In this document: positions 1 through 16,505 of the stretch, one piece after another | How the letters are laid out: each line of letters opens with the position of its first letter | Numbering within the stretch: position 1 is the stretch's first letter | From: a virus | Length of the DNA: 16,505 nt | IMG/VR virus record: IMGVR_UViG_3300045988_177740 | Strand: one strand, 5' to 3' | Made by a program: the position numbers and the translations under genes | The notes under the pieces: model-generated | What the model was told of the DNA's origin: nothing | The model's input: the letters and a program-made list of their open reading frames with translations, nothing else | The model's database searches: none

Positions 1-13
1 AAACATATATATA

Positions 14-62
14 GTCCGTCCCACGCGGACATTTTCCCAATTTTGTCCGCGTACGGCGGACA
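14..62. repeat. Two terminal palindromes: GTCCG-N7-CGGAC (14-30) and TGTCCGC-GTACG-GCGGACA (44-62)
   Basis: Read directly from the sequence. Mirrored copies lie at 16476-16492 and 16444-16462. Confidence 0.9.
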
Positions 63-73
63 GCACATTGCAC

Positions 74-111
74 AAAAAAAGCGGTGTCCGCCAGGGAAAG
101 ACACCGCTTTT
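74..111 (-). terminator. Rho-independent terminator inside the left ITR; the strong orientation faces outward on the minus strand
   Basis: An 8-bp GC-rich stem, GCGGTGTC (81-88) with GACACCGC (100-107), closes an 11-nt loop. It is flanked by A7 (74-80) and T4 (108-111). On the minus strand the hairpin is followed by U7, and it is the first terminator-like structure downstream of the last late gene (stop at 455). Confidence 0.6.
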
Positions 112-192
112 GCAAACTATTTCATTGCATTTGTTCACTTTTTAATACTTATTACAACACATATGCCCGAAATTTTTATGCATTTTACCAAC

Positions 193-221
193 TTGACAAA
201 AACGCTTTACCCGACTAAAGT
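193..221 (+). promoter_or_regulatory. Candidate sigma-A-type promoter inside the left ITR, reading inward
   Basis: TTGACA (193-198), a 17-nt spacer, then TAAAGT (216-221). A transcript from here would run convergent to the tail fibre gene. Confidence 0.35.
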
Positions 222-341
222 GTTAGTCTCGTCTAATTGTCTATACAATTCCACAATTATTCACGTTTTCCTCCCGATCCACACACAATTCTTTTGTTTT
301 ATTAACTCATTTTGCCCGAAAAGTGGGCGAAACCGCCAGTT

Positions 342-414
342 TGTCCGCGGGTCGCGGACACTTCCGAAACGGGGACTCGCTTTAGTCCGGTGAAGTGTCC
401 GTGGGTGGCGGACA
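342..414. repeat. Two inner ITR palindromes: TGTCCGCG-GGT-CGCGGACA (342-360) and TGTCCG-N7-CGGACA (396-414)
   Basis: Read directly from the sequence. A competing 9-bp pairing, GGACACTTC (356-364) with GAAGTGTCC (392-400), overlaps both palindromes. An extra GTCCG half-site lies at 385-389. Mirrored copies lie at 16146-16164 and 16092-16110. Confidence 0.9.
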
Positions 415-454
415 ATGGGTTAAGGTTTATGTGTGTAAACCTGAAAGTTGAATA

Positions 455-2395
455 TTAAATAATGTGCATCAAGTAGTTCGCGAGCATTTTTTGAGCTTTT
501 TCGTTTGGATGGTCATCGCTAAGTTTTAATGCTTTATTTTTTAAATTTACAATGTCTGGAGATAAATTCGGAAGAACATTAGCAAATTTACCATTTAATC
601 TTACTGGAATATTTTTGTCTGCTTTCATCGAATAAAATTCGCAACCTTTATAATCAGCAACTTGTTTGAATGCATTTGACCTTTCTTCTGGAAACCAACC
701 GTCCATACACCAGATAATGATTCGGGCGGTCGGGCATTTGCTATAGATTTTATCTATTAGTATATTCATCTGCCCGCAATACGTGTCATTTGTATTATCG
801 TTAAAATTGCCATTCGGAATATTTAAACCATTTAAACCAAATGCAATAAAATAAACATCATAGCCATCAGTGATGTCATTTTCATGCTTGTTTAACCATG
901 TGTTTGGATTACTACCCGGAATACCGTAGTTTACACCATCACAACATCCATATTCATTTAAGAAACTTACATATGATTTTACAGGTGCAACATGTGTAAA
1001 AGAGTCACCGCAAAAACATACTTTTTTTGATATTTTATTTTCTCGTAATGTTCTATGAAACGTTGTAAATTTTCCTAACAATGAATACCTGTAGTAAAAC
1101 GCAGGCGGGTTTTGCGTATTTTCTAATGGCAAACCGATCAGATACTGGAGAACATCAGTATTATTATCCACAACAGGAGTGATACAATAGCAAGACCAAT
1201 AATAGTCTGTTACATTTTCGAGCACCAAACCTGTTAAAGAAGTAGGCTCTACAGTATAACTTCCGATTCTTTTAATGTCATCAATATTGTATTTACTTGA
1301 GCGAAAATGCGAGGTGTAATAGTCTTTAATGTTATGTGAATTTCCCGAGCTTCTATTAAACGTTGTAAATTTTCCTAACAATGAATACCTGTAGTAAAAC
1401 GCAGGCGGGTTTTGCGTATTTTCTAATGGCAAACCGATCAGATACTGGAGAACATCAGTATTATTAGCCACAACAGGAGTGATACAATAGCAAGCCCAAT
1501 AATAGTCTGTTACATTTTCGAGCACCAAACCTTTTAAAGAAGTAGGATCTACAGTATAACTTCCGATTCTTTTAATGTCATCAATATTGTATTTAGTTGA
1601 GCGAAAATGCGAGGTGTAATAGTCTTTAATGTTATTTGAATTTCCCGAGCTTCTATTAAACGTTGTAAATTTTCCTAACAATGAATACCTGTAGTAAAAC
1701 GCAGGCGGGTTTTGCGTATTTTCTAATGGCAAACCGATCAGATACTGGAGAACATCAGTATTATTAGCCACAACAGGAGTGATACAATAGCAAGCCCAAT
1801 AATAGTCTGTTACATTTTCGAGCACCAAACCTGTTAAAGAAGTAGGATCTACAGTATAACTTCCGATGTTTTTAATGTCGTTAATGTTAAATTTTTTGCC
1901 ATAACTATGATTTTCATACGCATTAATTGGTGCATTATATTTCATGCTACTTGCTACAAATTCACTACCATTATAGTAATAAACAAAACCGTCAGATGCT
2001 AAAATGTACAGGGCAGAAGTATCAACCATGCTTTCTTTGCTATTTACAAGGATAGGTTGATTTATTTTCACAAAGTTTTTCAATAATTCGCTGAGCTCTC
2101 CAGTTTTCGACATATTATCCAGTTTACTGTTTATTTCTTCCTGTACATCTAAATTAGTAAAGTACGTATTTATAAAGTTGTATAAATCTTTGTAACTTTT
2201 TACAAGTTCATCCTGCGCATTAAACATTTCTCTTACTGTCTTAAACAGCACAACAAATTTGTTTTCCAGACTCAGCGCACCGTTAAAATCATACGGAATC
2301 CCCCGTACACTTGCCACAACTTCACAAGCCTGCGTAATCATTTGACCGAAATCGGGCAACGTAGGAAAATCTGGAATTGTTGGTTTTTTTGACAT
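455..2395 (-). CDS. Tail fibre / appendage (receptor-binding) protein with three 100-aa tandem repeats and a C-terminal SGNH/GDSL-like esterase domain
   Basis: 646-aa ORF. An AAGGAGG ribosome-binding site sits 7 nt upstream of the ATG. It is the last gene of the structural block, the position of phi29 gp12. The N-terminus has a fibre-like helical segment (LDVQEEINSKLDNMSKTGELSELL). The C-terminus carries VCFCGDSFTH ... FGLNGLN ... SDDHPN. Confidence 0.75.
   Translation of the reverse strand: MSKKPTIPDFPTLPDFGQMITQACEVVASVRGIPYDFNGALSLENKFVVLFKTVREMFNAQDELVKSYKDLYNFINTYFTNLDVQEEINSKLDNMSKTGELSELLKNFVKINQPILVNSKESMVDTSALYILASDGFVYYYNGSEFVASSMKYNAPINAYENHSYGKKFNINDIKNIGSYTVDPTSLTGLVLENVTDYYWACYCITPVVANNTDVLQYLIGLPLENTQNPPAFYYRYSLLGKFTTFNRSSGNSNNIKDYYTSHFRSTKYNIDDIKRIGSYTVDPTSLKGLVLENVTDYYWACYCITPVVANNTDVLQYLIGLPLENTQNPPAFYYRYSLLGKFTTFNRSSGNSHNIKDYYTSHFRSSKYNIDDIKRIGSYTVEPTSLTGLVLENVTDYYWSCYCITPVVDNNTDVLQYLIGLPLENTQNPPAFYYRYSLLGKFTTFHRTLRENKISKKVCFCGDSFTHVAPVKSYVSFLNEYGCCDGVNYGIPGSNPNTWLNKHENDITDGYDVYFIAFGLNGLNIPNGNFNDNTNDTYCGQMNILIDKIYSKCPTARIIIWCMDGWFPEERSNAFKQVADYKGCEFYSMKADKNIPVRLNGKFANVLPNLSPDIVNLKNKALKLSDDHPNEKAQKMLANYLMHII
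1051..1895. repeat. About 2.8 copies of a 300-bp in-frame tandem repeat within the tail fibre gene
   Basis: 1051-1350, 1351-1650 and 1651 to about 1895 align at a period of exactly 300 nt. The first two copies differ at only a few positions. The third copy diverges after about 1867. Confidence 0.95.
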
Positions 2396-2407
2396 TATTA
2401 TTCCTCC

Positions 2408-3166
2408 TTAATAGAATTGATAAAACAATTCTTTGCAATCATCACAGATACGTTTATTAAGATTAAGGATGGTATCTCGGAATCTCTGAATTTCTATTGA
2501 GTAACTACCGTCAAAACCTTCATCTTCAATCGTATCATTGTTATTTGCGTGATAAGTGTCATTGCTATTGGTTTTCGTTGTATTCTCCCCATTGCTTACC
2601 GCGTTGTTGTGAATCGTATTTTGCCCCCGTTCCATCGTAGATGCGTAATTCGTTCCGGCAAAATTGATCTGCGGATTGTCAGAGTGAATATTTTGTGTGT
2701 CGTTATTCGTATCGGCTGTCGTTGTGTTTTTTGCCGTGCTGTTTCCGGAGATTACTCCCGTTCGCGTATCGTCTTTTGTACTCGTTACTTTTCGTGTACT
2801 CTTATGAGTGGTAAGCGGGTTGTACTCAAAAGTAATACTCCTGTATAACTGCTCGTAGTATGGCATGTTAACCGTAAGGATCTTTTTCAGATGATACTGA
2901 AATTCACCAATCGTTTCCAACCCGATCTGCTCGCGGAAATACTGTAAACAGAATGTTTTTTCGAACGCAAGTTTTGCGCTTGTATATTCGGGCGCGGATG
3001 TATCGACATAAAACGGAAAGTCAAAATTGAATACTAATGGAACTGCGGTTTCAATCATATTGTCGATGGTTTGATTTTCGAGCGGCGAAATCACATGATC
3101 GGAAATAACCAACTGCTCAATGGTATTCGTCAATGTTTTTGTTTCGTAGTTGTAACCGAGAAACAT
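2408..3166 (-). CDS. Lower collar protein (phi29 gp11-like)
   Basis: 252 aa. The start overlaps the portal stop (TAATG at 3164-3168). It follows the portal gene as in phi29. The N-terminal pattern (FDFPFY ... YFREQIGLETIGEFQYHLK ... NMPYYEQLY ... NP) resembles lower-collar proteins. The C-terminus is N/T-rich and low in complexity. Confidence 0.65.
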   Translation of the reverse strand: MFLGYNYETKTLTNTIEQLVISDHVISPLENQTIDNMIETAVPLVFNFDFPFYVDTSAPEYTSAKLAFEKTFCLQYFREQIGLETIGEFQYHLKKILTVNMPYYEQLYRSITFEYNPLTTHKSTRKVTSTKDDTRTGVISGNSTAKNTTTADTNNDTQNIHSDNPQINFAGTNYASTMERGQNTIHNNAVSNGENTTKTNSNDTYHANNNDTIEDEGFDGSYSIEIQRFRDTILNLNKRICDDCKELFYQFY

Positions 3167-4119
3167 TATTCCACCTCTCTTTCCGGCGTATCGTTTTCTG
3201 GTGTGTTGTTTTCGTTGTTTTTTGTTGTGACAAACACATCTGGTCTGTTAATCGGCGTTACCATCTTAGAATTAAAACGTACATGGATGTTCAGACCATA
3301 CATATCATTAATAGCGTCAAGTCCTCTCTGAATGGTTGCCAGATTTCCGTTTCTTGTCAACTCAATTTCTCCATCGTTGTAACTCGTTTCCGCGGAAACC
3401 AGCCGTTCCGGTTTTTCAACGCCGCTTGCTTCGATTCCAAGGTCTGCCAGACATTCTGCTACTTCTCTCTGCGCGGCGGTGTCAAGTTCATTAAAAATCG
3501 GCTGTACTTTCAGATCAATTGTATCAATTTGAATCTGTTTTCTGAGATCGTTTTTTGCCTTAATAAATGGAATATTTTTCACCCATTTTTGAATAAAGTT
3601 GTCAATGCTGAGTTTTTGAGTGCTATCTCCGCTGATAACAACTGGTGTTCTCTGCTGTATAACGTTTACCCTTGTGGACGCTTTCTTCTCTGCCAAACTC
3701 TGCGCGTGTAAAATAATGCTGAGTATTTCTGGTACAGCAAAAGGTCTTGCGAAAATCAGCGCGCTTTCTTCCTTATCTGTCTGTTCATAATACTGACCAT
3801 TCATAGCATAAGCAATCCAATCGGTCGGTATACCATAAATATCTGGTTCGCCAACCAGATTAACGCCAAAAACGCCAAACAGTCCGGTGATCGGCTCTTT
3901 TTTGAACAGACACATTCCATGCCATAACAAATAGGAATTGAGCATACGTGGCGGAATCTCATCCGGTAAACCGTCATATTCATAGCGTGATAATGCAAGA
4001 TTTACGAACTTGTCAAAAAAGTGCCGAAAATACAGCTTTTCTTCTGGTGATGTATTCGGATTTTTTTCCCATTGTCCCCATACTTCTTTGTTGCTCACTC
4101 GATACGGGTTAGGATACAT
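3166..4119 (-). CDS. Portal / upper collar connector (phi29 gp10-like)
   Basis: 317 aa with a GGAGGTGA ribosome-binding site. The C-terminal half recalls phi29 gp10: EKPERLVSAETSYNDGEIE matches EKKERMVTDEVSSNDEQIE, and MYGLNIHVRF matches LYGLNVKVKF (phi29 sequence from memory). Confidence 0.88.
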   Translation of the reverse strand: MYPNPYRVSNKEVWGQWEKNPNTSPEEKLYFRHFFDKFVNLALSRYEYDGLPDEIPPRMLNSYLLWHGMCLFKKEPITGLFGVFGVNLVGEPDIYGIPTDWIAYAMNGQYYEQTDKEESALIFARPFAVPEILSIILHAQSLAEKKASTRVNVIQQRTPVVISGDSTQKLSIDNFIQKWVKNIPFIKAKNDLRKQIQIDTIDLKVQPIFNELDTAAQREVAECLADLGIEASGVEKPERLVSAETSYNDGEIELTRNGNLATIQRGLDAINDMYGLNIHVRFNSKMVTPINRPDVFVTTKNNENNTPENDTPEREVE

Positions 4120-4131
4120 GTTATCACCTCC

Positions 4132-5697
4132 TTAATCATTGGAAAGTCCATAGTTTCCAACATCGTTCGTGTGCCAAAACGTAACACCGCGGTTAAACAT
4201 AGCCTGCAAAAAGTTGATATCATCGGTGACGCATGCTCCATGCAATCCGCAGTTTACCGTTTTGACAAAATTCCAGCTTGATCGTCCTGTTATATTCGGC
4301 ACTTTGATTCTATGCGTTGCATATCCGTACATGGTGAAATAATCGTCAATTACTTTCGCCATTTCCGGAGTTACACACATGGTCTTTAATGTAATCGTAT
4401 TACTAAAAAGCGCAGTCTGAACATAACTTCCAGTAGCACTTCCTTTTGCTGTAGGCGGAATTAAATCGTGTTGCTCCATCTGTGCTGAAATATTTTCACC
4501 AAACATAAAATTGCTTGCTGTCTGACCGATACTGCTTTCGATGGCTTTTCCGAAATTACCGCTTAATACGTTTGCAATGGTTGATACAACACTTTTTCCA
4601 GTATCAAGATACTGCTGTTTTGTCTGATAATCCCATATAGGTTGAGACTGTGCCAGCCAGGCTTGATAAGCGTCATTTGTCCACGCGCAGGTAGGAAAAT
4701 TACTATAAGTAAATGCATATGGCGTATTATCAGTAGGTTCATTTTTGTAATTTTTTGGATATACGTATATAGACGGAATATTTAATTTTACGCCTTGTGC
4801 GCCAAAAGCTATTTTTTGGTTGTTGAAGTATTCGAGTCGGTACGCATATTGTGTTCCATCGTGCGCATCTGCAATTAAATACGAAAATGGATATTGAAAT
4901 AGTTTTTTATTTTTTGGAGTATAGCCAGCTAGCGTTGTTGGGAAATTCATGGTAAAGTTTTGTGGACTTGCAGAAAAGCATAAAGCAGGTGCTTGAAAAA
5001 TGGATACAATAGCGTCTGCATTTCCGCTTTTAGCATAGGCTTGAATTTTTTGTTTCATGGTAGCAAAATCTGTAGTGTTAAAATAAGTCAAACCAGACAT
5101 TATTTTTTGATTTAATTCCGGTTCCAATGCAACGCCATTTTCATCCGCACTGGCAATAAGACAATAGTTCATAAGACCAAAACCCATGCCAGCGGAACCA
5201 TTTACAATGTATTCTCCAGTTTCCAGATTTTCGGGGACTAGATTCGCACCTACTGCGTCATCTTTTTTCGCAACGTGTTCTCGCTCTACATAGCACGGTT
5301 GAAGTGCCACATCGTAAAAACTGTTCTGAAAACGATCGGGTTCGAAATAAATCTTGAAACTTCCGTCACTCAACCATTCTACGTGCGTCACAAACCCGAA
5401 ATACCATTCTTCCGTATACGGTTTATTCTGGAAAGCAATGTAATTGCATTTCAAAAACTCACTTTCATTCCCTTTTCCTTTATACGTCAATTCGCCCCAT
5501 CGTACTGGGGCAGACTGTTTAAACGTATGAATAGCTTTTTCTTTTACATGCGCCAGACAACCTGCTTTTCCATTTTCGTAGTATCTTACATGTTCGTAGT
5601 CATTTCCCCATTCAATTCCACTAGCCAAAATAACCGTAGTCTGCGGGGAAACTGCCGCCACATTGGACTGCGGCGGCATCGGAATAAAGGAATCCAT
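4132..5697 (-). CDS. Tail knob / distal tube protein (phi29 gp9-like)
   Basis: The long ORF begins with GTG at 5706, but the ATG at 5697 sits 5 nt after GAGGTGG, so 5697 is preferred. It lies between capsid and portal as in phi29. The N-terminus (VILASGIEWGNDYEHVRYY) recalls the gp9 N-terminus. Confidence 0.6.
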   Translation of the reverse strand: MDSFIPMPPQSNVAAVSPQTTVILASGIEWGNDYEHVRYYENGKAGCLAHVKEKAIHTFKQSAPVRWGELTYKGKGNESEFLKCNYIAFQNKPYTEEWYFGFVTHVEWLSDGSFKIYFEPDRFQNSFYDVALQPCYVEREHVAKKDDAVGANLVPENLETGEYIVNGSAGMGFGLMNYCLIASADENGVALEPELNQKIMSGLTYFNTTDFATMKQKIQAYAKSGNADAIVSIFQAPALCFSASPQNFTMNFPTTLAGYTPKNKKLFQYPFSYLIADAHDGTQYAYRLEYFNNQKIAFGAQGVKLNIPSIYVYPKNYKNEPTDNTPYAFTYSNFPTCAWTNDAYQAWLAQSQPIWDYQTKQQYLDTGKSVVSTIANVLSGNFGKAIESSIGQTASNFMFGENISAQMEQHDLIPPTAKGSATGSYVQTALFSNTITLKTMCVTPEMAKVIDDYFTMYGYATHRIKVPNITGRSSWNFVKTVNCGLHGACVTDDINFLQAMFNRGVTFWHTNDVGNYGLSND

Positions 5698-5711
5698 GTT
5701 TCCCACCTCTC

Positions 5712-7031
5712 TTAATCGGTAGTAAAGTAAATATTTGCTGTTTTGGACGAATCGTAACGGCTGGTAATCACAACTTTTACGCTCGCTGTTTTATTTGCTT
5801 TCTTGTTAAGATTCTTTTCGTCTTTTGCGATTCGAAGAATCGTAGTTCCCGGGATTACAAACGTATCAGCAGAAGAGTTACCCTCTACTTTTACGTCAAT
5901 CGCTTTATCAGCTACCCCAGTATAAGTAATCGAAAAACTGCCGCCAAAGTCGACATCTGATCCGGCTTTCACTAGTCCCAAATCACTTGTTTCGATGGAA
6001 GAAACAAGAACTGTCTCGGTTGTAAACACGATAATCGGATAGAACAGAGAGTAAGAGAACATCTCTTTCACCGTATACGTGCTGTTCCATCGCAATCCAC
6101 GGTTAACGTTATCCTGTACCATCATACGGTACTGTTCGCGGATTTTGAAGAACCGTTTATCCACCAGCACTGCGACGATACCCTCTGCATCGTTAAAATT
6201 GTCAATCAGCACCTGCTGTGCTTTCGGAATCATCCTGTCCAGATTGTACGCACTTGCGTAGCTGTCAACATTCATAGCGGCTTTCGTATCCGGGTCAACG
6301 AACAGAAGAATGGTATCTTCTTTTGCCGCCGATGTTGCGCCTGCAAAGTTGTACAGTGGGTTCGGAAACTGAATTTTATCAATATAAGACTGAATCTGTT
6401 TTGCAAGCGCATTGGCACTCGCCTGGTCAGTAACCGGGTCTACGTGTACCGGATAAATCTGACCTGCGCGCTTTGCAGATGCAATCAGTTCTTTTGCCGT
6501 GGTAAACTCATCCCAGTTGCAAGCGGAAACGACACTTTCCACTTTTGCCTGTACTAGACTTCTGAGTCCGTAATCATCGAGAAATGCGCCGCGCATATCT
6601 TCAAACCAGATAGTAACCGGGTAGTCGTTGTTGAAATTGATAACATGATACAGTGCCATGATATAGCTGTCATAAATGGCGGTTGCATCTTCGATACTGA
6701 TATTGGCATCGTGTGCATAACCCTGTGCAAAGTTTACATATACTTCCTGTTCTCCATTTCCATATGGCATAGCGTTACTATTCAGCACACGAAGAGGGTT
6801 ACGGAACGCTTCGGTACTGATGGACTGACTGGCAATCAGATTCACCAGTGCCGGAACGAGTTCGTTTCGCGCCATCGGGTTGTAAGGATCGGTCAAAGTT
6901 TTGGCAATATCGGCGATATTATCGCGTGTTGCCACCGGGACTCTGTCACGGTAATCAACACTCATTGTCTGGCGCACTGCATTTAACATATTAATATTTG
7001 TCATATCAACTTTTTCTGCCATATTTTTCAT
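5712..7031 (-). CDS. Major capsid protein (phi29 gp8-like) with a probable C-terminal Ig-like domain
   Basis: 439 aa, directly after the scaffold gene with an ATGA overlap at 7028-7031. An alternative ATG at 7022 has better spacing from the ribosome-binding site. Size and position fit gp8. The C-terminal roughly 90 aa is beta-rich and resembles an Ig-like decoration domain. Confidence 0.75.
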   Translation of the reverse strand: MKNMAEKVDMTNINMLNAVRQTMSVDYRDRVPVATRDNIADIAKTLTDPYNPMARNELVPALVNLIASQSISTEAFRNPLRVLNSNAMPYGNGEQEVYVNFAQGYAHDANISIEDATAIYDSYIMALYHVINFNNDYPVTIWFEDMRGAFLDDYGLRSLVQAKVESVVSACNWDEFTTAKELIASAKRAGQIYPVHVDPVTDQASANALAKQIQSYIDKIQFPNPLYNFAGATSAAKEDTILLFVDPDTKAAMNVDSYASAYNLDRMIPKAQQVLIDNFNDAEGIVAVLVDKRFFKIREQYRMMVQDNVNRGLRWNSTYTVKEMFSYSLFYPIIVFTTETVLVSSIETSDLGLVKAGSDVDFGGSFSITYTGVADKAIDVKVEGNSSADTFVIPGTTILRIAKDEKNLNKKANKTASVKVVITSRYDSSKTANIYFTTD

Positions 7032-7372
7032 TCTCCTTTTCCGCTTAAAATAAGCTGAGACATATCAAGATCGCTGATACTTGTTGCGGTTTCTTCCGGT
7101 TTCGGCGCGTTTCCGCCAAACTCGGTTACTTTTGTGATACTTCCGCCGTGGGAAAGATCAGACCAGCGGCTTTTGATTTCAGCAACGGCGGCATCATACT
7201 TTCCTTTCAGTTCGTCCCGTTCTGCGACCAGCGCGTCACGTTCGGACATCAACGCTCCGATATCAGTATCTTCGGTTTTGATTTTTTCACTGATGGCGGC
7301 GATCGCGTCGCCATGCGTTTCGATGTTTCCAATGTCGGCAACAATTTCTGTCCAATACTCTTCTAGTGTCAT
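7028..7372 (-). CDS. Scaffolding protein (phi29 gp7-like)
   Basis: 114 aa and acidic. It has a coiled-coil-like segment (LMSERDALVAERDELKGKYDAAVAEIKSRW) and an AAGGAGG ribosome-binding site. It sits immediately upstream of the capsid gene. Confidence 0.55.
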   Translation of the reverse strand: MTLEEYWTEIVADIGNIETHGDAIAAISEKIKTEDTDIGALMSERDALVAERDELKGKYDAAVAEIKSRWSDLSHGGSITKVTEFGGNAPKPEETATSISDLDMSQLILSGKGE

Positions 7373-7373
7373 T

Positions 7374-8429
7374 TTAAAACCTCCTTTTTAAATTGGGATA
7401 TAACCAGATCGGCATTTTATGCCGTTTTGGTTTCATTGGATGCGGCGGCTCCGGCGGCTCAGGTTGCTCTCCTTTTGCTAAGTACCGATATACCATCACC
7501 GCGTTGTTCAAACGTTCGGAATCAGATAAGTACCGATTCCCAACAATCCAATCGGTAATTGTAGAATCTTTCGCGTGTTCCGAAATAAAATTGAAACATT
7601 CATGTGACTTTTCCTGCCGGAACGACAAAGTACCATCGTCACTAATTCCCTCCCATCCTTTCATATAGGCGGAAGTCAGTGCGTTCAGATCTGTGCTGTC
7701 ACTGTGTAAAAACGCCTGCAGATTTCCGTAAGCACTGGCGGCTCCTACGGAATACCACACATTTTCATAGATTAAATATTCCAACTGCGCGTTACCATCT
7801 TCCCGGCTGTACCCGTTGGAATCTAACCATTGGAACAACCGCGTCCGGCGGTCGGTAGAGGAATTATCTGTCCACTGACCCAGACCATAACCGGGCGAAC
7901 CGACAATCGTGCCTTGCCATAACCCGGGGTTTACGGTTGACTCCTGCCAGAAGTTGCCGCAGATGGCGGAAATCACATACTGGCTGATACCGCTTTGTAC
8001 ATCAACCGGATACCGATAAAGATACGTCCATGCGCTATAGGGAGATACAAACGTATTGATAGATACCTGTCTTTCCAGTGGGTAGCTATCGGTATGCGCC
8101 CCCATAGTATACCCGCCGCCGTCTGCCGAGTCATATACCATTTCGGTATGCCCGGAACGCCACAAAATATCGCCTTTTTTCCAAGGCTGGTTTGCGGTTC
8201 CTTTTTGGAATCCCGCACCGATCAGATACCCGTCCATGCTCCGAGTGGTAAACCACGGGTTGCTTGCCAAAAAACCGCCGACGGTACAACAATAACTCAT
8301 AAGGGACGAACAATCATAGTACGTAATCCCTCCCACGGTCTGCCTCTCACGATACGTTTGGGAATAACCCACGTTTGGATCATTACAGATTTCGATACAA
8401 GTGTTGTAGGCAAGCGTCAGATCAGCCAC
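7374..8429 (-). CDS. Tail-associated peptidoglycan hydrolase: N-terminal Cys/His (Amidase_5 / NlpC-P60-like) domain plus C-terminal phage tail lysozyme-like domain
   Basis: GTG start with an AGAGGG ribosome-binding site 8 nt upstream. The N-terminus has GYSQTYR ... YYDCSS ... KKGDILWRSGHTEMV. The C-terminus has CGNFWQESTVNPGLW ... GYGLGQWT, which is typical of phage tail lysozyme domains. Its function parallels phi29 gp13. Confidence 0.7.
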   Translation of the reverse strand: MADLTLAYNTCIEICNDPNVGYSQTYRERQTVGGITYYDCSSLMSYCCTVGGFLASNPWFTTRSMDGYLIGAGFQKGTANQPWKKGDILWRSGHTEMVYDSADGGGYTMGAHTDSYPLERQVSINTFVSPYSAWTYLYRYPVDVQSGISQYVISAICGNFWQESTVNPGLWQGTIVGSPGYGLGQWTDNSSTDRRTRLFQWLDSNGYSREDGNAQLEYLIYENVWYSVGAASAYGNLQAFLHSDSTDLNALTSAYMKGWEGISDDGTLSFRQEKSHECFNFISEHAKDSTITDWIVGNRYLSDSERLNNAVMVYRYLAKGEQPEPPEPPHPMKPKRHKMPIWLYPNLKRRF

Positions 8430-9117
8430 GTGTCAGACCCTCTTTTGCTACGTATCCGGTATAAACAATTCTATTAACGATAGCTTTCACAAGATACCAT
8501 TCTCCGGTATAATATCCGTAGTTTCTAACACTTGTTCCGGCTGGCAATGTCAAAATGACCGTTTTGTCCATCCCCGCGCCCACGCGCAGATTATAACGAT
8601 CGTTGGTATGATAGGCTCCGGCTATTTTCCGGTCAAACCTGCGTGCAGATTCTGTTTTGGTACATCGTTCAATCACTTTTTGCGGCTTTTCGTCTACGGC
8701 TCCTGCATAACGATAGTGAACGGTATTCCCATAAGGCAGATCATAATAAGAGCGGATGCAGATTTCTTTTCCGGTCTGATCCCCCGTCTGACCATCAATC
8801 CCGCCGTTTTCAGACTGGCTTGCGTGGACAATCTGGGACGCATTGACCGACATCGTAACATGATGACCAGCCGCAAGGTGGATATCCCCGCGCCGCCACG
8901 GTTTCTCAGCTTTCACAAAACCGGAGCTTTCCAACTGTTTGCCGAGATTTCTAGTGGTACTGTACTGACTGACCGGAAACCCAGCTTTTGCAAGTGCCGT
9001 TCCGACAAATGATGAACAATCATAGTCCGGGTCATTCCTGTGTACCTGTGAGTAACCATGCCGATCATCAGCGGCGATCTGTTCCGCCCATGCAACTGCG
9101 TTTTCGATTTTACTCAT
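8422..9117 (-). CDS. Endolysin: Amidase_5 / NlpC-P60-like catalytic domain plus C-terminal SH3-type cell-wall-binding domain
   Basis: The ATG at 9117 follows AGGAGGTGG by about 8 nt and is preferred over the GTG at 9126. The catalytic domain has HGYSQVHRNDPDYDCSS ... RRGDIHLAAGHHVTM ... GDQTGKE. The C-terminus (YNLRVGAGMDKTVILTLPAGTSVRNYGYYTGEWYLVK) is SH3-like. The gene lies directly after the holin. Confidence 0.8.
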   Translation of the reverse strand: MSKIENAVAWAEQIAADDRHGYSQVHRNDPDYDCSSFVGTALAKAGFPVSQYSTTRNLGKQLESSGFVKAEKPWRRGDIHLAAGHHVTMSVNASQIVHASQSENGGIDGQTGDQTGKEICIRSYYDLPYGNTVHYRYAGAVDEKPQKVIERCTKTESARRFDRKIAGAYHTNDRYNLRVGAGMDKTVILTLPAGTSVRNYGYYTGEWYLVKAIVNRIVYTGYVAKEGLTRG

Positions 9118-9307
9118 TCTTTCCACCTCCTAAGTGCTGGCAAAGTGAATTAATCGCGGTTGTATTCGCTTCTACACTTTTCCGCAGTTCTTCCATTTCT
9201 TCCTTGTGGGCATCTTTTTCTTTGACCAGATACCAAAAAAGTGCGCCGCAACACACGATTGGAAAACCGAGACTGCCAATTAACTGCGTAACCATTGTTA
9301 CATCCAT
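9110..9307 (-). CDS. Holin (BhlA/UviB-like: one N-terminal transmembrane segment and a charged helical tail)
   Basis: 65 aa. A hydrophobic segment (LIGSLGFPIVCCGALFWYLV) is followed by KEKDAHKEEMEELRK. It has an AAGGAGGTGG ribosome-binding site, and its stop overlaps the endolysin start. Confidence 0.6.
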   Translation of the reverse strand: MDVTMVTQLIGSLGFPIVCCGALFWYLVKEKDAHKEEMEELRKSVEANTTAINSLCQHLGGGKNE

Positions 9308-9588
9308 ACGTCCACCTCCTTATCATTCCATTTCAACCAGTCCTCGATTTCACTTAATTTATCACACATAATAAAATTATGAATAAAGCGGACTGGCGAT
9401 TTACTGTTATACGCGTTGCCATCCATGAAAAAGAAATCCCACAAATACCGGATGTGAGACTCGTAATTTTCATTAGGGACAATGATCAACGTGTCTTTTT
9501 CGTCCTCTTTATAGCGTACCGTATAAGCAAGATAAGCATTTTCTTTTTTCATCATTCCGACAATCATATTAAAAACGATACTTGCCAT
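9298..9588 (-). CDS. Hypothetical protein (96 aa), first gene after the 9729 promoter
   Basis: The ORF track starts it at 9612, but the ATG at 9588 lies 5 nt after AAAGGAG (9600-9594). The ATG at 9612 has no ribosome-binding site and directly abuts the structured RNA. Confidence 0.6.
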   Translation of the reverse strand: MASIVFNMIVGMMKKENAYLAYTVRYKEDEKDTLIIVPNENYESHIRYLWDFFFMDGNAYNSKSPVRFIHNFIMCDKLSEIEDWLKWNDKEVDVWM

Positions 9589-9612
9589 CTTTGCTCCTTT
9601 CTTCCTGTCCAT

Positions 9613-9694
9613 TAAAACAAGGAAACCTTTTGACCTGCCAAGGACAGGGCGGTTTACTCAACCGTGGCAACCCCTTTTTAAAAGGTTTCCCCGT
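9613..9694 (-). ncRNA. Structured RNA element of about 80 nt: either a 5' leader or a small RNA (candidate pRNA-like or regulatory RNA)
   Basis: It starts just after the promoter at 9701-9729. The outer helix pairs 9692-9680 with 9631-9619 (11 Watson-Crick plus 2 G:U pairs). Two inner helices pair 9670-9665 with 9640-9635, and 9664-9660 with 9654-9650. The element is followed by UUGUUUUAAU. Confidence 0.4.
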
Positions 9695-9700
9695 ATTTTC

Positions 9701-9729
9701 ATGATACAGCTTTTTTATCCGTATGTCAA
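9701..9729 (-). promoter_or_regulatory. Strong sigma-A-type promoter
   Basis: On the minus strand: TTGACA (9729-9724), a 17-nt spacer, then TATCAT (9706-9701). It lies 25 nt downstream of the ATPase stop. Confidence 0.65.
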
Positions 9730-9753
9730 GTACATTTGTCCGTCTCCCACGAA

Positions 9754-10893
9754 CTATTTATAAAGATCAATCCCTAGTAACTCAACCGCCATATTCTTGC
9801 TGTCTAGATCGTCAAACCGCAAATATGCTTTGCGGTATGCGTCAACTAGATTTTCAAACAAATAATCATAGTGTTCCAACATAACCGTGTTTTGGGTATG
9901 ATCACCGTCCCGAAAAACCGCGACAAATTTACAAGACGGGTTATAGTTATGCGTAATATAGATGTACCCCTCTTCGTAATACTCATACACTCCATAACTT
10001 TTTCCACTATGCTCGATGGTGAACAGATACCGCGACCGTCCGGTCGGCTTTTGTACAAACACGGCATCATCAATCAACATCTGATCTCCAACACTCATGC
10101 TTTGCATATAGTGTCCGCCGCGGAATGCTTTCAAAGCAGTATTCTCCCACATGGCTTTACTGGCACTGTCATTGTGAGTAAACTCACACACAAAACCGCT
10201 CCCATGCAGCATTTTTGTTTCTTTCTGGTATCTCTTATGGATACCAAAAAATACAAAATAGGGATTGAGCAACGAAATATTATTGGATGACATTACCAGT
10301 TTAAACCATCGGGACTGACTTCCGTTTCCGCGGCTGATCGTCAATAGCAACGATTGCAGTTTTTCAGATTCCCCTTTTACGTATTGTCCGCTTTCCATGC
10401 TGAACTCGTCAAAAAACAAAAAGTAGATATCCCGAAAATACGGAGATAATTTTTTTACACTGTCCATCTTACTTCCAAAACTAAACGCGCATCCGAATGG
10501 CACGCCGTCCAGAAAATACCGCACAACATTTCCGTTTTTGTCCAGATTTTTATAGGTAATCACACTTCCTAATTTAGGATACATTCTTAGCATATCTTCG
10601 TACATTGCCGCCGCTCCCGTCATTTCCCCTTTCGTCCGGAAAATCCATCCGGTCTGCAATCCGTACTCTTTGCACAAGATACAGCTTGCCGCGGCGAACG
10701 CACTTGTCTTTCCGGCGCTACGGTTGGAACACGTAATTGCCACTCCAGCGAAATCCCCGTCCACGTCCGGCTCTGAAAACAACCGAATCGGATTGTAATA
10801 CTGAATCGCTTTCCCGTTATCGTCTACCGCTTCAAATTTCACATTATATTCAGCAAAAAGTTTTTCCCATTGAATATCGTTCCAAAAAATCAT
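9754..10893 (-). CDS. DNA packaging (encapsidation) ATPase, phi29 gp16-like
   Basis: 379 aa. It has a Walker A motif (SNRSAGKTSA) and a Walker B motif (IYFLFFDEF). The size and motif spacing fit gp16-type small-podovirus packaging ATPases. Confidence 0.85.
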   Translation of the reverse strand: MIFWNDIQWEKLFAEYNVKFEAVDDNGKAIQYYNPIRLFSEPDVDGDFAGVAITCSNRSAGKTSAFAAASCILCKEYGLQTGWIFRTKGEMTGAAAMYEDMLRMYPKLGSVITYKNLDKNGNVVRYFLDGVPFGCAFSFGSKMDSVKKLSPYFRDIYFLFFDEFSMESGQYVKGESEKLQSLLLTISRGNGSQSRWFKLVMSSNNISLLNPYFVFFGIHKRYQKETKMLHGSGFVCEFTHNDSASKAMWENTALKAFRGGHYMQSMSVGDQMLIDDAVFVQKPTGRSRYLFTIEHSGKSYGVYEYYEEGYIYITHNYNPSCKFVAVFRDGDHTQNTVMLEHYDYLFENLVDAYRKAYLRFDDLDSKNMAVELLGIDLYK

Positions 10894-10922
10894 TGTTTCA
10901 CGTGAAACATTTTTGTTTCACG
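10894..10922. promoter_or_regulatory. Perfect 16-bp palindrome TGTTTCACGTGAAACA (10894-10909) plus an extra half-site TGTTTCACG (10914-10922), abutting the ATPase start codon
   Basis: Read directly from the sequence. An identical 20-nt element recurs at 14300-14319. The only ribosome-binding site (GGAGGG, 10928-10923) lies 29 nt from the ATPase ATG. Confidence 0.5.
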
Positions 10923-10980
10923 CCCTCCTTTCTTCTTTTTTCCCGCTCCGCGTTACCACGGTTATCTGAATCTCTAACGT

Positions 10981-11043
10981 CCCGCCAGTTCCCCGCCAGC
11001 AAAACCGCAGACAATCTCACGTTTATCGCACGATAATCGCACG
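10981..11043. promoter_or_regulatory. Direct repeats phased at 11 bp: CCCGCCAG twice and ATC(G/T)CACG three times
   Basis: CCCGCCAG occurs at 10981-10988 and 10992-10999. ATCTCACG occurs at 11014-11021, and ATCGCACG at 11025-11032 and 11036-11043. Every spacing is exactly 11 nt. Confidence 0.45.
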
Positions 11044-11088
11044 TTTTGATTGCAGATGGACGGCGGGAAAGGCAGAGCTACGCTGGGT

Positions 11089-11123
11089 ATAAAAAGAGCT
11101 ACGCTGGAAAACGTAGCTCTTTT
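11089..11123 (-). terminator. Rho-independent terminator downstream of the 139-aa gene
   Basis: The minus-strand RNA reads AAAGAGCUACG-UUUUCCAG-CGUAGCUCUUU followed by UUAU. The stem is 11 bp with an 8-nt loop, and the U run reaches 5 when the stem Us are counted. Confidence 0.7.
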
Positions 11124-11141
11124 ACACGTATGGAATGAAGT

Positions 11142-11170
11142 TTTATAATACAAGATATAGTAACAATCAA
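11142..11170 (-). promoter_or_regulatory. Weak candidate promoter just upstream of the 11089-11123 terminator
   Basis: On the minus strand: TTGATT (11170-11165), a 17-nt spacer, then TATAAA (11147-11142). The context is AT-rich, so this could be a chance match. Confidence 0.25.
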
Positions 11171-11235
11171 CTACAGGTAACATAAATACTCAAGTTACCG
11201 TCCGCCAGTCGGGGCGCGTACCCAGTTCATGGTAA

Positions 11236-11655
11236 TTAAGCAAACGGATTAAATTTTTCCGTATCGCCGAATTTGTGTACATTTACCGCGGAAAGGTAAG
11301 CTGTGAATCCCTTGTCGCGGCGGAACTTGCTTTCTCCGATGGAAATGAACAGGTCTACTACTGCGCCTTTACCCAGTTCGGAAACACTGGAAACGGTTTC
11401 GCTCTCTACGCCGTCCTCGTAAAAGTCAACGCGGTAATTGGTCTGCGCTTTCACGTACAAACCAGCTTCGGAGGTTTCCTTTGCAGGAATCCATTTCGCT
11501 TCTGCGGCGGCATCTTCCCCGAACTCCTCGATGATCTTTTCAAAGATTACTTTCTGCTGATCGGCAGAGATAGAAGCGGAAAGAACGCTTTTGCCGTCTT
11601 CCTCTTTTGCGTATTTAACAGTTACGTTGTTTAATTTCATTTTAGCTTTGCTCAT
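11236..11655 (-). CDS. Hypothetical protein, possibly a ssDNA-binding protein (functional analogue of phi29 p5); the function is tentative
   Basis: 139 aa and acidic, with an AAAGGAGA ribosome-binding site. It sits in the replication block and is followed by its own strong terminator, which suggests abundant expression. The C-terminus (FGDTEKFNPFA) is aromatic. No diagnostic motif was recognised. Confidence 0.35.
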   Translation of the reverse strand: MSKAKMKLNNVTVKYAKEEDGKSVLSASISADQQKVIFEKIIEEFGEDAAAEAKWIPAKETSEAGLYVKAQTNYRVDFYEDGVESETVSSVSELGKGAVVDLFISIGESKFRRDKGFTAYLSAVNVHKFGDTEKFNPFA

Positions 11656-11757
11656 GATTTCGTTCTCCTTTTTGATTTAATTTGTTATGCAGAACCGAGG
11701 CGCGTTGCTTTGATCGGTTACGTCTTATCTGGACTATTCCAGACCGCGGTTGTGCGC

Positions 11758-11991
11758 TTAGTCCAGTCTTTTTGCTTCTGCAAAAAACTGTTCATCCGGC
11801 ATTTCGTAGCGGGCGGATACGGTGTCGATTAAGACGCAAACGGAATCTTCCGGCAGTCCTGCCGAGATGACAGCATCTTTTTTGGCTTTCTGCGATTTTA
11901 ATTCTGAGTCAGAGTCAAAACAACCGAGTTCCTGTCTTGTTTTTCTGTCAATGACGGCGTACTTCCATTTTTCGATTTTTGTTCTAACCAT
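11758..11991 (-). CDS. Hypothetical protein (77 aa)
   Basis: AAAGGAGA ribosome-binding site 6 nt upstream of the ATG. It is the first gene after the 12036-12064 promoter. Confidence 0.65.
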   Translation of the reverse strand: MVRTKIEKWKYAVIDRKTRQELGCFDSDSELKSQKAKKDAVISAGLPEDSVCVLIDTVSARYEMPDEQFFAEAKRLD

Positions 11992-12035
11992 GATTTTCTC
12001 CTTTTCTTTCTGTGGTTTTCTTCTTTACAAGTATT

Positions 12036-12064
12036 ATAATAGCACTGTTCTATCAGAATGTCAA
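12036..12064 (-). promoter_or_regulatory. Strong sigma-A-type promoter with an extended -10 element
   Basis: On the minus strand: TTGACA (12064-12059), a 17-nt spacer, then TATTAT (12041-12036). A TGc precedes the -10 box, giving TGCTATTATAAT. Confidence 0.65.
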
Positions 12065-12069
12065 TGCTT

Positions 12070-12192
12070 TTAAATAAGAAAAAGAAAAAAGATATCCATA
12101 AATAAAAGCAGAATAGCAAGGTCTATTTCCTCTTCATGCAAAGCACAGAACGTTGCGATTAAAAGTAACATAAAAAAGATAAAAAATCTCAT
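12070..12192 (-). CDS. Candidate 40-aa hydrophobic miniprotein, absent from the ORF track
   Basis: My translation is MRFFIFFMLLLIATFCALHEEEIDLAILLLFMDIFFLFLI, ending in TAA at 12072-12070. The ribosome-binding site AGGAGA overlaps the polymerase stop (TAGGAGAATAAAATG). The protein has two hydrophobic segments separated by HEEEID. Confidence 0.4.
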   Translation of the reverse strand: MRFFIFFMLLLIATFCALHEEEIDLAILLLFMDIFFLFLI

Positions 12193-12201
12193 TTTATTCT
12201 C

Positions 12202-14361
12202 CTATTCCGGTATCACTCCGTCTTGAGAGTTTACCAACACTTCATAGTATTCATTTGATACTCCTAAGGTATAAGTGGTATCAATAATTCCGATGTTACT
12301 AGCAGTTAAAATTTCTTCCCCGTTTACTTTGATGTAATGTGGTTTCGAGTTGTTGAAACAACTGATCGTACGTCCGACATTTTCCATCCGGCGGCAGAGC
12401 CGGAAATTATTACAGCATTTCAAGTTTTCCGCTCCTAGTTTTTTATTCATACCCGCAACCGTAGATGTAAAACGTACGGGATCTTTGCCAGATTTCGCCG
12501 CTTTTTTATCCCATTCAACGCCGCAATATTTTTTCGCGCCAAGGGTTTTAAATTGGATATACAGAGCATCCATATCCCATACGCCGAGAATGTATCGTTT
12601 TTCGCCTACATCGCAAAACGCAGGAATATCGTTTTCAATCGCACGTTTGGAAAGTAATTTGTTTTTGTCTTCAAATTCTGGTATATGTTCTTCCGGATGT
12701 AAAAATTTGATGCTATCCGTGTCGCAGTAAACAACATCCATTCCAACAACGTCCAGCATATCTTGTAGTTGTTTTCTCGCGTGGGCAGTAACGTAGATTC
12801 CCCACTGATAGTGCAAAAAGCTATTCTTACTTTCATAATACGTGTTCAGTGCTTTTTCCGCATCTGCTTTTTCCCGCGTCCATTCTCCCGTGGTTTGGTT
12901 CATCACCCATTCGTCCTGTAAAAGATCAGTAACACACATACCGAATGTACTGTTTAATTTATTCTTAGATTTCATGTACTCATAGACTTTATCGGGGTTT
13001 CCTTTTAAACGGCTTTTTGCTATAAAAAATGACATCATGGTTTCCCGCATACTGTCCGGTAACTTTCCACGCGCGGCTACGTAGCACTCAGACACGGTAA
13101 AAAAGTCGTATTCATACTGGTTTCTTATGATTTCCAAGTCAATCTCTGTCATGGCGATCTCGCAACAATCTATAGAGAGTACTCGTCCATTATCAATCAC
13201 ATACTCTTTTCCGTGCTTCTGACACTTTGAAAGAGGGATATATGGAACCGGAATGTTTTCTTTAATATGCAAATTATCAAATTGTACCCGCATGATAACG
13301 CAACGACTGCCACATAAGTTATCAAATTGATCTTGAGATGTAATCTCTACAGCCCTAAACGCACTCATGGGATAGTAACCCATTGCTATCTGCGCGGGGT
13401 AGCTGCTGGAAATATCCATGCTTCCCATTACGATTGCGTTTTCCCTTTTTTTCGCGGTGATCGTGTGTCCCGCGTGGATGCGGTTGGCGTGCGTGTTGCC
13501 GCCGCGGAACGCATCTTTGCAAAGACGGTATTGAGACAACGTTAGCGCAAGGTCAGTAAAAACATCGGGATAATAGTTTTTATCCGCTTGCATGGCACGG
13601 CGGAACTCGCGGCGGACGTAGCCAGTTGAAGTAAGGGGGATTTCCGCAAGGTTGTCCTCTTTACGCGCGGCACGGATGCATTCACATAAACCGCGAACAT
13701 CGTTATAGCAGTAACCTTGCTCACTTTCCATAAGTGGTGTGGTTGGTGTACGTAGTTTTTTGTAGTCATACGTATCAACCAATTTATAATGGATTACACC
13801 ATCACTGTTCTCACAGAATTTTGACAGCGACATATTGCTTAAAAAGTAAGAACACCGGAACTCGATACCGTACTTATAAGCGTAACATTTCATCACTTTA
13901 TGTGCGTCACGTGCGAATATTTCATCAAATTCAATGAAATCTTTCATAAATTGAAATTCATACGACAAGTTATGAACGTATACTACAGCACGTTTCGTAT
14001 CGGAAGTTTTCAAATACAGATGCAGTTTTTCGCAAAACGACAAAAACTCGTTCCATGTGCGGCCAAAACACACGGTGTCTTTCATACAAAACTGCCAGTG
14101 ATACAGAAAGGCGGTTCCTTTTACTACTTTTTCACCCGTTTTATTATAGCGTTCATAGTCCAATTTTTCCAACGTGGTTGTTTCAATATCAAACGCCATT
14201 TCCACGTCATAATAAACGATAGGATTTTTCTTTCTTCCACGCTTGCGGCATTCGCGCGCAGTCTGGAAAGATGAAAACGGAAAATCGTCAACGCTATAAA
14301 TTGTTTCACGTGAAACATTCTCTTTTCCGTCTTGCATAACAGGGACTTGTAATTCGTACAT
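12202..14361 (-). CDS. Family-B DNA polymerase of the protein-primed (phi29 gp2) type
   Basis: 719 aa. Exonuclease motifs: Exo I FDIETTT, Exo II VHNLSYEFQF, Exo III YCYNDV. Polymerase motifs: pre-motif A FRGGNTH, motif A MDISSSYPAQ, motif B KNKLNSTFGM, motif C VYCDTDSIKF, and KxY as GAKKY. An AGGTGA ribosome-binding site sits 5 nt upstream of the ATG. Confidence 0.97.
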   Translation of the reverse strand: MYELQVPVMQDGKENVSRETIYSVDDFPFSSFQTARECRKRGRKKNPIVYYDVEMAFDIETTTLEKLDYERYNKTGEKVVKGTAFLYHWQFCMKDTVCFGRTWNEFLSFCEKLHLYLKTSDTKRAVVYVHNLSYEFQFMKDFIEFDEIFARDAHKVMKCYAYKYGIEFRCSYFLSNMSLSKFCENSDGVIHYKLVDTYDYKKLRTPTTPLMESEQGYCYNDVRGLCECIRAARKEDNLAEIPLTSTGYVRREFRRAMQADKNYYPDVFTDLALTLSQYRLCKDAFRGGNTHANRIHAGHTITAKKRENAIVMGSMDISSSYPAQIAMGYYPMSAFRAVEITSQDQFDNLCGSRCVIMRVQFDNLHIKENIPVPYIPLSKCQKHGKEYVIDNGRVLSIDCCEIAMTEIDLEIIRNQYEYDFFTVSECYVAARGKLPDSMRETMMSFFIAKSRLKGNPDKVYEYMKSKNKLNSTFGMCVTDLLQDEWVMNQTTGEWTREKADAEKALNTYYESKNSFLHYQWGIYVTAHARKQLQDMLDVVGMDVVYCDTDSIKFLHPEEHIPEFEDKNKLLSKRAIENDIPAFCDVGEKRYILGVWDMDALYIQFKTLGAKKYCGVEWDKKAAKSGKDPVRFTSTVAGMNKKLGAENLKCCNNFRLCRRMENVGRTISCFNNSKPHYIKVNGEEILTASNIGIIDTTYTLGVSNEYYEVLVNSQDGVIPE
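14302..14317. promoter_or_regulatory. Second copy of the 16-bp palindrome TGTTTCACGTGAAACA, inside codons 15-20 of the polymerase ORF
   Basis: Read directly from the sequence. The 20-nt block 14300-14319 is identical to 10892-10911. Confidence 0.4.
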
Positions 14362-14369
14362 TTTTTCAC

Positions 14370-14945
14370 CTACTTCAATTTTAGTCTAGTTTCTGCAAAA
14401 AGTTCTTCTTCTGTAATATAACCGTCCAGATACTCTTTATACTCCTCCATAATATCTTCGTAATCATAAGTATTATCACTCATTTTCAAAAAAAAATCAT
14501 CAATGATCTGATTAGAATCTAACTCTCTTCTCAGACTCTTCTTATATAAGTTGGACGTCAAAAAACGATACAATTCCTTGTAATTGCTTTCGTCAACGTC
14601 CGCAACAATTTTTCCAGACTTGTCAAAACGCCGTTGCAATTCAGCTATTCTGTACCCCTCCAACGTTGTTTCTGGTGAGTTCAAAAACGCAACCATCATA
14701 TCCCACTCCTGCCGGAGAGATGCATCCGATCGTTTTACTCCTTTCAAGAAACGGTTTTTTTCACGCCCTTGCGCCGCAAAAAATTCTTTTACGCGTCCGT
14801 ACTCCCATTGGTCACGGGCGTGAATTTTTTCCAGTTTGGCAAGGCGGCTATTTGCCGCCTGCGCCACTTTAGGTAATTCGCGTTTGATCTGCTCTAAACT
14901 AAGGTCGAGTTCTTGATAGATGGAATAATCTTTTGATGCTGGCAT
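14370..14945 (-). CDS. Putative terminal protein (replication primer)
   Basis: 191 aa when counted from the ATG at 14945, which forms a TAATG overlap with the upstream gene and follows GGGGGTG by 6 nt. The track's GTG start at 14954 is less likely. The gene lies immediately upstream of the polymerase and is translationally linked to it, as in phi29 (gene 3 then gene 2). The protein is charged and looks helical. The call rests on position only. Confidence 0.5.
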   Translation of the reverse strand: MPASKDYSIYQELDLSLEQIKRELPKVAQAANSRLAKLEKIHARDQWEYGRVKEFFAAQGREKNRFLKGVKRSDASLRQEWDMMVAFLNSPETTLEGYRIAELQRRFDKSGKIVADVDESNYKELYRFLTSNLYKKSLRRELDSNQIIDDFFLKMSDNTYDYEDIMEEYKEYLDGYITEEELFAETRLKLK

Positions 14946-15175
14946 TATTCGCACCCCCTAATAAATATTCGTAAGCTACCGTTGACAATTTCAAACCCTG
15001 TTGCTTCTTCTGACAAGTAATTTTCACGTTTGACAGGATAGATTTTTGCACAAACCATGTCAAATGATGCTACTAATACATAGTATTCTTCGTTAAACAC
15101 ACTAACACTTGCATAAATTTCAACTCTAATGCAGGCAAAACCTTTATACATACGGACAAAATCTTTTACTCTCAT
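14945..15175 (-). CDS. Hypothetical early protein (76 aa)
   Basis: The ATG at 15175 follows AAGGAGG by 6 nt. The longer track ORF (to 15259) overlaps the upstream gene and has no ribosome-binding site. Confidence 0.6.
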   Translation of the reverse strand: MRVKDFVRMYKGFACIRVEIYASVSVFNEEYYVLVASFDMVCAKIYPVKRENYLSEEATGFEIVNGSLRIFIRGCE

Positions 15176-15185
15176 AATTACCTCC

Positions 15186-15536
15186 TTAATAATAACACTG
15201 TTCTTCTGAGCCTGTTTTTGAATATAATGGACACATGGTACAATTATCATTCGCGGCACACACCTCTTTATGCGGTATTTCGATGTAATATGCTTTCAAC
15301 GCATATCGGGTAGAAAGTTTATTATGCAAGTTTACAGTATAACCCCTACCGAAATTACCTTGATATGGTATTGGTTTACAGAAAGTATTCTTCTTAACGT
15401 ATCCATTTGTTAAAGACGCGTGGTCATACGCGTAAATATGGATATTGCCGTCAATATCTTCCTGTTTTATATATAATGGAATATCTTCCATTTTCGCTGG
15501 TAAGGTATACAGTTTCTCTAAATCTAAATACTTCAT
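15186..15536 (-). CDS. Hypothetical early protein (116 aa) with a C-terminal Cys cluster
   Basis: The upstream sequence AGAAAGGAAATTGCT-ATG supplies the ribosome-binding site. The C-terminus reads CAANDNCTMCPLYSKTGSEEQC, which may bind metal. Confidence 0.65.
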   Translation of the reverse strand: MKYLDLEKLYTLPAKMEDIPLYIKQEDIDGNIHIYAYDHASLTNGYVKKNTFCKPIPYQGNFGRGYTVNLHNKLSTRYALKAYYIEIPHKEVCAANDNCTMCPLYSKTGSEEQCYY

Positions 15537-15580
15537 AGCAATTTCCTTTCTGCCCGTTTACGCCGATAGCACAGCAAATA
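15537..15580 (-). promoter_or_regulatory. Conserved 5'-UTR module, copy B (paralogue of 15772-15815)
   Basis: The minus strand reads TTGCTGTGCTATCGGCGTAAACGGGCAGAAAGGAAATTGCT-ATG. Copy A reads ATGCTGTCCTATCGGCATTACGGGGAGAAAGAGAGATTACA-ATG. The core TGCTGT(C/G)CTATCGGC matches at 15 of 16 positions and sits at the same distance from each ATG. Confidence 0.35.
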
Positions 15581-15582
15581 TA

Positions 15583-15771
15583 TTACTTAAAGCTATAAAG
15601 TGGTGATTCCTTATACACCTCTCTGTACAAGTCATCAAAAGCAACCCATCTTGTTAGTGCTTTCTGTGCTTGCATACTCGATTGCCCATAATAGTTTTCC
15701 ATTACTTTAAGAATTTCCCACGAAGAATTGCATCTTTCATTTAATAAGGTTTTCATTTCTTCTACTGTCAT
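15583..15771 (-). CDS. Hypothetical early protein (62 aa)
   Basis: The upstream sequence GGGGAGAAAGAGAGATTACA-ATG supplies the ribosome-binding site. No motif was recognised. Confidence 0.6.
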   Translation of the reverse strand: MTVEEMKTLLNERCNSSWEILKVMENYYGQSSMQAQKALTRWVAFDDLYREVYKESPLYSFK

Positions 15772-15815
15772 TGTAATCTCTCTTTCTCCCCGTAATGCCG
15801 ATAGGACAGCATTTC
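15772..15815 (-). promoter_or_regulatory. Conserved 5'-UTR module, copy A
   Basis: See copy B (15537-15580) for the alignment. It lies upstream of the 62-aa gene. Confidence 0.35.
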
Positions 15816-15820
15816 CCTAA

Positions 15821-15958
15821 TTACCCGAAAAATCTTTCGAGTAATTTCACATCATTTTCAAATAAAACCACATTCAGCAGAGAATGGGTCTTATGCGCAA
15901 CTTTTTCGAGTTCAGAAACTCTTTTTTCTAGCTTCTTTATAAATACTGTAATATTCAT
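15821..15958 (-). CDS. Candidate 45-aa early ORF, absent from the ORF track
   Basis: My translation is MNITVFIKKLEKRVSELEKVAHKTHSLLNVVLFENDVKLLERFFG. It has no well-placed ribosome-binding site. Its ATG overlaps the stop of a 4-codon mini-ORF (ATGCAAAAAAAATGA) that does have AAGGA about 9 nt upstream. Confidence 0.25.
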   Translation of the reverse strand: MNITVFIKKLEKRVSELEKVAHKTHSLLNVVLFENDVKLLERFFG

Positions 15959-15995
15959 TTTTTTTGCATTATTGGTTTTCCTTGTTTCTGATATT

Positions 15996-16023
15996 ACAAT
16001 ACCACTTTCTGGAAATATGTCAA
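15996..16023 (-). promoter_or_regulatory. Early sigma-A-type promoter at the inner edge of the right ITR
   Basis: On the minus strand: TTGACA (16023-16018), a 16-nt spacer, then TATTGT (16001-15996) preceded by TGg. Its architecture closely matches the promoter at 12036-12064 (TTGACA ... TG-n-TATT(A/G)TAAT). Confidence 0.55.
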
Positions 16024-16027
16024 TACT

Positions 16028-16049
16028 TTTCTAGAAAAATTTCTAGAAA
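16028..16049. promoter_or_regulatory. Two TTTCTAGAAA palindromes just upstream of the early promoter -35 box
   Basis: Copies at 16028-16037 and 16040-16049, 12 nt apart start to start. The nearer copy lies 5 nt upstream of the -35 box. Confidence 0.3.
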
Positions 16050-16284
16050 ATTTATTCCATTTAATATTACACACATATTCATTCTGCCCATTGTCCGCCA
16101 CCCACGGACACTTTAGCAGACTAAAGTGAGTCCCCTTTTCGGAAGTGTCCGCGACCCGCGGACAAACTGGCGGTTTCGCCCACTTTTCGGGCAAAATGAG
16201 TTAATAAAACAAAAGAATTGTGTGTGGATCGGGAGGAAAACGTGAATAATTGTGGAATTGTATAGACAATTAGACGAGACTAAC

Positions 16285-16313
16285 ACTTTAGTCGGGTAAA
16301 GCGTTTTTGTCAA
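16285..16313 (-). promoter_or_regulatory. Mirror copy of the ITR promoter, reading inward in the same direction as all genes
   Basis: On the minus strand: TTGACA (16313-16308), a 17-nt spacer, then TAAAGT (16290-16285). Confidence 0.4.
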
Positions 16314-16394
16314 GTTGGTAAAATGCATAAAAATTTCGGGCATATGTGTTGTAATAAGTATTAAAAAGTGAACAAATGCAATGAAATAGTTTGC

Positions 16395-16432
16395 AAAAGC
16401 GGTGTCTTTCCCTGGCGGACACCGCTTTTTTT
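16395..16432 (+). terminator. Mirror copy of the ITR terminator hairpin
   Basis: Same hairpin as 74-111. Here the U7 orientation is on the plus strand, facing outward. The inward (minus-strand) orientation has only U4. Confidence 0.35.
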
Positions 16433-16505
16433 GTGCAATGTGCTGTCCGCCGTACGCGGACAAAATTGGGAAAATGTCCGCGTGGGACGGACTATATATA
16501 TGTTT

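Follow-up and report, generated by a model that had tools for sequence, protein, structure and literature searches.

The four TGTCCG-N7-CGGACA palindromes in each inverted terminal repeat (ITR) of this genome form, on a modest balance of probability, an auxiliary replication-origin array of a protein-primed phage, which would be bound by a dimeric, sequence-specific protein. The array is statistically exceptional, its arms are selectively conserved, and its position and phase are kept across very distant phages. The original prediction took the palindromes for a binding array of a phage-encoded DNA-binding protein, and the comparison of genomes partly supports this, in that the sites behave like an array for a sequence-specific protein: the arms are identical at the four sites and conserved, the spacers and flanks vary, and no hairpin covariation is seen. 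Its suggestion that the array might organise the origin agrees with the fixed 12-nt offset from the genome end and with the retention of the terminal pair of sites across very distant phi29-like phages.

The window, by which I mean the whole stretch of DNA analysed (16,505 bp), is a complete linear phi29-like podovirus genome from the human gut, with every credible gene on the minus strand. It encodes phi29-type upper and lower collar, tail and major head proteins, a phi29-type packaging ATPase (9754-10893, minus strand) and a phi29-type family-B DNA polymerase (12202-14361, minus strand; phrog_1907, E 4e-51). Directly upstream of the polymerase gene, at the position expected of a terminal protein gene, lies the gene for a 194-aa protein that an iterated profile ties to the gene at the terminal-protein position of distant relatives. 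A linear genome, ITRs and a family-B polymerase of the protein-primed type are all present in the window. The ITRs are 419 nt each (left 1-419, right 16087-16505) and 99% complementary, with mismatches at 370, 379, 388, 390 and 392 and divergence beyond 419, and their G+C content (0.43) is slightly above that of their surroundings.

Within each ITR the 19-bp sites follow a single pattern and start at 13, 44, 342 and 396. The genome opens with 12 nt (AAACATATATAT, 1-12) that would act as a priming and unwinding segment before the first site. There follow P1 (AGTCCG-TCCCACG-CGGACA, 13-31), a linker (TTTTCCCAATTT, 32-43; consensus CTTCCCCAAATT) and P2 (TGTCCG-CGTACGG-CGGACA, 44-62), which lies 31 bp, or about three helical turns, from P1. 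A degenerate fifth copy (TGTCCG-CCAGGGA-AAGACA, 85-103) forms the core of a bidirectional terminator hairpin (80-108). Further in lie P3 (TGTCCG-CGGGTCG-CGGACA, 342-360), with a flipped spacer, and P4 (TGTCCG-TGGGTGG-CGGACA, 396-414), which marks the inner limit of ITR homology. The mirror sites in the right ITR are at 16475-16493, 16444-16462, 16403-16421, 16146-16164 and 16092-16110. The four palindromes that had been predicted for each ITR are all real, but the variable N(3-7) spacer assigned to them is a constant N7, the earlier range having come from counting extra paired bases. As for the extra half-sites proposed at first, the degenerate fifth copy can be added to them, and the one at 385 is not conserved. 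The alternative 9-bp helix between 356-364 and 392-400 does exist, because the shared arms are joined by CTTC/GAAG, but it is retained neither in the right ITR nor in relatives.

The left ITR contains 10 copies of GTCCG or CGGAC and the right one, where the half-site at 385 reads GTCTG, contains nine, in agreement with the count of about ten per ITR made beforehand. The 15,667-bp interior has 19 such pentamers (15 GTCCG and 4 CGGAC), a rate that predicts 0.51 per 419 bp (Poisson P = 2e-10). No 6-mer of the ITRs is more enriched than TGTCCG/CGGACA (46-fold), and the full TGTCCG-N7-CGGACA pattern, with two mismatches at most, has 11 matches in the window against 0.46 expected, a number that none of 200 shuffles reached. 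Ten of these 11 matches lie within the ITRs and the eleventh is an internal copy at 9737-9755. The heptamer CCGCCAG, by comparison, had been put forward as a link between the ITRs and the control region upstream of the ATPase gene, occurring nowhere else outside the ITRs. It is found eight times in the window against 0.85 expected, but one further copy is at 7735 on the minus strand, and I rejected it as a common motif because relatives differ freely at both of the ITR copies.

The arms of the palindromes are almost invariant in close relatives of the phage. In IMG/VR, a scan with the polymerase found 110 related loci, of which 80, with polymerase identities of 89-93%, were kept; the full ITR is present in about 25 relatives, with homology that spans 1-414 of the left ITR at 82-94% identity. 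When 26 ITRs are aligned, variation touches five of the 48 arm columns (mostly as singletons), compared with 16 of the 28 spacer columns and 131 of the other 326 (Fisher test, 3e-5 for arms against spacers and 4e-5 for arms against the rest). The arms of P1 are invariant save for position 13, an A in the window genome and a T in several relatives, and the arms of P3 are conserved around a spacer that differs among relatives (GGT, TCC, GGA or GGG). The TGTCCG of the fifth copy is retained in 24 of 25 relatives, and the loop of the terminator hairpin to which it belongs is variable. The alignments stop at 414, the final base of P4, and just past it several relatives have GTCCG-rich short repeats and a further copy or two.

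An identical polymerase is found on contigs of a human gut metagenome, and among cultured phages Clostridium phage HM2 comes closest, its polymerase being 45% identical. Megablast of the genome found no near relatives among 50,697 deposited phage genomes, and the same search together with blastn of the end fragments found no motif-bearing relatives among these 50,697 phage records. One truncated human-faecal contig, seen in the searches of these records, begins within P2. A polymerase-based scan of reference bacterial genomes gave one distant match, in a metagenome-assembled genome that lacks the motif.

The terminal pair of sites extends well beyond these close relatives. A scan of IMG/VR with the site pair returned 104 stretches, about 45 of which are 13-14-kb phi29-like contigs of 28-47% G+C. 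Their polymerases are 31-42% identical to that of the window (~33%), with L152 and L175 as intermediates at 45-54%. Neither the capsid nor the ATPase of these distant contigs shows similarity to window proteins by tblastn or phmmer, and phmmer matches for their collar proteins are weak at best; the proteins that do match are the polymerase, the holin, some lysin and tail domains and, by profile, the terminal protein. Both ends of these contigs consist of 12 lineage-specific nucleotides, P1, a TTCCCC-containing linker and P2. In all lineages the offset of P1 from the end is 12 nt, and P2 begins 31-32 nt after P1, at nt 44-46. The longest contig ends of every lineage have exactly 12 nt ahead of P1, and prefixes longer than this are Nextera adapter remnants. 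The terminal 12 nt, A/T-rich in the window genome, usually end in TATA(T/C)A or TCTCA. The linker is kept between lineages with almost no other DNA similarity, and the terminal block is among the very few DNA segments that blastn aligns between the window and the distant genomes; in L144 and L153 it makes up the entire ITR (54-63 bp).

Several of the distant lineages have longer arrays, with sites at 6, 38, 71, 104 and 137 in L109, at 9, 41, 74 and 107 in L092 and at 13, 45, 78 and 111 in both L095 and L118. The period is 32-33 bp, again about three turns, and later copies are weaker. Clostridium phage HM2 has TGT-N13-ACA 19-mers at the corresponding positions (14-32 and 43-61) that have lost the GTCCG arms, and Amedibacillus phage AD70P2 has a different repeated hexamer at its ends, of the GTGCTA type. 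In sum, the contigs with the site arrangement at both ends are independent, come from several studies and number more than 100. P3 and P4 are confined to the window's lineage, and their role is therefore less certain than that of the terminal pair.

What kind of recognition does the site itself suggest? The logo of 106 distinct sites reads TGTCCG-Y-C-n-C-M-C-R-CGGACA, with a symmetric portion of 6 + 6 bp and, at the centre, a C-rich homopyrimidine tract on one strand; the core of the spacer is asymmetric, position 12 being C in 96% of the 106 sites. The orientation of the sites relative to the end is variable, with P3 and P4 flipped in the window and P1 and P2 flipped in L119 and L132. Among 39 distinct sites, positions 7 and 13 form a Watson-Crick pair in 20 and positions 8 and 12 in only six, which indicates that pairing beyond 6 bp is not selected. 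The variable orientation and the frequent mismatch at 7/13 argue against strand-specific recognition of single-stranded DNA or RNA, and against selection for hairpin stability. Taken with the common arms, they favour a symmetric protein that recognises duplex DNA and prefers a certain spacer geometry.

On this basis I infer that a protein binds the sites and takes part in initiation. The 12-bp terminal segment would be the place of initiation by the complex of terminal protein and polymerase, and the two or more 19-bp dyads that follow at a spacing of whole helical turns would be occupied, on one face of the helix, by a dimeric sequence-specific dsDNA-binding protein. The resulting nucleoprotein complex may position or recruit the initiation complex and help to open the end. 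Through P3, P4 and the weak copy at the 9729 promoter, the binder might also affect late transcription and the early read-through that starts at the ITR promoter. Almost everything understood about how protein-primed phages recognise their origins comes from phi29, and a strict, phased dyad at a fixed end offset in divergent uncultured gut phages provides a defined DNA target with which one could fish for the binder, rebuild initiation in vitro and ask whether adenovirus-like host factors are involved. In addition, TGTCCG-N7-CGGACA starting at nucleotide 13 marks a true genome end and can serve as a flag for complete phi29-like genomes in metagenomes.

It is rather improbable that the sites are instead operators for a regulator of the ITR and early promoters, with their position at the ends being incidental and replication independent of them. 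Each ITR does contain a predicted sigma-70-like, inward-facing promoter (TTGACA-17-TAAAGT; 193-221, plus strand, with its mirror at 16313-16285, minus strand) whose -10 region, ACTAAAGTGTTAGT, is invariant in relatives. P3 and P4 are downstream of this promoter, between it and the early promoter (16023-15996, minus strand), as operators might be, but the universally kept P1 and P2 are outside the predicted transcription units, at their fixed 12-nt offset, and the ITR of L144 and L153 holds P1 and P2 sites only. Furthermore, the early promoter has distinct palindromes of its own (TTTCTAGAAA, three copies at 16006-16051), which are better operator candidates and make it unlikely that the TGTCCG sites are its main operator.

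The weak internal copy (TGTCCG-TCTCCCA-CGAACT, 9737-9755) is also of the kind that an operator would explain, given that it lies just upstream of the late 9729 promoter (9729-9701, minus strand), 7 nt from the -35 box. A near copy had been predicted at this place and is real; in eight relatives the site is TCCGTCCCACGCGGAC, which matches P1 exactly over 16 nt. A part in coordinating transcription, the other function proposed at the outset, is plausible in view of this copy, which supports some coupling to late or lysis gene expression in the window's lineage. In the distant lineages, however, the weak internal copies between the ATPase and holin genes number about one per genome, which is near the chance level, and they lie downstream of a promoter, within transcribed leaders.

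Somewhat less probable again is a role for the palindromes as hairpins or cruciforms in DNA, such as might form in the single strand displaced during replication, or as template-switch hotspots that make or homogenise the ITRs, with no dedicated sequence-specific protein. Each site can be folded as a stem of 6-8 bp (-8.7 to -13.3 kcal/mol as RNA), although a 6-bp stem with a 7-nt loop would make a poor cruciform. L023 and L064 have the loop of the terminator hairpin in exactly inverted form, a sign of inversion mediated by the stem, and ITR homology stops exactly at P4, where relatives have their duplicated copies, but in other lineages the ITR edge does not fall at a palindrome. Against this reading stands the single arm sequence that all sites have, both within the genome and across phages with ~33% polymerase identity, as this is a constraint that a purely structural hairpin does not need. 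No compensatory changes were found in any arm, and both the variable orientation and the lack of selection for longer pairing count against hairpins as well. Telomere-type fold-back palindromes like those of Streptomyces linear replicons were rejected for similar reasons: the arms stay invariant and do not covary, the sites occur in either orientation, and 7/13 is often mismatched.

A function in RNA, whether as terminators, stability hairpins or a structured molecule such as an ITR-encoded packaging RNA, is very improbable. P3 and P4 would fall within a transcript from the 193-221 promoter, and the copy at 85-103 belongs to a genuine terminator hairpin. However, P1 and P2 sit between the outward terminator (80-108) and the genome end, outside the inward promoter, and are thus probably untranscribed, and variable orientation is not what an RNA element would predict. 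No T-run follows any of P1-P4, which excludes them as intrinsic terminators; the 80-108 hairpin alone has the features of one. A structured RNA was likewise rejected, given that a permissive-threshold search of the full window against Rfam returned nothing relevant, the phi29 packaging RNA included, and that RNAalifold on ITR positions 225-425 of 16 genomes, whose limited divergence gives the test modest power, found 0 compensatory pairs (covariation term -0.33). Finally, the probability that the array arose by chance, from the composition of a G+C-rich ITR or as an assembly artefact, is negligible, as the slightly raised ITR G+C and the Nextera adapter remnants on some contig ends do not account for counts unmatched by any shuffle or for the same arrangement at both ends of so many independent contigs, and the shuffles, the IMG/VR site-pair scan and the comparison of contig ends together refute it.

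The origin array favoured here seems to resemble, in function, the adenovirus NFI/Oct-1 sites, the phi29 p6 regions and the lambda iterons, and it is a member of none of these classes as they are defined. Adenovirus has NFI sites (a TGGC-N5-GCCAA-type dyad) and Oct-1 sites within its ITR, adjoining the core origin at 1-18. Like the window, it has a protein-primed linear genome whose ITR contains two adjacent sites, with a sequence-specific dyad that begins a constant, short distance from the end and adjoins the priming segment. The adenovirus binders are host transcription factors whose binding and stimulation have been shown experimentally, whereas the phage sites have candidate binders, and they differ in being identical copies of one motif in phased arrays of up to five. 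The iterons of lambda O are phased 19-bp dyad repeats beside an A/T-rich region, within the initiator gene. The phased 19-bp dyads in three to five copies, and the A/T-rich segment alongside in the window, are similar, but the window lacks an O-like initiator and its replication would be protein-primed from the ends rather than theta-type.

The yeast linear plasmids pGKL1/2 have sites for a terminal-region recognition factor in their ITRs, and in this respect an element-encoded protein binds specific ITR sequences of a protein-primed linear replicon, as may be the case here; their sites are further from the end, are not dyad arrays and are unrelated in sequence. The DNA of phi29 has Spo0A boxes near its ends as well as parS sites for Spo0J/ParB, and so provides a case of a phi29-family genome with sites for conserved host DNA-binding proteins. 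The window and nearly all relatives examined likewise have perfect parS sites, the target of host ParB. The Spo0A boxes, however, are TGTCGAA direct repeats, unlike TGTCCG-N7-CGGACA.

The ends of phi29 itself, with an ITR of 6 bp, have no TGTCCG dyads. Its p6 is a small, abundant dsDNA-binding protein that nucleates at 46-68 on the left and 62-125 on the right, opens the ends for initiation primed by the terminal protein and also controls promoters (PMC4974454). It reads bendability in a 24-bp repeat and has no sequence specificity (PMC4974454). The motif phages differ from this in their strict 12-base consensus, their spacer preferences and a period of 31-33 bp; the likeness is that several motif-bearing lineages encode a p6-family protein and the window a candidate for one. 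The terminal AAA of the window would also fit sliding-back initiation of the type described for phi29 (PMC4974454). I found no description of the motif in the literature, searches in iteron, ITR and terminal-protein contexts giving only primer coincidences, which is in keeping with the earlier view that this motif system is undescribed.

Which protein, then, might bind the array? The original prediction pointed to the small early proteins of 77, 116 and 139 aa, and of these only the first, p77 (11758-11991, minus strand), still stands, as a candidate p6-family dsDNA-binding protein. Its gene comes just after the polymerase gene, the position at which the L098, L126 and L089 lineages encode a small protein homologous to phi29 p6 (PDB 8PW4, E 1.2e-4; phrog_6370, E 7e-8). 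By hhalign, p77 matches the p6 family with P 0.014 and an enlarged family with P 3.3e-4 over 49 columns, and it shares a Y-x-M-x-x-E-x-F motif with the latter. The best BFVD matches of its AF2 model (pLDDT 86) include a phi29-like 'double-strand binding protein' and 'p6', at weak scores (E 2e-3 to 5e-2, TM ~0.4). There is no direct PDB or Pfam match for p77, and searches of Pfam and PHROGs found no DNA-binding domain in the small early proteins. Counting against p6 as the binder, the p6-family profile matches HM2, whose terminal 19-mers lack the GTCCG arms, and has no match in the motif-bearing L095, L109, L113, L125 and L153, and phi29 p6 itself lacks sequence specificity. The 116-aa and 139-aa proteins have no significant family match and are absent from the distant motif-bearing lineages.

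The only proteins detected in all motif-bearing lineages are, lysis proteins aside, the polymerase and the terminal protein. Iterated profiles of p45, p62, p116, p76, p40, p77 and p139 were run against every ORF of the retrieved loci, and none but that of the terminal protein reached the distant motif-bearing lineages. No N-terminal polymerase extension specific to motif-bearing phages was seen when the first 200 alignment columns were compared with those of phages that lack the motif. I would tentatively name p77 as the leading candidate, itself less likely than not, on the grounds of its family resemblance and gene position; a conserved host factor is a serious alternative and nearly as likely, whereas it is unlikely that the binder is something other than these candidates and more unlikely still that it is the terminal protein or the polymerase. 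Counting against the proposed dimeric binder, the half-site centres lie 13 bp apart, a distance not usual where a simple helix-turn-helix dimer binds, and a symmetric dimer does not obviously explain the asymmetric, C-rich core of the spacer.

If the dyads are bound by a conserved host protein, an idea that I regard as rather unlikely, phages that are little related would either have arrived independently at docking sites 12 nt from their ends or have retained them. The Spo0A box and the sites of TnrA/GlnR, LexA, CIRCE, Noc, RacA and CggR do not, to my knowledge, fit the half-site and its spacing, and I know of no host regulator with a TGTCCG-N7-CGGACA dyad. Were the sites bound by a host factor, they would be a bacterial counterpart of the adenovirus NFI/Oct-1 sites, and host-assisted initiation of protein-primed replication would be a general strategy.

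The remaining matches of the site-pair scan are in unrelated phage or prophage contigs of 57-71% G+C. These contain TGTCCGG-N5-CCGGACA in arrays, the largest with seven copies and most spaced at 33-36 bp, within genes whose N-terminal part resembles a winged-helix replication initiator. The initiator of L136 matches Phage_rep_O (E 5e-7) and has DnaA-box-like sequences adjoining, that of L096 has a weak TrmB-like match (E 0.0014), and the others were judged by eye; at least five initiators unrelated in sequence carry such arrays. From their sequence these arrays look like origin iterons of the lambda O type, which suggests that the half-site and its spacing are used as iterons elsewhere. No window protein matches Phage_rep_O, a winged helix or a helix-turn-helix, and because the window encodes no such initiator the iterons are an analogy and a lead rather than evidence of membership. 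If the window's dyads are bound by a host protein, the same factor or recognition code might also underlie the iteron dyads of the high-G+C phages. The spacer is C-rich in the window-type sites and A/T-rich in the initiator arrays.

The window carries two perfect copies of the 16-bp parS sequence TGTTTCACGTGAAACA, the consensus binding site of the host ParB/Spo0J protein, against 0.07 expected by chance. The copy at 10894-10909 overlaps with the beginning of the ATPase gene, and the one at 14302-14317 falls within the polymerase gene, towards its 5' end; these sites are kept in nearly all close relatives. I also found between one and five copies in very distant lineages that bear the terminal TGTCCG palindromes, and a single copy in Clostridium phage HM2. 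Spore trapping of phi29 makes use of sites of the parS type.

A non-coding stretch of 340 nt (10893-11236, minus strand) separates the 139-aa gene from the ATPase gene. Inspection by eye picks out a promoter-like site in it (TTGATT-17-TATAAA), and the stretch also includes a strong terminator-like hairpin (AAAAGAGCTACG...CGTAGCTCTTTTT) and a 22-nt tandem repeat (11006-11046). Copies of CCGCCAG, a heptamer that the original prediction tied to the ITR and to the region upstream of the ATPase gene, fall in this stretch. The stretch could encode a small RNA. A 69-aa ORF in the same interval appears spurious.

The ITR contains invariant blocks other than the TGTCCG sites: three TTGCA-containing motifs (66-75, 108-117 and 123-133) that flank the terminator, and the palindrome AATTGT-CTAT-ACAATT (233-250) directly downstream of the ITR promoter. 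The loop of the terminator hairpin (80-108) is exactly reverse-complemented in two related loci, L023 (73-108) and L064 (56-91), an inversion of the flip-flop kind across the stem, which suggests that the hairpin or cruciform forms in vivo. Further inward, the early promoter (16023-15996) has three copies of TTTCTAGAAA or TTTCTGGAAA (16006-16051) overlapping and flanking its -35 box. The motif, which recurs in relatives, is a second operator-like element, separate from the TGTCCG sites. Many close relatives (L002, L007, L009, L011, L021 and others) have a G+C-rich insert just inside the ITR, at about 415-520 in locus coordinates, between the innermost palindrome (P4) and the early promoter. 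The insert, which the window lacks, consists of short GTCCG-containing repeats (CCGTCCGTTCCGTCCG...), and additional full palindromes occur in the same interval.

Two other phi29-like phages resemble the window in repeating short motifs within their ITRs. Amedibacillus phage AD70P2 has three copies of GTGCTA as well as TAGCAC in positions 1-55, and HM2 has two TGT-N13-ACA 19-mers (14-61) whose offsets match those of P1 and P2, the two outermost palindromes of the window. Because these ITRs also hold short repeated motifs, end motifs specific to each lineage may be general among phi29-like phages. In one distant lineage (L098, L100, L108, L139 and L184), a sequence like the Gram-positive LexA box (CGAACATGTGTTC) is found near the inner ITR edge, a possible further candidate for a host-factor site at the ITR boundary.

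Arrays of TGTCCGG-N5-CCGGACA, mostly spaced 33-36 bp apart, occur in unrelated high-G+C phage and prophage contigs (L091, L096, L112, L141, L156, L161 and L163, at about 70% G+C; L121, L123, L131, L136, L143 and L146). They lie in or adjoin genes whose N-terminal part resembles a winged-helix replication initiator; in L136 the resemblance is to Phage_rep_O. These arrays look like lambda-O-type origin iterons common to at least five sequence-unrelated initiators.

Finally, within the gene for the distal tail protein (646 aa), a 300-bp unit is repeated in tandem 2.8 times (1051-1879); the copies are 98% identical and correspond to 100-aa repeats in the protein.

Follow-up and report, generated by a model that had tools for sequence, protein, structure and literature searches.

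The locus downstream of the packaging ATPase gene

The window considered in this study, i.e. the whole stretch of 16,505 nucleotides that was analysed, is a complete phi29-like genome (16.5 kb) with inverted terminal repeats of 419 nt. Its predicted proteins include the packaging ATPase (PF05894), the connector gp10 (PF05352), a phi29-type capsid protein (PF25622), the tail knob gp9 and a DNA polymerase of the protein-primed type. The packaging ATPase shares 25% identity with gp16 of phi29 and 43% with the homologue of Clostridium phage HM2. Directly 3' of the ATPase gene, in the middle of the genome and ahead of the lysis genes, resides a putative RNA gene, all of whose coordinates refer to the minus strand. 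The features of this locus, some of them named after elements of the phi29 prohead RNA (pRNA), are as follows.

9754..10893, minus strand: DNA-packaging ATPase gene, phi29 gp16-type, 379 aa (Pfam PF05894, Podovirus_Gp16, E = 9e-28)
9738..9754, no strand assigned: operator-like palindrome GTCCG-N7-CGGAC with one mismatch, overlapping the ATPase stop codon
9701..9729, minus strand: predicted sigma-A/sigma-70-type promoter, TTGACA (9729-9724), 17-nt spacer, TATCAT (9706-9701), 11/12 match
9680..9694, minus strand: helix A, 5' strand, ACGGGGAAACCUUUU, pairing with 9617-9631 (15 bp) and starting at the putative +1
9676-9679, minus strand: junction linker AAAA, preceding the C helix
9672..9675, minus strand: C helix, 5' strand, AGGG, pairing with CCCU (9646-9649)
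9665..9671, minus strand: 5' bulge GUUGCCA, 7 nt, 99% conserved, equivalent of the CE (right-hand) loop of pRNA
9650..9664, minus strand: E hairpin, CGGUU-GAGUA-AACCG, with a GNRA-like loop
9642..9649, minus strand: shared strand CCCU-GUCC, in which 9646-9649 are the 3' strand of the C helix and 9642-9645 the 5' strand of the D stem
9632..9641, minus strand: D hairpin loop UUGGCA (9636-9641) and 3' stem GGUC (9632-9635), equivalent of the D (left-hand) loop of pRNA
9617..9631, minus strand: helix A, 3' strand, AAAAGGUUUCCUUGU, 99.7% conserved
9611..9616, minus strand: U-rich linker UUUAAU, variable in length and sequence, with indels; possibly a site of weak termination or of the 3' end
9604..9610, minus strand: GGACAGG, partner of CCUGUCC (9642-9648), 3 nt upstream of the Shine-Dalgarno (SD) sequence
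9586..9600, minus strand: SD sequence AAAGGAG (9594-9600) and start codon (9586-9588) of the first lysis/structural gene, as read from the sequence

The promoter sequence, proposed in the initial annotation as the best match in the window, is indeed present, but it has to share this rank with two other TTGACA sites; five promoter-like sites in all reach 11/12. In 74 distinct relatives its -35 and -10 hexamers are conserved at 100% and 98%, respectively, as compared with a mean of 80% and a minimum of 5% in the spacer. Transcription would start at about A9694, and helix A begins at this predicted +1 in the clade of the window, in the lineage L096 and in the HM2-type RNAs described below. Throughout the window clade the SD sequence and the start codon lie within 30 nt of the RNA, with no promoter in between. 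The ORF behind them (91-96 aa) is kept in the relatives and is followed by genes for holin, endolysin, tail lysozyme, capsid protein, tail knob and connector.

A conserved RNA with two alternative pairings

Judged by thermodynamics alone, the fold is unremarkable: the minimum free energy (MFE) is -32.7 kcal/mol (z = -1.98), and 6 of 200 shuffled sequences fold as well. It is the comparison with relatives, and not thermodynamics, that identifies this feature as more than a product of chance. The paired strands are 97-100% conserved among the 74 distinct relatives, and two of the helices that had been predicted from this sequence show compensatory changes. The closing helix, initially given as 13 bp, is real and comprises 15 bp (9694-9680 with 9631-9617); 6 of these pairs are changed on both sides among 79 distinct sequences of the window clade, and 14 of the 15 in a model-fitted alignment that includes deep lineages. 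The hairpin formed by CGGUU (9664-9660) and AACCG (9654-9650) around a GAGUA loop was found as previously drawn, and three of its five pairs are altered on both sides in the 79 sequences: U9661-A9653 becomes C-G in 12 of them, with U-G intermediates, while G9662-C9652 is replaced by U-A or A-U. The window clade has GAGUA or GAGAA as the loop of this hairpin, and the deep lineages have GAGA.

The middle of the structure had to be redrawn. UUGCCA (9670-9665) and UGGCAG (9640-9635) are complementary, as had been noted, but they never covary, and we prefer to interpret them as complementary bulge and loop segments of a three-way junction, in which UGCCA of the 5' bulge faces UGGCA of the D loop (9636-9640). 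Sequence comparison with deeper relatives (ATPases 46-49% identical) supports this predicted junction and not the central fold of the initial annotation. The C helix shows a compensatory series, namely AGGG/CCCU, UGGG/CCCA (L096), AAGG/CCUU (L093) and ACGG/CCGU (L092). The D hairpin consists of a 4-position stem and a 6-nt loop in every lineage, with the stems GUCC/GGUC, GUCU/AGUC, GGUC/GGCC and GCGC/GCGC (three of the four pairs altered on both sides); in the window itself only three pairs can form, with a U.U mismatch at the second position. Compensation in the C helix and D stem is visible even in an unguided MAFFT alignment, which places both in register. When the deep lineages are added, the model-fitted alignment has 22 of 28 junction pairs altered on both sides, and 92.2% of the alignment cells are paired, as compared with 83.1% in shuffles. 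The MFE fold of the relative L092 is the three-way junction.

The energies of the initially proposed fold (-28.7 kcal/mol) and of the junction of helix A, C/E arm and D arm (-28.0 kcal/mol) make the two equally stable. The MFE prediction for the window contains yet another hairpin, CCUGUC/GGCAGG, which was rejected, as its covariation is contradictory: where U9646 is replaced by C, the base paired with it in the MFE fold stays the same. RNAalifold applied to the MAFFT alignment with deep lineages, in which helix A and the lineages with a tetraloop are one column out of register, returned an uninformative consensus of invariant pairs. The bulge/loop pairing of the window amounts to 5 bp, that of L092, L093 and L096 to 4 bp; its GCC/GGC core is invariant in all window-type lineages, with no covariation there, and could equally be an ordinary cis helix.

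The initial annotation also reported the 9-nt segment CCCUGUCCU (9649-9641), the tail UUGUUUUAAU (9620-9611) and a 7-nt complementarity between CCUGUCC and GGACAGG, the last taken as a possible translational switch. All three are present, and the complementarity covaries. Among the 79 distinct sequences U9646-A9606 is replaced by C-G in 11, by U-G in two and by G-U in one, and U9644-A9608 is kept as U-A in 58 and read as U-G in 21; C9642-G9610 becomes U-A in L088 and L089. The change of U9646 to C is compensated in the pre-SD partner in 11 sequences, but in the C helix in only three. In the window clade the covariation seen in helix A, in the E hairpin and in the pairing ahead of the SD sequence is not reached by any of 500 shuffles. 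The CCUGUCC/GGACAGG duplex contributes about -14 kcal/mol, and in L087-L089 its downstream strand keeps a distance of 4-6 nt from helix A and of 0-4 nt from the SD sequence that follows. An overlapping ATG at 9612 is not conserved, and hence the constraint on GGACAGG is not a coding one.

The pairing is thus real, but it is confined to the window clade (GGACAGG is absent in L090-L096), and the SD sequence itself is never paired. Since the pre-SD pairing overlaps the C helix and the D stem, and both sets of pairs covary, the two are mutually exclusive, which has the appearance of an alternative conformer rather than of simple occlusion of the ribosome-binding site. Sequestration of the SD sequence by UUCCUU of helix A was considered as well and rejected, as 6 bp are no rival for the 15 bp of this helix.

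RNAs of similar layout behind other ATPase genes

In dozens of Clostridium and gut phage lineages the ATPase gene is followed by one of two further RNA types with the same layout. The HM2-type RNAs (84-90 nt) are discrete genes with their own promoter, followed by a terminator (identified by eye) and then by a new promoter. The CS229-type RNAs (109-117 nt) of the CS229P1-like gut phages begin 0-30 nt past the ATPase stop codon and thus form the last part of the ATPase transcript unit; the gene beyond them is convergent. HM2 and CS229P1 are both cultured phages. A terminator or a convergent gene downstream means that these sister RNAs cannot be leaders. Antitermination RNAs of the nut/put type have to lie in one transcript with the genes they regulate; by position the RNA of the window clade would do so with the downstream operon, but the HM2-type and CS229-type RNAs would not.

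Both sister types resemble the window RNA in being encoded on the same strand, directly 3' of the ATPase gene, and in their three-way-junction layout, which is given directly by their MFE folds. They differ from it in sequence, in their variable and covarying bulge/loop pairs and in having no pre-SD partner. The pairs of 5' bulge and D loop include GUAGUC/GACUAC, AACUA/UAGUU, AGACA/UGUCU, UUGCA/UGCAA, UAACA/UGUUA and CUGUA/UACAG; in matched bulge/loop combinations the longest run of Watson-Crick pairs is 3.73 on average, as compared with 2.29 in mismatched ones, and none of 5000 permutations came as high. In helix A of the sister types 13 of 18 pairs are compensatory, and it is helix A alone that RNAalifold recovered from the CS229-type alignment. 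A covariance model of the window-type RNA did not match HM2-type or CS229-type RNAs at E <= 10. Together with the Rfam results given below, this lends no support to common descent of the three types, or of any of them with the pRNA of phi29. No description of the HM2-type and CS229-type RNAs was found in the literature searched or in Rfam.

A further arrangement is found in L090-L096, where a tRNA-like element (acceptor stem and T-arm), not called as a tRNA by ARAGORN, lies between the RNA and the SD sequence. It would provide the RNA with a defined 3' end, as in small RNAs that RNase P or RNase Z releases from precursors with an adjacent tRNA-like element, and its position directly after the RNA suggests such processing in these lineages. 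The window differs in this respect: it contains no tRNA or tRNA-like element. Unlike its relatives, the lineage of the window thus has neither a terminator plus promoter nor a tRNA-like element between the RNA and the next operon, and the 3' end of its RNA may be set near the U-rich linker or by processing.

When the region immediately past the ATPase gene was scanned with a simple descriptor of the pRNA layout, 22 of 53 lineage clusters scored at least 26, as compared with 2/54 and 3/54 inside the ATPase ORF and 0/53 on the reverse complement. These figures refer to a relaxed version, which separates the controls only at high scores, the strict one having missed the window RNA on account of the U.U mismatch in its D stem. 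The window scores highest, and the RNA is the only strong match in its own genome. In the related clade L114-L141 no RNA follows the ATPase gene. A metagenome scan for intermediate ATPase relatives returned only contigs of the window clade and one distant match (23% identical); a pattern scan of IMG/VR for the core with a GAGA loop yielded the known lineages and random GC-rich matches, with no new deep lineage, and nothing among 50,697 phage records matched the region at the DNA level.

What the RNA is tied to in these comparisons is the ATPase gene rather than the downstream operon. An RNA of pRNA layout recurs behind this gene in many related lineages and across three different gene arrangements. 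The initial interpretation is thus borne out in part: of the three possibilities raised there, a discrete small RNA, possibly a compact analogue of pRNA, is the best supported in comparative terms.

Possible roles of the RNA

It is well known that pRNA forms a ring on the prohead portal of phi29, docks the ATPase and is required for DNA packaging, and the molecule is widely used in RNA nanotechnology. To our knowledge, it is the sole RNA component of any viral DNA-packaging motor.

Reviews of 2016 (PMC5066667) and 2024 (PMC11476376) describe pRNA as unique to phi29-like phages of Bacillus. An Infernal search published in 2025 and seeded with pRNAs of Bacillus phages added 12 more, and five that it names (PMC12670572) are Bacillus phages as well. 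The same source takes co-encoding with a gp16 motor ATPase and a gp10 channel/connector as a criterion for pRNA, and mentions a CCA-type bulge in helix A and a conserved G among its features. Both proteins are encoded in the window, and the three-way junction is supported by the compensatory changes described above. That a gp16-type ATPase alone need not imply such an RNA is shown by asccphi28, a phi29-like phage with no evident pRNA, whose ATPase assembles in its absence (PMC7823558).

The likeness between the two RNAs is one of architecture. Both occur in phi29-like podoviruses with a gp16-type ATPase and a gp10 connector; in both, the 5' and 3' ends pair as helix A, with the promoter start (a predicted one in the window) at the 5' end, and from 5' to 3' one finds A, C, 5' bulge, E hairpin, C, D hairpin, A. 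The bulge/D-loop complementarity comprises 5 nt in the window RNA and 4 nt in the pRNA of phi29. On the other hand, the window RNA (about 80 nt, as compared with 120-174 nt) is one third shorter than the 120-nt active pRNA of phi29. Its helix A is a perfect 15-bp duplex with no CCA-type bulge, and helix A of its relatives contains a single bulged U at most. It also differs from pRNA in its place directly after the ATPase gene (pRNA is encoded near the left genome end, behind an early promoter), in its invariant loop pair, in its fusion to an mRNA leader and in its alternative pairing. The hosts differ too, window-like RNAs being found in phages of Clostridia and the gut, and pRNA in those of Bacillus. 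A scan of the whole window with Rfam 15 gave no match at E <= 1 to any family, including pRNA (RF00044), and RF00044 did not match any of 16 loci with sister RNAs at E <= 10; all that the two scans returned were chance matches. A hammerhead-like or other small ribozyme was considered and discarded, with no Rfam match and no CUGANGA core motif seen.

Could the element act purely in cis, as a 5' leader of the lysis/structural operon whose pseudoknot with the pre-SD sequence tunes how the mRNA of the first late gene is processed or how its translation begins? The short distance to the SD sequence and start codon with no intervening promoter, the covarying CCUGUCC/GGACAGG pair with the duplex energy given above, and its kept position in L087-L089 would all agree with such a role. 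We nevertheless regard it as unlikely, given that L090-L096 carry the RNA with no pre-SD partner and with a tRNA-like element before the SD sequence, that look-alikes of the sister types are followed by a terminator or a convergent gene, and that the SD sequence is never sequestered; deep conservation of the junction and its fixed position behind the ATPase gene would also be left unexplained. An attenuator or antitermination site, at which helix A and the U-run would stop most transcripts of a constitutive promoter unless a phage factor intervened, possibly by binding the GNRA-like hairpin, is more doubtful still. A near-consensus promoter, a long helix from +1 followed by UUGUUUU, the GNRA-like GAGUA/GAGA loop and the palindrome just upstream of the -35 hexamer speak for it, and precedents exist: the nut boxB of phage lambda, which is bound by the N protein, and the put sites of HK022 lie just downstream of strong phage promoters and contain hairpins with GNRA-like penta- or tetraloops. 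No boxA-like element or N-like protein was identified here. The initial impression that the structure is too elaborate for a simple terminator proved correct: a terminator scan makes no call, the stem, G.U-rich at its base, encloses a branched domain of 50 nt, whereas an intrinsic terminator would be a simple G+C-rich hairpin with a short loop and a conserved U-tract right behind it. Moreover, the U-run is variable (UUUGAU in L088 and L089), the sister-type RNAs, not being leaders, cannot act in this way, and GGACAGG, the covarying partner, is transcribed only after the U-run and hence too late to control termination. The attenuator suggested at the outset has consequently found little support. 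Least probable of all, in our opinion, is a mere 5'-terminal stabiliser. In Bacillus mRNAs 5' stem-loops protect against decay, and helix A, which starts at the putative first transcribed nucleotide, might shield the late mRNA from 5'-end-dependent degradation; yet a simple hairpin would suffice for this purpose, for which a conserved junction, a GNRA-like loop, a bulge that is complementary to a loop and a fixed place behind the ATPase gene in different gene orders are all unnecessary.

The reading that we prefer, that of a compact pRNA-like small RNA encoded beside the ATPase gene, is in our judgement about evenly poised between right and wrong. According to it, the conserved promoter would start a small-RNA gene at about 9694, whose first 78-83 nt would fold as a compact three-way junction composed of the end-paired helix A, the C helix with its 7-nt bulge and E hairpin, and the D hairpin. 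By analogy with phi29, the RNA would be a partner of the adjacent gp16-type ATPase in the DNA-packaging motor: helix A could be the docking site of the ATPase, and the bulge/loop complementarity could either link neighbouring copies into a ring on the portal or close a tertiary contact. In the window lineage, transcripts that run past the weak U-run would carry GGACAGG, whose pairing with CCUGUCC would displace the C helix and the D stem and leave the fold that was drawn initially. Only the short RNA, terminated or processed, would then adopt the motor-competent fold, while the mRNA leader would be held in the other conformer beside the ribosome-binding site. While the comparisons show the RNA structure with its two alternative pairings, its conservation and its link to the ATPase gene, the model goes further in inferring where the transcript starts and ends, that the RNA multimerises and binds the prohead or the ATPase, and what the switch is for.

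A broader proposal, which we advance tentatively, is that RNA-dependent DNA packaging extends beyond phi29-like phages of Bacillus: a large group of mostly uncultured phi29-like phages of Clostridia and the human gut would encode mini-pRNAs directly after the ATPase gene, in at least three types that look unrelated in sequence, and the one in the window would double as a toggling 5' leader of the lysis/structural operon. Toggling between the junction and the pre-SD pseudoknot might in this case couple the supply of pRNA to late gene expression.

As long as only a few phages of Bacillus were known to have a pRNA, it was difficult to ask where it came from and whether it is needed. If the RNAs described here are functional counterparts, they would represent dozens of independent natural versions that are much smaller (about 80-115 nt) and vary in their interlocking loops, and would offer a test of the minimal motor RNA as well as a way into the question of why some phi29-like ATPases, such as that of asccphi28, need none. 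Should a role in packaging turn out to be wrong, the window would still contain a new structured RNA that is well supported and whose two covarying pairings exclude each other.

The palindrome upstream of the promoter deserves separate mention. It ends 8 nt upstream of the -35 hexamer, and the window contains nine copies of it (0.22 expected), the other eight of which are located in the terminal repeats. The same motif is found upstream of the -35 hexamer in L086-L089, L257 and L258.

Genome context and promoter of the intergenic RNA

The window is a complete linear phage genome of 16,505 nt, bounded by 419-nt inverted terminal repeats (1-419 and 16087-16505; 99% identical) that are very long for a phi29-like phage, those of phi29 measuring 6 nt. 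All of its large ORFs, including every named gene, lie on the minus strand in the following order:

minus strand, first in gene order: protein-primed-type DNA polymerase gene, then small ORFs
9754-10893, minus strand: phi29 gp16-type packaging ATPase gene (PF05894, E = 9e-28), then the intergenic RNA region
minus strand, first after this region: conserved 96-aa ORF, then holin, endolysin and tail lysozyme genes
minus strand, after the tail lysozyme gene: late genes for the phi29-type major capsid protein, gp9 tail knob, gp10 connector, lower collar and tail protein

No DNA-level relative was found among deposited phages. The ATPase is 43% identical to that of Clostridium phage HM2 (the closest cultured relative), 34% to those of Clostridium symbiosum phages CS229P1-3 and 25% to that of phi29. 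IMG/VR contains about 100 close relatives (ATPase 93-99% identical), for which the available sample titles and one contig record indicate human-gut metagenomes as the source; a family profile search of this database revealed at least 511 ATPase relatives.

A sequence check located all elements described in the initial annotation at their assigned positions. The promoter TTGACA-17-TATCAT (9729-9701) is present and scores 11/12, but it is not the single best match claimed, since two other TTGACA promoter-like sites have the same score; altogether, five sites in the window score 11/12. When 74 distinct versions of the intergenic region were compared, its -35 hexamer was invariant, the -10 hexamer was 98% conserved, and the 17-nt spacer had a mean conservation of 80%, falling to 5% at one position. 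The palindrome GTCCG-N7-CGGAC occurs nine times in the window (0.22 expected):

14-30, 45-61, 343-359, 397-413: copies in one terminal repeat
9738-9754: copy with a single mismatch, just upstream of the -35 hexamer of the RNA promoter
16093-16109, 16147-16163, 16445-16461, 16476-16492: copies in the other terminal repeat

This distribution suggests that a phage DNA-binding protein may control the RNA promoter. The palindrome may be an operator bound by a phage regulator or may belong to the replication origin.

A promoter-like site (TTGACA-17-TAAAGT) and a hairpin resembling a terminator are also present in each terminal repeat. A 646-aa gene with a GDSL-lipase-like domain, which closes the late block on its 3' side, contains three 300-nt direct repeats in tandem (1051-1950; identity 100%, 98% and 83%). 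On the minus strand, a strong hairpin followed by a U-run (11085-11118; AAAGAGCUACG...CGUAGCUCUUUUU) is separated from the ATPase ribosome-binding site by about 170 nt of non-coding DNA with repeated CTGGCGG motifs (10915-11084), in which no obvious promoter of the ATPase gene was seen.

Comparative evidence for a three-way junction

Covariation confirmed, at the level of sequence comparison, that the feature at 9613-9729 (minus strand) is an RNA structure under selection. Conservation of the RNA strands among the 74 versions is 97-100%, above that of the end of the ATPase ORF. Folding energy alone is unpersuasive (z = -1.98), and one hairpin of the minimum free energy (MFE) structure of the window RNA is contradicted by the comparative data.

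We aligned 79 distinct sequences, comprising close relatives of the window and phages with 69-87% ATPase identity. The closing helix (helix A; helices are named after those of phi29 pRNA, the prohead RNA) proved real, with 15 bp (9694-9680 with 9631-9617) instead of the 13 proposed, and changes on both sides at 6 of 15 pairs. The GAGUA hairpin showed such changes at 3 of 5 pairs, including U9661-A9653 to C-G in 12 sequences, with U-G intermediates. None of 500 shuffles reached the observed values, and shifting partners by 1-3 columns abolished the signal. The middle helix of the initial annotation (UUGCCA/UGGCAG) never covaried.

Deeper relatives reached by protein look-ups (loci L090/L096, L092 and L093/L094; ATPase 46-49% identical) have an RNA of the same length and core. 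In an unguided MAFFT alignment, two more helices were in register with compensatory changes: the 4-bp C helix (AGGG/CCCU in the window, UGGG/CCCA in L096, AAGG/CCUU in L093, ACGG/CCGU in L092) and the D stem, with four positions round a 6-nt loop (GUCC[UUGGCA]GGUC in the window, GUCU[..]AGUC in loci L087-L089, GGUC[AUGGCA]GGCC in L092, GCGC[AAGGCG]GCGC in L096). With these added, the RNA is a three-way junction. Its arms are helix A; the C helix, which bears the E hairpin and a 5' bulge of 7 nt, (G)UUGCCA; and the D hairpin, with a loop complementary to this bulge. In RNAs of the window type the core of this pairing (GCC/GGC) is indistinguishable from a cis helix, because it is invariant.

A covariance model of the junction recovered a single site in the window and all window-type relatives; in the alignment fitted to this model, two-sided changes affected 22 of 28 pairs, and the share of paired cells was 92.2% (83.1% in shuffles). 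The junction is the MFE fold in L092, while in the window it and the fold of the initial annotation are equally stable (-28.0 and -28.7 kcal/mol, respectively).

Pairing with the pre-SD sequence

The complementarity noted earlier between CCUGUCC (9648-9642) and GGACAGG (9610-9604), which precedes the ribosome-binding site (SD) of the 96-aa ORF, also covaries across the 79 sequences: one U-A pair becomes C-G in 11, U-G in 2 and G-U in 1, another becomes U-G in 21, and a C-G pair becomes U-A in L088 and L089. The shuffle and column-shift controls gave the same outcome for this pairing as for helix A and the GAGUA hairpin. The constraint on GGACAGG acts at the RNA level, because the overlapping ATG is unconserved. 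The partner lies 4-6 nt past helix A and 0-4 nt ahead of the SD (7 bp in the window, 6 in L087, 8 in L088), with a weaker pairing of 4 bp in L258. No such partner is present in L092, L093 and L096, in which a tRNA-like element separates the RNA from the SD.

The strand bound by GGACAGG is continuous and consists of the 3' strand of the C helix and the 5' strand of the D stem (CCU-GUCC); the pre-SD and C/D pairings are therefore mutually exclusive. Where C replaces U9646, 11 sequences have the compensating change in the pre-SD partner and only 3 have it in the C helix; in L008 the D stem gains one pair while the pre-SD helix loses two. Judging from these substitutions, both states appear to be maintained as alternatives. 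Where the RNA and the late mRNA are not separated, read-through transcripts would refold into the structure of the initial annotation plus the long-range pre-SD helix, and the junction would be adopted by the short RNA only. On geometric grounds, the long-range helix is hard to combine with a fully stacked helix A, because a 6-nt linker must span 15 bp; intermolecular pairing, or folding back of the arm at the 9-nt/3-nt internal loop, would remove this difficulty.

The tRNA-like elements combine a T arm (GGTTCGATTCC or TTCGAATC) with an acceptor stem of 7 bp, and they lie directly after the RNA and before the late-gene SD:

L090/L096, about 2733-2830: tRNA-like element
L092, about 3797-3880: tRNA-like element
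L093/L094, about 3859-3935: tRNA-like element

ARAGORN did not call these elements tRNAs; L112 has a true tRNA-Val at the equivalent place. The element may be a processing signal that frees the RNA.

ATPase-adjacent RNAs and likeness to phi29 pRNA

Two further types of three-way-junction RNA adjoin ATPase genes, also in many IMG/VR loci (L095-L176):

L081 (phage HM2), 6103-6192: HM2-type RNA
L082 (phage CS229P1), 4055-4168: CS229-type RNA

The HM2-type RNA (84-90 nt; HM2 and eight related lineages) has an MFE fold with helix A, the C helix with a 5' bulge, and the E and D hairpins. In HM2 its promoter is TTGACC-17-TAAGAT, with the -35 hexamer within the last codons of the ATPase ORF, and TTGAC-type -35 sequences also occur in the ORF ends of its relatives. 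The RNA is followed, as judged by eye, by a strong hairpin and U-run, and then by a new promoter for the next genes. The CS229-type RNA (109-117 nt, GGUAUCU...AGAUAUA; CS229P1-like lineages) begins 0-30 nt past the ATPase stop codon and has a long helix A, in which 13 of 18 pairs are compensatory.

In both types the bulge and D loop are complementary, with sequences varying by lineage (for example GUAGUC/GACUAC, AACUA/UAGUU, AGACA/UGUCU, UGACU/AGUCA, ACGC/GCGU, UUGCA/UGCAA, UAACA/UGUUA, CUGUA/UACAG). The longest Watson-Crick run averaged 3.73 for matched and 2.29 for mismatched pairs, and none of 5000 permutations was as high. A crude layout descriptor scored at least 26 just downstream of the ATPase gene in 22 of 53 lineage clusters, as against 2/54 and 3/54 inside the ATPase ORF and 0/53 on the opposite strand; its sole strong match in the window was 9617-9694. 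The window-type covariance model gave no match between the three RNA types, whose common layout is possibly due to convergence. HM2-type and CS229-type RNAs are absent from Rfam and unannotated in the deposited records of HM2 and CS229P1.

What defines phi29 pRNA is the order of its elements together with interlocking loops that covary, and the HM2-type and CS229-type RNAs have both. Hallmarks named in a recent survey include loop pairing, a three-way junction, a CCA bulge and a conserved G (PMC12670572). The earlier proposal of a compact pRNA analogue agrees with the layout of the window RNA and its position after the ATPase gene, but helix A of the window lacks the CCA bulge, and the Rfam pRNA model matched none of the three types. 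On balance, the most likely identity appears to be a compact, pRNA-like small RNA that acts together with the neighbouring ATPase, at roughly even chances. The main rival, a purely cis-acting leader, seems rather improbable; the CS229-type RNA cannot be a leader, because it is followed by a convergent gene. In asccphi28 no RNA is needed for a phi29-like ATPase to assemble (PMC7823558), and in one related clade (loci L114-L141) the next ORF immediately follows the ATPase stop codon, leaving no intergenic space and no RNA after the gene. Under either reading the structured RNA is previously undescribed, and if the packaging role is true, pRNA extends well beyond Bacillus phages.

A 14-nt palindrome, GTTTCACGTGAAAC, was present in 172 of 265 fetched loci, very distant clades included. 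In the window (10895-10908, minus strand) it falls in a mini-ORF of 6 codons (10910-10890; ATGTTTCACGTGAAACAATGA) that ends in a stop codon overlapping the start of the ATPase gene. In L114-L141 (e.g. L114 1375-1470) it precedes a tRNA-like sequence just upstream of the ATPase gene. CS229P1 and L142 have it between the ATPase stop codon and the RNA; in L084 and L103 it falls within or close to the hairpin that follows the RNA, and L101 and L102 have near-copies there.

Follow-up and report, generated by a model that had tools for sequence, protein, structure and literature searches.

A conserved in-phase array of 11-bp repeats precedes the packaging ATPase gene of a phi29-like podovirus and may act as a DNA control region

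Introduction

Both protein-primed replication and a transcription switch involving a viral histone-like protein are studied with phage phi29 as the model, and all mechanistic knowledge of them comes from a few Bacillus phages. The core of protein p6, a small and abundant dsDNA-binding protein made early, has the order beta1-beta2-beta3-alpha1-beta4-alpha2 and the protein wraps DNA as a right-handed superhelix, with a monomer register of 12 bp in phi29 and 11 bp in GA-1; p6 participates in the early-to-late switch (PMC10899789). The phi29 promoter A3 has no -35 box and depends on the protein p4 (PMC2731898). In phages of Gram-positive bacteria, activator-binding direct repeats and a terminator are common just before the packaging gene, and for the Ltr activators (RinA, ArpU, LtrC, Alt) the direct repeats upstream of terS are necessary and sufficient for binding (PMC3753634).

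We analysed a stretch of 16,505 nt, referred to below as the window, in which a terminator and an array of 11-bp direct repeats occupy the gap before the packaging ATPase gene. Ltr systems likewise have a terminator, which blocks read-through, and lineage-specific direct repeats in this gap. However, their repeats come in 2-4 copies of ~7 nt, placed immediately behind the activator gene and ahead of the terminator, whereas the arrays described here, with 6-20 contiguous 11-bp units, lie after the terminator. In addition, the proteins of 77 and 139 aa encoded ahead of the gap have no Ltr match in Pfam, NCBIfam or PHROG.

A plasmid site provides a further comparison. The parC site of plasmid R1 is composed of ten 11-bp iterons; a small protein binds them cooperatively, organises the DNA and regulates the adjacent promoter. 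The window resembles R1 parC/ParR in its contiguous 11-bp direct repeats, but it is that of a lytic protein-primed podovirus in which no ParR/ParM-type genes are recognisable. The account to which we lean, still a tentative one, is that the gap acts in cis, as DNA, to control the gene behind it, and that its phased tract would receive a multimeric dsDNA-binding protein gating transcription of the ATPase gene.

Genome organisation and relatives

The window represents a phi29-like podovirus of 16.5 kb, complete or nearly so, with inverted terminal repeats (ITRs) of 419 bp at its ends and all genes on the minus strand. When the entire window was compared to GenBank phages by megablast, no match was obtained at the DNA level, and only its polymerase matches phi29. 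Many relatives exist in public assemblies, those of IMG/VR among them, and their samples are apparently of human gut origin; the clade is very abundant, with hundreds of near-identical contigs in public data. In transcription order, the genes are as follows.

First in transcription order, minus strand: early small ORFs
Before the polymerase gene: 194-aa protein, probably the terminal protein as judged by its position
After the 194-aa protein, minus strand: protein-primed family B DNA polymerase
11758..11991, minus strand: conserved early protein of 77 aa, tentatively a phi29 p6-like dsDNA-binding protein
11236..11655, minus strand: gene of the 139-aa protein, last of the early replication module
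11235-10894: the studied gap, 342 nt between the 139-aa gene and the ATPase gene
9754..10893, minus strand: Gp16-type DNA encapsidation ATPase (Pfam PF05894, E 9e-28; PHROG terminase)
Next after the ATPase, minus strand: small proteins and two lysins
Final genes, minus strand: phi29-type major capsid protein, tail knob, connector and fibre

The gap was aligned in 79 close relatives whose ATPases are 93-99% identical. A pi of 0.30, found at 4-fold synonymous sites of the ATPase gene, served as neutral reference. The first-pass annotation had described the region as non-coding, which the alignment bears out; the region is also selectively constrained. Its elements, listed from the 139-aa gene towards the ATPase gene, are these.

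11198..11212, minus strand: conserved block CCGACTGGCGGACGG, pi 0.14 against 0.30 for neutral sites
11137..11170, minus strand: weak promoter-like TTGATT-17-TATAAA, which overlaps an extended -10, TGTTACTAT
11124..11133, minus strand: box CCATACGTGT, nearly invariant (pi 0.015), directly before the terminator stem
11088..11123, minus strand: intrinsic terminator with a 12-bp stem, an 8-nt loop and a U-run
11074..11086, minus strand: second copy of a 13-mer, CCAGCGTAGCTCT on this strand, 21 nt past the terminator 3' arm
11047..11073, minus strand: C-rich block of loosely periodic TCTGC-type motifs leading into the array, pi 0.18
10981..11046: six in-phase 11-bp iterons, AAACGTGCGAT, TATCGTGCGAT, AAACGTGAGAT, TGTCTGCGGTT, TTGCTGGCGGG and GAACTGGCGGG
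10942..10980, minus strand: variable spacer from the array to the RBS, pi 0.30-0.38 with 14-22% gaps, evolving neutrally
10923..10931, minus strand: Shine-Dalgarno region AAAGGAGGG, conserved, pi 0.15

The gap carries a single array with a period of 11 bp

Three sets of direct repeats had been reported here, and all three were found at the same positions: ATC(G/T)CACG, which reads CGTG(C/A)GAT on the coding strand, at 11014, 11025 and 11036; CCCGCCAG at 10981 and 10992; and the 13-mer AGAGCTACGCTGG, present in exact copies at 11074-11086 and 11095-11107, 21 nt apart. A distance of 22 nt, occupied by one degenerate unit, separates the CGTG(C/A)GAT triplet from the CTGGCGGG pair, so that the two 11-nt sets belong to a single in-phase array. 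Self-identity of the array at lag 11 is 0.56. None of 5000 shuffles attained this value at any of the lags 4 to 20, and the array is the top 72-nt stretch for short periodicity genome-wide. In many relatives the adjoining C-rich block reads CTCTGCCGCC CTCTGCCGTCC ATCTGCAAGC, and in relative L068 its 11-nt unit CTCTGCCGTCC is present three times.

The spacing had been taken to place the sites on one face of the DNA helix. This holds approximately only: the period of the array is 11.0-11.5 bp, not 10.5. A/T-rich segments (4-5 positions) and G/C-rich segments (5-6) alternate in all arrays, those of the relatives included, and this W/S alternation has a period of 11.0-11.5 bp in five of six arrays. 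In the long array of L175, period power was 4.2 at 11.0-11.5 bp compared to 0.17 at 10.5. Such a shared register suits one imposed by a protein, and phased repeats are the kind of site used by multimeric DNA-binding proteins.

The terminator stem (11092-11103 / 11112-11123) is perfect, with a hairpin energy of -22.2 kcal/mol (z -5.2) and a pi of 0.057. Five of its pairs show compensatory changes in relatives, and a terminator precedes the ATPase gene in every clade. Given the A-tract 5' of the stem, it is potentially bidirectional. The 13-mer copy at 11095-11107 does form an arm of this hairpin, as had been noted. The copy at 11074-11086 carries 1-2 mismatches in most close relatives (pi 0.17); the exact duplication is a peculiarity of the window genome. 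The box before the stem is kept in clades of 69-72% identity as CCATACATGC and CCATACAGC.

Two other candidates for the region were rejected. A reading of the units as Spo0A boxes failed, as the genome has a single TGTCGAA, which is below chance and lies within a coding sequence. Similarly, a 69-aa ORF across the region (10974-11183) was discarded: relatives lack a conserved ATG for it and differ by indels that would shift its frame, their lengths not being divisible by three.

Array core conservation and turnover of the units

Among the 79 relatives, pi is 0.052 for units 1-3, a sixfold lower variation than the neutral 0.30, and 0.107 for units 5-6. The spacer, in turn, falls into several unrelated sequence classes with lengths of 28-70 nt. 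As judged by the low diversity of the array beside a neutral spacer, the array core is under purifying selection and the place expected for a dedicated -10 is not. The base-by-base conservation of units 1-3 points to base-specific contacts.

Whole extra units were gained in L032 and L068. Clades at 69-84% ATPase identity keep the order terminator, array, RBS and a period of 10-12 nt; the unit sequences differ among them and their number ranges from 5 to ~20. The arrays of L173 and L166 are made of five AAACGGGAGTT units, those of L174 and L177 of ~8 units and that of L175 of ~20 AGTCAAACGGC units. In each of these genomes the array is the most periodic stretch. No array was found in relatives at 46-49% ATPase identity, where a hairpin and T-run abut the ATPase RBS. 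The ATPase gene must therefore be reached by read-through in that clade, so that the overall layout can do without an array. In place and period, the repeats are kept in relatives down to 69% ATPase identity.

The terminator-to-RBS interval lacks a conserved sigma-A promoter

Promoters were scanned with weighted -35, -10 and TG elements in the 79 sequences, and the matches were placed on the columns of the alignment. In the terminator-to-RBS interval, no sigma-A promoter is conserved in position, and in the window no promoter there reached a score of 6, compared to 13-17 for the strong promoters of the genome (12041, 9706, 16290, 16001 and 15040). The first-pass annotation had found no good -35/-10 pair in the region; between terminator and RBS, this part of it holds. 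The sole PWM match in the spacer, TTTGCT-17-TAACAT, occurs in 31/79 relatives and is absent from the window genome.

The same annotation had compared the region to phi29 A3 with p4 and suggested the early-to-late switch of the phage. In such a scheme, a late promoter lacking a -35 would lie just past the array, a p4-like activator would bind the repeats, and the whole would form a single early-to-late switch. We consider this unlikely. The order of terminator, repeats and first packaging gene fits it, as does the missing -35/-10 pair, which recalls A3: both are control regions without a -35 box at the border of early and late modules. Patches resembling a -10 do occur past the array in some sequence classes of the spacer: TAGATT / GATTAT in the commonest class, and TAACAT in 31/79 relatives. 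However, the spacer in which a -10 would sit is neutral in sequence and in length, and short-spacer relatives have only ~28 nt from the array to the SD. No p4 homolog was detected: the best tblastn match of phi29 p4 (E 0.073) falls by chance in the fibre gene, although a fast-evolving p4 could escape sequence searches. The p4 motif CTTTTT-N15-AAAATG was not found in 10894-11235 with up to 2 mismatches.

A3 itself combines an inverted-repeat p4 site, a good -10 and divergent early promoters; the gap shows no p4 site and no positionally conserved -10, and all genes of the window lie on one strand. With no p4 homolog, p4 site, conserved -10 or divergent early promoters, activation of the p4 type is not upheld; what survives of the A3/p4-like comparison is a constrained region, conserved in relatives, that follows a terminator and has phased repeats and no conserved sigma-A promoter. 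A role as the sole early-to-late switch is weakened, on one hand, by a near-consensus promoter, TTGACA-17-TATCAT, at 9729-9701, downstream of the ATPase gene and before the lysis and structural genes, and on the other hand by the array-less sister clade at 46-49% identity.

Upstream of the terminator, the weak TTGATT-17-TATAAA element (11170-11142) is present in 28/79 relatives and the extended -10 TGTTACTAT in 52/79, with PWM scores of 9.1 and 7.0 for these two elements. Control of the lambda Q type could be built on them: a ~45-nt RNA initiated constitutively at the weak TTGATT...TATAAA would be stopped at the terminator unless a phage antiterminator allows polymerase to continue into the ATPase gene, the array being accessory. 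The promoter-like block TTGATTGTTACTATATCTTGT is conserved (pi 0.10), the near-invariant CCATACGTGT lies between it and the terminator, and the terminator is present before the ATPase gene in all clades. Nevertheless, nowhere in the gap is variation higher than in the -10 region (pi 0.42), and around half of the relatives have a poor -10 there. Furthermore, none of the phage genes can be recognised as an antiterminator, and selection on the array is left unexplained. Such a mechanism is, in our judgement, very unlikely.

Some further promoter candidates did not withstand comparison. A strong plus-strand TTTACA-17-TATAAT (11121-11149) exists in the window genome only, most relatives having TATAAC, and a small RNA transcribed from the plus strand up to the bidirectional terminator was rejected for want of a conserved promoter. 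TGnGAT.. sequences resembling extended -10 elements in units 1-3 were also discarded, the last hexamer positions being variable and other clades lacking them.

DNA or RNA

In a consensus fold built from 15 diverse sequences, no RNA covariation was found outside the terminator stem, and predicted pairs inside the array are invariant or changed on one side only. Covariation in the terminator and none in the array favours DNA over a structured RNA as the functional form of the array.

The repeats could nonetheless act in the leader of an ATPase mRNA made by read-through, by binding an RNA-binding protein, possibly the ATPase itself, that sets translation or stability. The distant clade transcribes its ATPase gene only through the terminator, so that read-through transcripts containing the array are likely here too, and the orientation of the array relative to the gene is constant. 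Moreover, the array is flanked by inverted 7-mers in L173 (GCGTAGC/GCTACGC) and, with a matched change, in L174 (GCGAAGC/GCTTCGC), which could form a stem enclosing the array. In L173 the 13-mer motif AGAGCTACGC again has a 21-nt spacing, but it lies downstream of the array and is inverted. These inverted motifs might pair over a long range in the RNA, or they might be bound as a second site by a protein; in the clade of the window, the flanking 13-mer motif has no downstream partner. This absence, the lack of compensatory changes within the array, the fact that known RNA-repeat binders need no strict 10-12 nt spacing, and the failure to identify an RNA-binding regulator all count against an RNA role, which we regard as quite unlikely.

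A search of the gap against Rfam, Phage_pRNA included, gave no match. With covariation confined to the terminator, the gap was rejected as a prohead RNA gene, and a better structured RNA downstream of the ATPase gene further undercuts this identification. The downstream RNA, of ~75 nt, follows the 9729-9701 promoter and has compensatory changes across clades in 11 of its 24 pairs. It is a possible pRNA analogue, not recognised by the Rfam model. A tRNA-like element suspected after this RNA in distant relatives was dismissed, as ARAGORN returned none.

A small early protein as candidate ligand

No match to a DNA-binding family was obtained for the small proteins in Pfam, PHROG and NCBIfam, and no homologs of p4, p5 or RinA/ArpU (Ltr-type) were detected in the window. 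The 77-aa protein, of which 313 homologs are available, yielded an AF2 model of pLDDT 82 with the order beta-beta-alpha-beta-alpha. In Foldseek against PDB, the highest TM by either normalisation was obtained with phi29 p6 (8pw4; 0.44 / 0.42), at an E of 1.2, which is not significant; a HMMER profile search of PDB with this protein was empty. Pairwise comparison to p6 gave E 0.022 by BLASTP and E 0.014 by hhalign, covering the beta4-alpha2 core, and broader profiles of the two families gave 52.6% probability in hhalign (E 1.4e-4, 29 columns). In Enterococcus phage Athos, an annotated p6-like gene is directly followed by an SSB gene, which matches the order of the 77-aa and 139-aa genes in the window.

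The 139-aa protein is a probable SSB, as judged by position only. Its gene is syntenic in all relatives; family searches and a PDB profile search gave no match. Its AF2 model was too poor (pLDDT 53) for an identity to be derived from structure.

The 77-aa protein resembles p6 in its size, in the order of its structural elements and in its neighbouring genes, and weakly at the profile level, and the period of the array, 11.0-11.5 bp, is close to the p6 registers. We tentatively regard it as a p6 relative and as a candidate binder of the array. There are also differences. Phi29 p6 reads DNA shape or bendability, whereas the units of the window are base-conserved iterons. The p6 of phi29 and GA-1 acts at genome ends and in the A2c-A2b-A3 region, whereas the array is internal and not at the ends; the array motifs of L173 and L174 are absent from their own terminal repeats, the place of p6 nucleation in phi29, and the ITRs of the window hold other palindromes. 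Furthermore, phi29 has a p4 partner, not detectable in the window, and the distant clade without array has the 77-aa gene as well.

A possible mode of action

In the favoured account of a DNA control region, the early replication operon would be driven from the strong promoter near 12041 and end at the terminator (11123-11088). The iteron tract, with its core at 11046-10981 and related motifs on both sides, would then seat an early-made multimeric dsDNA-binding protein. As this protein accumulates, it would coat or wrap the tract cooperatively in the 11-bp register, and the nucleoprotein complex would alter entry of RNA polymerase into the packaging ATPase gene. Of the binders that can be named, the phage's own 77-aa protein would be the most plausible. 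Binding itself we infer from the repeats, their period and their conservation. Activation seems to us a little likelier than blockage, since the ATPase is needed late, early transcription is terminated and no -35 is present.

A narrower version would make the array a nucleation and positioning tract, written in the sequence, for a histone-like protein of the p6 family. A right-handed wrap in 11-bp register would form at the border of replication and packaging genes, and the length of the tract, 6 to ~20 units depending on the lineage, would time the onset of ATPase expression. This version seems to us unlikely. If it is true, p6-type switches would for once be known beyond Bacillus phages, and an explicit DNA code for such a switch would be without precedent.

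The locus offers a compact cis-element whose units vary naturally, in sequence as in number, and a small protein that is a candidate for binding it. Should binding be true, the variants of repeat and protein would constitute a natural series on DNA reading and on the timing of late genes. Even without a link to p6, the array would mark a site of ATPase expression control in these uncultured phages.

Neighbouring palindromes and repeated motifs

A palindrome of the parS type, TGTTTCACGTGAAACA, is located at 10894-10909 and abuts the ATPase ATG at 10893, with an extra half-site at 10914-10921; its sequence is that of the ParB/Spo0J parS consensus. A second full palindrome lies within the polymerase gene (14302-14317), and relatives keep both. 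GTGAAACA was counted 5 times in the genome against 0.88 expected.

Together with the adjacent parS, the array could be a centromere-like site comparable to R1 parC or to omega-binding heptad arrays, with an adaptor on the iterons serving segregation or entrapment in spores. The 11-bp direct repeats are contiguous and variable in number, a consensus parS is 70 bp away and another lies in the polymerase gene, and spore entrapment of phi29 occurs via parS sites and Spo0J (PMC2731898). However, neither an adaptor, be it ParR, omega-type or another, nor a gene for a partition motor is recognisable, host ParB needs parS alone, and the fixed place of the array between terminator and RBS argues for gene control. 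We therefore hold a centromere-like function to be highly improbable.

The conserved block CCGACTGGCGGACGG, at the upstream side of the gap, contains an additional copy of ACTGGCGG and a GCGGAC half-site, and is conserved across clades. A single protein acting on both the ITRs and the array was considered and rejected, the motifs of other clades being absent from their ITRs. The genome contains five copies of ACTGGCGG, compared to an expectation of 0.22, and there is a copy in each ITR; each terminal repeat carries four GTCCG-N7-CGGAC palindromes.

Variation of the array and its flanking motif in relatives

An expanded form of the 11-bp array upstream of the ATPase gene was seen in the relative L175, where positions 1290-1500 carry about 20 tandem 11-nt units of AGTCAAACGGC with a lag-11 identity of 0.95. 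This expanded array occupies the same place as in the window, between the terminator and the RBS/parS. The core motif of the 13-mer duplicated at the terminator was found inverted on either side of the array in the relative L173 (5911-6080), with 21-nt spacing (GCGTAGC twice, then GCTACGC three times). In the gap upstream of position 5294 of a third relative, L174, the array flanks carry a matched variant, GCGAAGC ... GCTTCGC.

One further site lies at the terminator end of this region:

11121-11149, plus strand: very good promoter-like site TTTACA-17-TATAAT, directed away from the ATPase gene

It arose by a single G-to-A change and is present in the window genome only, the relatives carrying TATAAC.

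parS palindromes and the ATPase start

Two perfect copies of TGTTTCACGTGAAACA, which we take to be the ParB/Spo0J parS consensus, were located in the window:

10894-10909: copy 1, adjoining the ATPase start codon
14302-14317: copy 2, about 45 nt into the polymerase gene, coding for NVSRET

Most relatives retain both positions; in L174 a third copy is found close to the left genome end. Since parS sites serve spore entrapment in phi29 (PMC2731898), a gut phage of spore-formers may, by analogy, use the same strategy.

A 20-nt duplication in 10894-10931 introduces two elements between the Shine-Dalgarno sequence (SD) and the ATPase AUG: a hairpin of GUGAAACA...UGUUUCAC and, with an ATGA overlap, the mini-ORF MFHVKQ*. 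The duplication is missing from 5 of 84 relatives, in which 10 nt separate the SD from the AUG. In this start region the length of the A-run is either 4 or 5; the upstream GTG start given to the ATPase in some database entries (versions of 388-410 aa) is therefore probably wrong.

A promoter and a conserved structured RNA downstream of the ATPase gene

Two adjacent features were identified past the end of the ATPase gene:

9701-9729, minus strand: near-consensus promoter TTGACA-17-TATCAT, between the ATPase gene and the next gene
9618-9694, minus strand: structured RNA, conserved and about 75 nt long, after this promoter

The 5' and 3' ends of the RNA pair as a closing helix of 12-15 bp, and comparison across clades revealed compensatory changes in 11 of its 24 pairs. 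The UUGCCA / UGGCAG pair is invariant and could form within one molecule or between molecules. CCUGUCC covaries with GGACAGG at the RBS of the next gene. Possible readings of the RNA are a short analogue of pRNA and a late-operon leader. No match was obtained with the Rfam pRNA model; according to a 2024 review, pRNA is known solely from Bacillus phi29-like phages (PMC11476376).

Terminal repeats and the early promoter

Repeated palindromic elements also mark the genome ends:

1-419 and 16087-16505: 419-bp inverted terminal repeats (ITRs), each with four 17-bp palindromes GTCCG-N7-CGGAC
16028-16050: tandem TTTCTAGAAAAA units with palindromic core TTCTAGAA, next to the early promoter near 16001

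GCGGAC was counted 20 times where 3.5 were expected, with the majority of copies lying in the ITRs; L173 and L174 retain it in their ITRs. Palindromes resembling GTCCG-N7-CGGAC are also found in relatives directly upstream of the promoter corresponding to 9701-9729. The 116-aa ORFs with TTG starts within the ITRs are probably spurious. The TTTCTAGAAAAA motif recurs in a longer run at about 225-290 of L174, upstream of its early promoter, and the tandem units are possibly an early-promoter operator.

Tail fibre position

The gene for the 646-aa tail fibre contains a 300-nt tandem repeat (1051-1879; 2.8 copies, 98% identity), which yields three near-identical protein modules. At the fibre position of L174 (13817-15880) a 687-aa protein is encoded, whose precomputed Pfam Anti-Pycsar Apyc1 / metallo-beta-lactamase domains suggest an anti-defence nuclease fused to the fibre or replacing part of it.

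Follow-up and report, generated by a model that had tools for sequence, protein, structure and literature searches.

Genome and gene content

The window, by which we mean the whole 16,505-nucleotide stretch of DNA, is a complete phi29-like genome of 16.5 kb with 419-bp inverted terminal repeats (ITRs), and every gene in it is coded on the minus strand. By Pfam and PHROGs, its products include Phi29_MCP, connector gp10, tail knob gp9, the gp16 ATPase and a family-B polymerase; the window combines a phi29-like virion and a protein-primed replication module with a linear genome and terminal repeats. The phage is a small, lytic-type, phi29-like phage of the human gut, and HMP-type gut samples are rich in its relatives. 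The features discussed here are the following.

9754..10893, minus strand: packaging ATPase gene (phi29 gp16 family; Pfam PF05894 Podovirus_Gp16, E 9e-28)
10890..10910, minus strand: mini-ORF created by parS-1, ATG TTT CAC GTG AAA CAA TGA (MFHVKQ*)
10894..10909, no strand assigned: parS-1, perfect 16-bp chromosomal-type parS in the ATPase 5' leader, ending 1 nt before the ATG
10900..10923, minus strand: predicted mRNA hairpin, 10-bp stem with AAAA loop, between the Shine-Dalgarno and the ATPase AUG
10914..10922, minus strand: extra parS half-site, CGTGAAACA on the coding strand (TGTTTCACG), 4 nt upstream of parS-1
10923..10928, minus strand: Shine-Dalgarno (SD) GGAGGG of the ATPase gene, read from the sequence and conserved in relatives
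12202..14361, minus strand: protein-primed family-B DNA polymerase gene (PHROG 1907 DNA polymerase, E 4e-51)
14302..14317, no strand assigned: parS-2, perfect 16-bp parS inside polymerase codons 15-20

The ATPase gene call of 379 aa recurs identically on independent contigs. The polymerase is closest to that of Clostridium phage HM2 (45% identity) and to those of Guelinviridae-like phages (39%); its homologues carry PF03175, and the family has thousands of metagenomic relatives. An N-terminal extension before Exo I, to which a preliminary description of this DNA drew attention as the part holding the repeat, is indeed present (roughly 45-55 aa), but it is a family trait found in every aligned relative and unconnected with the element. 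For nine small early ORFs, neither Pfam nor PHROGs gave a family. The same two collections revealed no ParB domain in the 20 phage ORFs scanned, and no helix-turn-helix (HTH), partition domain or candidate regulator among the phage ORFs. Rfam detected no RNA family in the whole window at gathering thresholds (pRNA, riboswitch and leader all being absent) and none in 10800-11300 at E <= 10.

A nucleotide search of cultured phages returned two short matches only, and cultured relatives were therefore sought by protein searches. A search of genome contigs for a host returned MAG-binned contigs only, at 28-44% identity, from a Roseburia bin, Clostridia, and implausible Bacteroidales and archaeon bins; tblastn with the endolysin gave matches limited to one other gut contig and to Bifidobacterium phages with about 35% identity. 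Distant cultured relatives infect Clostridium and Amedibacillus, the closest ones infecting Clostridium species. Gut Clostridia in general possess ParABS and the same parS consensus.

Two perfect copies of a chromosomal parS

The 20-mer ATTGTTTCACGTGAAACATT is present in exactly two exact copies, at 10892-10911 and 14300-14319, as the preliminary description had reported, and neither strand of the window has a further match with up to three mismatches. That description took the repeat to be unlikely by chance, and the statistics agree: 0.01 matches are expected, and in 200 shuffles the actual count was never attained. Within each copy lies the 16-bp perfect palindrome TGTTTCACGTGAAACA (10894-10909 and 14302-14317), which in both cases is a 16/16 match to the canonical chromosomal parS, the nucleation site of ParB/Spo0J. 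The palindrome core corresponds to the published parS consensus, including TGTTNCACGTGAAACA of B. subtilis and the consensus used in searches of gut Clostridia. Chromosomal parS is a 16-bp sequence common to Bacillota and most bacteria (Lin & Grossman 1998; Livny et al. 2007). The two 20-mers are very probably functional host-type parS sites.

As first described, the two copies in the window sit at the 5' ends of the polymerase gene and the ATPase gene, and the same arrangement is seen in most close relatives. The ATPase copy reaches 2 nt into the ATPase ATG (10893..10891). The polymerase copy sits 43 nt into its ORF and occupies codons 15-21, AAT GTT TCA CGT GAA ACA AT-, read as NVSRETI; the gene upstream stops 8 nt short of the polymerase ATG, and therefore no promoter lies upstream of this copy.

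Conservation in close relatives

In 80 close relatives, the two sites have changed far less than the DNA around them. In these closely related sequences, which are not independent samples, the exact 16-mer of parS-1 survives in 72% of 78 relatives (genome-wide median 8%) and that of parS-2 in 61% of 79 (local median 4%), which places them in the top 2.7% and the top 5.3%, respectively, of all 16-nt windows ranked by retention. Across the same related set, the six wobble positions in the polymerase copy are 93% identical, compared to 65% over all polymerase third positions, and equally conserved six-codon runs amount to 2.1%, or to 0.28% when one clade having a replaced segment is left out. Coding constraint plus chance, the outcome that the preliminary description had named as fatal to its own reading, does not fit these data: in relatives the codons flanking parS drift while the parS DNA stays, and the NVSRETI peptide is variable in an alignment of distant polymerases. 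The parS sites are maintained by selection on the DNA itself. One or both have nevertheless been lost or damaged in about 20% of close relatives, two natural variants being without any site within two mismatches, and parS function is therefore dispensable.

The ATPase leader

The SD of the ATPase gene is 29 nt upstream of its ATG, and the gap is filled by parS-1 together with the extra half-site, a third half-site that the preliminary description missed. Relatives are bimodal in this respect, having either SD-N28-31-ATG with the hairpin or SD-N9-11-ATG without it, and the extra half-site is intact in about 90% of those with the long configuration. A leader with a 20-bp deletion also occurs naturally. 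The predicted hairpin (MFE -16 kcal/mol, z = -3.1) uses the extra half-site as its 5' arm, and parS-1 contributes only half of its palindrome. The base of the stem is 6 nt from the ATPase AUG, and the AUG of the mini-ORF would be sequestered by the predicted stem. The mini-ORF stop overlaps the ATPase start (ATGA), and the ATPase might alternatively be translated by coupling to this ORF.

The folding model thus pairs an over-long SD-AUG spacing with a stem that would bring it back to 5-11 nt. The hairpin probably restores a spacing stretched by the parS insertion, and it looks like compensation for that insertion rather than the reason for the element; a role in a split ribosome-binding site (RBS) has roughly an even chance. 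In T4 genes 38 and 25 the SD and AUG are 22 and 27 nt apart, and a bridging hairpin reduces the distance to an effective 5-11 nt (PMC3014915). The ATPase leader resembles these in its over-long spacing and intervening predicted hairpin, but its spacer is a protein-binding DNA site, and its hairpin reuses one half-site. The leader may thus be a natural split RBS made by insertion of a protein-binding site, a point that is open to direct test. The RNA hairpin suggested in the preliminary description accordingly survives in part at the ATPase copy but not at the polymerase copy, where the fold is unremarkable (z = -0.8).

Recurrence among phi29-like phages

Among 18 distant loci picked by polymerase homology alone, 8 have perfect parS sites, which number 19 in 227 kb against a chance expectation of about 5e-5. 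These distant phi29-like gut phages have one to four perfect parS each, at positions other than those in the window: in the gap between the MCP and tail knob genes, in that between the tail knob and connector genes, near the termini, and at polymerase nt 485, 1070 and 1421. The same 16-mer is found in intergenic regions, on either strand. In distant relatives the element is thus independent of position; the check at equivalent positions that the preliminary description had suggested finds it there in most close relatives but not in these distant ones. In 45 homology-chosen loci, parS is the top palindrome at 12, 14 and 16 nt, being present in 14-15 of the 45 compared to 2-5 for the runner-up, and phi29-like contigs make up 23 of 120 IMG/VR contigs with a perfect parS. 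AA/TT is preferred in the flanks of phage parS sites.

Seven cultured relatives that infect Firmicutes were tested, phi29 and Nf among them, and every one has parS with at most one mismatch; a sequence search located four copies of TGTTCCACGTGAAACA and one weaker site in phi29, and two sites in Nf. None of five Gram-negative-infecting relatives has parS within two mismatches, and among these relatives the site is confined to phages of Firmicutes. The Vibrio- and Acinetobacter-infecting relatives are without parS, and their hosts possess ParABS, which weighs against a reading in terms of host ParB. The pattern of parS without a phage ParB is the same in phi29, Nf, Clostridium phage HM2, C. symbiosum phage CS229P1 and Enterococcus phage Athos. 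The host of the last of these, an Enterococcus, is non-sporulating, so spore entrapment is not the sole purpose of the site.

Spo0A boxes (TGTCGAA) are not enriched in the window, with one found and 2.8 expected; the only one, at 2106-2112, is inside a tail gene. In phi29 such boxes, at early and late promoters, suppress the lytic cycle as the second half of its strategy, and this half finds no support here.

Discussion

Since none of the phage ORFs scanned revealed a ParB domain, the sites can work only with the ParB of the infected cell. By analogy with phi29, it is likely that host ParB loads at parS and couples the phage genome to segregation of the host chromosome; that partition or spore carriage is the purpose of the sites is somewhat better than an even proposition on the same analogy. 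In such a scheme, host ParB dimers would bind parS, close as CTP-dependent clamps and spread along the 16.5-kb genome, and the ParB-coated phage DNA would then behave as an origin-proximal piece of the host chromosome. If lytic growth were delayed, the phage DNA could segregate with host origins into daughter cells or the forespore, and the phage would persist in a carrier or dormant state, by the route reported for phi29. PMC2731898 describes five parS sites in phi29 and an involvement of Spo0J in spore entrapment.

A different use of the same host protein is conceivable, in which parS recruits host ParB/SMC to titrate or mislocalise the partition/condensin machinery, or to compact replicating phage DNA during lytic growth. 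The occurrence of parS in Athos, whose Enterococcus host does not sporulate, and the lack of Spo0A-box enrichment here would both suit it, as would the fact that in gut bacteria ParB-parS is responsible for loading SMC and for shaping the origin domains; a replicating phage would presumably offer hundreds of parS copies. Even so, we regard it as distinctly unlikely, since the sole experimental precedent, phi29, points to segregation into the spore (PMC2731898), and one or two sites per genome with frequent natural loss fit an accessory persistence trait at least equally well. The preliminary description preferred an operator for a dimeric regulator, and a binding site for a dimeric DNA-binding protein is very probably what the palindrome is. 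Co-regulation of the polymerase and ATPase genes by a phage or host transcription factor, however, is highly improbable. It would account for the two copies being at the 5' ends of those genes in the window and most close relatives, and for parS being no more than 25 nt from an ATPase ORF boundary in 6 of 18 clades, compared to 0.7 expected, but the sequence is the universal parS, the polymerase copy is 43 nt inside an ORF with the upstream ORF ending 8 nt before the ATG, distant relatives have their sites elsewhere (at the ATPase 3' end as often as at the 5' end), variants without either copy exist, and Pfam and PHROGs revealed no candidate regulator among the phage ORFs. A gene-specific operator in a promoter region at a conserved position is not what was found.

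There is likewise very little probability that the primary role is at the RNA level, with an mRNA hairpin controlling how the polymerase and ATPase messages are translated or how stable they are. The stable predicted hairpin at the ATPase leader, the bimodal SD-AUG spacing of relatives and the precedent of the two T4 genes (PMC3014915) speak for it, but that hairpin is built from the extra half-site and just half of the palindrome, the polymerase region folds unremarkably, and such a role would neither require the exact 16-mer nor explain its identity with parS or its presence in intergenic regions of distant phages on either strand. On these grounds an RNA-only element is rejected. The nine early ORFs without a family leave room for a phage-encoded protein, an unrecognised ParB-like or other DNA-binding factor, to occupy the sites in replication, packaging or partition. 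We find this scarcely probable, given that Pfam and PHROGs revealed neither a ParB nor an HTH or partition domain and that the same site occurs in phages with unrelated early genes, including phi29, for which the factor reported in PMC2731898 is host Spo0J; moreover, the B. subtilis variant TGTTCCACGTGAAACA in phi29 suggests that the sites track the host. As for chance plus coding constraint, it has practically no claim: that one copy is in coding sequence is all that favors it, and it is refuted by the conservation and recurrence data, namely, the chance expectation of 0.01, the site retention, the wobble identity, the variable NVSRETI and the ranking of the palindrome.

Capture of host ParB has parallels in several known systems. 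Like phi29 and Nf (Meijer et al. 2005, via PMC2731898), the phage is a small protein-primed podophage without its own ParB, with several host chromosomal parS copies scattered through genes and gene junctions. It differs from phi29 in having two perfect palindromes rather than four to five TGTTCCACGTGAAACA-variant sites and in lacking Spo0A-box enrichment, and from both phi29 and Nf in its one-strand genes, its 419-bp ITRs, a polymerase nearer those of HM2 and Guelinviridae-like phages, its human-gut origin and the insertion of one site in a ribosome-binding region. The 16-bp sequence is identical to chromosomal parS of Bacillota and most bacteria, but the latter is clustered round oriC on a replicon encoding ParAB, whereas here it is on a 16.5-kb viral genome without ParA or ParB genes. 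The plasmid-prophages P1 (parABS) and N15 (sopAB/parS) also bear centromere-like sites on a phage genome, but they have their own ParA and ParB and unrelated centromere sequences, unlike the present phage, in which searches gave no partition protein and the site is that of the host itself. SGI1 is similar in being a mobile element with a cis site only that borrows the ParB of another replicon; it is an integrative element that borrows IncC plasmid parABS, in contrast to a virus with a chromosomal system (PMC10954446).

Carriage of parS for use with host ParB is already described for phi29, and this gut phage adds a member. It extends host-centromere borrowing from Bacillus phages to a large, uncultured human-gut group of phi29-like phages, and what was an anonymous repeat becomes a site of host interaction that can be tested. 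Were ParB to carry the genome into daughter cells or spores, this would explain the gut persistence of nominally lytic phages and their possible person-to-person transmission with spore-forming Clostridia, and phage-borne parS would be a simple sequence marker of a carriage lifestyle.

The placement of the sites may carry further meaning. A rather unlikely but wider possibility is that it is not arbitrary: parS-1 would be a dual DNA/RNA element in the ATPase RBS, ParB loading may be linked to how the packaging motor is expressed, and host-centromere borrowing would be a general strategy of persistence and transmission in small lytic phages of gut Firmicutes. If placement is functional, the element could be a switch that senses the cell cycle or sporulation and sets packaging (lysis) against partition (dormancy); if the borrowing is general, phages could travel between people inside spores. 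parS abuts the ATPase start or stop codon in at least six divergent phi29-like clades, phi29 itself among them, where the parS at 17243 adjoins the ATPase gene (gene 16 ends at 17242), as parS-1 does here.

Two copies of parS in the phage genome

The 20-mer ATTGTTTCACGTGAAACATT is present in two exact copies, at 10892-10911 and 14300-14319, as stated in the preliminary description, and the window contains no additional copy at up to three mismatches. A repeat of this kind is indeed unlikely to arise by chance: dinucleotide-preserving shuffles gave a mean of 0.01 matches. All long ORFs of the window are on the minus strand; the right-hand copy lies inside the polymerase gene, and the left-hand one is in the leader of the ATPase ORF, whose ATG it overlaps by 2 nt.

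Features around the two copies of the 20-mer
9754..10893, minus strand: packaging ATPase ORF, 379 aa, phi29 gp16-type (PF05894, E 9e-28)
10914-10922: third half-site (one arm of the palindrome), TGTTTCACG, absent from the preliminary description
12202..14361, minus strand: polymerase ORF, 719 aa; the right-hand copy forms codons 15-21 (NVSRETI)

By its sequence, the 16-bp core, TGTTTCACGTGAAACA, is the canonical parS of bacterial chromosomes, at which the partition protein ParB (Spo0J in Bacillus subtilis) nucleates. The 27 papers found to contain TGTTTCACGTGAAACA all deal with ParB-parS or with close topics such as Noc and oriC prediction, and a review gives the B. subtilis parS as TGTTNCACGTGAAACA and that of other species as the perfect palindrome. 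Clusters of parS near ori have been mapped with the same consensus in gut bacteria, including the Clostridia Blautia coccoides, Enterocloster clostridioformis, Flavonifractor plautii, and C. innocuum, and 12 of 12 genomes had ParABS homologues. No ParB or any other partition protein was found among 20 ORFs of the window that were scanned. In place of the operator or RNA hairpin originally proposed, the repeat is, to judge from this match, a host-type parS on a gut phi29-like phage.

Occurrence of parS in phi29-like phages

Host-type parS sites carried by phages are of a kind known since 2005, to which the phage described here adds a member. In phi29 the B. subtilis variant, TGTTCCACGTGAAACA, occurs four times alongside one weaker site, and Nf has two parS sites. 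PMC2731898, citing Meijer et al. 2005, attributes five parS sites to phi29, describes segregation of the infecting genome into the prespore with involvement of host Spo0J, and reports repression of the lytic programme by Spo0A. All seven cultured relatives checked that infect Firmicutes (HM2, phi29, Nf, AD70P2, CS229P1, CI461P1, and Enterococcus phage Athos) have parS at no more than one mismatch, compared to none of the five checked whose hosts are Salmonella, Pectobacterium, Enterobacter, Vibrio, and Acinetobacter, even at up to two mismatches (Fisher's exact test, P ~0.001).

The sites recur well beyond the cultured phages. Eight of 18 distant loci, picked by polymerase homology only, contain 19 perfect parS sites in 227 kb, with ~5e-5 expected, and 23 contigs in a capped sample of 120 IMG/VR contigs with a perfect parS are phi29-like by polymerase or gp16 ATPase, frequently with two to four sites each. 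When all perfect palindromes of 12, 14, and 16 nt were counted without bias across 45 loci picked by homology (575 kb), the parS core ranked first by far (14-15 loci, 27-30 occurrences); the runners-up were found in two to five loci, and the 12-nt ones were all A+T-only. The 59 distinct sites in phi29-like loci (e.g., L086, L145, L260, and L279) show a preference for AA before and TT after parS, with A at 76% of -1 and 69% of -2 flank positions versus a background of 33%, and the extended flank makes a 20-bp palindrome, AATGTTTCACGTGAAACATT. Outside the 16-bp core, the 20-mer has four further identical bases, and this preference explains three of them. Such a wide distribution among gut phages is of interest in itself.

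By position, parS is not bound to the polymerase and ATPase genes: in distant phages it is found in the capsid/tail-knob and tail-knob/connector gaps, near the termini, and inside the polymerase gene at nt 485, 1070, and 1421. The idea, implicit in the preliminary description, that the ATPase neighborhood matters receives limited support. The parS midpoint is within 25 nt of an ATPase ORF start or stop in 6 of 18 parS-bearing clades (0.7 expected, P ~3e-5), a result to be read with shared ancestry, crude ORF calls, and the selection of some loci through parS in mind. The phi29 (L280) site at 17243 starts 1 nt past the stop of gene 16, and the site at 10528 in CS229P1 (L282), a C. symbiosum phage that was not a representative in this test, likewise starts 1 nt past the ATPase stop. 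The ATPase ORF starts with ATGTTTCACGTGAAACA (MFHVKH...) in L260, L261, and L264 of one distant clade. The apparent link to this gene boundary is intriguing.

Conservation among close relatives

In 80 close relatives with polymerases 89-93% identical, both exact sites are at homologous positions in 40 and one exact site is present in 24; most of those without an exact site have one or two mismatches. Projected on the window, the exact 16-mer is kept in 72% for the ATPase copy and 61% for the polymerase copy, against a genome-wide median of 8%, which places them in the top 2.7% and 5.3%, respectively, of all 16-nt windows and in the top 4% and 1.5% within ±1 kb. Wobble identity at the six positions in the polymerase copy is 93%, compared to 65% over the third positions of all 719 codons. 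Conservation this high is reached by only 2.1% of six-codon runs (0.28% without a single clade in which the entire segment has been replaced), and the flanking codons vary freely. The N-terminal extension is common to all polymerases 48-74% identical that were compared, and in these the NVSRETI positions read TQQVECI, GIEECEI, GVKKEIV, and others. The target of selection, as this pattern indicates, is the DNA and not the peptide, the opposite of the scenario of coding constraint, raised previously, in which the peptide is kept through different codons.

The sites are lost or damaged in about one-fifth of close relatives. Natural variants without one or both sites include L044, L078, and ~11 loci of one clade (e.g., those with the pattern A.C.ACAG..ATA), which has unrelated sequence in place of polymerase codons 15-21; in other variants, the ATPase copy is gone via a 20-bp deletion between half-site repeats. 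These variants are ready-made experimental controls.

The ATPase leader

On the coding strand the ATPase leader reads GGAGGG-CGTGAAACA-AAAA-TGTTTCACG-TGAAACA-ATG, an order that sets the Shine-Dalgarno (SD) sequence 29 nt from the AUG. A 10-bp mRNA hairpin is predicted in which the extra half-site is paired with the first half of parS (-16 kcal/mol, z = -3.1), with 6 nt from stem to AUG and the AUG of a mini-ORF (MFHVKQ, then stop) buried. Relatives fall into a long class (SD-N28-31-ATG, three half-sites, ~55 loci) and a short class (SD-N9-11-ATG, one or no half-site, ~9 loci) that differ by a 20-bp deletion between direct half-site repeats, with no intermediates. By its predicted fold, the leader matches the split ribosome-binding-site arrangement of T4 genes 38 and 25, and we read the hairpin as compensation for parS within the ribosome-binding region, a dual DNA/RNA design of some interest; alternatively, translation may proceed by termination-reinitiation via the mini-ORF, whose stop overlaps the ATPase start (ATGA). 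No unusual RNA structure was seen at the polymerase copy (z = -0.8); the RNA hairpin first suggested for the repeat has partial support at the ATPase leader.

Possible role of the sites

The sequence-level steps were observed directly, and phi29 and general ParB biology make ParB binding and partition the most likely function. Host ParB dimers would nucleate at both sites and, once loaded as CTP-dependent clamps, spread across the small phage genome, and the phage DNA would then be treated as origin-proximal host DNA; with lytic development delayed, it would travel together with the host origins as these are partitioned to daughter cells or the forespore. Spore entrapment specifically should be proposed as the purpose with caution, since Spo0A boxes are not enriched (1 versus 2.8 expected), parS is also found in a phage of Enterococcus, which is non-sporulating, and about one-fifth of close relatives have sites that are lost or damaged. 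Hijack or titration of ParB/SMC is a live rival to partition as the purpose.

Other features of the genome

The window is a complete linear genome with inverted terminal repeats of 419 bp. Besides the gp16 ATPase and the polymerase, which is of the protein-primed family-B type, its gene products include a major capsid protein of the phi29-like kind, connector, tail knob, tail lysozyme, endolysin, and holin. Polymerase genes identical to this one are present on contigs of 15.7-16.2 kb from human-gut metagenomes. The nearest cultured phages by polymerase are Clostridium phage HM2 (45% identity) and Amedibacillus phages of the Guelinviridae (39%); the ATPase is related to those of Clostridium symbiosum phages and, at greater distance, phi29.

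A 19-23-bp palindrome, TGTCCGC-N5-7-GCGGACA, occurs four times in each terminal repeat (1-419 and 16087-16505, 99% complementary), at 12-34, 43-65, 341-363, and 395-417 and mirrored in the opposite repeat; its copies may be binding sites of a replication-origin or terminal-protein-associated factor. Three tandem 300-nt repeats (1051-1950; the later two share 98% and 83% identity with the first) fall within a 646-aa tail/GDSL-esterase ORF (455..2395, minus strand) and thus represent a repeated 100-aa module in a probable receptor-binding protein.

In 78 relatives, a non-coding stretch of ~320 nt upstream of the ATPase gene (10912-11235) is better conserved than the coding DNA on its flanks; it folds with z = -4.3. 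Within it are direct repeats of CGTGCGAT and a hairpin resembling a terminator, GAGCTACG-N8-CGTAGCTC, with T5 after it. The stretch matches no Rfam family, not even pRNA, and could serve as a packaging RNA or as a regulated leader. A near-consensus sigma-70 promoter sequence at 11121-11149 on the plus strand (TTTACA-17-TATAAT, 11/12 consensus) opposes the direction of all genes and could drive an antisense RNA or be a chance match.
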